Assembly: GCF_964204865.1 (NCBI RefSeq)
Contig: NC_135253.1
Span: 10,230,001-10,294,000, forward strand
Direction of reading: 5' to 3'
Source: Styela clava
Taxonomy: Eukaryota
DNA: 64,000 nucleotides
In this document: piece after piece, positions 1-64,000 of the stretch
Numbering within the stretch: position 1 is the first letter of the stretch
How the letters are laid out: each line of letters opens with the position of its first letter
Notes under the pieces: generated by a model
The model's input: only the letters and a program-made list of their open reading frames with translations
What the model was told of the DNA's origin: nothing
Databases searched by the model: none
Translations under genes and position numbers: made by a program

Positions 1-499
1 GACAAATACACAGCACCATACAGTTATGCAATATTCGTGGGAAGTGTTTTATATGCTTGCAATCTTGCTTTATACCACCAGATACTGATTTGTAGGATTT
101 CGCAATGTATGAAGGGCCTGAATCTGTCTGGTTAACTTTAGGCTACTAAATTTATTTGTTAGTATTTGTTTATTTCTTTAGTCAAACTTGAGCAGTATTC
201 AACCACTATTCAAACTAATTGGGAGAACCCAAAAACTTGTTTTTAATTTCTCATATGAATTTTGTTTTCATATTTCAAATAAAATGATTTTGCTTCCTAG
301 GGAATACGCCATAAAAGATGTGAACCAGAGATTTTACTTTGACTACCATAATTTAAAGTATATCTGGTCATAAATTCCTTCAGCCAAATTTTGACTTGAT
401 ACTTGAAACAGGAAAGTGGATGAAACGGCATAGATAAGAGACTCTACAAGATGTCCTACCTAAAATATTGCCTTATTTATTAAAATGTTGAAAACATAC

Positions 500-3400
500 T
501 TTGCATATCTTTCTTGTATTCTTTCTCTTTCCTTCATGGACTCCTAATAAAGATAAGTTAACTTGATACAAAAGAATATAAAAGATGAAATAAATTTTGT
601 TTAACTGCAGAAATTTATTGGTATTTTAAATTTTTAAGGCAATTGGATAAATAATCTGGGTTATTCTTTCTAAATTGATAAATTTATTCCACATGATTTG
701 ATTCTAATATCATACGAAAAAAGCATAGATTAGTATGATTCATTTCTGCAGAAAATACAGCTGTGATTTCACTACGAAAAATCAAACCAAAAACTCACTC
801 ACAGAAAACACTCTACTCTTCAAAATGAAGATATATGAATAATACTGGTACGAAAATAACCTAAAAAAAGTATCCAACAAATTTGCATAACATTTACAAG
901 CTCATTAAAGTTGAAAATTTTCATAACTTAACGATAATATGTTTCATGTTAAAAGCACACCAAACCTACCTTAGAATCTCTAGAATTTGATAATTTGACT
1001 GGTGGTTCACGAACAATGAATTCTTGTGCACGAGCTTTACTCTTTGTTAGAATTAAAAAAAACAAGCGAAAATTGTTGTTAGTAAAAATTATCTACTGTG
1101 CAAACAAGCATTGAAAAATCACAAAGTGTAATTTGATGTTAGTTAATATTCAATTTCAATCAAAAATTAAAAAAAGTGGAAAACAAGAAAAATTCATTAA
1201 TTAAAACCGTTTTGTGATGTGAACATTTAACTGAATTATATGAAGTTTCAAAGTGTTCAACTTATTAGCGCTAAAGAAGGCCATAGAAAATCAGACACTG
1301 ATATGTGGGAAAATACTTCTTATTTCAAATGACTAGAATGGCATGGCCAATTCAATTTCATATAACATGGAGGAACAATGAACATAAAGTCCAAACCAGA
1401 GATCCAACCCACAAAATTTGTGTTCATGAGTTTTGGACAATTACCGTAAATATTACCACCGCATTAAGACTATGCGGAGAATCTACCTATCCTACCAGAA
1501 TTTCTCAGTTATAGAATTGAATATCTTCAATTTATAAATTCCCAAAATATTTCTAAACATAGAAAAGATAAATAAACCCAAAGCAGACACGATTATGATA
1601 AGTTCCAAAATAAAAAATTCGTAAAAATCTTTTTCTGTGATAATTTTTTAGATTGAAGTAGTGAATTAATATCAATTAATGAAATGTCAACTTCATCAAT
1701 AACTTTTTTCAATTAGACAGATAAAAATTCCAATAGTGTATTGTACATGCAAATAGCACAGGTGACATATATATTAACAGTGTAATTTTATGATAAATTG
1801 ATTTTAGATCTTTGAACATGGGTGATTATTTTTTTTTTCTTACCGTTTCAACATCAATTGTGAGATTAGAAACACGATCCTCTAATTCTTGAACAATTCT
1901 GCGAGCTTCTTTATTCTCAAGAAGAAGAGCTAAGAGACAATAACAAAAATTGGCGCTCCAGAAGTGTGTGTACCAATATGGGGGTAACTAATTTTGTTTG
2001 CCTACTTTACATCAATTTGTGTAAAGGGACTGAAACCTATGGGCAGAGGGTATATTCACTTGGCAAACAGAAAGTCCCAGAACTGGTAATAGAACTAAAA
2101 TAAGGAAAATCAGAATAAAATTATGGCATAACCCTAACCTGGTACACACACTACGGGAGAACCCCAAAATTTGCATGTGACGATTTTTAAACAAAAAAAA
2201 TTATGTTTTTTATTTCAACTATTGGATGAATCACTGTCAGATCTACAGTATTTGGAGATAGGAGTGACTTTTCTTTTTCACCCGGCTTCACATATGGCTC
2301 ATTATTTCAGCCCAAGGTTCCTAATTTTACAAAATTTTACCACCTAAACATGAAGAAAGTTTCATCAAGTTTGTGCTGTGTATTTATTTGGAATGGTAGA
2401 CAGACCACTGGGTCTTGTTTTTTTCACCACGTGATCCAGCTCAGGCGATAAGTAAAAGTTGTCATATACCAGTAATTTTTATTAAACTAAAAGTGCTGGA
2501 ATCAAGATTTCATTAAATTAAATGCAGCTGGCTATATAAAATTATATTCAATCCCTATTGAAAATAAATCATATAACTAACATGTTTTTTCTCGGCTTAA
2601 AACATCAACAAGTTTATTTTGTTCAGTTGCTTCTGCCATCAACATTCTTCTGTCATCTTCCATTGTTCTACAAACTTCTTTCATCTGAATTAATTTTTAT
2701 AAAATATTTAAAATATTAAACGCTTTGGTAATTAATGAAATACATAAAATCTCATAGTAAATACAGAAAGAGAAAGCTCAAAAAGTGATTGTTTTTACCA
2801 ATGGCGTTCAAAATAAACTAAATTTTATTCATTTTAGTCATACCAAAGTTTCAAAACCAAGAAATCTAATCTTAGTCAGTGATGAGAGCTAAACATATAT
2901 GTTTCATTGCTATTGGACAAGTCCTTTTTGGCGAGTTTCACTAAGCGACCATGTTGAGTGACCTTTTGTGGAAATATGTAATGAATGCAATGAACATATT
3001 ATAATAGAATATCCATACCAAGCGCAGAGTGATCAACCCATGTATGCCTCAAGAACTCACCATTCACCAAGTCAAAATTCTACTAAAACCAATCTAACCT
3101 GTGTTTTGCTGACATTGATATTTTCCATCAATTTTTCTCTTTCGTTTTCTCTATCATATATCTCCTTCTTTATTACACCAATTTTATGCTGAAAAAGTAA
3201 ATGAAGTTATTAGAAAAGAAATATTTCTAAATATTAATATTAAAATCAAAGTTTTTGCAACCTCGTATTTCTAGTGATAAAAATAGCATTTTGCCAAAAA
3301 AAAAATTTGACAATAAGATTGCATTTCTAACTATTATTTTATTCAATTTTTAGTTTCCATTCTCACCCTCATCGAAGACAACCAAGTATGAACATCATTG

Positions 3401-6400
3401 AGTGAACAAATTCCATCAGAATCATTCATTGAACGTCTTAATAATAGAGCGGTATCATCTTGATGTAATGCTGATGATAGGTCTTCAATATCTTGTGTCA
3501 AAGCAGTCTATAAATGAAAAATAAGTAATTAAAAATGAATTATTGGCCTATTGTTAAATAAAACAGTGAATAATGGCATACTGAAACATATATATCAAAA
3601 TATGTCCTATTTTGTTAGAAGGATAGCTATGATGCCTTAGAAAAGGAATCCAAAACAATGATAAACGATTGTTACATTTCGAATCGGGATTGGTTAACTG
3701 GGTATAATGTTTAAAAAGTCTCACACCCATATTTACTCGATCTTGTACGGCAGATTCCAGCAGAGATTCAGCATCAAACAAGTATTATACACTGAGGGAT
3801 TGTCTTTGTATGAAAAATCAATTTTGTTATATTTAAAATGAATCCTAGGACCTAGAACATTAAGATATTTGGATCTGATGGGTATATTATTTCATATATA
3901 CCTGTACTGCTTCTAAATCTTGTTCCATTTTTTTAACACGATCTCTCGCAAATATCAAATCATCTTCTAACTTTCGAAGTTCAGCTGATGTTTTTGAAAC
4001 TTCTTCATTCTAGATAATTAATTCAGAAACGAAAAAAGTGTGTATCTTAAAGTGGCACGATTGTATTTATTTATCAGTAATGAAGGAAGCATGACAAAAA
4101 AAGGCTCATGAGCATAGCTGAGATAACATAAACATCAATTTAATCAATGGGTGTGTGGCATAGTGGTTAAAACTCTGGGCCAAACTATGCTGGTGTTGCA
4201 AAATGGAGGTTTCAAATCACATGACCATGATTTCAGCCTAGGCTTGAAATAAATTGCAAAGCCAGGAATATTGTGATCCTATCCAAATTATTAGACCCTA
4301 AATCAAGGACCCAGGGGCTAAAAATTTTGCTCATCTATACTGGTGGCGGGCCAGGTAAGTAAGACGTAAAAAATTACATTTATAAACAATATTTATAATG
4401 TTACAAAAGCAAAAGTGGAAAACAATAAGCCTTGTGCCAAAACTAAATTTAATCACAATCTCAACAAATTCCTTGAGCTATTTTTTAGCTCAAAAATTTG
4501 GTTTCAGTTTGGTTGTGGCATTATCAAGCAAGCCAGTTTGAGTTACCAAACGGACCAGATTTCGCCTGCGGGCCGTAGTTTTCCCATGTCAGCCCTAAAT
4601 GTTACAGCATCAGCTTGTACAAAGCCTGGTTCAAAAGTGAAGGTGAGAATGTCCACAAGAAGAATCAACTACTAAACTACATATCAATGGATTTTCACTA
4701 AATTTAATGGATTATTTTGATAGCTTATCACATAATGAGTGCATACTTTTCGAGTTTTCATAGTAATTAGACTTACTTTATCTTCAAATCGTGTTTTAGC
4801 ATTCACATATTTTTCTCGAAATTTATCAATTTCATTCTGTAATGTGATATTTTTCTTCATACATGTTTGTAATTCCTCTTGAGATCTCAACATTTTTCTT
4901 TCTGCGTCTCTTCGAGCGGCTTTGCTCTCATTTGCTTCCACCTGATAGAATGAAAACAAAGTGATATTGCTTGCATGGTCAAATACACTGTGGTTTTTTA
5001 CTAAAACTTTTTTATCATAGATTTGTGTAGCTGTTGATCAACGACATACTCGTATAGCAGGTGGAAGAACAATATGTATAAAAATATAATCCAGAATGAA
5101 GAATTATAAACAAGCTTTGAACTACAAATTTTATAGAAGTGTGCAAAACTGACAACTTTAAGTAATTTATAAATATATACTATTTTAACAGGTCGAATAT
5201 TCCCAGCACCGTCGAGCACACTTCTGATTTATCTAAACTTTACTTTACTTGAATCAAACTCATAATCAACAAATTCTCTTTTTTATATAATATTTTAAAC
5301 TGTTAATACATTGCATAACTGTTTATAGTTTTCAGTTATAATTCCACGAGCTTATAGTTTTCAAAATCCTTAGCATAATAAACACTCACATTAATCCCAT
5401 GTATTTCTCTTTCTAGAAAATCTCTCTCATCACTTATCTTCTTGTTCAGTTTCTGCATATTATCCGCATTCAAAGATTCATTATGATGCATTTGGGCTCG
5501 TAACTTGCTGATTTCTTTTTTGTGAGTTTCTCTTTCCTGAAATTCAAACAACAAAGTACTTAGCATGATACTATATTATGACCAAGGATGAAACACTCAA
5601 CCTTGGGGGAACAATGAATTAAATGTGTAAAAAATTGTATTGAAATATACAAATTACAAATGTTACAAAAAACGCACCAAAAAAATCTGGCAGTAAAGTT
5701 GTAACAAATAAAGAATTTAAAATGAATACTTTCAGATTGAGAATGGAAATCACTTTATCCTAATACAAAAAAAAATGAATGTTACGAACATGGGTTCAAA
5801 AGTTGGTTAGTCCCGGGTCAGCCTACCCAGATAGTTTTGTAGTCCAGTGGTTTGAGTATTGAATCAAAATATGTTGGTGCCACAGATTAAAGATATCTGG
5901 TCAAACCATTGGCTGTGCCCTACCATCTTACCCAGAGTGTAATAAATTGGATAAACAATGCATAACCAGAAAAAATTTGTCCCTTCCAACTGAATGGATG
6001 CTTGCACACAGATGAAGGTGTAGAAATGCCCCATAGATTGCATAGAACAATTAATCATAGGAGCAAGGTGGGGCCCAGGATTTCATTAAATGGGTCACGG
6101 TGAAATGGAAACACTGCGCCAAAAGTGGGGGTGGGGGTTGAGCCCCTTGACCCCCGCTGGCTGCTCCCCTGTATCTGAAGTAGTATCTAAACTTTTCAAA
6201 ACAAAATGTCCAGATGCTTCTTGTTTGAAGCCTTGTTCAATTAAATAAAGTATTGCTCACAATATCAAGTTGTTTATGAAGTGCGCTCAATTCCAATCTC
6301 ATTGCTTCCATTTGTTTTTCTGCTTCTTCTGTTCGTTTCTGGCAAGTTCTTCTGTTTGTATTTTCAGCATCTAACTTTGATGTAAGTTCAGCTTTTTGAA

Positions 6401-9400
6401 TACTGAGTTCACGAATTTCTTTCTGTAATGATAAAAGTAAAATAATTAAGTAGGAGAATGAAATTTATGTCAGTTAAATAATGGAATTGGGCTTATGCCT
6501 TCATATTGATTCTGTCCAATGCATTTTTAAATATGGAACATTGAATGAGTGATGTCCAAAAATTAAATAAGTGTCTATTACGAATACAATTGGAAACAAA
6601 AAATAATTTTGAAAACAGAAAAAATATATTTCAAATGGAAACTTGAGAGGCGATTGCAAAGTCTGAATTACCGGAAGATAATGCATGAAGGTTAAAAACT
6701 ATCATTTAATTTGTCCATAGTTTTCAGAAGTTAAATTAGGGCCTTCAGTATTATTAGCAGGTTTTAATTGCTCAAGATGTCAATTTTGGATTTTTGTATC
6801 CAACTATCAAATTTCAATTGCTAGAAATGACAATTTTTCAAAATAAAGTAAAACATATAAACCTATTCATTCTTCAAAATTAAAATAATGACAAATTATT
6901 CATTACCTGCATATTAGTAGTTTGTGATTTGAGAGTTTCATATAAAGACTGAATAGCTTTAGTTTCTTCTTGTGATCTTCGAAGATCTTCTTTTATAACT
7001 GCGATTCTGTTATTAGAATAAAAAGACTTGAAATAATTTAAGGATTATAGAATGCTTTCAATTGAAAATATGTGAAATGAAAATATAGAAATGAATATAA
7101 ATATAGAATGGTCACTAGAAAAACATAAAATTTATCGAACCGCTATTTACTTTTACAAAAAATAACTTTTACAATGTTATTTCCTGCCTTTTTACATGAT
7201 GTGGGTGTCAAAATAGAACCTAAAAGGTATCAACCTAAAACAACCTGGAAAAAATAAAAAGTATCAAAAAAGAAATGAGTAAGCACGCATTTTATTCGTG
7301 ATCTCGTTTGACCTTCAAATTTTCTGCTTTTCTTATCACCCTGTATAAATATGTTATTCATATCATCTCAAAAACTATTTAAGTGATTTCCAAATTGAAT
7401 GTGAAGCAATAGTAAATAGTAATATTAACCTATCATTTCTTTGTCTAACTTCATCTTCTAAACTTGCAATGATTTGATTCGATTCTTCTATTTTTTTATT
7501 CATTTCTCTCATTTCGTCATCAGATTTTGAGATCTCAGTGTCTCTGCGTTGCAACCTCTCTTCCAAATCAGCTCGTTTTGACTAAAAAAGTAATAATTCA
7601 GTTTTTAGTGAAATATAAATGAGAATTGTTAGAGAAATTCAGCAAAAATTAGACAATAAAAATAAAAGAATTATTCATAAATTGACGAAAATAAAATCTG
7701 AATAAATTTGAAAAAAAAATTCAACTAATATTGAATTCTACAGTGAAAATTGAAACTTTCAGAAAGAAAAAAGCCATTCAGTAATCAGTTATACAGATAA
7801 AAGTATGAAGCATTTCAAACTTACAATTAAATCATCCATTTCCTTCCTCAAAGCTTCATTTTGTTGGTAAACTGAAAAAATAACAACACAAAGTTAAGTA
7901 AAAAGTAACATATCAGTGTTACATTTAGTCAGCATATTAAGTAGAAAAATCAGTCATGAACAACAGGTAGACACACACAAAGCTCCATTCAAGATAAAAA
8001 ATACTATGCTTTAAATGGAATATAAAATGATTACAAATGAATGAAATGGAAATGCACCAATCCAATCATCATCATTAATTTTCAGAATTTATTTTAGTTT
8101 TATAAGAAAGGATTATATATATTATATAACTATGATTTTCATCGAAAAATGCATAAATAAATGATTTAATTGCAGGAAATGATAAATTAGTAGAAGTTAG
8201 AAACCTTCGATTCGAACCACTTTCAATCCATTGTCAAAGCCATGTCAACCATTTCATCAAGGTCTAAAAATCTGGCTAAGTCAAGGTGTACACCTTATTT
8301 TATTGAAACCTAGAAACTACTCATAAATATAAAAGTAGCAGCCACTATAGAGCCTTGTTCAGAGCAGAATGAAAAGTATAAATCATTAAAAATATGAAAA
8401 AAAAACCATTAATTTACCTGCATTCATTTGTGATTTAGTCGTCTGATTTTCCTTGACCAATTCTTCATTTTTAGAAACTTGTTGTTCCACATTGTCATGC
8501 AGCCTTTCGTTTTCTTTTTCCAATTTCTTACATTTTGCCTTCCACCTGAATCAGATAGATTTTTTTGAATTTATTTATACGTTGGCATGCGATGAACAAT
8601 GACACCAATGGGGATAAGGTAGATTTTTACACTGCATTTTTCAAATTTTCATGTGACTATTTTTAATTTCCAATATCCAGCTGGCATCAATTCGGATGGT
8701 ACTGGTTGAGAATAAAAACATTTGAATATTTTGAAACAAAACAATTTTCTAATTCATCTTGATTGATGAAAGAAAAAGATCGAGTAGGTAGCAAATGCTT
8801 GAAAACTGGCAACAAAATCAAAATCGAAAGAATGATGAGCATGATTTAGGTTCCAGACCAAACATACCAGCAACTGTTAAATTTGACTCAAATGGCCACA
8901 ATAGCTAGTCCCAAACTGTTTCCGTTGGTCTGCATGTGTGATTATCCGTTTTTTATTTACCATCACCCTCTATAACTATTCTAAAGCAAAAGTAGTACAA
9001 GCAATTTTGTAGAAAATAACAAACATACTGTCGAAAAGTATCTTGGGCTTGATTTCTTAATTCATCTTTTTCTTTTTCGGCATCGTCATGGAGACGTTCA
9101 ACTTTTTTCAATTCATTCATATACTTCTCTGTATCTCTGTCATTCAAAACATGTTTTATAAGAAAATTGAACTGAAGCGGAAAAATATTCAAAATGGTCC
9201 CACTGGTCCTTATATAATTGAGATTTTTTTCAATAGCATTCACTTTTGTTTCCATTTTTGCCAAAATTGAAAGCATTAAATATTTTTGAAACTTCAAATT
9301 TAAAATGTATAAGTGTATAAATCATTAACAGAATTTTTATTTCAGTCTCTGATACATAGCAATTAGCTATATTGAAAAACAATATTCCCAATTCATTACA

Positions 9401-12400
9401 AACATGGGTTTTGAACAAGAGATTTGTTATTTGTGAGTCTGGTGCTATGATTGTGGTTTAATTTTCCAAAATCTGGAATTGAGTGCAATTTTTGTTAGTT
9501 CAGGAGAATATTTGTTAAAACATCCTTTTTCTATATGCATTTCACTCGTAAGATGGCTGTACAAGCAGACACTTCAAGATAAGGTGCTACTATTTTAGGA
9601 GGACCAGGATCTTTCCATTTTCAAATTTATTTTGCCCTGGGTTTGATGACGTACATGGGATTCGAACTCAAGATGTTTAATCTGCACCACAGCATAAATA
9701 TGGATAGACCCTTTATTCACAGACTTACCGAACAAATCTTTGTTCAAGCAAAACACAATTTACAGGAAAATTTCTCATACAGGAAAATATAAAATCCAGA
9801 GTGAACAGAGATGATTTTGATTACCTTCCATAGTCTTGAAGCTTTAGGAGGGCATCTTCAAGTTGGGTAGATAATTTTTCTCGATCTCGTTCAGTATCTT
9901 GAACAGTCCGCTGTGTTTCATGTAATTGATTTAATAATCTAGCTTGAGATTGATCCTTCTTCTCTAAATCTTTAGTTAAAACCTGCAATAAATTTGGTAA
10001 AATATCAAAATCCCAGTGATATTAACCATTAACTTTATAGCATAATTGGTCTAAGGCATAGAAAGCATAATTCTTGAATAACATTGTTTCTTGAACAATA
10101 ATAATTTTAAATCCTATTTCAACTGAATGCCTCTGTCAGTGAAATCTAACAAACAACTCAAACAAAGCAGTTGTGACAGGAAAAAGTAGCTTATTATCAA
10201 TCAATGATACCCTATTTCCTATTATTAAGTGATAGGCTTGAATCCTCACTTAGACAAGCAATAAAATAGATTCATTAGATATTCATAAAACACTATGAAT
10301 TGAAATAAAACTTACTTCAATATGATCAGACAATTGCTGTCTTTGTCTTTCACTTTTCTCTAGATTTTTCCTCATTTCATCCAATTGCACAACACCAACA
10401 GAATGTTTCAAAGCAGATCTTAAATCTGCAATTTCTTCTTCTTGTTTTCGTTTCTCATCATTATATCTTTGTGATGCTGTTGATTGCAAATAGAAATCAT
10501 TACCAAATTATACAGTATTTTTACAACAGCCAATAATATAGAAAGATTACAGGTATAATTATTCGTTTTATAACAGCTTGACAGAGAACAACATTGTTTA
10601 TTTCCTTGTCAAAACCTTTTATCATAATAGGAATACACTATGGAAAATATTATTAAAAAAGGGCCACTCGCCACTCTATTGTACAATACTGACAGAATTC
10701 AGATAAGTTCAGCTTGTAGGTGTGGCACATTATGTGTTGAAGTATGTTTGCCTCTGATTACTGTGCTTGGGTTCGAATACTGTCGGGGCTAATTATGTGC
10801 GTGCGGATTACTGGACTCATTGCGTCATGGGTAGGTTCACGTTACAGCTGGTTGGATACAGTTTCCTCCACTAACAGGTCCTTGCATCTAAAACAAATAC
10901 CGGTAACCGGTCAACTGTTCCCATACCCAATAATGACTAGTAACCGGACGGCTTGCCATATAATTAAGCTGTCTTATCAAGATTCCTCTACTTCCAGATA
11001 AATATGAAAATCCTATCCTATTTTGTATTTGTTTTAAACCAGAAAAAAATCACAACAATTTGCCTTCCATCTGTTATTCACTTACAAGCTAATAGTCTTC
11101 TTTCATCAGCTTCTTTCTCTCTTAATACTTGTTGCGCTGTAAGTTGTTCACGAACTTGTTGTTCTAAATCCAATTTGCTTTTCTCTGATTTAGAAATTTG
11201 GTTTCGAAGGTCAGCTGAAACAGATAAACATAAAATCTTTCAGTGGTCACAACAACATTGTTAGCTGTTATTATTTTGGGAACTAGACATCGCATACCAT
11301 TCTAAACATAAATATAAAACACATCTGTATACTCTGTATACTGGTAAAAGATTCAGTAAAGCATGTTGAAATATAGGGAATCTACTAATAAAATTTCAGA
11401 ATATTCAATGTCTCAGAGCCTATATCGGGCTCTGCATCAGGTGCCATAGAAAATCATAGGTGATTTTCGTAATTTCAGTCCTTAAATTGTGGCATAATAT
11501 CATGATTTCCCAAAAGATTGAGATATTGGCTTATCTTTCAACCTACTTGCTTGCTTGCTATATATTCGGTACTCCCGCAGTGTGTGTACCAGGTTAGGAT
11601 TAATCAATTTTCCTTATTTTGGGTATATTGAGAGTTCAGACTGTCTGTGTTAGCCAAGTGAATATACCCCCTGCCCATAGGTTTCAGACCCCTATTCTAC
11701 ATACCAATCTGTCCCATCAATGCTTCTCGTCCTCCTTCTGATTGCTCTAATCTTCTTCTCATTGAATCCATATCAGTTTCCATTGCTCTCTTCCCTGCTT
11801 CAGCTTGTAACAGTTGGTTGCGAAGAACAACTTCATCATCTTGATTCCTAAATTGTATTTTTTCCATGTAATTCTCATTTTTAAGAGTTTAAGAGTTGAT
11901 AACTGACACAAAAATTTTGCAATACGACAAAAAAGCGATGACATTTCAGAATAAACATATCCAGAATTATGATAAATTAGAATATGAATAACATAATTAC
12001 ATAATAATAATTACCTGCCAAGAAAATGGTATCTCATGCATAGATATCAGACAGTAAACATTAAGACCTTCTTTAACGGCGCTCCAGAAGTGTGTATACC
12101 AATATGGAGGTAACTAAATTTGTTCGCCTATTTTACATCAAGTTTTGAAAAGAGACGGAAACCTATGAGCAGGGGGTATATTCACTTTGCTAACACACAG
12201 TCCCCGAACTTGTAATAGAACTAAAATACGGAAAATGGGAATAAAATTTTGCCCTCACCCTAACCTGGTACACATACTACGAGAATACCCTTTTAACAAA
12301 TTTAGATCAGTGAAAAGCAAGGATGACAACAATAAAGCAAAACAGGTAAACAACAAAGAAGAAAAGCATACTTTGCTTGACTTTTTCTTAAAAGATCCCT

Positions 12401-14120
12401 TGTTGCATCAGTAGCAAATCGAGCTGCATTCTCTCTTTCACTGACCAACTCATTTTCTAATTGTTTTAATCTACGTTCAACACGATCTGCTGCTGAATCA
12501 CCGAGTCCATTTCCATTAACTTCTTTTAATGCTTTTCGCGATCCCAATTCAGAACTGTGTAGAATATTGATAAAATCATAATAAAATTTTTGAAGATATT
12601 CAGGGTTAAAAGCAAAGTAGTAAACTTAGTGCAGGGGAAAATGTTTATAATTTGAAAGCATATAGTATAAAAATCATCAGAAACAACAGTCAAGGTAAAA
12701 ATGAGCTAACTTCACAAATAATTACCGATATTGTAATTCATCATCCATTCTTGATTGGTTTGCAACCAACTCTGACACTCTTCCTCTCAAATCTCGAACC
12801 TGAAAGTATCGATTTTGAAACTTACAGAAAAAATTAAAGTTTAATAATAACATTATTATATGACTGGAGAATGACATAATCAAACAAGTCTATTTTCTGG
12901 AAAATGTTGTAATACTTATTTAAAAAGCAGGAGGAAGCATCATACAATGGCATAAAGGTAGTTCAAGCAGCGAAAGTGGGTTCTTTGTCTACTGACCATA
13001 TTTCTTTCTGATTTGGGCTAAGGATTTTTGCTACAAAAGTTTAAAAGTTTTCCTGAATAGGGGCTTATTTGTCATTGATTAAAATCTTCAATGATTATAA
13101 GTTCAGTTTAAGCAATGTATGCCTTTGCTGCACAAACTGCGACATGAAGGCCCTCACCCAAACTGAATGAGTCATATATAGCTATCCCTTTCTACGAGCT
13201 AACAAGACAAGATTATTTTACATCTTACCGATTCATTGAGATGATCTGATGGTCCAGCTGTTGTTCTAGATGTTCTTTCAAAGCCAAGACTACTCGCTGG
13301 TCTAGGTCGTGTTCCCCTTGCTGCAAAGAATAACAAAATTCTTATTAAAAAAGACTGTTAATGTGGCATAGTCTGTTTAATAATAAACAAACAAATCATA
13401 ATCAAGTATGAATTGATATCCAGTAATGGAATCAACAATTACAACCTGTCACCATCTACTCATGTGCCGCATAACACTGGTGAAAATATCCAAAATTATT
13501 TCAAAACTTACAAGAAGTAAAATCACTTTGATGAAGACTTCTTGTTTCACGAGCTGCTGCTCTCTTTTCTCTTTCATATCTTAATTTGTTTATTGATCCT
13601 TCCAGGTCATTTTTCAACTGCAAAATAAAAAATTATATTTGGCGAGTCAAATAATTCAAGCGTAAAATTCTTCCCATTTTTTAAAAATGATATTGACAGG
13701 GTTGAAATAAAAAATGTAAGTCCAAATTTCAATTCCTGAGTAAGCCAAATTGAGTTCTTCTTTCCAAGAACTAACTTGATAATTTTTGAACAATATCAGT
13801 AAAAAAGATATTAAAATAACTGAAACAAAATAATTAACTAATCTTCTTACCTTGGATAAAGCTGACATAGAATCATCATGAACATCTTTGAAGTCTGAAA
13901 GTCTGGAATCCATGCTTTCTAAATTCCTTGATGTATCTTCTAAGTTGTCCGCTATTCTATCAACTCTTCTTGTAATAGATAATGGATCCATGATTGTGAC
14001 ATGTCTTGATCCACGCAGAATCCCAGCAGGAGGAGATGGTAACCTTCTCCTAGATGGATTCTGTGGAGGAGAGTTTTCAGAAGAGGAAGAGTCCACAAAT
14101 CTTTGGCGACGACTCGGCAT
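500..14120 (-). CDS. CEP128: Centrosomal protein CEP128-like long coiled-coil protein (multi-exon, more than 20 exons; 3' end unresolved)
   Basis: ATG at 14120. N-terminal TRRVDRIADNLEDTSRNLESMDSRLSDFKDVHDDSMSALSK|LKNDLEGSINKLR matches my recollection of the vertebrate CEP128 N-terminus (VNTITSTLQDTSRNLRQVDQML...LKESLEQSIDQLR). GT-AG flanked E/K/R/Q-rich exons occur at about 13851-14120, 13512-13617, 13229-13317, 12726-12798, 12372-12555, 11705-11901, 11085-11214, 10316-10476, 9826-9981, 9028-9170, 8418-8545, 7825-7871, 7429-7581, 6908-7006, 6261-6422, 5390-5536, 4778-4941, 3902-4009, 3367-3507, 3099-3188, 2582-2684, 1843-1929, 970-1041 and 500-543. The last exon still ends in a donor. Confidence 0.85.
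1951..2164. mobile_element. Non-autonomous TIR element (family B), copy 1
   Basis: Imperfect TIRs GGCGCTCCAGAAGTGTGTGTACCA / TGGTACACACACTACGGGAGAACCC; internal AACCCTAACC; flanks AAAAAT/CAAAAT; close homologue at 12077-12290. Confidence 0.75.
10719..11021 (+). mobile_element. tRNA-derived SINE, diverged copy
   Basis: GGTTCGAATAC B-box, GGTTCACGTTACAGCTGGTTGG core and GATAAATATGAAAATCCTATCCTA tail shared with copies at 15.5, 27.4 and 51.7 kb. Confidence 0.75.
11568..11693. mobile_element. Family B TIR element, partial inverted copy
   Basis: GGTACTCCCGCAGTGTGTGTACCAGGTTAGG...GTGAATATACCCCCTGCCCATAGGTTTCAG is the reverse complement of part of the 1951-2164 element. Confidence 0.7.
12077..12290. 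mobile_element. Family B TIR element, copy 2
   Basis: Colinear with 1951-2164 along its whole length; flanks CTTTAA/TTTTAA. Confidence 0.8.
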
Positions 14121-15492
14121 TTTTTTTATTTCAAATTTAGTCCAATAGTCAGATTGTTTAAAGCAAGGAATTATGTAGTCTTTTTCATCTTAGCAAAGAA
14201 AGTTGAGAAATACACCTAGCATTAGGCAGGATGGACGATCTGAAACATTATTCACAAATTTATATTAGAGAATATGATATTAAGAAATATTAAGTATGAG
14301 TATTTATTAAAATATTATCAACAAACCAGCAAACATAAATAATGACTCACACTTAGGTATGATCAGCAAAACTAAACAAAGATTATTTCATTATTTCATT
14401 TCAACTGCTTTCAAATTACTGAAGAATGCTTGTTTCGAGAATACGGATATTCTGAAATGACTATTTTCTAGTCATAATAAGTTTGCATTGGGTTTTTCTG
14501 CAGTGCAGCAGTGGAATCATAAGTTTTTTAAGGGAATTTTTTTTTCTAAATATGGAAATATTGTCTGCATAATAATAATCTCAGAGTATTTCGAGTTATC
14601 CCATGAGGGCCCCGACAGGATCTTATTTCAATTTTCTTTTGGAAATTACGATAATTTTGAATATACAAATATTTAGAATTTACAAATTTAGGTTAGGTCT
14701 TATTTTCGGGGAAACAAGGTAGGCCTATCAGAATATTGCAAGGCAATTTCTGAATATTCGGAAATTGAACTTCAAAAGATAAAAAAAAATGCATATTAAG
14801 CCGTGCAATCCAAAAAGATTAATTTAAACAAAAATACTGGTAATCAACTAGCATAGATCTAAATAACGCACACCAAAACCAATCACACAACTTTTTCTAA
14901 AAATATGCCACATACACAGTTAAATGGAATCACAAATTTCCCATTACAGCACCATTCTGTATTCTGGTATTACAGTTTTTCTACTGCGATTTTGTAATTT
15001 AGAGGAAATCTTTTAGCTGTCAGCGTGTCCTACAAATAAAAGTCTCCTAAACAACGAATTCTCAAATCGATACACAATTGTTTTATCCGATAAACAAAGC
15101 AACACGATCAGTAGCAACAAAAAGCTTTTTGAAACCACCGCTGTTTTGTTTGGCCAACTGCAACAACAGTACTCGCCGTAACGATTTATTTTGAAAATCA
15201 GTCACGCGTGCCGATCAGTGATCGCAGTTTCGATTGAAATGAAAATAGCTTAAGAAATGTTTTAAAAAAACTATATGTAATATTTATCAACTATTATTAA
15301 AAATTACATGACACTCAATAGCAACAACAAACGCAAACTATATTGAATACATAATAAAGCTCTGCAATTTCAAAAACCTTCATGTCAGCGTCAGATCTGA
15401 ATTCAATCAGTGTAGTTTCGCACAGCGTGTAAATAACATACAATCATGAAACTTGTCGATGTCCGAGTGTGGGCCATCCTTCCATTGCGATA

Positions 15493-15768
15493 TAGGATAG
15501 GATAGGATTTACATATTTATCCCGGGGGAGAGGAAAGCCGATAAGACGGCTTATCCATATGGCGAACCACGGCCTCTCGTCCGGTTACCATTCCAAGTCG
15601 GGTATGGGATTAGTTTTTACTGTATTGTTTGTTTTTTCGGAAGCATGGACTTGGTGGTGGAGGAAGCCGTAACCGACCAGCGGTTACGTGAACCACCCAA
15701 CGACGGCGAGGAGTCCAGCAATCCTCTCGCACATAACCATCCCTGCATGGGATTCGAACTCTGCGTGG
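15493..15768 (-). mobile_element. tRNA-derived SINE, 5'-truncated, between the CEP128 and WDR83 starts
   Basis: (TAGGA)n tail at the left, GGGATTCGAAC (reverse-complement B-box) at the right; highly similar to 51678-52020. Confidence 0.85.
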
Positions 15769-15970
15769 ATATCTTTTCATGAATTCCTGTCCATTTTCGT
15801 ACAATTTGTAAATTTTTGTCAAAACGTTTTTGTTGGGATAAAGTGGGTGTCTCTTGTATTGGTCAAGATTTATAACTACGTTTTTTAATATCATAGAATA
15901 TATGAGATTATATAATATTAACGTTAGCACTGCAAAGGTACGGTAGTTTGTTGTCAAAGTGGAGTAACGC

Positions 15971-18706
15971 ATGGCGCAGAATGTTGCAACAAAAATATTT
16001 TCGAGTATTGATTGCGGACAAGGAGCAGTCCGGGCTGTGAGGTATAATGGTGTGTATTTTTTACTCCTTTACCAAATGAATTATAGGGATTAAAAATCGT
16101 CGTTACAAGAAAGATTCATTTATTCTCTGTTCAGCAACTTGGCGAGTTTGTTTTGATTCTAGAATGAAAATAGGCTATAGACATTCGAGGTTGTATGATT
16201 GATTGAAAATATGGGGTTTAATGTGGTTGTTATTGCATTCGCATTGTACAGCACTAATACAGTAATATCTATGTGTGCTAAAAAATTCATCACCCTCAAT
16301 TAGCCAGTGCCTAGCTTCAAATGTTTGTAGCATCTTCAGCCAACCATATTTTACTTTCAGCTGATGGAAATTACTGTATAACATGTGGAAGTGACAAGAC
16401 CATTAAATTATGGAATCCTAACAAAGAATTATTAATAAAGAAATACACTGGTCATGGTTCAGATGTTTTAGATGCATGTGGATCATGTGACAATGCACAA
16501 CTTGCATCTGGTGGTAGTGATAAAACTGTTATATACTGGGATGTTGGAAGTGGTCAGGTAAATTAATTCTCATAGCAGCAATCCATTCCAATTAGAAGTA
16601 ATACAAATTGCTGTGCTGAACAAGCTTATTGCACTACGGTTTGGTTTTTTTTTGTGTGTATTTCCATTGTCTTTATTGGTGGGTGCATACTAATACATTT
16701 TAAAATTTGTTCCAACCCATGCGCACTGTCTGGTAATTCCGCACATTGTTTGTACTTTTTGGATTGTTTTGATGATAAAAAAAAGTGATGAGTTTTCAGT
16801 TATACTGGCTTTGCAAATTAAACTTATTTATTATTTATCAAAGCTGAAAGTGTTGGTTTTTCAAACTCTCAGTTTCAATGGATACTCTTTTGGCTCAATT
16901 CAAAGAAATCTCAATAAATCTTATTTTTCACACCGTTATAGATTATGCGACGATACAGAGGGCATGTCGGAAAAGTGAATTGTGTTCAATTTAATGAAGA
17001 GTCGACCACTATACTTTCTGGTTCTGTAGATTCTTCAATTCGAGCGTGGGATTGTAGATCACGCAAACCAACTCCTTACCAAATTATGGATGAAGCAAAA
17101 GACAGCATTACATCTTTACAGGTCGTCAGTTTCTTGGCTTCCTTTTAATGCATGAAATTAGCAATCAAGACATTGCTAATATGTCTTGAAATACAGGGCG
17201 TACCCAGGATTTTGAACCTTACCTCTCTTTCGAAATATACAAAAAGGAGCTTTTCTGTATCGTACATATAAATTTTTTGTAGTTTGAAACGGCTTTTTAG
17301 ACTCAAGACTTTTGAAAACCCTCGTTTTTCAGCAAAACCTGCTAGCTGTTACAGTCTAACTTGGCAATTATAAATTTTAGAACCTCCCCTTTGAAATACC
17401 TAGCACAACACTCCTGTAGAAATCTTTCGTTATCACTTGTTCTATGAAAAATAACAGTTTACTGAGATTGTTAAACTGTGGCTCAATAAAGAAGTATTTG
17501 GCTGTCAAATCACTCTGAATCATCAAACTCTCTGTCGAATCACATTTAAGTTTTTGTTATTAAAGACTCTCGTGCTTTTAACACAGGTCAATGATCATGA
17601 AATTCTCTCAAGTTCTGTCGATGGCAAAGTTCGAAGATATGATATAAGAACTGGAAAAATGTTTTCTGATTTCATCGGATCAGCTATTACTTATGCTGTT
17701 TACACTAAAGATTCTCAATGTGTTTTAGCATCAAGTCATGACCACACAATCAGATTGTTGGATGTTGATTCGGGAGAAATGTTAGGTTTGTACAAAAGTG
17801 TGATTAATAGTCCTTTATTGTTGAATTTTCTATTTTAAAAGTTTTTTTTCAGCAGAGGGGGCAGATAATTTAACAGTTTGCAACACAATGTGCCATATGT
17901 TCCAAAATTGAAAATACTGTTTTCACATCACAGGCAAAATTTCATTCCATAGGCATTGAAATCAAATTGTCCATTAATAATATTTGATAGTAACACTAAC
18001 AGTATACCTATGAAGTACAAAGTGAACTGAATATAAGCATTCTTATATATCTGTGGAATTCTCCTGTCTCACCTGTTTCACTTTATACAGCATCTTTTGC
18101 TCTAACCAAGTCTCTATACTGTCAGCCATGAATATTACTGGAATCTGCCTGGATCTATATTGCCTGCCCAATTCATCACACTCTGGGTTAGATGGGGGCA
18201 CTAATTCCAAGTCCCGTATCGAACTGTAATTACTGTTGCAACAATCACTTTTCATAGTATTTGTAAAATTTCCACAGTATTGGTAGAGTATCAGGTAAAC
18301 CGGGACCCGAATATCGAGATTAATAGCTAAATTAATAATTTCTGATCTCTTTGGGTGTTTATGTAATTCAAACACAAGCTACAGCATTTTAAATTTATAT
18401 GAATTTAGTAATTGAAGAAATTGTTTTTAATACACAGGAGAATATACTGGACATAAAAATAGCAAATACATGATAGAATGCGGATTGAATGCTAAAGACG
18501 ATCATGTGATCAGCGGATCTGAAGATGGATTCATTTATATTTGGGATTTGATTGAAGCGAAAATTCAACACAAAATAAAGTTAAAAGAAAACAGAGTAGT
18601 ACATTCAATCAGCCATCATCCTGAAGAAGTCAGCCTTCTTGCTGCAATGGATAATTCAATAATTGTAATAAGAAGTGAAGAGTTTGAACCGAAGGATAAA
18701 ACATAA
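15971..18706 (+). CDS. WDR83: WD repeat domain-containing protein 83 (MORG1)
   Basis: Exons 15971-16049, 16361-16557, 16942-~17121, 17587-~17785 and 18439-18706 splice in frame: IDCGQGAVRAVRYNADGNYCITCGSDKTIKLWNP...YTGHGSDVLDACGSCDNAQLASGGSDK...RRYRGHVGKVNCVQFNEESTTILSGSVDSSIRAWDCRSRK...DHVISGSEDGFIYIWDL. These are diagnostic WDR83 motifs. Confidence 0.95.
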
Positions 18707-19243
18707 ATAGCATTCAATGAGGAATGTGACAGCAAGGTGACTTACAAGTACCGTGGATGTGAGAGAGGATCGTCCAGAATCTGCATCTGATAAGAGTGAT
18801 ACATGGGATATTATTTTACTTTGAGATCGCAGATCGAACAGGACAAAACAGTATAATTGACATTTTCAACAAGTCATTTTAAGAAAAATTCATCATAAGC
18901 ATTCAGAATAATGCATCTGACATCTGATGGTAGGGCAAGAAATGAACTGCTAAGAAATATAAAAAAATCTGCCTTAATTTAGTAATGTGCTGTCACTAGA
19001 TTTTGAGCATTTTCGATGGGTCTCGCTCATACCTTGTGTAACACATTATACACTTTATTTAGGTAACTAACAAGCCCCAAAATCCACTACTCGTGTAATT
19101 TTAGGCAACTCGTACTTCGTACTCAAAACCATTTATTGGTTTTGATTGATGTGACATATAAAATAAATAAATTTTGCTGATGTTAGTTCACTTGATTAGT
19201 TGGAAGTACCAGTATATCTCATTATAAAAAATGAGATCAGTTA

Positions 19244-20092
19244 CTAATACACAAGTTTTGAGACTTGTTCTTTTAAATATTTTGTATCTGGTTGTTGACC
19301 GAAGGCACTCTCGCTTGCAACAATTGCACCATCGATAGGATGTAGTATATGTGGCTGCAAGACTACCTCCAAAGTTTGATAGTCTGTCAGTCTCAAAACG
19401 TCTTTATCACTCCTCAGCACGGTGTGAGGTAATTTTCTGATCTTATGGACATGTTCCGGTTTTATTCCCAGGTCTATGCTGTCACATAAAATCTCTGCTA
19501 GCTTTTCCAAAGAGGGAGCAGCCTTTCGATCTATAGCAACCTCTGTGAAATCACTATTGCTTTTCAGCATGTTTGCCAGTCGGACACAGAGAATGATATA
19601 ATCCGGGTTAATTACTAGTCCTGCTGGTGACCATTGGGTTCCAACTGTGCAGGTAACGTGAGAAGGCTGAAATATAAAGCCTTGGTGACCGAGGTGAGTA
19701 TCTTTTGATGCATCACTTATATCGACATGATTTGATTTTGTGTACAAGAATTCTGGATTAGCTAGATAATTTGGTTTAAATGATGATTTCTCGTTATTAC
19801 TGTCTCTGCCTTCTACTGGGGGTGCTCCTAAAACTGCTCTGACGCTGTTATTTGATGTCAAGTCTGCTGGAATTTGCCCGTCTCCGTTTTGTATTGTTTT
19901 ATCTGCCCCACAATCCATCAGCTTTTTCACGGCCTGAAGATGACCTCGTTTCGATGCCCAGTGTAGTGCTGTCCATCCATTCACTCCATTTTTCGAATTT
20001 ATGTCAACGCCCGCCGACAGCAGATTATCTATCTCATCTAAATTACCAATACAAGCAGATTCTCTCAGTAATTCTTCATTTTGATCTTCCAT
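19244..20092 (-). CDS. ANKRD40: Ankyrin repeat domain-containing protein 40 (intronless CDS, 282 aa)
   Basis: LLRESACIGN...VDINSKNGVNGWTALHWASKRGH ankyrin pair, FKPNYLANPEF motif and C-terminal DFTEVAID...KIRKLPHTVLRSDKDVLRLTDYQTLEVVL, all typical of ANKRD40. Confidence 0.93.
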   Translation of the reverse strand: MEDQNEELLRESACIGNLDEIDNLLSAGVDINSKNGVNGWTALHWASKRGHLQAVKKLMDCGADKTIQNGDGQIPADLTSNNSVRAVLGAPPVEGRDSNNEKSSFKPNYLANPEFLYTKSNHVDISDASKDTHLGHQGFIFQPSHVTCTVGTQWSPAGLVINPDYIILCVRLANMLKSNSDFTEVAIDRKAAPSLEKLAEILCDSIDLGIKPEHVHKIRKLPHTVLRSDKDVLRLTDYQTLEVVLQPHILHPIDGAIVASESAFGQQPDTKYLKEQVSKLVY

Positions 20093-20279
20093 TACTTTTT
20101 GATATTACAGGAATTTTTGAGTAGTTGGCAATGACCGGTACAGTACAAAAATGTCATGAGAGAAATTGATCTCGCCACAACCGACGTCAAAATGCTTTTC
20201 AACTGTAAAACCACTGTGATTCGGTTCAGCGCTCCATGACTGTAAAATATAGTTCATTTTGACCTCTGCTTTGATACAT

Positions 20280-20415
20280 TCACTGACTCTACTTTAAAAA
20301 CCGGCGCAAAACCCCTGGCGACTTCATTTCTACTTTGTGCGCGGCGCGTGAGCCTTGCGCGATTTTGCAATTTTATGTATTGCTACTGCAGCATTCAGTC
20401 GAAGCTTGAAAGCTA
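20280..20415. promoter_or_regulatory. CpG-rich bidirectional promoter with a CDE/E2F-CHR-like composite site
   Basis: Lies between divergent starts (20092 - and 20666 +). Local CpG cluster GTGCGCGGCGCGTGAGCCTTGCGCG. TTTAAA-AACC-GGCGCAAAA at 20293-20311 reads on the minus strand as TTTTGCGCC-4nt-TTTAAA. Confidence 0.5.
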
Positions 20416-20665
20416 GGCTATTGGAATTATTGCAATTTTTAGATTTCATGGAAATTACTAGATGTATCTTTATTCAGTTATTTATGTCAGGGCTGTAGAG
20501 TCATAATTTTGTTACTGCAAAGACTTTTTTTGTGTAGAAAATAATTGGCAATGAGATGCGTATGTCAGGACTTTCTGTGATTTAATGCATTATTCTCACT
20601 ACCTAGGCGTGTTTCTTTTTTAAATCTTTTACATTATCTCACAGTATTCCTAGCTGCATTTATTG

Positions 20666-21019
20666 ATGGATGGCCTGACTGCTATTTTGAATGATGCGCT
20701 TCCTTTTCTGGAATATGATGAATTCTTGAAAATGGTTTCTCCAAAATATAAACAACATCCTCAAGTTTGGCGATTATACCAGGCTATAATTGAAGAAAGA
20801 GAAGAGAGAAAACAGAAAGTGATGAAGATATTTTTAGATGGAATTAAAGAAAGAGAAAATGAAACTGAATTAACAATTCAAGAAGCCCTGGAAATTTTAA
20901 AGAAACAAATTGAAAATCTTGACTGTACTTCAGACAGGTTGAATTCTATACAAAACTTGGAAAAACAGCATCAAAATTTATTAAAAGCTCTTTCACAGAA
21001 AGAGTCTTTAGATAAATAA
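20666..21019 (+). CDS. 117-aa helical/coiled-coil protein, possibly Cnl2/Nkp2 (kinetochore)-like
   Basis: Clean single-exon ORF with protein-like composition. Upstream acceptor CTCACAG ends at 20644, ATG at 20666, AATAAA overlaps the stop. FLEYDEFLKMVSPKYKQHPQVWRLYQAIIEER resembles my recollection of the Cnl2/Nkp2 motif (roughly ISLxQFTxLFPKRLxSHPQIRxLYRELQxxR). Confidence refers to it being a gene; the family call is tentative. Confidence 0.7.
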   Translation: MDGLTAILNDALPFLEYDEFLKMVSPKYKQHPQVWRLYQAIIEEREERKQKVMKIFLDGIKERENETELTIQEALEILKKQIENLDCTSDRLNSIQNLEKQHQNLLKALSQKESLDK

Positions 21020-21160
21020 AGCTTGTATGGTATTTGAGTCAATGATCTTATTGGTGTAACTGTTCTTTCTAATCTAGAAATTCGAATATAGAATTAGAAA
21101 TGTGGAAAATGCACGCAGATTTACAGTAATACTGAATGAGTTCAAAATTGCTATATATAG

Positions 21161-21459
21161 CAGTGGTTCTCGAAACTTTTTAAGCTGTGTCCTCTTTTTA
21201 GAATTTGCTAAAACTCGCATCCCACCTCAAAAATAACTAGCTAACAATGAGCTACAAATAACATATAGTAAGAAGAAAGTATGTTTTATTCAAAAAAACA
21301 CATGGAACTCAAATATCCTGAAAACAGAAATGTAAATATCCAAAATCAGGTGGACAAGATTGAATCTAACAAATATTTTTAATTATCTTCACGTCCTTTA
21401 AAAAACTTTTCTACTCCCCCCCCCCTTGTGCGGCACGCCCCATCGTTTGAAAACCACTG
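21161..21459. mobile_element. hAT-type MITE
   Basis: TIRs CAGTGGTTCTCGAAAC / GTTTGAAAACCACTG; 8-bp flanks ATATATAG/ATATCTAG. Confidence 0.8.
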
Positions 21460-21634
21460 ATATCTAGGAATAGTCAAAACACGAATATGACCTAGCCTCA
21501 TGTCTTATTGAACCATGGTGCTTATGAAAATGACTTGCTGTGAGAATTTTTAAATTTGTATTGTATTGTGTTTTCATAAAAATTAGTAGTATCTTATTCA
21601 GCAACAGAATTGAACCACATTGGGCACTCTTGGT

Positions 21635-21871
21635 TAGGATCACCATATTTGAAAAAGCAAAATTCCGGACAGTGCATGACTATTTTCATAACCTCATAGT
21701 AAAAAATATGCGCACAGTACGAAATAACAATGTTCTGTATTAGCAGTGTGCACAGTACGATTGCAGATTCCGGACATTTGAGTACGGTATTTTTTGAATT
21801 CTTCCCCGACGCAAAATTTAACCCTAAATTACGGATATGTCCGGATTTTTCCGGGCGGTATGGAAACCCTA
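21635..21871. mobile_element. hAT-type MITE (TAGGG termini)
   Basis: TAGGATCACCATA...TATGGAAACCCTA, subterminal CCGGACA/TGTCCGG motifs, perfect 8-bp TSD CTCTTGGT. Confidence 0.85.
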
Positions 21872-22159
21872 CTCTTGGTAACATTCAACTGAAACCTAAA
21901 ATTAGATGTGCTTGTTATTAAGGATGTTGTGTTCACTGTCTCTGTTATGCAATATAAAGAATATTGTGTGGTGGACAAAACATCTAAATAATCAATTGAT
22001 GTCATCAACTTGCTTATTTGGTGTGATACATTGTTTACATCTCTAGGATGCTCATAATTTACTTTCATAAAATTCATGCTTTTGTGTACTCACTAGAATG
22101 AACATAATCATACTTTTTATTGTGGATATTTTTTAGTCTCTAATTATTCCAATATAAAC

Positions 22160-25100
22160 ATGGCTTCCAATAGATCAAACTTTGGGATTCTGTTTTTCAA
22201 ACGTCAGTGGAGACTATTCGGTATCATGTTTGATAATATCAAATCAGCTTCATCAATCATGTTTATTTTTCTGTTTGTCTTGTCAATGGCATGTAAGTAG
22301 ATAAGACAAATTTTTTCATCTACATTTGGTATTCTATACAGACTTGAATTCATTTTTTTTGTGAGAAGTCTCGTGTCCCGTTGAATATATGTCTTTCTGC
22401 TGTGCTTTGAAAGATTGCAGCCTCTCTGGCTAGGATCAGCTTTTTTAACATACAATAATTGTTCAGTGATGTGGTGATGATGAGCATAGCACTGGAGCTG
22501 TGGGCCTTTTAAGTTAATTGTTTCCATTCATTAATGTAATGGCAATCAACGTGCCCTTGTTTCAATTAATTTGAGTAAAATATATATCTTATCAACATCA
22601 AAAACAAATTCACTATCTGGTTTATGTTTGATTCGTGATTTCTACATCACTAATGAATGGTTATTTTCTTGATATTTTAGTGCAAGTTATCATCTATGAA
22701 GCTGGTCTTGTACCATCAATGTATTTTGAAGTTCTTGGTGCTAAAGACCAAGATGCTTTCAAAAGTGTTGCAATCTATTCAATGGAAATTATCATCATTA
22801 ACGCTTTGGTTTGTTCTTTTCCCTACTACAGAATTCTCACATTTGTGGCCTGCAATTCATGCTAGTAATGTTATATCTGAAGTTTTTAATATTCTTGAAT
22901 ATGCCTTGCAAATATTTTGTATTTCAGAGTTTTTGGTCAGAAAAGCCATGATGCTGATAAGTTATGGTTTATAAAGTAAAGTCAAATTTTACAGAAGTCT
23001 GTAATTTTGATAATAATCCGTTGTTTTGAAAATATTCTTTTCTGAGAAATGTTTTGCATTTTTGGCTTCCATTGGAATAAATTCTTTCAGCATTATTCGT
23101 CTATACCGGGATTATATAGTGAATAATATAAGTTCTACATATTTGGTTCATTCTTATTTGATTAAACAATACGCAGGCTCGTTAGAAAAAATGTGCAATA
23201 AAAACCCAATTTTTGCTGAAGACATCTCACCTTAAAATTTAAAAATATGCTACAATATTATATTTGTAGCAACTGTTCTTCACCGTCCAGAAAGATTTGG
23301 TGCTATTGTCATGTTAACTTGACGTTTTATTGTATGACTGGTAATTGGCACTAAGATTCCCAGATATTGGAATGTATAAGTCACATAGGTTGCTTTACAA
23401 TGCGAGTACACTTGACAATATGACAGGACAAAGATATGGAATTACCCTGTCTTCTTCGGTGGCATTAGGAAGCATATTATTCTGAATAAAAAATGGCAGT
23501 GGCAGTACACCGATTATAACAGTAGTAATATGCAAAATTTTTGTGTTTTTCAGATGAAGAGTACTGTGACCTACCTTTCTCAACTGTTGTATGTAAAATG
23601 GAGGGGGATGCTATGTAGTCATATACATACAAGATACTTTACTGCAAACAACTATTATAAACTGAATGTGTTGAAACCTTCTCTCGATAATATGTAAGTC
23701 TTATTCTGAAGAATTGGTGAAATGTAAATTCTCTTGATTTTGATTTGGTTTATTGTTTGCTCACAGAATTTATGTTATAACTGCACAAGTAAGCATTTGC
23801 ATATTTGCAATTCTGTGGAGTAGCCTAGTAGTTAGTCTGCTGACTACAGTCAAATGGCTACACAGCAATTTAGCAAGTGCATTTAGTTATTATAATTTGA
23901 TCATTTTTGAATAAAAGCTGAGTGAATGCTGACAACAAATGTAGGCACAATCCATAAGTTAAGCCCGGCTGAAATATTTGTCAAGTTGAAACTGAGGTTG
24001 GATAAAACCATAACAATTCTGCATTATATATCTTCAATTTCCCTTCCTTTGGGAAATCAAATCTTCTAAAAAAGTAGCTAATTCATGATGTTTTACTCCT
24101 TGCTTTAGAGATCAAAGAATTGTTCGTGATGTAAATTTGTCATGTCAAGAATGGAGTACACTGATGTCTCGTCTTCTTGTTATACCATTCACTATTGCAT
24201 ACTATTCTTACCAATGCTTTATCAGCACCACTTATCTTGGACCAATATTTATCTATGTATATTTTATATGTGGAACAATTATCAATAGATTTCTTATGTC
24301 TCCTGTTGTTAGGACTACTATAACCAGAGAGAAGCATGAAGGAGACTTCAGGTTGGTTTATTTGTTTTAGAACTACCGTATGTGGATCACTAATTGCATG
24401 AATAGATTATACTTATATGATTGGGTTGGTATTGGTATATAGCCACATTAAGCATAGCATGAATGTAAAAATATTCATGAAACATCATTTTATTCGTAAT
24501 TCAGATGTTATTTATGCAATTTTATTGTCAAATTGGTATTGTTGAAATTTTATTTTGACATTGAATTGATTTCTAAATAAAATTCTTTATCTGCAATGTA
24601 TATGATTGACACATTGGCTTAACCTTGACAGCATTTTTCATCAAAAGTCTGTAATTTGTCTAAAAATAACCTGAAATCTTTTTTATTAAATGTTTCAGAT
24701 TTCAACATTTGCAAGTGAGAGTGAATGCTGAATCAATGGCATTCTATCAAGCTGAACAAATTGAGAATTATAAAAGTAATAATAGGTATGACTTTAAGCA
24801 TGTTCACCCTATCTCTGAGAAAAAAAGTTTCATATAAATAGCCTTATTATAGATAGGCTGATAACAATCGAAATGACTGTAATCTTCCTGCTTTCAGTCA
24901 AAGATAAGCATTTATCTTTTTTTATGAATTTATTCAAGAAATCTATGTCCTGAAATTCCCAAGGTCTGTTTAGTGTTTCTTTACAAATTTCTGAAAACAA
25001 AAAAAATTAAGAAGTCATTTTGATTTGATCCATACTTCTCTAATGTAGCAAAATCATATATTATGTATGAAAAATGGATTTCTAGCTTGTATATTTTTCG

Positions 25101-28100
25101 TATTTGGCTTAAAAGCTAAATCATAGATATATGTGGAAAGAAAAAATGGATCATCAATTTCAATGACAATTCTCTTTTTCATTTTTCAAAGATTGCAGTC
25201 TTTACTCGGTATACAACGAACATTGTATGGATGGTCTTTCTGGTTGAATTCATCGGTCAATATATTTGATTATGTTGGTGGAATCTTGAGTTATCTTATT
25301 ATTGCAATACCAATATTTGGTGGAGAATATGATGATCTTGCTCCTGAAGAATTGAGCGCTCTGATTAGTAGAGTAAGGTTTATGATTCTATATATTGAGA
25401 AATCTACATTAATGAGAATTTCATCATTTAAAAGCAATAGGAGATTGTGAGCCTTTTAAAGTTATGACTTCGTGTTCTGTTGTATGATACTAGAATCGTT
25501 TCAGTTTAGCATAGTCAATATATTCACCACACTTTCTGGGAAGAGTCTTGAGTGATTTTTGTAGTGAGGGTATCTTTATCAAAGATATATTTGTAATTGT
25601 TTATCATTTTATACCATCTGCTTAATGTTTCTACTATTAGTTCTAATTAATAAGTTTTTATATCAATGAAATGTTCATTTTTTTTTTCAGAATGCCTTCG
25701 TTTGTATATATCTCATTTATTCTTTTTCTCAACTTTTCGATATGTCAAGAGTTGTGAGTGATATTGCTGGGCATACACACAGGTCAGAATTACATAATTA
25801 TTTCTTGTGTATTTCCCATTGTTTTCCTAAGTCCAAATATGACCTAAGTATTTGCATGCCGCACATATAATATTAACGCAGACTTTCTGTATGTATGGTT
25901 ATAGGATGCTTTGAGGATGTTCAGGTCATGTCTCCTTTGACATAACAATGGTAGTGTAACCTGAAATTCTTCATGTATAGTAAATGGGAGAATGTTTCTA
26001 CAACAGTTAATGTGGTTTGAATCATGGAATATATCTCTATTTCATGACCTAAAAATATGCAGTAATTGTTTCCTATATCTCTGAATTATATTTAGACTTG
26101 GAGAATTACTTGAAGAAATTGATGAGAATGAATTTTCAGTAGAAAAACAAACAGATAAGGAAGATAATGATCAATATCATTCTTTCACAAATATTGGATA
26201 TCAAGAAAGTGAAGAGTCTGAGTAAGTATTTTCTTGATTTTTTTTATACTACACAACTATATTTATTTCACTTCGACCAAGACTCTGCCAAGCAGCCCCT
26301 TCTAGATACGAAGCTACCATTTTTGGTAGGACTGGAATTTTTCAGTTCGGCTTTGCTTATGCAATACATTACTGTTGGTTTAGATCAGGGGTGGGCAACA
26401 GGTGGCCCACGGGCCACAACTCGGCCCACTAAGACAATAAGTGTGGCCGTTGTCAACACTCAGATATTTTCCCACTAAGCATCAAATTCTAACCCGACAG
26501 TTTATGTTTAAAAAAGCGCACACATGGGTTCAAATCCATAATTTTAAGTCTTTCGTCTTTTTGTCTTTATTACTGTAAGAATAAGCTATAGCCTTTTTGT
26601 GGTGGGAATGTTTAATTCATTGTGTACCCGAAAGATATTGAATTTTTGGATCGCCGACAAAAATGTTGCTCACTCCTGGTTTAGATAGACTATGGGGGCG
26701 TAGTATTTGTCCCCAAAATTTAAGCACTTGCTGATTTTATAAGAAAATGATATTATTACCCAAAATTTTCGCAATTTTGGTCCAATGAGTATCAGTATTC
26801 AAATTTTCATTTTGTCAATTGTTATAGTAAATCTGTGATTGAAATTTTCTAACATTTTAACATATCCAACATCTTTTTTTCAAATAATACCATTTAGATA
26901 TACTGACAACTCTGATGCTAGTGATTTGGAGAAAATTATCGAGAGGTCACAGAAAGATGATATTTGTTTTCAGTTAACTAACGTAAGTTGAAAATTCAAT
27001 AATTTAACTGAAAGCTAAAATCATACCTAAAAATATCAGGTTTGACATTCTACATCCTTAATTGACCCTGGTGTTAAGATCCCACTTTTTATCTCTGTTA
27101 ACCATCTCTGGGAATTAGATATGTGAATCGGGCAGAGATGATAATGTTCAAGGGGTTATTTATAGAATTTGCATTCCTCCGATTTATGCATTATGATGTT
27201 ACAAATTAATCCGACTAGCAAAACTGATATCCATCTGATAGTAAGATGCCAGTGATATTTACATAGGATTAGGAATATTTTTCTGCTTTTTCCTTGCCCA
27301 AGGATAATTCTGTAGTTATATGGAAAAATCTGTGATGTTGCTGAATTTCAATCTGAAAAATTGAAAACAGCACATCGTGCTGAGTGTAGGAATATGCATG
27401 CCACCGCACCTATGATTACCCTGCGTCTATTCAAATTCCTCTGGGGATAACTATTTGCGAGAGGATTGCAGGACTCATCACCGCCGTAGGGTCAGGGTGG
27501 TTTGCGTAATCGCTGGTTCGTGCATCTCAAACTAATAACCCGCTAACTAATCCCATACATGAGATGGACTGGTAACCGGGCGAGAGGCTGTGGTTGATCA
27601 TATTATTAAGCCATCTTGACGGCTCTCTACTCCTCCGGGATAAATATATAAATCCCATTCTATTCTAATATGAGCAATAACGGAGAATTCTAACATTTAA
27701 CATGCTTCTAATTTCAATCCATTACTTTCAGGTAACCTATGCAACACCGGATGGCAGCAGTGATTTGCTTGAAAATTTTAGTCTAAAAATTTCTGCTGGT
27801 AAAAATTTGCTTGTAACTGGAGAAACTGGGTGTGGAAAAACATCACTTTTCAGAATTTTATCCAAGTTGTGGGAACCGCGAAATGGTACTGTTAATAGAT
27901 TGTGTGATATCGGTAGAAGAGGAGTTATGTTTTTACCTCAAAAACCACTGTGTACAGATGGAACAATAAAGCAATTGGTAATTTACTTTCAGCTTGTTAG
28001 TGCATTGCGCAAGAGATATATTAATAATTCGCATGATGTTCATAGGAGTTGAATGGCATGCAACCTGCATTTTTCAAATCATTCGAGTGACTTTGAACTG

Positions 28101-29680
28101 ATTTTTGACAAATGACTTCTGAATTCTAGGCTGGCTGGCTACACAAAATAGGCGAACAATTGTAAACCTTCCATTCGCTGAATAAATTGTAAATTTTTGT
28201 CCCAGGTGACATATCCAAGTATGGATGGATATTCTGGCTATTCATTGTCTATCGATCATGAGAGAATTATGAATATATTGGATGAAGTGGAGCTGACTGA
28301 TTTATATGTTAGAATGGGCGGAGTCGAGGAGAGGTAAAAGTATTAAAATATTGTATTGGTAGTACATATAGTATAGATAAAATATATTGGTATTTGGGCT
28401 GAAATGAAAGACATTGGTATAAATAAGCAAGAGTCGCAGGGACTGAGAAAATAACACCAGATTTCCCACTCAAAATGATTCCCGGTTGAAAAAAATTCTT
28501 CAACTTCACAAACTCAGCGAAAACAAATTTGGCCCACATAACCTGTACCTTATGTAATTCTATGTTAGGACGGCTTATAATTATTTAGTTTCTGTAAATA
28601 GTTTTCACATCATTTATCACCATCAGAAATTTCAGCAATTGACTCTGAAGAATTTATAATTTCTACTTCAGCTGTGACCTTTGACTCCACAGCCCTGGTA
28701 TGAGCTTGTGAGGTTGGCAAATACCCACACATAGTTTTATAAACCCATGCATTCCCATAAATTAATTCTTGTTTTAAAGGGAGGAGGTTAATTGGGCAGA
28801 TAAACTCTCTCCTGGAGAAATGCAGAGGATTACTTTTGCTCGATTATTTTATCATGAACCAAAATTTGCAGGTTTGTTTTACATTGTGCAAAATATTTAT
28901 AATATGTCGCAAACAGGGCTGTCGCGGCTGTGAAAGCGTATAGCTGACTACATACTCCAAGTCGTTTGAAACAAAATGCGCACGACTACAGATTGTCAAC
29001 TTTGAAGAAAATAAATTTTAACACACAAACTTTTCGTATTCATGCTCATTAATAATTGTTAATATTTAGTCTTAGATGAGCCTACAAGTGCTCTTAATGT
29101 TGAAATGGCGGACATGTTATTTGAGCTTTGCAAAGAGAAAAATATAACTTGTATCACTGCAGGACATAGTGATCTGCTGTTGAAGGTAGGCTACATATAC
29201 TTTATTTCATTATATACTTTATACAAATGCAACACCACCTTATTAAATTGTTACATGTAATTGAATATTTTATGAGTTCTGAGATGTAAGGGTAAGGGTA
29301 TAAATTCATTGGAAAACTTCTGCAAATGCTCAAAACAAGTAATACCAATAAAAGCCAAGTGAATGCATAGATTTAAATTTCTTGTAGCACACATCCCAAA
29401 GCATTGCGTGCGCTAGGAGGCAATTGATTGCATCACTGGTTCCCCATCATGAAATTGTGGGGCTTGAATTGTCAGAGGTTTGAAAATTTGTGGGAGAATA
29501 GCTAGGTGGTACCGTAATTCCGATTGTTTCTATCCCCCTTAAACATGCAAGTTTGTTACATGTTCATCTGTATGAATCTGATGAGAAATGTTCAACACAA
29601 AATCTGTGGTTTTTCAGCATCATGATATAAGACTTCATTTGAATGGTGATGGAACATGGAAACACTCAACTTTGCTTTGA
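22160..29680 (+). CDS. ABCD4: ABC transporter D family member 4 (lysosomal cobalamin exporter)
   Basis: About 14 exons (22160-22292, 22681-22808, ~23554-23693, 24109-24351, 24699-24784, 25191-25372, 25691-25782, 26096-26221, 26899-26982, 27732-27976, 28206-28333, ~28780-28871, 29070-29185, 29618-29680). Motifs [57 protein letters not shown], Walker A GETGCGKT, signature LSPGEMQR, Walker [11 protein letters not shown] and H-loop AGH. The short N-terminus fits ABCD4 rather than ABCD1-3. Confidence 0.95.
26386..26678. mobile_element. hAT (Buster/Charlie-like) MITE in an ABCD4 intron
   Basis: CAGGGGTGGGCAAC / GTTGCTCACTCCTG TIRs; perfect TSD GTTTAGAT. Confidence 0.88.
27368..27667 (+). mobile_element. 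tRNA-derived SINE, diverged copy
   Basis: CATCGTGCTGAGTGTAGGAATA head, GCGAGAGGATTGCAGGACTC core and GGGATAAATATATAAATCCCATTCTATTC tail. Confidence 0.8.
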
Positions 29681-30114
29681 GTACACATACAAGCAACCAG
29701 AAAAAAATATTTTACGAAGACTGATCATGGTAATCAGTTCAACTTAGTTTTTTCAATTCAACTTTGGTGCAATGATATTTAATTATTAATTTTTTATGAA
29801 TTTTATAACTTCAGCAATCATGCTGTAAGTGCCGGTGCCATTCTTCTTTATTGGCGTGAATTATTGTACTAAATTTTCATATTTTAATAAACCTTGATAT
29901 GTGCATATTCTCACTGTGAACTAGACTTGTATATTATAGGCATATTGTTCCATGCCACCAGTCGGATGGGCGATTTTGGGCGTTTACGAATTGAGAACCA
30001 AATTAACACCACACCGCCATTCTATATCACTTACAAATCGAAACAGATATACAAATTTGTTACAGTATTAAGGGATATTTCAAATAATTTTGTTTTTGCA
30101 ATATCTGTCTAAGC

Positions 30115-30443
30115 CAGCGTTTCCCAAACTGTGTTCCGTGGGAATGGGATCAAAATTACGACTAAATTGGTCGCCGTGGCGATCTCGGGATCGTGAAGTT
30201 GTCGACTGGTGACCGTCAATATCGCATCACCGTCCACCTAAAGCCGACAACTTTTTGAGGGTAGTGGCATCGTTAACCGTCAGTATAGAAAGGTGAATTG
30301 AATTTATTGATTCATATACACAGCATTTAAAATAAGGAACAAAACAATATAATAAATGCAATATGTGAAGTATTCAATCATATTTTAGTTCTGTTAGTTT
30401 TCGCGGCGCAGTTCGCAACTCGCCACCCCTTTGGGAAACGCTG
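30115..30443. mobile_element. hAT-like MITE
   Basis: TIRs CAGCGTTTCCCAAA / TTTGGGAAACGCTG; TSD not preserved. Confidence 0.65.
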
Positions 30444-30786
30444 GTATTGAGGGTATTATTGAACCAGATTTTACACCTTGCAGTCTTAGTAGCTGTAAAA
30501 GTGTTAATTTATGCAAATCTTGGGAATTGTTGTGCAGGCATCGTTAGCCCAGATATTCTGTTGCTGGTATTATCACTACCTTGATCGAAATGTCAATAAA
30601 AACTAATTTTTTTTTGGTGAGTACTCAATTTATAGAACCATTGTACATAAAACTGGGAAACTAACAGAATCCTAAGAATCTGCCTGACGCAAGATCTAGA
30701 TGGGATTCGGATCCAGATGTGAATAGATCTCGACTTTATTTCCCGGATTCGTGTATCGGCACAATTTACCTTTGTTTAATCTAAAT

Positions 30787-31919
30787 CAGGGGTCACCAAA
30801 CTTTTTTGACCGCGGGCCGGGTATGACTCAAATTGTGTTGAAACGGGCCGGATGAATATTTTTGTCAATGCAATACAATAAATTCACAAATGTTGGGAAT
30901 ATCGCAGAATATAGATCGAGAACATCCTAGGAAAAAAAATCATAAAAACGACTACCTGCTGTAGCTTGGAATTCTATGAAATTTTGACATAATTTAGATA
31001 AAATAAACAACTATTATCTGGTATTTGATTTTTTTCATTAGCGCATAAATTTCCCAACATTCGACGCTTTTAAAAATTACGCTCCAGTTATGCGTAGTGC
31101 AAATTAATGATATTGTCTATGGACACCAATAAAATGTATGTGGACGTGTGTATTTCTTTCCTAACTTGATAAAATTTTTATGAAGTTCGTACAATCAGCA
31201 CATCGTTAATTATTACCCACAATGAACCACTGTCAAACTATCATGCACAACTCCAGCGTTTATTTGCGACGATCTTTCGGCGCTGTCAATGACCGTTGCC
31301 AGAATAAAATTCTGAAATAGTCTCAATATACCATAGATGTGACGCACATCGAAAGATTAGTGATTGATATGTGTTATTTTTCCATATTTAGTTCAGTTCT
31401 TATCAAAAAAGTAATACAATCATTATATGGAAAAAATTGGCCTGTCGGGCGATACTAAAATTCCGATATCTTCGTTATTTCTTGACCGTTCATTATAAAC
31501 TTGGTATTGTTTTCTATTTTTACTCAGATCTTTCCACTGAAGCAGTTTTTATTTAAATCGGATGGACTTCAATTTTTTTGTAACATACCTACATGAATAT
31601 CCGCATTAAAGCAGTACAAAAGTTAGTGTGGCGTTTGAAATTGGAGCAGTACGCGAGGGATTACAGTACTGCACAAAATGCACATTCGACGTTTATTTTA
31701 GCACAAAAAACAAACAGTTTCGTCGAAAGCACGCGCCACGAGTGTAGAAGTGTATCGCAGAAAACGTTACGTACTGGTAGCAATGTTACGAAAAAACAAA
31801 GACGAAAATCTCCCTTGAAAAAAAAAATTTAGCCATTTTTGTGTGTTACTGCGGACCGGATAAAATAACGCCGCGGGCCGGATAAAATGACGTCGCGGGC
31901 CGTAGTTTGGTGACCCCTG
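30787..31919. mobile_element. Non-autonomous hAT element, 1.13 kb
   Basis: Perfect 15-bp TIRs CAGGGGTCACCAAAC / GTTTGGTGACCCCTG, subterminal CGCGGGCCGG repeats, perfect TSD ATCTAAAT; no transposase ORF. Confidence 0.92.
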
Positions 31920-32473
31920 ATCTAAATGATAAAGCAACTTGAAAAGTATATTGGCCTACAGAAAAGAATGATATTGATGTTAAATCAGGAATTTTTTGAT
32001 ATGTATGGATAACGGTGCTAAATTCTGAGAAAAAAGCCTCTTCGTGACTATTGGACGAATGGCTTGAAATGTTCAGTACTACAGGGCCCGATATTTCCCC
32101 CCAAGTTTTATTTATTATTCACGAATATTTCATTAACTACAATTTACTTAACGTTTTGCTGTTATTGTTTGTAGTGGGTATAGAAGCAAACTATAATCAA
32201 CCAACGTATCGTACGTTTGCATAGAGTAGACGATATGATTGATTGAACTTCCATCAGGACGTTGAATAGGAAAAAAATCACAGAATATATACAGCTTGAT
32301 AGGGCCTATTTTTTATCCACGACTACGAGCTATTTAAAAAAACTTAAAATATAATGGCAATCACAAGTGTAGTAAAGATAAAAGCAGTCTGTTCTAAAGC
32401 AAATGCCGCTACTCCTAACAACGACGATGTGATATAAGTAAAAAAAAAACTAAAATATAATGATAATCGATAT

Positions 32474-33523
32474 AATTTCCCCGAAAAATAACACTAGGGC
32501 TTATTTTCGGGGGATGTCTTACATTTTCATTTATCAAAAACAAAAGTACAGAAGTACGAGATTTTCAAATATATATACAGAATGTGAAAACCGATATCCA
32601 TTTACTTATAAATAACACGTTTTATTCAAAATAACTGCAAAACATAGATTATCAATCATCTAAATACAGGGGTTCTCAACCTTTTTTATGTCAAGTACCC
32701 CCCGAGTCACGAAACAATCCACGCGAACCCTAGGTTTCCAGACACCGAACAAAGTTGTGATATATTGACTAACGATTTGTTGAAACAACAATTTATTGAC
32801 CATTTGTAACTAGATTAAATGTTCGTGTTGATATTATAGCACTTGTCTTCCGCCTAACTAATGAATTCTCAAAAGTTTTAATGAGCAAAATCATTTCTCC
32901 AATGCTCGCAGCACGCTGTCTTTTGAAATTTCAGTTTGCCTGCAAAGCCGTGAATTTAACGTTGTTGCGTCACAATCACAACAATATCAGGGAAAATCTA
33001 TGTTTCAATGGACCTTTCCCTGAGCATCGACATCCTTGTTTACCTCATGACATTGTCAAATCAGCAAGATGCAAAAAGTTTAACGTAACAATGCTTCCTT
33101 TTCTTTACCGGTACTTTCAAAAAACAGATTGTTGTATGTGATGAATCATAATGATGGTTTGAAACACATACCCCATTTTACAGGCGCCAATTCGCGAAAC
33201 CGCTCTTAAAATGAGCCCCGAAAATTTCGCAATAGTAAAGTATAGGAATAATTTTTCGGGGGTCAAAGGTCAGGAAAAGGTCCATTGGCATCTAATTTCA
33301 ATCGACACGCATTTTTCTCCAGTAGCAATAAAGGATATTAAAAAACAGCAACACACAAAAAACTCAACTGCCGTTCAAGTACCCCTGAAAATCTTCTCGT
33401 GAACCCCCAGGGGGTTCGCGAACCCCAGGTTGAGAACCCCTGATCTAAAACGATTAGAAGAGGTTTCCTGCCATCGACTAGCCCCGTTTTCGGGGTAGGT
33501 CTTATTTTCGGGGAAACACGGTA
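32474..33523. mobile_element. Tc1/mariner-pogo (Tigger-like) MITE hosting a nested hAT MITE
   Basis: Right end GTCTTATTTTCGGGGAAACACGGTA; eroded left end TTTCCCCGAAAAATAACAC; a related end fragment lies at about 14695-14721. Confidence 0.65.
32667..33442. mobile_element. Non-autonomous hAT element (nested)
   Basis: Perfect TIRs CAGGGGTTCTCAACC / GGTTGAGAACCCCTG; flanks ATCTAAA(T)A / ATCTAAAA. Confidence 0.88.
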
Positions 33524-33757
33524 GTAAAGATAAAAGCAGTCTGTTCTAACGCAAACGCCGCCACACATAACAATGAGATAGAAGTGAAAAATTTGTGGTA
33601 ATTCATATTTTTGGAATGTAAGAGTGCTTGATAGCATCGTTCTCTCTTCTGTGTCATGGTGACGTTATATAGTATACCTATATGACGAGTAACAAAGTTT
33701 TTCAGCTAAAAATATACGATGACTTAGAGAAAAATATCTTCATGAGTTCCCTTTATG

Positions 33758-36700
33758 TTATGGTGAGATACAAGTCTTCTTATCGGATTTCAAGCCCCAA
33801 CTTTGTGGACAGTCGCAAACAGCACCCTGGCAATAAGTATATAATTATTATATATATATTTGCCAGACTAATGGTATTAATAGAGATTTTCAAATTAGAA
33901 GAGCTGGATCAATTACCCGATTGGTTAATCCCACAATTTGCCTGAATTAAAATGTCCAAGAGACCCGCATATGATTATTCTTACACTTGGATCCTATATG
34001 TAAGATTGCAACGATTTCACCCAAAATATTATATGAATAATATACAGAAACCGTAATACAATCTCAAACCTTGAAGTTTTGTTCCAATGTTCTTACAGAA
34101 TATTTCTGATAATGTAACCAGTCGGGCGTCCCCTGTGCTTGATGTAGGCTACACATAAGATAAAATGATTAAAATCAAAAATTGTGTGATTACAAGCTTA
34201 CACTTACATTAGACGTGTAAAAGCAAAGGTGTGAACATCCGTTGTTATTTCCGTAACATTGATTTGTTTGTGGAATGGCATGATTCCCATAAACTTTAAC
34301 TCCCATAAAATCTCCTGCCCCGGATGCGATATTTTGTCGAATTGTTGAGTTGTAAACTAACATTCTGTCAAGAGATCCAGTTTGCCAATCGGTCCAGTAA
34401 ATGAAATTTTGAAAGTACCTGAGTTGTCAGAAATAGGGTAATTATTTTCGCAACATAACACCAATCATATTTTAAACACATAGAACAGGGGTCGGCAACC
34501 TGCGGGCTGGATCCGGCCCGCGGAGCACTATAATCCGGCCCGCGACGCTCCACTAAATTGGTAACAAAACATCCGTTTTGACGAATAAATTCTTTATATT
34601 ATAACCTAACAATTATATAATTCACAATTACTCGTTTATTGAGCATATAATTTAATTATAATTAAGAAAATGGCAACAAAACGCAGAAAAGTTGAAGTGC
34701 AAAGGGTTCAATGGCGCCGAAAATATTCAAATGGAATTTTGTGAGATACAATGAGGAAATAAATCTATACTCTATTCGAGGGATGTATCACTGCTTGATT
34801 TATATTATAAAAAGTACCATCCGTTCGGTTTTTCAACTTTCTAAAAATATGTGCGGCCCGCCAATGACTTGCAACCGTAATTTTGTCCCGCGAGTGACAA
34901 AAGGTTGCCGACCCCTGACATAGAACTTTTTAGTTATATATAACATCGCTCTTGGTTAAGGATTGGTATGTTGACCCGATGTTAAGTAATATATATATAT
35001 ATAAGACCGATTATTGTTCTTGACCCATTTGTTTACTCTGAGCATAGTATAAGCAGTTGCATTTGGATGCATAACCACTGACGAAATGAACATGATAATT
35101 GGTAACAGATTAAACGATTCGTCAACATTGCAGCGCTTTGTAATCGCGGCTGTCAATGTTTGATGATAATTAATACAAGAGATCAGTGCTCAAATATATG
35201 GACACGGAAGCCAAAAAAAAGTAATATCAACTCTTTCACAGTACGGATAGTCTTCGACTCTTCGTTATCAAAAACTCCTGACTTGACTGGAATGCGATCG
35301 CAGAAACGCCACAAGGTGTGCAATTTTTTTAAATTTGATACGGTATTCACACAAAACTTCGAATTGAAAAACGAATCCCATAGAGCTCACAGAACTTTTT
35401 ATAATTTTGAAGTAAGTAAAAGTAATAGCTTTCTAGCGATAAAAACCTTTAACCACTGAAATTTCAAAGCAATTGATCCAGTAGTTAAAAGGAAAAGCGG
35501 TTTTCATCACAATAATAAGAATACTAACAACAATAACATAATAACACAGAACAACCCATAGGTCCAATTCGTGTCTAATAATTTAAAGTTTTAAACAAAA
35601 CAAAAAATAGACAATCAATCGCCATAAAGTTTAATGGAACGTAAATGGGTTCGTTACTGACGTGAATCCGAAAATGTGATGATCATGAGCAATGAGGACA
35701 GTTCTTCCGCTACCATCCAGTTGTATCGCTTCAATCCTATCTAATCCCGCATCAACCCAATATAAGAAATTTCTCGCGTAATCAATTGCCAATCCTGTGA
35801 ACACAATATAATAGTGATTATTATTAATATCGCATAAATAACAACAAATGTTACATATATATATATAGCGTTTTTCATGAAGCAATGCTCAAATGTTTGG
35901 ACACGAAAGCCAAAACGAAGTAGTACGGGTATGTAATCTCACACAGTATACTAGTACCGCTGTCTTCACGACTTGCCTGATCGCCCGAAAGAAACCAGCG
36001 AGGAGCCGCCACAATGTGCGCAATTCTTAATTTTGATGACGTCATCACACTCAAAAATTAAATTTCATCAATCATTATTGGGCAAATAAAATCTCTAACC
36101 ACTGAAAATTTCATAGCAATTGATCCTGTGATTAAAGAAAAAGGCTAATTTTTTCACAACAGCAACAAGAAGAAAAATACTGACAACATAATACAAAACG
36201 TTCTGCAGTTTCACTACGTGACCAATAAGCGGCTGCCAATTATCATTTCCAGGCTCGTTTGTTCGTATTTGTAAAATATTTTATTACCGTTTGGCCACAT
36301 AAGTGATCCATTTACAAGAATATGCCTGTCCGTGCCGTCAAGAGAGGTGGCTTCAATTTTAGGTTTGGAACCCCAGTCACTCCAATACATCTTTCCAATG
36401 GCCGGATATAGGACAATTGCTCTATGGCGGAAAATAATAATTTGATCCTTCTCAGCTTTAACAAGAACTCAATTATATACCGTAAGTGAATATATATTAT
36501 AATAATGAATATATTTTCGATAATAACTAAAAAAGCATGCCTTGGAGCTTCAATATTCGTAGTTATGAAGTTCTTTTTCGAACTCCCATCGAGTCTGGAG
36601 ACGCCGATTAATTTTAGACCTTTATCCGACCAGTACATGTTTCTTGCGACCCAATCCACAGCAACGCCATCAACTTCGGTACTAAGGTTAGACGCTAGAA

Positions 36701-39568
36701 GTTCTCCGACTGAATTGCGAAATGAAAATTAAAAATTAGTTATTTCGTAAAAGAAGAAGAATTATGTAAGTAAGTGTTGTGTATTTTGATTTTAGATGAA
36801 AAAATTGGAAAAGGTCCGATCAAGTTAATAGCGTTTATTTTTCTCGATAACTTATGCAGTTTGCCCGCTTACCAAGGTATGCGTGGTCCGAACTTTAAGA
36901 TATTGAGCCTAATCGAAGTCGAAAATGAAATTCCACCCGCTGCAACTTATTATGAAAGCCACGAGCTGAAGTAATAGAACCTGCGATCTCATTCAATTTG
37001 CGGTATACTAAAATTTAACCTACCAGTGAAGTTCGTTTTTGCGCGACGAATATAACCTTTTCCTGTCCAATAAATATACTTTTCCACTGGGTCATAATCA
37101 ATTGCAATCAAATCTGTGACATTAATGCCATATTGCTCATAAGAGACTCCGGAAGTTGAAAGTATTGAAATCACACTCAGGCTACTTCTACGTCCAATCA
37201 ATATATGTATATCTGGTGTAACAATATAAAGAAACAATATGAAAACAGAAAATAATTGTGAACATATTTGCTGATTTTTTTAATTGGTAATTTCGATTAA
37301 TTTTCTTCAGCCATAAACAGCAAAACGTAGGTCAAAATTGTAAATGATAATATATCTCATATTCTTTAAATCAAATTGTCAGTGTATTCATAATTGCTGA
37401 TGTATACACATGTCATGGTTTAGTTCGGGGGGTGCACAACCTTTTTGCTATTGGTGGCCACATTGCATTTATTTGTACGACCTATGCGGGGTGCAGACTG
37501 CCCAATTATGAAGTATGTAGGACTACTTGGAAGTATATTATTCGCATTTTTAACGGATTATTTTTTTCGGTGAACCCATTCTTGAGCAGATATATTGCAG
37601 CAAGTTGCATAATGGTTGCACAATTTTGAAAAAAATCGAAACTCGGGGAGGGGCGGTCGCCCCCATTTTATTGTCCTCAAAAATATAATAAAATGTCCAA
37701 TATTTTAATGAATTTATTCTATAAAAGTTTGCAACGCATTGTAGCAATTTAATGACTCCCTTGGTTTTGCATGTGGGCTGCCGAAACGCGTGATCAATCT
37801 GAACCGTGAAAGGAAATCCCCAACAGCAAATACACCATCCAGATTGTGACGCATCGTGTCGTCTGACTTTTTTGCAGTGCTTCTGTTTTGCTTCAATATA
37901 CGCCAGCATAGCTGTCAAATCCTATATTTTGAACTTTTTTTCTGTTTATAGGATTTTGTATGTGGACGGCCGCATTATTTTTTCACCACGGCCGCAGGTT
38001 GTGCACCGTTGGAACTTTAGTTATTATTATACCCACAATATTACAGACTAATATATATTTAGAGTTTGACCTATAAATGCATATCATATTCTTTAATTTT
38101 GATTTGTTTACCTTGAGACAATGGTGGGCTAGTGGTAGTGGGAGATGCTGTTTCTAATACTTCCTTGAAATCAGTCGTTTGATTTAACATCAATGTTGTG
38201 GCGGGAGGCAAAGTTTTTGATGCGTCATTTATAACAGTATTTGTGGAAGTTGTTGCTGTACTTCCCGTGAAAGCGTCATGAAATGTGACTTCATCTGCTA
38301 TGGGTTCGGTAACAGTTTCATCTCTTGCTTTTGTTTTTGCAGCTTTGGCCTGTATTCTGGCTTTTAATTCCGAAATGATAGCTGTATAATAAAAACCAAA
38401 CATTATACAGTTTTCATACATCAAAATATATATACAATAAAATATTTACTTACTTCCATGATCCGGTTCCTAGAAAAAAAAAACGTACAGGATTAAATAT
38501 TCATGTCAGATATATTTTGTATAAATTTGAATCTGGGCCATATTGGAAACTTACTCGACTGTGTTGCCAGTTCTTTGTGATTAAATGTTGTTAACGTTTG
38601 CTCTCTTTACCAAACGCAATCAATTTTTAAAAATTATGATACAGATTTTCTCATACATTCATATTCTGTATATTAATTCACTACACACAATTATGAGTCA
38701 GCGAAAGCAACATTGGTCCAATGCCAGACATAAGATGCTAAACATTCCGAAACTTGGGAATTGTGGTCAATCACTTTTGCAAAATTCCCTGAAAATAGTG
38801 ATTTTTCTTACCGTGCATCCTTTCGAAGGAACTAATTTTCCATTTTTCAGCTTGTAGACGCAAAACTCTAAACAATTAAAAACACATGCTCTTTTTGTTG
38901 TTCTGAGATGGTAATGCGCATAGTATGCCCGAATTCACTATCGACATATACGTATTTTACAGTATTTCGACATCATAGTCTATTTTCTCATTTAGTATTT
39001 ATGATTCATTATAGCCATTCGTTAGGTATTAACTATTGAGATGAGAATATTTTTACATCACAGTCTATATTTTCCGTTTAGTGTTTATAATTCATTCATA
39101 CCCAATCGCTATAGATATTCTTGCTCGTGATAACTGATAAGGGACCTCCTGGAGTATGCGCACCAAGATGGCGCACAACCTGAACTCAGGTTGTGTACCC
39201 GGTTAGGGTTCAGATTGTGCGACATCTCGGTGCGCATACTTCAAGAGTACCCTGATAAGTGCATAATTGTAGGTTGTACTTCATGGGGCAAAAATTCACA
39301 CGCGTGAGGAAATTATAGTATTTCATTATCCATAAATTAGTAACCAAACCTTCATTTTTAGCTGTCATTCCTATTTAAGTTTATAACATTTTTAGGATAT
39401 AGACTGAGTGAACTAGAGCTGCCACTGCATCTGGGCATCTAAGAAATAGACAGCTACATATCTGGGTATCGCTAGTTATTTCGTGTATGCCATTTGCGTA
39501 CCTGATGGAACGGAGAGCACGAATAAGGTTGAAAAATGCAATCCAATCACAAAAGCTTTGTACATCAT
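33758..39568 (-). CDS. Secreted LDLR/LRP-family-like protein: signal peptide + Thr-rich stalk + single YWTD beta-propeller + EGF, no transmembrane domain (about 443 aa)
   Basis: Exons 39502-39568 ([22 protein letters not shown]), 38812-38867, 38555-38572, 38454-38469, 38112-38381 (Thr-rich), 37024-37212 ([14 protein letters not shown]), 36541-36709 ([14 protein letters not shown]), 36288-36421 ([19 protein letters not shown]), 35662-35794 ([17 protein letters not shown]), 34208-34418 ([18 protein letters not shown]) and 33758-33826 ([22 protein letters not shown]). All phases are consistent; the two micro-exons are less certain. Confidence 0.85.
34486..34917. mobile_element. hAT MITE in an intron of the YWTD gene
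   Basis: CAGGGGTCGGCAACC / GGTTGCCGACCCCTG TIRs; perfect TSD ACATAGAA. Confidence 0.9.
35175..35582 (+). mobile_element. Helentron/DINE-like short interspersed element, copy 1
   Basis: GCTCAAATATATGGACACG start, (AAC/AAT)n tract, CGTGTC near the end complementary to the 5' GACACG; homologous to 35880-36228. Confidence 0.55.
35880..36228 (+). mobile_element. Helentron/DINE-like short interspersed element, copy 2
   Basis: Shares GCTCAAAT.T.TGGACACG, CGCCACAA.GTG.GCAATT and TAACCACTGAAA(A)TTTCA.AGCAATTGATCC with copy 1. Confidence 0.55.
37426..38011. mobile_element. Degenerate hAT MITE
   Basis: GGGGTGCACAACCT / AGGTTGTGCACCG inverted ends with GGCCGC subterminal motifs; TSD eroded. Confidence 0.65.
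39141..39252. mobile_element. 112-bp palindromic family-B mini element
   Basis: GGGACCTCCTGGAGTATGCGCACCAAGATGGCGCACAACCTGAAC / GTTCAGATTGTGCGACATCTCGGTGCGCATACTTCAAGAGTACCC; perfect 6-bp flanking repeat TGATAA. Confidence 0.85.
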
Positions 39569-41136
39569 GAAATTGCCTCTTTGTTTTGCAATGCCGACGA
39601 AGATTCAAGTTTTTTTTTAGTAATTTTTTTATTTACTAGTATTAGTTCAATGAAAATTGCCTGGTATATATATGTGTGTAAAGTTGGTTCCCTAAATTTT
39701 CTATCATATATCCATGCACTAGTGTGAGGCTTCCGACATGAACACGAGGCCGTCGGAGCAGCTATTGTTAGGAGGTTTCATTGAAGCACTGAATTAAAAC
39801 TTCATGGATTTCCGCCCTAAATTGTACCGATATGTTCACAATTGATAGCCGCGTATACTGCGTAATTTCTTGCATTACCTTGCCAAACAGGAAAAAGGAC
39901 TAAGGTAAAAATATAGACCACAAATATGCTAAGAACTGGCAAAGAACGGTGCTTGTCATTGAGGCAAGAAGCAAATCTTGAAAGTTTGTAGAAAATGTGA
40001 AAAAAACTTTCAAGTCAGCAACTCTAACGTCTACAGCTATCTAAAAAGAAGAATTGTTGAGTTGCTTGGTGTACAAATTTATTTTGCTAATTTTGTCAAT
40101 TTAGCATGTTCGCTGCTTCGTCAATGTAGCTTAACTCAGTTTGTTTTTCTCAATCACTTAAACTTATACAAACGTAGCAGGTATTGCAGTACGATTTCAG
40201 CGCTAAATTGTATAGACACTCTGAAAATATTTTGAACTTTTCCCTGCATGTTAATATTAAAACATGTCTCCTTCGAAAACTTCATTATACTTTTCAAATG
40301 TTGACAACTTACATGAGCACTTTTTATCTCATGCAAGTAGTTTCAATCGCGCATTATCAATATCCCTTCTCTAATATATATATATGCAATTATAAACCAG
40401 CCTCTGCATTCTCTGACAGTCAATAACAAAACATTATTCATCTCTGCATGGTTGCTAAAAACATTAGTCATTCCGTTTTGGAACAGCCCACCACCATGTA
40501 CCAATGTGCAATGTTATGCAAATAGAAAATGTATTCATGGTTAAGCAAATTTGAAATACATGTATGATTAGTAATTCTTCCGCATCTTATGCACTACGTT
40601 GAACTATGTTAGAGATGTTAACCTATGAGATATGTCTAATAGTATATGTATGCTCTATCAAAATACCACAACTTACTAATGAAGATAATGTCAATTAGTC
40701 CGTGTTTATATTGATATATATATTGCATTCTACAAATTGGTAAATATATAACCTATTTAACAACGAAAACATTTTGGAATTTTATATAGCCGTACTTTCC
40801 GATTCATAAGATTTTATAATTGTAGGAAGTAATATGACAGAAAATCGATGGTCAAACATCAAATAACTATAGATTATACCAATTTTAAATCAGCATCCAA
40901 TATCCAAAGGAATGAAATATTTGTAGATGCACAACCAGCTATAACATGGATAAATAATACATACCAGACTATTTTATATACGGATACAGTATTTTAGTCC
41001 GTTAGTATGGAATTTCCAGCAAACAACGTATTAATTAAACCAGGAACCGGTGCCTGACGCTCTTCACACATCCAGGCTAAGACAATAGAGAAGATGTTCA
41101 TAATGTTTCAACTAAATCCACTGACTTGGCAAAAGA

Positions 41137-41483
41137 AAATGTCGGTCGGAGTCCGACGACTTATCGATCGAAAGTTAGGGGATCCCCAAAACAGAAACTG
41201 CGGTTTCGATTCAATCGCGATGACTCCATAGCGACACCGTGTGTCCCATCACTAATTAATTAATACCTCACTAATTATGCGACATAATTCATCCAAAATC
41301 AATAGGCTTCTGGTCCGAAATATGATGAATGCACATGCAGGAATTGGAGCAGATTCAACTTCGCTTTCGTGAGATATCGCGTAACATAAGAAATTGTCTA
41401 ACAGACCGACAGACAGACAGACAGCCAAACAAACAGACAAATACCTATTAACATACTTACCGATCAAGATCGATAAGTAATAA
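41137..41483 (+). mobile_element. Helentron-associated (DINE-1/HINE-like) element
   Basis: 5' subTIR ACTTATCGATC (41159-41169), (GACA)n microsatellite, 3' hairpin ACTTACCGATC-AA-GATCGATAAGT whose right arm is the inverse of the 5' subTIR. Confidence 0.75.
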
Positions 41484-44400
41484 TGACGCCCGCCATTAAA
41501 ACCATATAACATTAGACCAAAATGCGAGTGCATTTTCATTTCAAAGTTTTCAATCATATAAAATCACTGTTTGTTAATAAATCTCCAAGTTTTGTTTAAA
41601 CATCATCAACACTGGATCTGCTGCTAAACTGATAAATGACAACTGTATAGCAGGCAACTTAAATATGATGACGTTTTGGGCTATTCTTCAAATCAAATTT
41701 TTCCAGGATGTCATGTCGTGCCATTCCAAGAATAAGTTAAGGACTCTCGGAATCGAATCGGCAATTCAATTCTTTGTTAATCTCAATATCATACTAACGG
41801 TATCTCGTTCAAAAATTCATTACATCGTGAAACACAAACAAAAATGCGCTTTGTTTTTCATCAAAGTAATTCGAATGAGAAGCCGCGCAACAGAAAAATT
41901 TGATCAGAATTTTTTTCTCTAAGGTGCAGTTTTGATATTGGCCTTCGTTTTCTCCGAGAGTAAATAATAAAACTTCGTTCATCTCTAAATAAATGGTAAT
42001 AATTCAAATTGTCATTACCGTGCGCCCACCTATTAAAGTCATTTGTTATGCAAGCACGAAATGTATTCATGGTGGAACACATTCAAAATCGTTTTGTGAC
42101 ACTTCCGCATTTCACGTATGGCGTTGAAATATAGCAAGATGGGATCGCGCAAAGCCTACTTTTTTAAAATACGCGATTAGAGCTTCGGTCTAATTTGAAA
42201 ATGAGTTGTCTTGCACAATGGTTTAATCAATCAAGCAATGAATCAATGGTATGTGAAATATTCAGTGATTAAACTATTTTTCGTAAATTTCGCCCTTGGA
42301 AATGTATACAAAACATTATGTATATATTGTAAATATATATACAGTATAAACGCTCCAAATACGACGGTATATAAATCAAATCATATTTTGATAATATACG
42401 CCTTTGCGTATGAAAACCGATTATATCACCAGCATGAAGAGTCTGATATTCCAACTCCGGATTCGCGCTAGTTTGAGCTTGGCGTGCGTTGTACTTTCAA
42501 ACTCCGACTCAAGTATCTCAAGCCAGGTTTCGAACAATCATGAACCATTACTTAAACCAGTCAAAATAAATCTGTCCAACCCATCACAAAAACATGTCAT
42601 GAGCCACTTTTTGAACTTTATTAACGACGCGGGTCAAAACCCAACAAATTAGGTATAAAATTGATACACGAAAATAACAAAGGAAATCTGAATGTATCTG
42701 TTGAAATTACACATGAATCTCACACTATACGAGACCCCCGACTTAAACAGACCAGTTGGCAGTTTCATAATATGAATTCAATTGGCATGGACACAGAATG
42801 TCTACATTGCTCATCTGTTTTGAGTTTTTTTATTTGTTTATCACCTCGTTGAGCATGCAACTGAGCGTGGAGAAGTCCACGCGAAGCGCATGAAACGTTT
42901 GTTTCTGAACATCGAATAATATAAACTGAATATATAAGGTTCTTGCTGTTGTTCCCTAAACTCCGCGTGTCGAGACTGTGCTTTCTTATTCCTGTCCGCT
43001 TTCAAGTCTTTAGTGAAATGTGCAAGTTCTTTGTTGTATGTTGTATTAAAATAGCGACGTTATAAAAGCATAAAATAGATATCAAAACAGTAAAATAACT
43101 TAACTCAAAAATGAGGCAGATGCTTGGAGTAGTAGTAGCTAGTAGGTGCATGTCGCGAAAGATCCCCGAGTTGAGTGTCCAGATAAAAAGTGCGTTAAAT
43201 TATCTATCAAAACAGAAGCCAAAACGTGGCAGCGCGTCACATGTGACCCGAGCCTAGATGTCGCTGTACTGGATGCCAATATTATTACTTAAAGAATTTT
43301 TTGTGAGCAGAATAAAGGGTGGTCAAACATAGCTCAAATTCAGTTTCTTGCAATTTTTAAAATAGGTATCTTACGATAAAACGATTCTAAGATTTGTCAA
43401 TAAATTCTTGAAATAATAATGTCAAATGAGACGGGCCAGGCTTATTTACGAATGTAATCTTTTTATTTTTGAGCTTTATTAAGCTAATTCCGTTTATATA
43501 GATCATTCACGTATTAAATAATGTGTTAAAACAAGTACTAGCATATCTTTAATTAAGCACTTCATACAATTGCTCTTAACAGCGCTGTAGATAAGCTAGT
43601 CACTGTAGATTGCGCAATTAATAGGTTCGGTCTGTATAATTGCAATATATTCAGTTAATAATTCAATAAAACACGATCTGAGTGTATATAGTACTGAGGG
43701 AAGTCGATTAAATGTTGTGCATTCTCTTGATATCTTTCGTATAACTATCAAAACTTTGGTGAGGATAACCCATCCTTTTGGACGCGCAGTCTATAATACG
43801 CGGTAAGAAACTTGATATCAGTTTCATAATCTTAGATAAATTGAATAACAGCTAAATGCCACATGATTTGGTCACCCTTTTCACCCATACTTCTTCCCTT
43901 CTACTTCTTATTAAAAAACATAGTTGCCCGTGATATCCTTAACATGCAATCCCGTTGCGATGGACGTTAGAAAGCTGGATTTTATCACGAGAAAGGTGAC
44001 GTCAGATCTCTGCAAATGTTGCAATATTTGCCGAATAAACACGGCATTTGTCTCGTATTAACTTTTTATGGTGTCATTATGAGTTATTTTTTGAGTTCAA
44101 TTTAATTACCCGATATTTTATCATTTACATACTCAATTATAGAGATGAGTGAAATCAATGGGATGTTGAATCAGATCACAATTGCATATTTTGTTTTTCT
44201 AGTTTTTGGGCTAGGAAATGTTACTAACACAGTGTATCCATCGTAACTGGGATTTAGAATAGGCAGGCGAAGGTGACCATGTTATTCCTCGAGAATAGTA
44301 AAGCTGTCATTTTATTCAACTCGTTCTTCCTATTATGCTCGTGTAAGTATGCAACATTTATCGTCAACAAGAGTCAATCGTAATATTAGCTTTTCTGGTA

Positions 44401-45835
44401 CGACACGAGTCATATTTGATTTTATATGGTTTTTATATACGAGTGCTTTGTTTATGCCAGGTTTTCCCTTGTTGGAAATTGTGCCTTTTGATTTTATCTG
44501 TTGCAAACTCGTTAAATCTGACAATATAAGTGAAATATAATTGCCAAAAAATCATTTCCTTCACCCTCATTGGCAAGTACTTGCCATGTTTACTTTGTTC
44601 GTTGTCACCTGATCGTCATATTTGCAAAGCACGCACCGTGAAAAGCTTTTTTAAAGGAATGCTTCGAACTTTGAACGGCATTCATGTCGCAAATATTTCA
44701 GCAGTTTGTTATGGTGTGGTTGATAAAGCCTCCGGGTAAAATCACCTTTGTGCGTTGATCGCGTATTGTTTGCTTGTATTTTGGTCAACGGGAGATTAGA
44801 TTCTGGTTTCCTTTGCAAGATGGAGGTCTGTGACCTTTCAAGGTAAACGGAAAACATTGACATTGGGCGTGTAGTTAGTGATCTTGTACAAGAACGCATA
44901 AGTCTTGTTCTGCAGTCCTCACTGTTATATGGAAGTTCAGCGGGAACACATGTTATAATAATTTAAGCAGGGCATACTTTGAAATGGCGGTTTTGTTTCT
45001 AGTCGAGTGTATAGTTATGTCCAGATAGACTGGAACTCGATGCGACCTTTACTCGCATTCAATTCATAATGACCGCACATATTTTGTCGCTAGCCATTTT
45101 TCTCGTTGATTAAAATATATTCTACTGGGCTTGAACTCCAACGAAAATCACATCTTCTGAAACGTTGCAGGTGTGAAGTAGAGTCACAAAATGACGTTCT
45201 TAGTGATTACATAATGAGTGAAAGCGTTCACGCGACTCTCGCTGAAGTTGCCATGGTTGAAATTATTTTAGTTCTTCAATACAATAGCACGTTTACAAAG
45301 CAGAGGTTCTCACTTGACGACCATTGAAAATGTATATCGTGTGTGTATTGTTGATAAGGACTAGAGGGCACTATCGTACAGGTCAGAAATTGTTTTTGTT
45401 TTGCTTTGGTGGCTAGAAAACGCAGTCATTGGGCCAAACGTGAATACGCTTGAATAATAATAAAAAGAAGTATTCATTTGTGAATAGGTATCGTATGTCT
45501 TAATGTCGTACCATACTAAATTAGTCAATTGAAAAGCTCCGGAAATGACAAAGACGAGCGAGGGCCGAAAGAACGTATTTATTCATATTATTCAAAGTGC
45601 TATGATGTGAATGTGTAAAGGTTCCTAATATAGAAAGATTATCTACGTAAACTAATAGCAGTAGGGTGCAGAGTCTATTTCGAGTATCATGAAAGTTGCT
45701 ATGGCAGTATGTAAATCTTTGCATATATATATTGAAAGTACTTATATATCATGACTCACTTGTAGAAATTTTATGTTTCGTATGACAGTACGTTTGTGAC
45801 AGTTCAGAAAAAGCAAAATTGTTTGATGTTGTGTT

Positions 45836-46190
45836 TAGGGCTGGGCATTCCGAATCGAATCGAATAGTAAATTATTCGAATCGGTTTAGAGCAAATTTTC
45901 GAATCGCCGCCATCTTGTTTTACTCTTCCGCCAGGGGTCGAGGTAAGTTTCTCAATTTTTTTGTCATTGAAGCCATATTTTTTCAATACAATCCTGCCTT
46001 TTAATTTTTTCTGTATTGAGGTATTGATGAAAACGTGTTTTTTATTGTCAGTGATGTATTTTATGTTTTCAGTAATTTATGTGTCTGGAGGACCTAAAAT
46101 AGTAAATGATATAATTATCGCTTTATTTGAAATTCTTTTCGGTGGCTATGCGATATAGTTAGTCAACTGGTGGGTGGATTGCCATATATT
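45836..46190 (+). mobile_element. TAGGG-terminal hAT-like MITE, truncated; same family as 58918-59324
   Basis: TAGGGCTGGGCATTCCGAATCGAATCGAATAGTAAAT...TAATTTATGTGTCTG.AGGACC shared with the NPL intron copy. Confidence 0.65.
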
Positions 46191-46243
46191 TGCTGTGTCT
46201 TTTTAATGATTTCAAAATAGTTGTGATTAACGTCCTACACACC

Positions 46244-46841
46244 AATTTGCGATATTTTTAGCATATGCAGTAATTGCGCTGTGTTCTTATCTCATGCAAG
46301 GCAGATGCTGTTATTTCACCATACCAGGTTATTTTATCAGCCACCTCTCGGGAAGTACCCATTTCAGTATCCCCATGGACGTTATGAATTGGAGTTTTAA
46401 ATCGCATTATACAAGACCACCTAATTTTCAATGTATGTCTTTGACAGAACTTGAATAATATCCGATTAATAATACGGGTTAGTTTTCAATATCCCAACAA
46501 AATGGGACAGGAAAAGCAAAATTACTGCTAGCGAACGACAAATTTGCGATATTTTGAGCATGTGCAGTAATTGCGCTGTGTTCTTGTCTCGTGCTAGGCA
46601 GAGGCTGTTATTTCACCATACCAGATTATTTCATAACCAGCCTTTCGGGAAGTACCCATTTTAATATTCCCATGGACATGCGAACTTCCTTTATAAATAT
46701 TTCGCATTTTATTGGGATCACTTAATTTTCATAGTGTATCTTTGACAGAACTTGGATACTATTCTAATATCAGAACAAGTTGGTTTTGTATGTCCCCCCA
46801 AAATGGGTCAGGAAAGGCAAGAATTACTGGTAGCAAATGAA
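46244..46841 (+). repeat. Tandem duplication, about 297-bp unit x2, covering an acceptor and start codon
   Basis: Units begin AATTTGCGATATTTT at 46244 and 46541; both contain TCTTTGACAG|AACTTG and AAAATGGG.CAGGAAA. Confidence 0.9.
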
Positions 46842-48726
46842 GAACATCATGTATACGAAGAGGAGGGATATTTTGAAACTTCGCACCAATACCACAATAC
46901 ACACGATCATGAACATGAGAAAAAACATGGAATAATTTGTCGAATTTTAACGAGATTGCATTTAAAGAAACGAGACTGCGGTAGCTACAAATTTTTTCAA
47001 CTAACTTTTTCGCCTTGTAGTTATACTGTAGGAATAAACTTTTGAAGACGCATCTGACCATATATATATATTTTCCAATTTTGAACACTTTTTTAATTTA
47101 CCTCACAAAAATATTTTTTTTTTTTTTAAAAAGTGCGGCTTGTGTACTCTACAAACTATAACTTTCTTCAACCATGTGTTTTTTTGTCAAATGTACTATA
47201 AAAAGGTTTTTGTATATAAAAACAATTTTTTCACACTTAATTTAAATAATGACGTAGCTCATCATAATACTTTGTCGAATAGTGCCTTCTATGCCATTTT
47301 GTGGATCCATCCTATTAGATTGCTCTATACAAGCATGAATCGACTCTTTGCTACGCATAAAAGCGCGTGATTCTGCTTTGTGTAAACTACAGCTACCAGT
47401 GTGTGACCATGACTAAGCTAAGAAAAACGTTTTGGATTTGAAATGTTACTTGAATAATGTTTTTTCTATATTCAACTAAAAACTGAATCGCATTGTTGAA
47501 TTCAGTATACAAATTTTCATCTACACTAAGTCACTAAATATATTTCTTGTGGACCCTCGACCATCTCTGAGTTGTACGAAGTCCAAAATTTACCCCAAAA
47601 ATGTGTCGATTTTACATTTAACTGGCTCACCTTCATATGAATTTTTACATTTGCTGAAATTACAGTGGCCTGCGTGTTCTCCTATTCAAGCATTGCTTTC
47701 TTGTTTTATTTTAAAGATCATCAAAAATTGTTATCGGAATCTCAGGAGCATCTTTCGGTACCGATAGATCAGGAATTACATCCAAATAAAGTTAAGAAAC
47801 AAAAGAAAAGCAAAAATGAGACGAAAAAACGATTCGGATCCCAGAAGGAGTCAAAAAATGCCCCCTTCACGCAAATCCGGTCAGAAAAAGCCGAAAATTC
47901 GTCCGCAAATGGCAACAATAGCAATAATAACATGTTCAGCACGAATTATGAAATGCTGACAAATGATTTGAGTTGCTCCCACGAGAGAATATGTGAAACA
48001 GACTTCGAAGATGCTAACAAGCCACAGCAATCAAGAGAATACTATGACGTTCATTTGACCGTAATTCAAAATGCACACGAATACAGCGATGACCATTTTG
48101 GTGAATGTTCTCTTAGAAGGCCCGAGGATGATGATGATAATGATATACTTGTCGAAAAACCAAGAACTGAAAGTCTGTCAACCGGGCAATATTTGAAACA
48201 CAAGTGGCATGGAAAGCGGGTAAAAAAGGCTCGCAAGGTATGTATATCTTAATTGATCTGTTCAGTCAAGATTCGTGTAGTCTGTACTGCAGAGGTGTAT
48301 AAATCACCACACATTACTTCCGTATACCCCCAAGGAATAGATCACTGATGGAATGCGTTACGTAGATCCTAATTTGAGTTTTCAAGATATTCGATATCAA
48401 TTTTAACAAAGTAGTCGAACCGAGTTTCAGTGATGATTTCTGATGCTGCGACTAATGTAGTACAACAATCATCGCACATCCCAATGAATTAGTCATCAAT
48501 TAATATCGTTGCATACCAAAGTTATCGATTTACGTTTTATATTTGTTGAGCAGTGTTTGTCCTTGATTACATAATGTTTATTGAACGACGTATATTCTTT
48601 TTACAGCGTTTCAGAAGTGCCGTAAGAGTTACATGGCTTTCTTTGCAATCAGGAACAAATGCAAGCCAACTGATACCAAGCGCTAACACTGTCGCTACTG
48701 CCTTTTCCCCTTCGAACAAAAGATAG
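46803..48726 (+). CDS. Uncharacterised, largely disordered protein (about 272 aa, 3 exons)
   Basis: Exons 46803-46980 (His-rich MGQERQELL...KKRDC), 47717-48237 and 48607-48726 join in phase (G|AT, AAG|CGT) with GT-AG sites; basic/amphipathic tail KWHGKRVKKARKRFRSAVRVTWLSLQSG. The reading frame is open from the acceptor at 46749, so the start could lie further upstream. Confidence 0.7.
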
Positions 48727-50628
48727 ACCGAAGACATACATATATATTGTTTTAATTTTCATATATAAATTTCGATTTTAGTGTTTTTTTCTTTACAAAG
48801 TGTTTCATATCGAATTTTATATTATTATATTCAATTTTCCTTTTCACGTGGTATGAAAATTGCAGATCGATTTCGCTGGACGAGATACGAATCTATTTCA
48901 ATTTGAATCACTTACTCACCGATATTATTATTACTTGTTATTAATTCTATTTAAGTTATTTTGTTCTGTTGTTTGAATCAGTTGACCCTGATATATTTTA
49001 ACCAATATTCAATATTTTGCATTCAAAACCGAACACAATAATATCGTTAATTGAAGGATCACACATGAAATATCCCGGTTGAAATACCCGAACAATTTAA
49101 AACTCTCGATTATTTTTGATTCGTTGTGATTATCTGTTGTGCAAAAATGATGGCTCGAAAGGGTGGCGTGAACAAATTTTTGTTAACCCATTTCAAATTC
49201 AAGTTCCAGTCGGATGCGACTAACAACCCTGGTCTAAATTTTATCTTTATGACATTTTTTCATTCGACTATGGCGAAGGTGCTAAATAAATACATGTGAT
49301 TAAGTCTATTCATAACCGTAGGTCAGTATGTATATTATACATATTTTCCCAGTATGTTCCATGGATGTAGTGTACCCCTAACTGTCTGATCACAGATACT
49401 TACGGCCAAAGACGTTTCTTTCTGAAAAGAGGTTAGTTTGAATGTCGCAGATTTTCAAATGAACTTTTTATACAAAATTGTGGCATGACTCCCGAATGTG
49501 GAAAACACAATCTAAGTTTTTTTTATTCATTATTATTATTTTATTTTACATTGTATTCCGAATGTAATCGCTGCTCTTTAAATAAGATAAAGTCAACATG
49601 AATTATGCAAACAAATATTTTATAAATAGCTAAGTTTGATAATAATTTTAATACCAAACAAACTGTATATGAATATATATTGAACTTTCTTTTGTTTCTG
49701 TGCCATTCAATTGATATTTTTTATTTCTCCCCTTTATGTTGTATTAGTTTCAACACTTGTCTTTTAGTAAGATAACTGTTTTCAAAAAAATTATTGAAAT
49801 AACATAACATATAAAAAGAGGGTGAAATTTCAGCATTGAATTATATAATTGAGTTATGCGTTATTGTAATATGAGACTCCGATACTTTTTACCATATTAT
49901 TATTAGTGCTACTGGAAATATTCTTTTAGGACTTTTGTTAAATTTTATAATTGTAGCTAAATTTGTTATCTTTCGTTTACTAATGTTGCAATATAAATAT
50001 ATTAATCGTTTCTTACATCAGATTTGTCGAATCCTATCCCTTTAGTATAGCATTATAGTAAAATTGTTGACTGATGTGTACGGCTACACCAACTCGAATT
50101 ATGTTACCAGCGAACCGTACATTTGCCAAACAACGAATAAAGGCAAACTTACTGGACAGGTAGTGGATCGTTTTGATACTTATAAAACAAATTTTCTCCA
50201 GAATTTTACGGACCAATCGATTTTAAATTCACGGCAATTACAGATGGACAAAATCCTGTTATTCTTGACCGCCGATTTTTTCAGCAAATTCGGTGCTTTC
50301 AGGCCTAACCATACCGGTAGCGATGCGCGACCTTCGTGTTGATATATTTTAGCATTGCTGTATTGTTAATAGCTTGTTCCTCAGCATAAATGCCTGTTAA
50401 TCCTATTTATAAGCTACAGTTTTGAGGTAATGAGGAGCACGGAAGATGTAATATAATAAAACTTCGATACAACCACAACTAACAGCAATATTAGGGCAAT
50501 TACGTGAACCAATCATCAAACAAGTCCTGAAATCCGTGGCATAGAAATGGCTTGAGTATAGTATTCTACGTCAAGGACGCGGAAGAAACACTTTATGTAC
50601 ACCTTCTTGTCTTGTCAAGGAGGTGATA

Positions 50629-51262
50629 GCACATTTGCACCCACGTTCATTTGAATCCACCGGCATTTGCACCCACATCTTTTAGCTCCCACATATGGAT
50701 TGCACTCCACGTACAATTGCACATTTGTACAAACGGACATTTGCACTCACGATATTTACACCAGTGAACATTTGCACCTATGGACATTTGCACCCACAGG
50801 CATCTGCACTCACGTACATACGCACCCACGTATATTTGCATCCAGGTATAATTGCACCAAAGCCAAAATAAAGTATTATAAAACCTTTTACAGTACCGAT
50901 AGTTAGTCTGTCAATTGTCCATGGGTGCTAATGTACGCAAGTGCAAATATATATAGGTACAAACGTCTACGCTTGATAATATCCACGGGTGCAATAGTGC
51001 ATGATTGCAAATGTCCGTGTGTACAAATGTTCGTCAGTACAAATTTCCACGGGTGCAAATGTCAATGAGTTTGAATATCCGTGGGTGCAAATGCACTTGG
51101 GTTCCAACATCCATGGATGCAAATGTACATGGGTTCCAGGCTCCAGCATCCATGGGTGCGAATGTACGTGGATACAAATTTCCGCGGGTGCAATCTATTA
51201 TGCGGGCGCTGAAATCTGTGCGTGCAAATATCCGTGGGTGCAAAAGTATGCAGGTGTGCAAA
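50629..51262. repeat. Foldback-type inverted array of short modular repeats
   Basis: Left arm (50629-50860) has many CATTTGCACCCAC variants, then a ~60-bp AT-rich spacer, then a right arm (50919-51262) of reverse-complement GTGGGTGCAAATG variants. Confidence 0.85.
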
Positions 51263-51299
51263 GATAATTGAATAATGCAATAATTAAATCTACTAATTT

Positions 51300-51428
51300 T
51301 GGTACTTTTGTAGTAGGTGTAAACCAAGATGGCGGAGACCGGAACGTAGTATGTGTACCAGGTTAGGGTTAGGCCATAATTCCAGGTACAAATACTACGG
51401 GGGTCACTTGGCTAGTCCCCGAACTTGC
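51300..51428. mobile_element. Family B TIR element fragment
   Basis: GGTACTTTTGTAGTAGGTGT..CCAAGATGGCGG...GTAGTATGTGTACCAGGTTAGGGTTAGGCCATAA...AGTCCCCGAACTTG shared with the 1951 and 12077 copies. Confidence 0.65.
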
Positions 51429-51446
51429 ACTTTCGATTCAAACGAT

Positions 51447-51564
51447 GGCCTGGATGGCTAATAAAAAACGAATGGGTTGAAGGGCATGGTATGCACCAAT
51501 CAAAGGGCCTGGATGGCTAATAAAAAACGAATGGGTTGAAGGGCATGGTATGCACCAATCAAAG
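51447..51564. repeat. Perfect 59-bp tandem duplication followed by (TA)n
   Basis: GGCCTGGATGGCTAATAAAAAACGAATGGGTTGAAGGGCATGGTATGCACCAATCAAAG twice. Confidence 0.95.
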
Positions 51565-51677
51565 TATATATATATATATATGTATCAATCGAACAACATT
51601 CTCAGACTGCATTCTGGAAGGCGAGGCAATCAGGCGCGGTAAGGTCTGCGAAAGGGTGCTGGGACGGGATAGCGAAC

Positions 51678-52020
51678 TAGGATAGGATAGGATTTACATA
51701 TTTATCCCGGGGGAGAGGAAAGTCCATAAGATGGCTCAATTGTATGACAAACCACGGCCTCTCGTCCGGTTACCAGTCCAGGTCGGGCGTGTATGGGATT
51801 AGTTAGCCAGTTATTTGTTTTCAGAAGCATCATCTTGATGGTGAAGGAGGCCGCAACCGACCAGCGGTTACGTGAACCACCCTACGGCGGCGAGGAGTCC
51901 AGCAATCCTTTCGCACATGATCATCCCCGCATGGGATTCGAACCTGCAATCCCACGAGGGGGTACTCAGAGATGTGGTGGCGAGCGTATTCCTAACGCTT
52001 AGCACGATGCGCCACGCCGC
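51678..52020 (-). mobile_element. tRNA-derived SINE, apparently full length
   Basis: Minus strand reads GCGGCGTGGCGCATCGTGCTAAGCG (A-box)...GCAGGTTCGAATCCC (B-box)...GGGATAAATATGTAAATCCTATCCTATCCTA. Confidence 0.9.
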
Positions 52021-52068
52021 CGAGCGATGGTGACAGGCAAACCGACGACGATTTGAAACTATCATGAG

Positions 52069-52751
52069 AGGGTTGGGAATTTCAGGGAAAACACTTTAAC
52101 CCTTAACCGGGTAAAATTAACCGGTTAACCGCCGCGTGACGTTTGACGTAATAATGTATAATTTCAGCTTGTTACGTCACAATGCTTATAAAGCAATTTC
52201 GCGTGTTCTTATCCCGGTATCGCTCAAAAATATTCACGAATCGAGATAGTTTCATGGTTGCTCTGCTGCAAGAGATAGGCAGCGTGGTTCGGGCGGCGTG
52301 TGGAAGTATTCTAGAAAACCTGATTCCGTTGTTAGCGTCATTTATGTGACAAAATATTAGTGTTCGATATGCAAATTCTACTTCGAGATATAAATCATAA
52401 GGAAAAACGGCATCAACTGCGCACTTGTTGTATGACATTGAATATCCGATTTTGCAATGAAATCGTGAACAATATATTTCGAAATCGACCGAAAACGGAT
52501 TCTGAATTCATCATTGTCAGCAATCTTGGTACTTCCCCTATTTTTCACATTTATTGAGTCCTTACCCACACAGTTAGTAATATTCTTTTGAATTAAACGC
52601 CACAAGAGATAAATTTGCGATGCCGTAATCATATTTGAAGATATTGTACGGTGTGAAGATGATTTGTACCTGAGATGTCATTGACGGGTAAAATAAATCG
52701 TAACCGTTAACCATCTGAAATCGGTTAACCGGTTAACCATTCCCAGCCCTA
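52069..52751. mobile_element. hAT (Ac-like) non-autonomous element
   Basis: AGGGTTGGGAAT / ATTCCCAGCCCTA ends, TTAACCGGTTAACC subterminal repeats at both ends, flanks ATCATGAG/GTCATGAG. Confidence 0.82.
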
Positions 52752-53244
52752 GTCATGAGCAATCGATCGCAAAGATTAATAGGACGCACGACAAGTTTTG
52801 GCATGCACAAGTATATTGAGTATTTGGGATTTAACAATCATATGTCCGAGATGTCATGTAGTGTGCAAATAATGTCACCATTTTTCCAAAATACTTGTAT
52901 ATGAGAAGGAAAGTGCAAAAAGTTATTAAAACTGAATTGGAAATGTACTTTAATTCTTCAATGGTTTAGAAAAGAATGTGTCTGCATAATTTTTGCGGGT
53001 GAGGTTTTTATGATAACGCTTCTTGGATTTGTATTTCGATTCTGACTAGAGTAGATGTATCATCCGCCGCTGCATTCCAGTTCACGCGGACAAATTGCCT
53101 CTGATTGTCATTTGCATATTGCCTTTGCTTAAGTAATAGTAGGGGTTGTGGTTAGGTAATAAACTGTTTTAAAGTTGGTTTTTTCATTCCGTCTTTTCTT
53201 TATCGTGCATAATATATATATCTCACGCGTGGGATAGTGGTGAT

Positions 53245-55314
53245 TAGGGTTGCCACTTCTGGATACATTTTTTTCCGAATCGAATCTCGAATCAAAACTT
53301 TTCGAATCGAATCTTTCCGAATCTGATTCCATTAAGCTTTTTTTTTTATTACATGCGTATGTTTGCCCAAAGTCACAAAAAAGCTCAAATCTAGAAGAAA
53401 AAAATTTGAAAATGGAATAGGCTATATAGCAAGGATGATAAGGGTTTTTCAGTGAATAAGCCACACTTATTTTCATCATGATAAAAAAGATGTAGGTCAT
53501 AGATATCACTTATAAATGCATTGGTGAAAAACTTGCTGTTGCAACTTATCTGTGAGTCTTACAATACTGAGTTATTGTGTTATACTTGTATCAGGGCTGA
53601 GGCAATTTGATGGAATTCATATGAGAAAATAAGCAGGGAACAGTTGTACTGTTATGTCGTAAACACAGTAACAGCACTGCTTTTCCTTGTCCCACACCAG
53701 TATATGTGACCGTGGTATTTCCCTTATTGTTATATTGAATTAAGGCCGGCCTTATTACCGATTCTTTATCTTCAAAATCTTAGTACAATATTTTATATTT
53801 ATGCTAGCAGCATAGAGTAATACGACAAAAACATTCTAATTGCATCTGAATTACTATAAATGGGAAATGCTTACAAGAATATGATTGAAGACGATAAAAT
53901 TAACCACGATTAAATTAAATTCGATAAAAACAATCGTTCATCCGACTACGATTGCGAACAAAACTTTCCATAAATATTAGAGAAAGTATTATTTGTAGCT
54001 AACAGCGTTATTGGCTAACTCGGGCTTCATTATTAATGTGGACTACGTTTAATTTCGTAATTCAGAAAGTCCAAATGTGCATAATGGACGCCGCGCTGAC
54101 GAGCGATAATTGGTTGACGCTTTATCTCGATCGGACATGGTCGCTGGGGCTAAAGTAAGACGACATTCGCACAGTATGCTCGGTCTGGTATGAAATCTGC
54201 CACGTGTTGATGTAAAACAGTGCACAAGTTGCCATTCCTCAAGTATTATTTACTCCCACCTGTCGGTTATGACATTTGCCCGAAATAATCCGAAATGTTT
54301 TATTCGCTTGTATCGCGCTAACAAAATTAAAAGTAAATACTACTTTTTTTTGTAACAGCTGAAAAAAGACGTGTATGTACTATTACATTATGTCCCCCTG
54401 ATTTCGTTTACCGCCACTCGAGTGGAAGCCTGACAAACGCAAACAAAATAAATATATATTTTAGGATGAGAAACATGATTGTCAATTAACATTGCCGGCC
54501 GATGAACTCATTCAGTAATAGTTCTCTTCAAATGTACGCAAAATATTGCTCTCAGAACAAAGTTTAAATTAAATTTCAATCAAAATTAAACATTATCTAG
54601 ACGTCGGTGGCCGATTCTTTATCCAATCATGCCAGGGCGTACAATAACTTAGTCGCAGCGCAGGTGTGCTGTTGAAAATTTTCATCAAAATTGTCACGAA
54701 TTTTCAGGTATACGATCCATTTAAATTCGCGCATAATGGAAACTTCGGCTATTTAGTGGAAAACTGAACTCGCAGTTTGCTGGTAATTACGCCACACATC
54801 ATCTCGAGTGATGCGTAAAAGAGTGTGTTGTGTCGAACTTGAAACAAATGACGGCAGACAAGTAAAAAAGTCAATCACGAAAAATTCATTTTCATTTATT
54901 TACGTCCCGTAATTTGTTGCTATTTGGAGTGCCGCATAAACGCATTCGGCAGTTTTAACGCCACCGAAAACAACGATTAACAAATGTTCAATGTTTTTCT
55001 TTCGGTCCCGTAATTTGGTGTTATTTGGAGTGCTGCATAAACGCATTCGGTAGTTTTAACACCGCCGAAAACAACGATTAACACACGTTCAATGTTTTTT
55101 TTTTCGGTCCCGTAATTTGGCGGTATTTGGAGTGCCGCATAAACACACTCTGGCAGATTTAAAGCCGCCGAAAACGACGATTTAACAAACGTTCAATGTT
55201 TTTTTTTCGCTAAATCGCTCTCTTTTTCCGAATCGCGTAAATCTGATTCGAATCGATCCGGAAAAGATGCGATTCGAATCGATCCGATTCGTAAATCCAA
55301 AAGTGGCATCCCTA
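53245..55314. mobile_element. 2.07-kb non-autonomous hAT element
   Basis: TAGGGTTGCCACTT / AAGTGGCATCCCTA TIRs, perfect TSD GTGGTGAT, CGAAT/GATTC subterminal repeats, no long ORF. Confidence 0.92.
54904..55208. repeat. Internal tandem array, about 101-bp unit x3
   Basis: GTCCCGTAATTTG...TATTTGGAGTGC.GCATAAAC...CCGAAAAC.ACGATT.A...GTTCAATGTTTTT repeated three times. Confidence 0.9.
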
Positions 55315-55738
55315 GTGGTGATTGAAGGCATCGATGCTGCTGCATCGTGCTAGTAAAAGCTATTTTGGAAGTAGTAGAGTCGCCCGACGGTGCAGCATGT
55401 GACTGTGTGATGTTTGCGCAATCTGGCCTATTTTTTACTTCACGCTATGCAATCCCCGCGGAAGTCGTTTAGCGTCGATTTTGAGTAATTACGCAGATTT
55501 ACTTATTTCAACTTCAAGGTTTTACGAATATTGAAATATTTTAAAAACATGTATAGAGGAAATTAAGATGACCTATTTCAGTATTTAAAGGGTGGAATTT
55601 GACTCAAAACACTTGGCCAATGGCCATCAACCAGACGGGTTATTTGGTTATTTAACCACTGTTGGTTTCAAACGGGTACTTCCGCAAAGTATTGACGCGC
55701 GTTCGCGAGTTCACATATTTTCATTGGCCTTGTCGCTT

Positions 55739-55850
55739 TAAATTACTGCATTGTAATGGATAATGACAGAATGAAGGTTTCCTAATACGGTAATTAAATT
55801 ACTGCATTGTAATGGATAATGACAGAATGAAGGTTTCCTAATACGGTAAT
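55739..55850. repeat. Perfect 56-bp tandem duplication upstream of NPL
   Basis: TAAATTACTGCATTGTAATGGATAATGACAGAATGAAGGTTTCCTAATACGGTAAT twice. Confidence 0.95.
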
Positions 55851-56048
55851 AAGAAACTGACTCATTGATTGTACTGTAATATGTATTAAAACCACGAGAG
55901 ATAATATGTTATGTGAAACCAGAAACTGAAAGCAGGAAAGTATGCCTCTTACTGCAGCACCGGTACTGTGTTTGCAGATTCAACATTATTCCGTTATTAA
56001 ATTCTATAGAGTTCTATAATATTTGTGTAAAGAGAGATAGATTTAAAA

Positions 56049-59000
56049 ATGAAGTTAGATCTTCAAGGAATTGTTCCTGCAGCATTTACTCCAATGCATC
56101 AAAATGGGTAAGTTATTATTGGGCAAATGCTTCAGAATAAGCTGGACTAGTCTATATATCAAACTTTTCCTATTGCAGTGTTGCATTCAATACAGTTTGT
56201 TGCTTGAAGGGATACATTCAAGTTCTGTCATTTTGGTTTCAATCATTTTAGTCTACCACTTCTAAATGCATGAAATTACTTTTAAATATATTTAGGGACC
56301 TCAATTTGGATGTCATAGACCAATATGTAGATCTTCTGGAAAAGGAGAACATTTCTAATGTTTTCAGTAAGTTTTTTTAATTTTTCAATAAATATAGAAA
56401 TAGTATTTTCTTGTACACTTACTCAAATATAGGAAAACAGGGTGAGTAACCCATATCTGCATATAGTGACCCAAAATGTAACTCATCTTTAATTAACAAT
56501 TTGTTTGACTGCATTTTTTTTTCAATTGTCTGAATAAGCATGGGCAGTCATTAAGCCTACTTACTGACTTATGCTTTTTTGAATAGTGAGTCAAAAATGG
56601 TAAAAATTAAATCATGTATATTGTATGTACCTTGCCTAAGCAATTTATTTGCTGTATTTATTCTACATATTTTTTTTTGCCACCCATATCAGTCTTAGGA
56701 ACTGCTGGAGAAGGTTGTAGTTTATCAGTTGAAGAAAGAAAAAAAGTTGCAGAAAAATGGATGAAATCTGCCAAAAATAGGTGAAAATACTCATAATAGT
56801 AATAACATTAATTCACAACTGCAAAATGTGGGCAAAAAAAATACCTCCAATCTGGAATTGTATCTATCATTTCAAAATAATGTTTGGCTTTATATAAAAT
56901 ATTTGTACAGGACTGATTGTTATTGTTATGTTTGACATAGTTTAAATATCTAGTCTACTCATAAATTCTTACTACATATTTAAATATTTTGTTTCAGAAT
57001 AAAAAATGTGATCGTTCATGTAGGATCTCAAAGTTTAGTTGACACAAAAACGTTGGTAAGAAAACTTTTTAAAATAATAATATTTTTGATTTCCAATATG
57101 GCATTGTGGCAATTTATTCACGATTTAAAAAGTATAACCTATTTCCATGCTGTTGTGTCAATCGAATGTCTTGTCTGGTCTGTGAGCGATTTTCCAATAG
57201 CTCATTCTCATATCGAGGCTATTGACTATTTTAAATTGTCCTAATATCCAACGTAGTGAAAGCAGTGGTCTTTGCCATATTTGTTATTGAATGAAGGTAT
57301 ATGAAAAAATTCTTTTCTAGTCTGAACATGCAGAATCAATAGGAGCATCTGGTATTGCCACTGTATCAAGCTTTTACTTCAAGCCAAAAAGCGTAAAACA
57401 TCTTTCTCTGTATCTGGCAGAAGTTGCCAAAGCTGCTCCGAATACTCCAACTTTATATTACCATATGCCTAACTTCACAGGAGTGAATTGTGAGTCGCTT
57501 TATCCCCCTAATGTTCTGCACAATTAAAATTCGATATATAGTAGTTTTCGTAATAGATAGTAGTAGTACATTTTTGAATATATGGATACAATTAGCATTC
57601 ACAAAACAATGAAAAGTAGAAAATTTGAATAATCAATGTCTGCCGATCTTATGCTACAAATATTAACTGTAAATATTTTCAATTTAAACTACCGTTTCAA
57701 ATAATTGATACAGGTCTATGGGATTCTGAAGAAGTTATGTAAATAATGTTGTCGCAGTGCACTCATATGAAATTTCTTGGTCCGGCTTTTCTGGAATATT
57801 TGTTCATATAAAAATGTTCCTCACTTTATAAAGTCCATTTTTAATAATTCATTATTAATCATGTTGTAATATTATGATGTGTACCTAATTTAATATTAAA
57901 AAATTGTGATTATGATAGTTTATAATCTGGTGATCAATTGCTCAGATAAAACATTTTGATTCTCACTATTTTTAAAAACGCTTATCCAGAGCTTCAAACT
58001 ATTCATAAAAAATTCCTTGAGTGATTGAAATTTTCCATTTTATAATCCTTCCAACAATCAAATGTGACAAACATGATTAAATATATTCTATTGTTTGTTA
58101 TTAACAGTCAAAGTGAAAGAGATTTTTGATGAAATAGAGAAAATTGGAGTGCCAAATTTTGCTGGTGTAAAATACACTGGACCGGATTTGTGTGATTTTG
58201 GCAGATGTATTGATTGCTATGGACATAAATATTCAATATGCTACGGTGTGGATGAGGTCAGTAGTAATATAAGAATTGTACGATCTGATTAATGTTCTTT
58301 GTACTAATTGTGATTCATACACATTGAATAAATAACCGAAGTTACCGAACTATCCTTGTCGATCGATTTCTTCAATTCAATATTGTTGTAGTAAATTATA
58401 CAGAGCTAAAGTTTTAGGGAAGAAAATGTGACCATAGTAATTTCCTTGTATTCATGCTAAATGAAATGGTATTGTTTTTCTTTGATTCTTTTCGAATAGC
58501 AACTGAGTGCAGGATTATTGATGGGAGCTCAATCTGGTGTTGGAAGTACATACAACTATGCATTGAAGTTATATCAGAATTTATATCATGCTTGTAAACA
58601 GGAAGATTTAAAATTGGTTAGAGAATTGCAATTCAAGGCACAGAGATTCATTTCCTATCTTTTATCAGAAGGTAAGTTTGAAAATTTCACATTTATAAAA
58701 GTAACATTTATTTAGTCTCAAAACGCCCACTCATGCTTTATTGCTTTATCCATATAAAAGTACCCACTGATGTCTAAGGAGCTACTATTATATGGAAGAA
58801 CCAGAATCTTTTCGGTTCGGTATTGCCTACTAAATTCAATACACACTTGGTGGGTTGGAGGGCATGAGTTTCAACATGAGATTGTAATCTGCGATGCCAA
58901 TTCGATTAACCCAATATTAGGGATTGGCATTTTTGAATCTAATAGTAAATCATTCGAATCAGTTCAGATGGGAATTTTGAATCGCTGCCATTTTGTTTGT

Positions 59001-59553
59001 TTTTTTCCGCCCACAGATCGCGGTGCGGTATATCCCTCATTATTTTTTATTCATATCATAATTTTAAAATAAAATTCTGGCATGTGGCTCTTTTCTTCCA
59101 AGTTAGTTGTTGATGAAACATGTTTCTTACTATGTGTTAACACTCAACGACTTGTCCGAGTGATAGATTACATGTTTTCACTAATTTATGTGTCTGAAGG
59201 ACCCATTATAATTAGATAAGTAGTCAATACAACCACATATCTTTCCAAGTATTCGAGATTCGGTTCGAAAAAAATATTTGATTCGAATCTGGAATCATCA
59301 AGTATTTAAAAATGCTCAGCTTTACCTAATATACATTGAAGGTCGTACGTTTTAGTGATGGATTAAATATTTTTTCCATTCTTTAAATATCACGATAGAT
59401 TTGGATATCGGAATGGGAAAGGCATTGATGATCCCATCAACTGGCATAGATGTAGGACCTCCAAGGTTGCCAATGCTTCCTACACCGAAGAAAGAAATGG
59501 ATAAATTGGTTGGAGAGTTGACTAAGATGGGATTTTTTGAATGGCTCAAGTAG
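56049..59553 (+). CDS. NPL: N-acetylneuraminate lyase (DHDPS/NAL family), paralogue 1
   Basis: Exons 56049-56107, 56296-56366, 56693-56780, 56998-57055, 57321-57489, 58108-58256, 58500-58671 and 59399-59553: LQGIVPAAFTPM..GTAGEGCSLSVEERKKVAEKW..VIVHVGS..YYHMPNFTGV..FAGVKYT..YGVDEQL..GVGSTYNY..GPPRLP, colinear with vertebrate NPL. Confidence 0.95.
58918..59324. mobile_element. hAT-like MITE in the last NPL intron
   Basis: TAGGGATTGGCATTTTT...AAAAATGCTCAGCTTTA ends with GAATC/GATTC subterminal repeats; homologous to the copy at 45836. Confidence 0.7.
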
Positions 59554-61411
59554 ACTTTTTGATTACAATGGATTCCAGTTTATAAATATCTTGATATTTT
59601 ATTCACATTCATACATGACATTCCTCAAAACAATTTTTCTATATATATATAATAGTACATCATAGTAATATTATGTGGTTATTAGTATATTGTTTATAGT
59701 GCATATCATTTCATCAGCATTTATGGGTAAAATTGAGTTGGCATGAATTACCTGTTACCTGCTTTCAATCAGGGTTTAACTGAAATTTTCTAGTCGGTTG
59801 TTCTCGACCTTGAAAGTATTCTGTATCATTTACTTAATTCTTCTTTACATGCCGAATAGAGTTTGTTTACCTGTTTATTATGACTCCCATTGTTTGAAAT
59901 ATTAATAAAGGGAATTATTTTTTATTTCACATTCAGTTCTGCAGTTCCGTAAATGCAAATATTTTTAGCTGAAAGTCCTTCAAAACTATGCTTCACAAGA
60001 ATTCTATGTAATACACATGACAAGTATAGAAATATTGTCAACTGGGATGTATTAATTGACATGGTTTAAATTTATATAATTTTTTTGAGTTATTTAGGGA
60101 AACTAACATGCTGACTGTGATAAGCTGGGAATCAAGTCTTATATTATACCTCCACTTAACTTGTTTAGTCATATATATATATATTAAACGTTTTTTGTTA
60201 AATATGGTCTATTAACTTGACTTTCCCTAATTTTAGCAGCTTCTTTGTAGCTTGCCTAATCTTATTTAATTTTTTTTTATATTTCTTCCTCAATCGTTTT
60301 TGCCTGTATTACGTTTCATGTACATAGATAAGTGCCAAAGTGTGCAATAATTAAATAAATTTCAAGTATATTTGGTTCATGTTTAAACTTTCCAAGATAT
60401 CAAAAGGTTAATTGTGCTTTATGGTTGTAGTTAAGTGAAGTTTCCGCAAAAGTATGGGTTTTTATGTACTGTTGTCTTTATAAAAAAAATAAGGGACAGG
60501 TGGACATCGGATAAATTCTTAAGTTGCTTAGAATGGAAAAAAATACGCCAGTTCATGTTCTTCGCGCCAACCTTTACTAACTTTTGTCACCAATAGAAGT
60601 AAAGTTTTTGTTTCGCATGAAAATCAGAAACTCATCTCGCGAGAGATACTACTTACCGGTACCTCCAATAACATCGCTTCTCGTCATATTCTGCAAATAG
60701 GTGCTACGGAAAGTTATTCCTTGTATGATGCAAAACGCAGTTTTCTTTTACAATGATATTTTGAAGAACATGATTTCAATGCAATTCATACACAATGTCG
60801 GAAGTTAATTTGAATTATCTAGTTTCCTTAACCTTCCTCCGTGTAACTGGCTTCATACCGGTACCAATTGATTCCTCAAAGCGCAACTCGAACCTCATAA
60901 CGAATTAGTAAACAGACTAACTCCAGTTTCGGTATTCGCCCAGCACTAGCAGCGTCTCTGCTGACCGCCCGAGTTATTTACACAAGTCTTATTTATCATC
61001 GCACCGTTATCACGGACGATTTTATTTACCCTCACCGGTGAATTGCTGTCAGTTAGGCGGGTTAAACCCAAAAGACCGTAAAGTGGCATGGATTACAAAA
61101 TTGTTTAGGATAAGGATGAAAGATTCATCCTTATGAAAACAGAACGGGGTATGAAAGAGTTAAATGACATTTGGGCGCTAAACTACTTAGCTAAACATAT
61201 GATACATATAGAATCATTGCTGTCGACAAAAACTTCATTGCGAAAAAGTAAAACGATAAACAACGTGCTTGCAATGGTTAGACTAGCAATGACACAATTG
61301 TGCAGATAGTTAGCTGTTATTCAGACCAGTCATTTAAAAAGCAGTATTTTTGTAGTCTAACTCTAGAAATAAGATAGTTTCTTAAAAATTCTTTTCCGTG
61401 GTAAATAAAAG

Positions 61412-61470
61412 ATGAAGCTCACCCTCACAGGAATCGTCCCTGCTGCATTCACACCAATGCAAGATGATGG
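61412..61470 (+). CDS. NPL: N-acetylneuraminate lyase paralogue 2, first coding exon only (remainder presumably beyond the retrotransposon, outside the window)
   Basis: MKLTLTGIVPAAFTPMQDDG has 15/20 identities with exon 1 of paralogue 1, the same 59-nt length and the same phase-2 boundary. Confidence 0.85.
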
Positions 61471-61471
61471 G

Positions 61472-61689
61472 TGTTATATCTTTATAACAAGTAATGAATA
61501 CAGACTCATTACAAAACTGCACGCGATTTATTTGGACATCCGTCCGTCAACTTAGTTCAGAACAAAAGACCTCTAAACAGAGGAAAAACAACTTACGGCA
61601 CTAGACAGCATTGTGACGTAACAATATAGCACACAAGCAGATAGAGTAGTAAACAAGCTATGATAGTAAGCTCAACTTAATATATAACA
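61472..61689 (-). repeat. 3' LTR (218 bp) of a Ty3/Gypsy element
   Basis: TGTTATAT...ATATAACA inverted termini; on the minus strand it is preceded by the polypurine tract AAAAAGGGGGGAAGGAG (from 61690) and contains AATAAA (TTTATT at about 61527). Confidence 0.9.
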
Positions 61690-61909
61690 CTCCTTCCCCC
61701 CTTTTTGGAAATATTGTACAAATTCAAGAACCAAATATTAAAAATAAATGTACAACACAATTACCCGAATTCCAACATTCCCAATCAAATGGTATAAAAT
61801 ATTGCAAAAACAAATATACAAGCAACGTACAGAATTTCACAAAGAAACTAAGAAATTCAAAGAAACTTTTATAACTATAATTCTGTCCAGTACAAAATTA
61901 TAAAACTTC

Positions 61910-64000
61910 TTATAGAGATAGTTTTTCTGGCGGTTTTGATATTCTGCCAGATCTTGTTTTATAAGGTATGTTTGAATTACTGGACGATTCTGGAAAATTA
62001 GGAACTGGGTCTACATTGTCTCTGTCATTTTGAGATTCATCAGTCTCTTCAGTAGCAGTAGAGGTAGGAGTTGAATTTCTATCTCCCACATCAACATCAG
62101 GTATTCCTGTTGGAATTGCAGCTGGTATTCTCTCACTCATTCTAAAATCTTGATTTCCTTCACGTACCATTACATCATCAGCAGAAAATCGATGTCGAAT
62201 ATGATCGAGATGACGTCTAAAAATTCTTCCATCGTTCAAACGAACACGACACATTTGACCCATAACTTCAGTTACTGTGGCAGGTAACCATTTGAAACGA
62301 GATCCAACGACTTCTGTAATAAAAACTGGGTCATCAATGTGAAAAGTTCTTATTATTCCACTTGGAACATTCTCTGCTGACTTCTTCAAACGTGATGAAG
62401 GTGCGATTAGATCAAGATGCGTTCTAATCTTACGACGAAAAAGTAATTCCGACGGAGTCTGACCAGTCGTTGTATGTGGTGTAGTTCGGTATTTAAATAA
62501 CCACCGAACAAGTCTGACTGACAAAGATGCTGGTGCTTGTTTCTTCAATCCAAGTTTAACTTGTTTTACCATTGATTCAGCTTGGCCATTAGAAGCCGGA
62601 TGTCTCGGTGGTGAAAACAAGTGCTTCACTCCATTTGCCTTCAGAAATGTTGCAAATTCGTCACCTGCAAAACAACCAGCGTTGTCAGTGACTACAACTA
62701 GTGGTCCATGTGTAGCAAATGAAAGTCTGACTTTTTCAATAGTTTCATGAGCAGAAACTGAAGATGTAATCCACACATCTGGCCATTTGCTAAACGCATC
62801 AACAATAACAAGAAGCATTTTCCCATCAACTGGACCGGCATAGTCCATATGTATTCTTTGCCATGGACCATTAGGATAAGACCATGGGCTAGCAGGAACT
62901 TGAGGTGCACTGGGACGTAACTGTTGACACAAACTGCAAGATTTCACCAACTCTTCAATATCAGCATCAACCCCAGGCCACCATACATGATTACGAGCAA
63001 TTCTTTTCATAGAACAAATACCAGGATGACCATCGTGAAGTAATTGCAACACTTTCTGTCTTCCTTGTGGCGGAATAATTACTCGACAACCCCAAAATAA
63101 ACAATTTTCATGGACACTTAGTTCCGTCTCTTTGCTTCTATAAATTTGTAATTCTGGGTCTATGTCAGAAGATTTTGGCCAACCCATTTGAGTATGATGC
63201 ATAACTGCGGACAGTACAGGATCTCTTCTCGTCCAAGACTGAATTGCATCAACTTTAACAAGGGTAGAATCGACTGCTTCAAGAAGATTCACTACATCAC
63301 CACAAGGCGGTATATAATCCGGTTTAACAGGCAAAGGCAAACGACTTAGTGCATCGCTATTGGCTTGGTTTTTACCTGGAACATACACTAATTCGTATTG
63401 ATATCCATCAAGTAATACTTTCCAACGGATCATTCTCGGTGGAGCTGCATCAGGAAGTGGCTTATTCTTCCCAAGTAAACCGAGAAGTGGCTTGTGATCA
63501 GTTTCCAAAACAAACGGTCTTCCATATAAAAATGAATGGAACTTTGTAACAGCGAATACTAGAGCTAATCCCTCTCTGTCCAATTGGCTATAATTACGCT
63601 CTGGTTTTGACAAAGATCTGGATGCAAAAGCCACAGGACGTTCTCCTTCCTGCGTTATTACAGATAAAACTGCTCCGATTCCATAAGGACTGGCATCTGC
63701 AGAAACAATGACGGCGGCATTTCCGTCAAAATGAGCAAGGCATGGAGCATTACACAATAGCGATTTCGTTTTCTTAAAAGCTTCCACTTGCCTTTTATTC
63801 CAGTGCCATCGAACATTCGAACGAAGAAGTTCATACAAAGGAGCAGCAACAGTTGATAAATTTTTAATGAATTTACCATAATAATTAAGCATCCCCAGAT
63901 ATGAGCGCAACTGATGTATATTTTGTGGTTCTGGGACATCCAGAACAGCTCTCAGATTATCTTCAGTTGGTTGAACTCCAAGTTTATTTATACGATATCC
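61910..64000 (-). CDS. pol: Pol polyprotein C-terminal part (RT thumb, RNase H, integrase)
   Basis: LRSYLGMLNYYGKFI; ADASPYGIGAVL..RPVAFASR..NYSQLDREGLALVFAV..TDHKPL..NSDALSR; HHCC finger (LHDGHPG..CSLC); catalytic HMDYAG / TDNAG / QAESMV; tail TRSGRISKPPEKL. The frame is open; the track's start at 63910 is internal. Confidence 0.95.
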   Translation of the reverse strand, partial: GYRINKLGVQPTEDNLRAVLDVPEPQNIHQLRSYLGMLNYYGKFIKNLSTVAAPLYELLRSNVRWHWNKRQVEAFKKTKSLLCNAPCLAHFDGNAAVIVSADASPYGIGAVLSVITQEGERPVAFASRSLSKPERNYSQLDREGLALVFAVTKFHSFLYGRPFVLETDHKPLLGLLGKNKPLPDAAPPRMIRWKVLLDGYQYELVYVPGKNQANSDALSRLPLPVKPDYIPPCGDVVNLLEAVDSTLVKVDAIQSWTRRDPVLSAVMHHTQMGWPKSSDIDPELQIYRSKETELSVHENCLFWGCRVIIPPQGRQKVLQLLHDGHPGICSMKRIARNHVWWPGVDADIEELVKSCSLCQQLRPSAPQVPASPWSYPNGPWQRIHMDYAGPVDGKMLLVIVDAFSKWPDVWITSSVSAHETIEKVRLSFATHGPLVVVTDNAGCFAGDEFATFLKANGVKHLFSPPRHPASNGQAESMVKQVKLGLKKQAPASLSVRLVRWLFKYRTTPHTTTGQTPSELLFRRKIRTHLDLIAPSSRLKKSAENVPSGIIRTFHIDDPVFITEVVGSRFKWLPATVTEVMGQMCRVRLNDGRIFRRHLDHIRHRFSADDVMVREGNQDFRMSERIPAAIPTGIPDVDVGDRNSTPTSTATEETDESQNDRDNVDPVPNFPESSSNSNIPYKTRSGRISKPPEKLSL

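What the first reader, a model, noticed from the sequence alone, without database searches (positions are those of the whole stretch)
20666..21019. Orphan 117-aa ORF resembling fungal kinetochore Cnl2/Nkp2
Seen: ILNDALPFLEYDEFLKMVSPKYKQHPQVWRLYQAIIEEREERKQKV, then LTIQEALEILKKQIENLD and a coiled coil. From memory, fungal Cnl2/Nkp2 N-termini have IL..(L)...ISLxxFxxLFPKxxxxHPQIxxLYxxLxxxR followed by a similar second helix. Nkp1/Nkp2 are best known from the fungal Ctf19/CCAN complex, while vertebrates have CENP-R. Inference: a candidate animal Nkp2-type CCAN subunit, implying a fungal-like inner kinetochore module in this lineage.
Basis: partly seen in the sequence, partly recalled or inferred. 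Interest (0 to 1): 0.75.

Follow-up and report, generated by a model that had tools for sequence, protein, structure and literature searches.

The report
Likely animal Nkp2/Cnl2 kinetochore protein gene
A small, intronless, transcribed gene encodes a 117-residue helical protein that is most probably a very divergent relative of the fungal inner-kinetochore protein Nkp2/Cnl2, but its expected partner proteins were not found, so a kinetochore role remains an inference.

Summary
The ORF is real: ATG 20666 to TAA 21019, 117 aa, single copy in the 377-Mb genome. Transcriptome-like contigs from three studies cover it without any splice. Both listed variants in it are synonymous. Only two relatives turned up among 1.84 billion representatives (54% and 37% identity).

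No test reaches a formal threshold for Nkp2/Cnl2, but every independent look points there:
- Pfam Cnl2_NKP2 is the only family hit by all 3 of 3 family members, in the same register, at 13-18 bits against a cut-off of 27.
- The ORF is the best Cnl2_NKP2 match in a six-frame scan of the whole genome.
- Language-model look-alikes of two members are Cnl2_NKP2 clusters in ranks 1-3, with Nnf1 further down.
- The Atlas structure search for the distant member puts Cnl2_NKP2 clusters first and second.
- The AF2 model (pLDDT 85) shows a helical head plus a long C-terminal helix.

The genome has intronless Nnf1, Mis12, CENP-N and CENP-I. Nkp1/Fta4 and CENP-O/P/Q/U/R were not detected, which is inconclusive.

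Verdict: probable new animal member of a known family. [quoted passage not shown] Interest is moderate.

The parts
20666..21019 (+). Coding sequence, 117 codons plus TAA, a single exon
   Evidence: ORF. Contigs of runs X1 (20296-21087), X5 (20690-21246) and X9 (20628-20969) lie on it colinearly with no joint inside. It is single copy in G000. Relatives are P0001 and P0003.
20666..20863 (+). N-terminal helical 'head', residues 1-66 (helices 2-11, 17-23, 32-65). This is the most conserved part of the protein.
   Evidence: AF2 model with pLDDT 85-95 over residues 1-60. 18 of the 23 invariant alignment columns lie in residues 1-45. VIA-align places model residues 1-66 on a yeast KMN-junction chain labelled Nn (Z 6.7, rmsd 2.4 A, 65 aligned residues), tied with unrelated rows.
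20708..20824 (+). Stretch matching Pfam Cnl2_NKP2 (PF09447) positions 19-57 of 65, residues 15-53
   Evidence: 16.3 bits, E 0.01 in hmmscan. 16.9 bits and the best hit of the whole genome in six frames. P0001 and P0003 match in the same register.
20876..21013 (+). Long C-terminal helix, residues 71-116, a candidate coiled-coil strand
   Evidence: AF2 secondary structure with pLDDT 80-85. Only generic coiled-coil matches were found for it.
20296..20665 (+). Possible 5' leader, present in one contig only. It holds 8 upstream ATGs with short uORFs.
   Evidence: X1 contig of 791 nt spans 20296-21087. uATG list. Contigs cannot show a true start, and the X9 and X5 contigs begin at 20628 and 20690.
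21015..21087 (+). AATAAA at 21015-21020 overlapping the stop codon, followed by a short 3' UTR
   Evidence: Motif position. The X1 contig ends at 21087.
20193..20295 (.). Gap of about 100 bp between the divergent transcripts of this gene and the ankyrin-repeat gene on the minus strand. Inferred to be a shared bidirectional promoter.
   Evidence: Contigs of the minus-strand neighbour end at 20169-20192 and the X1 contig of this gene starts at 20296. CpG observed/expected is 1.16-1.17 over 20200-20499 against 0.24-0.51 further on. Promoter function is inferred, not shown.

Best explanation
The ORF is a real, intronless, transcribed, single-copy gene. Its 117-aa all-helical product is a highly divergent member of the Cnl2/Nkp2 family, the Mis12-like group of kinetochore proteins. 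By analogy with yeast, its N-terminal helical head would pair with the head of an Nkp1/Fta4-like partner. Its C-terminal helix (residues 71-116) would join a parallel helical coil with the C-termini of CENP-Q and CENP-U, capping and stiffening the COMA arm of the inner kinetochore (CCAN). What is shown: the gene exists, it is transcribed, it is conserved, its helical architecture, and a weak but consistent similarity to Cnl2_NKP2. What is inferred: orthology, the partners and kinetochore localisation.
For: Gene reality:
- The ORF is confirmed.
- Colinear contigs from 3 runs in 3 studies cover it, while intergenic bins have zero depth. Neighbour contigs break at 18436 beside a canonical minus-strand GT, so the runs behave as RNA.
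- 2 of 2 listed variants in the CDS are synonymous.
- Relatives are P0001 (E 1.3e-28, 54% identity) and P0003 (E 2.1e-4, 37% identity).

Family:
- PF09447 is hit by 3 of 3 members (E 0.01, 0.0026, 0.098), at profile positions 19-57, 21-60 and 19-51. It is the only family shared by even two members, and the only hit of P0003.
- The ORF is the best PF09447 match of the 377-Mb genome.
- Atlas feature ranks 1-3 are Cnl2_NKP2 clusters for the window protein (0.87, 0.87, 0.84; 179, 180 and 163 shared features) and for P0003 residues 55-159 (0.85, 0.85, 0.84). Nnf1 comes next as a distinct family.
- In the Atlas structure search for P0003, rows 1 and 2 are Cnl2_NKP2 clusters (TM 0.57 by query).
- The architecture, a head plus a long helix, fits the yeast description of helical-hairpin heads plus a C-terminal four-chain coil (PMC6407923, passages).

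Context:
- The genome has a CCAN and a Mis12 complex: CENP-I 190 bits, CENP-N 57.9 bits, Nnf1 33 bits and Mis12 29.8 bits, each in one open frame.
- A separate Nnf1 gene exists that matches human PMF1 (E 1.6e-8), so this ORF is not the Nnf1 orthologue.
Against: - Every Pfam score (13.2-18.3 bits) is below the curated 27-bit cut-off.
- The genome-wide E-value of the PF09447 hit is 2.39.
- Unrelated families score alike on single members, for example TIR at E 0.0021 and SHE3 at E 0.0024.
- The three members are related, so their hits are not independent.
- Atlas scores are below 0.9, which the tool calls 'a lead only'.
- PDB sequence searches with the protein and with the profile did not find yeast Nkp2.
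- Foldseek found nothing at E <= 0.001.
- The VIA-align hits to Mis12-complex head chains (Z 6.7 and 6.1) are tied with many unrelated helical rows.
- Nkp1/Fta4, CENP-U and CENP-R gave no match. CENP-O, -P and -Q gave only noise or a WW-domain coiled-coil false hit. The same method found four other kinetochore genes.
- The one contig with a long leader carries 8 upstream ATGs.
Confidence: 0.62

Rival explanations
1. It is a lineage-restricted small coiled-coil protein of some other function. The resemblance to Cnl2/Nkp2 is chance similarity between short helical segments.
For: All matches are sub-threshold. Other unrelated families reach similar E-values on single members. The family has only 3 members among 1.84 billion representatives. 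No Nkp1 or COMA partner was found. Helical models give middling Z-scores to many folds.
Against: Only Cnl2_NKP2 recurs in all 3 members, and in the same register. Two Atlas queries 37% identical to each other both put three Cnl2_NKP2 clusters first out of 7.7 million clusters. The structure search does the same for P0003. The match lies in the conserved head, not in the generic coiled coil.
Confidence: 0.22
2. It is a member of the wider Mis12-like superfamily (Mis12/Nnf1/Nkp1/Nkp2) but not an Nkp2 orthologue. It would be a lineage-specific paralogue working with other partners, possibly outside COMA.
For: Nnf1 clusters appear among the Atlas hits at 0.75-0.76. The best structural row with a kinetochore link is a yeast KMN-junction chain labelled Nn, with a MIND-complex chain at rank 13. 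COMA and Nkp1 were not detected.
Against: Pfam Nnf1 and Mis12 do not hit any of the 3 members even at E <= 10. Bona fide Nnf1 and Mis12 genes exist elsewhere in the genome. Cnl2_NKP2 ranks above Nnf1 in both Atlas searches.
Confidence: 0.12
3. It is not a protein-coding gene. It would be a chance ORF inside a non-coding transcript from a bidirectional promoter.
For: The one full contig has a 370-nt leader with 8 uATGs. The runs are only guessed to be RNA.
Against: Two protein relatives share the start, the length and 23 invariant columns. The variants in the ORF are synonymous. The confident AF2 model has pLDDT 85 from 3 sequences.
Confidence: 0.04

Closest known systems
Fungal Nkp2 (S. cerevisiae) / Cnl2 (S. 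pombe), Pfam PF09447, InterPro IPR018565
   Same: Both are small proteins with a helical N-terminal head followed by a long C-terminal helix. There is weak sequence similarity over profile positions 19-57 of 65, found in all 3 family members. It is the top language-model and Atlas-structure look-alike.
   Different: Scores are below the family cut-off (at most 18.3 bits against 27). At 117 aa it is shorter than the Atlas fungal clusters (140-200 aa). It comes from a genome whose gene content looks animal. The partner Nkp1/Fta4 and the COMA subunits were not found here.
Nnf1/PMF1 and Mis12, head I of the Mis12/MIND complex. Tromer et al. 2019 report these as homologous to Nkp1/Nkp2 (PMC6601020, passages).
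   Same: The fold type is the same: a helical hairpin head plus a coiled coil. VIA-align aligns model residues 1-66 to a yeast KMN-junction chain labelled Nn (Z 6.7, rmsd 2.4 A). Nnf1 clusters are second-tier Atlas hits.
   Different: There is no Pfam Nnf1 or Mis12 hit. BLASTP finds no similarity to the genome's own Nnf1. Separate Nnf1 and Mis12 genes exist. That chain Nn is Nnf1 is my reading of the label and was not checked.
Vertebrate CENP-R (Pfam PF06729). Reviews describe it as the functional counterpart of Nkp1/Nkp2 (PMC9252888, PMC7614391, PMC5709738, passages).
   Same: It is a small coiled-coil accessory subunit thought to sit on CENP-Q/U.
   Different: There is no sequence relation: PF06729 is not among the hits of any member. 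No CENP-R match was found in this genome, but the tool warns that this blank does not show absence.

Membership tests
Cnl2/Nkp2 (PF09447) | Match to the Pfam model at or above the gathering score of 27 bits | tested here: not met
   The scores are 16.3, 18.3 and 13.2 bits for the window protein, P0001 and P0003, and 16.9 bits in the genome scan. The hit is consistent in register and is the only family shared by the members, so similarity is suggested but formal membership is not reached.
Cnl2/Nkp2 (PF09447) | Small protein with an N-terminal helical head and a C-terminal helix able to enter a coiled coil | tested here: met
   The AF2 model has pLDDT 85.2, with helices at 2-11, 17-23, 32-65 and 71-116. 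The yeast architecture is taken from PMC6407923 passages.
Cnl2/Nkp2 (PF09447) | Structural match to solved yeast Nkp2 | tested here: inconclusive
   Foldseek against the PDB gave 0 matches at E <= 0.001. VIA-align wide did not list an Nkp2-containing entry in its 50 rows. The Atlas structure search of P0003 put two Cnl2_NKP2 clusters first (TM 0.57).
Cnl2/Nkp2 (PF09447) | An Nkp1/Fta4 partner (PF13093) in the same genome | tested here: inconclusive
   The six-frame scan found 0 candidates. Small, divergent or spliced genes can be missed.
Cnl2/Nkp2 (PF09447) | CENP-Q/Okp1 and CENP-U/Ame1, plus CENP-O/P, present as the binding platform | tested here: inconclusive
   PF13097 gave none. The PF13094 hit is a WW-domain coiled-coil ORF. 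The PF09496 and PF13096 hits of 14-18 bits lie in DNA without credible ORFs. The method did detect CENP-I, CENP-N, Nnf1 and Mis12.
Cnl2/Nkp2 (PF09447) | Localisation to kinetochores and co-purification with COMA | not testable with these tools
   This needs tagging or immunoprecipitation with mass spectrometry in the organism.
Nnf1 (PF03980) | Match to the Pfam Nnf1 model | tested here: not met
   There is no Nnf1 hit at E <= 10 for any of the 3 members. The genome's true Nnf1 lies on another contig (33 bits) and matches human PMF1.

The most novel reading that the evidence does not exclude
This lineage keeps the ancestral Nkp2 subunit that vertebrates lack and have functionally replaced with CENP-R. 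The Nkp1/2-to-CENP-R exchange would then have happened inside the animals. A bolder version follows from finding neither COMA nor Nkp1 here although four other kinetochore genes were found: the Nkp2-like protein may work with a different partner set in a re-wired inner kinetochore.
Probability: 0.45. Interest if true: 0.55.

Novelty: new member of a known kind. Interest (0 to 1): 0.42.

Why it matters
Reviews and structural papers list Nkp1/Nkp2 as yeast subunits with no vertebrate counterpart. They treat CENP-R as the animal analogue (PMC9252888, PMC7614391, PMC7729030, PMC6407923; passages read). An Nkp2-type gene in an animal-like genome would give an entry point for asking when and how the cap of the CENP-OPQU arm was exchanged. 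It would also give a small, intronless gene that is easy to tag.

The surprise is limited. Tromer et al. [quoted passage not shown] Plowman et al. 2019 (PMC6823300, passages) profiled both across 109 proteomes.

Tried and rejected
Searches for more relatives:
- The search for homologous proteins with the protein gave 15 candidates and none at E <= 0.01.
- The same tool with the 3-sequence profile gave 885 candidates and only the two known relatives at E <= 1.
- A metagenome scan matched 288 pattern stretches, none confirmed.
- P0002 is a 1097-aa repeat protein with six weak stretches. I treat it as spurious.

PDB and structure searches:
- PDB by sequence gave best hits glutamate receptor 2 (E 0.13) and Swi5 (E 0.19). 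Both are chance-level.
- Foldseek against the PDB and the pdb_via second look gave nothing useful.

Single-member Pfam hits (TIR, SseB_C, Prefoldin, SHE3 and others) were rejected because none recurs in a second member.

Weak genome hits that did not hold up:
- The CENP-Q hit L008 was rejected because the ORF carries WW-type motifs and looks KIBRA-like. That reading is mine, from the translation.
- The CENP-O and CENP-P hits L009 and L010 were rejected because no credible ORF lies there.
- The Csm1 scan gave 15.8 bits and is uninformative.
- The second Mis12 hit L019 has no credible ORF.
- Rfam found nothing in 20000-22200.

Steps that could not be done:
- I could not obtain any fungal Nkp2/Cnl2 sequence from a tool, so no profile-profile comparison was run.
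- I did not determine the organism.
- An N-terminal extension through the AG at 20643-20644 was considered. It was rejected because all three frames hit stops before the ATG (read).

Full report
THE OBSERVATION

The window holds an ORF at 20663..21019 on the plus strand, 118 aa from a TTG. An in-frame TAG sits five codons upstream. The only nearby AG (20643-20644) opens no frame that reaches the ATG, so the protein starts at this Met (read). The window is AT-rich, with GC 0.29-0.43. Only 13 ORFs of 110 aa or more occur in its six frames. A protein search of the whole 377-Mb assembly finds this one copy only. The next hits have E of about 6-8, so it is neither a repeat nor a family with paralogues.

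IS IT A GENE?

A full HMMER pass over 1.84 billion representatives gave three hits at E <= 0.001:
- P0001: 128 aa, 54% identity, E 1.3e-28.
- P0003: 159 aa, 37% identity, E 2.1e-4.
- P0002: a 1097-aa repeat protein with six weak stretches, which I regard as spurious.

The three-way alignment has 23 invariant columns, 18 of them within residues 1-45. It shares the start Met. P0003 has a 55-residue extension before an aligned Met, probably an over-called ORF.

Runs of the same organism from three studies, guessed to be RNA, hold contigs on the ORF:
- X1: one 791-nt contig colinear with 20296-21087.
- X5: 20690-21246.
- X9: 20628-20969.
- X10, labelled another organism: 175 nt on 20717-20891 with 3 differences.

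No joint lies in or just before the ORF, so the gene appears intronless. The runs behave as RNA in two ways. Several intergenic bins have zero depth. The neighbour's contigs in 3 of 3 runs of organism A stop at exactly 18436 and continue with sequence not on the stretch, and 18434-18435 reads AC, a minus-strand GT donor.

The two variants listed inside the CDS (20794 A>G, 20899 A>G) are both synonymous third-position changes. The 4-nt insertion at 21011 leaves the protein unchanged. The table notes that 88 further differences were not shown. AATAAA overlaps the stop codon.

One caveat concerns the X1 contig. Its 370-nt leader holds 8 upstream ATGs, and contigs cannot show the true start.

SURROUNDINGS

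Head to head on the minus strand lies a 282-aa ORF (19244-20092) with ankyrin repeats (Ank E 2e-10). Its contigs end at 20169-20192, about 100 bp from the start of the X1 contig. CpG observed/expected is above 1 across 20200-20499. A shared bidirectional promoter is inferred.

Downstream, 21170-21460 is an interspersed repeat. It has at least 3025 first-look candidates in the genome, and the 40 scored copies (one of them the query itself) are otherwise 73-81% identical. Contig depth over it reaches the thousands. Rfam finds nothing in 20000-22200.

WHAT FAMILY?

Pfam gives no hit over a curated cut-off. Cnl2_NKP2 (PF09447) is nevertheless hit by all three members in the same register, and it is the only hit of P0003:

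| Member | E-value | Bits | Residues | Profile positions |
|---|---|---|---|---|
| Window protein | 0.01 | 16.3 | 15-53 | 19-57 |
| P0001 | 0.0026 | 18.3 | not recorded | 21-60 |
| P0003 | 0.098 | 13.2 | not recorded | 19-51 |

No other family is shared by even two members. The TIR, SseB_C, Prefoldin, SHE3 and similar hits are one-offs.

A six-frame scan of the whole genome with PF09447 returns this ORF as its best match. The score is 16.9 bits and the genome-wide E-value is 2.39, so it is not significant alone.

The protein-language-model Atlas puts three Cnl2_NKP2 clusters at ranks 1-3:
- Window protein: scores 0.87, 0.87 and 0.84, with 179, 180 and 163 of 256 features shared.
- P0003 residues 55-159: scores 0.85, 0.85 and 0.84.

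In both searches Nnf1 is the next distinct family. The Atlas structure search of P0003 puts two Cnl2_NKP2 clusters first, with TM 0.57 by query. The tool itself calls scores under 0.9 leads only.

The Nnf1 second tier fits the published homology of Nkp1/Nkp2 with Mis12/Nnf1 (PMC6601020, passages).

STRUCTURE

AF2 on the 3-sequence alignment gives pLDDT 85.2, with helices at 2-11, 17-23, 32-65 and 71-116. This is a helical head followed by a long helix. It matches the yeast description: helical-hairpin heads of Nkp1 and Nkp2 forming a four-helix bundle, and C-terminal parts joining a parallel four-chain coil with Okp1 and Ame1 (PMC6407923, passages).

The PDB structure searches add little:
- Foldseek gave 13 rows at E <= 10 and none at E <= 0.001.
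- VIA-align against 48,161 representatives gave rank 2 to a yeast KMN-junction chain labelled Nn (Z 6.7, rmsd 2.4 A, 65 residues, model 1-66) and rank 13 to a MIND-complex chain, 5t51_B (Z 6.1). All 50 rows lie between Z 5.9 and 6.9, so this is only compatible, not evidence.
- pdb_via added nothing.
- PDB sequence searches with the protein and with the profile did not find Nkp2.

THE REST OF THE MODULE

Using the same six-frame Pfam scan, I found four kinetochore genes, each in one open frame:
- CENP-I: 190 bits, E 5.7e-54, in a 672-aa frame.
- CENP-N: 57.9 bits summed, in a 328-aa frame.
- Nnf1: 33 bits, in a 194-aa ORF. It matches human PMF1 at E 1.6e-8.
- Mis12: 29.8 bits, in a 281-aa frame.

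So a CCAN and a Mis12 complex exist here, their genes tend to be intronless like this ORF, and this ORF is not the Nnf1 orthologue. BLASTP between the two found nothing.

The partners gave no credible match:
- Fta4/Nkp1 (PF13093): 0 candidates.
- CENP-U: 0.
- CENP-R: 0.
- CENP-Q: only a coiled-coil hit in a WW-domain ORF.
- CENP-O and CENP-P: only 14-18-bit hits in DNA without credible ORFs.
- Csm1: 15.8 bits.

These blanks are inconclusive. Nkp2 itself scores only about 17 bits, and spliced genes are seen exon by exon.

Earlier notes of this scan mention a CENP-W-like and a CENP-A-like intronless ORF elsewhere in this genome. I did not test them.

IS IT AN ANIMAL?

I did not determine the organism. 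The gene content is consistent with an animal: an LDL-receptor class B repeat exon, a WW-domain KIBRA-like ORF (my reading), and an Nnf1 closest to human PMF1 in the PDB.

LITERATURE

I ran four full-text searches. I read passages only, except for section 5 of PMC6601020.
- Reviews and structure papers list Nkp1/Nkp2 for yeasts only, and call CENP-R the possible vertebrate counterpart (PMC5709738, PMC6407923, PMC7614391, PMC7729030, PMC9252888).
- PMC7729030 reports van Hooff et al. as calling CENP-R 'a recent invention in animals'.
- Tromer et al. [quoted passage not shown]
- Plowman et al. 2019 profiled Nkp1 and Nkp2 over 109 proteomes, with the results in Table S1 (PMC6823300).
- None of the listed papers from these searches whose passages I read names an animal Nkp2. 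The supplements that would settle this were closed.
- PMC12606422 confirms that IPR018565 is the Nkp2/Cnl2 domain and IPR025207 (Fta4) the Nkp1 domain.

VERDICT

The gene is real and transcribed. Its assignment to Cnl2/Nkp2 is probable (about 0.6-0.7 for homology) but formally sub-threshold. The kinetochore role and the partners are inferred by analogy with yeast. It is best filed as a probable new, animal-lineage member of a known family. Interest is moderate, because a LECA origin of Nkp2 is already published.

Noticed in passing
window 21170-21460: An interspersed repeat of about 290 bp lies just downstream of the gene. It has at least 3025 first-look candidates in the genome, and the 40 scored copies (one the query itself) are otherwise 73-81% identical. 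Contig depth over it in the RNA-like runs reaches the thousands. There is no Rfam match.
   Followed up: partly
window 19244-20092 (-), transcript contigs 18436-20192: An intronless 282-aa ORF lies head to head with the finding. It has N-terminal ankyrin repeats and a C-terminal half of about 180 aa with no Pfam match. Its contigs in 3 of 3 runs break at 18436 beside a minus-strand GT, about 800 nt past the stop codon. This suggests a spliced 3' UTR or a longer gene model.
   Followed up: partly
G000 C2:21223942-21224223, C2:22052198-22053073, C2:27327108-27328385, C16:11295602-11296180 (L012, L014-L016, L018): Nnf1, CENP-N, CENP-I and Mis12 homologues each lie in a single open frame, so they are apparently intronless. 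Three of the four are on contig C2. Kinetochore genes of this genome seem to be intron-poor.
   Followed up: partly
window 61910-63910 (-): A 666-aa ORF carries RNase H, an integrase zinc-binding domain and an rve integrase core. It is a Ty3/gypsy-type retrotransposon pol fragment.
   Followed up: no
window 20296-20665: The only contig that spans the upstream region carries 8 upstream ATGs with uORFs of 4-16 codons ahead of the main ORF. Either the main transcript starts closer to the ATG, or translation is uORF-limited.
   Followed up: partly
L008 625-2127 (-) = G000 C17 near 7160521-7160871: A 500-aa intronless ORF has two WW-type motifs and long coiled coils, and looks KIBRA/WWC-like by eye. 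It was picked up as a false CENP-Q hit.
   Followed up: no
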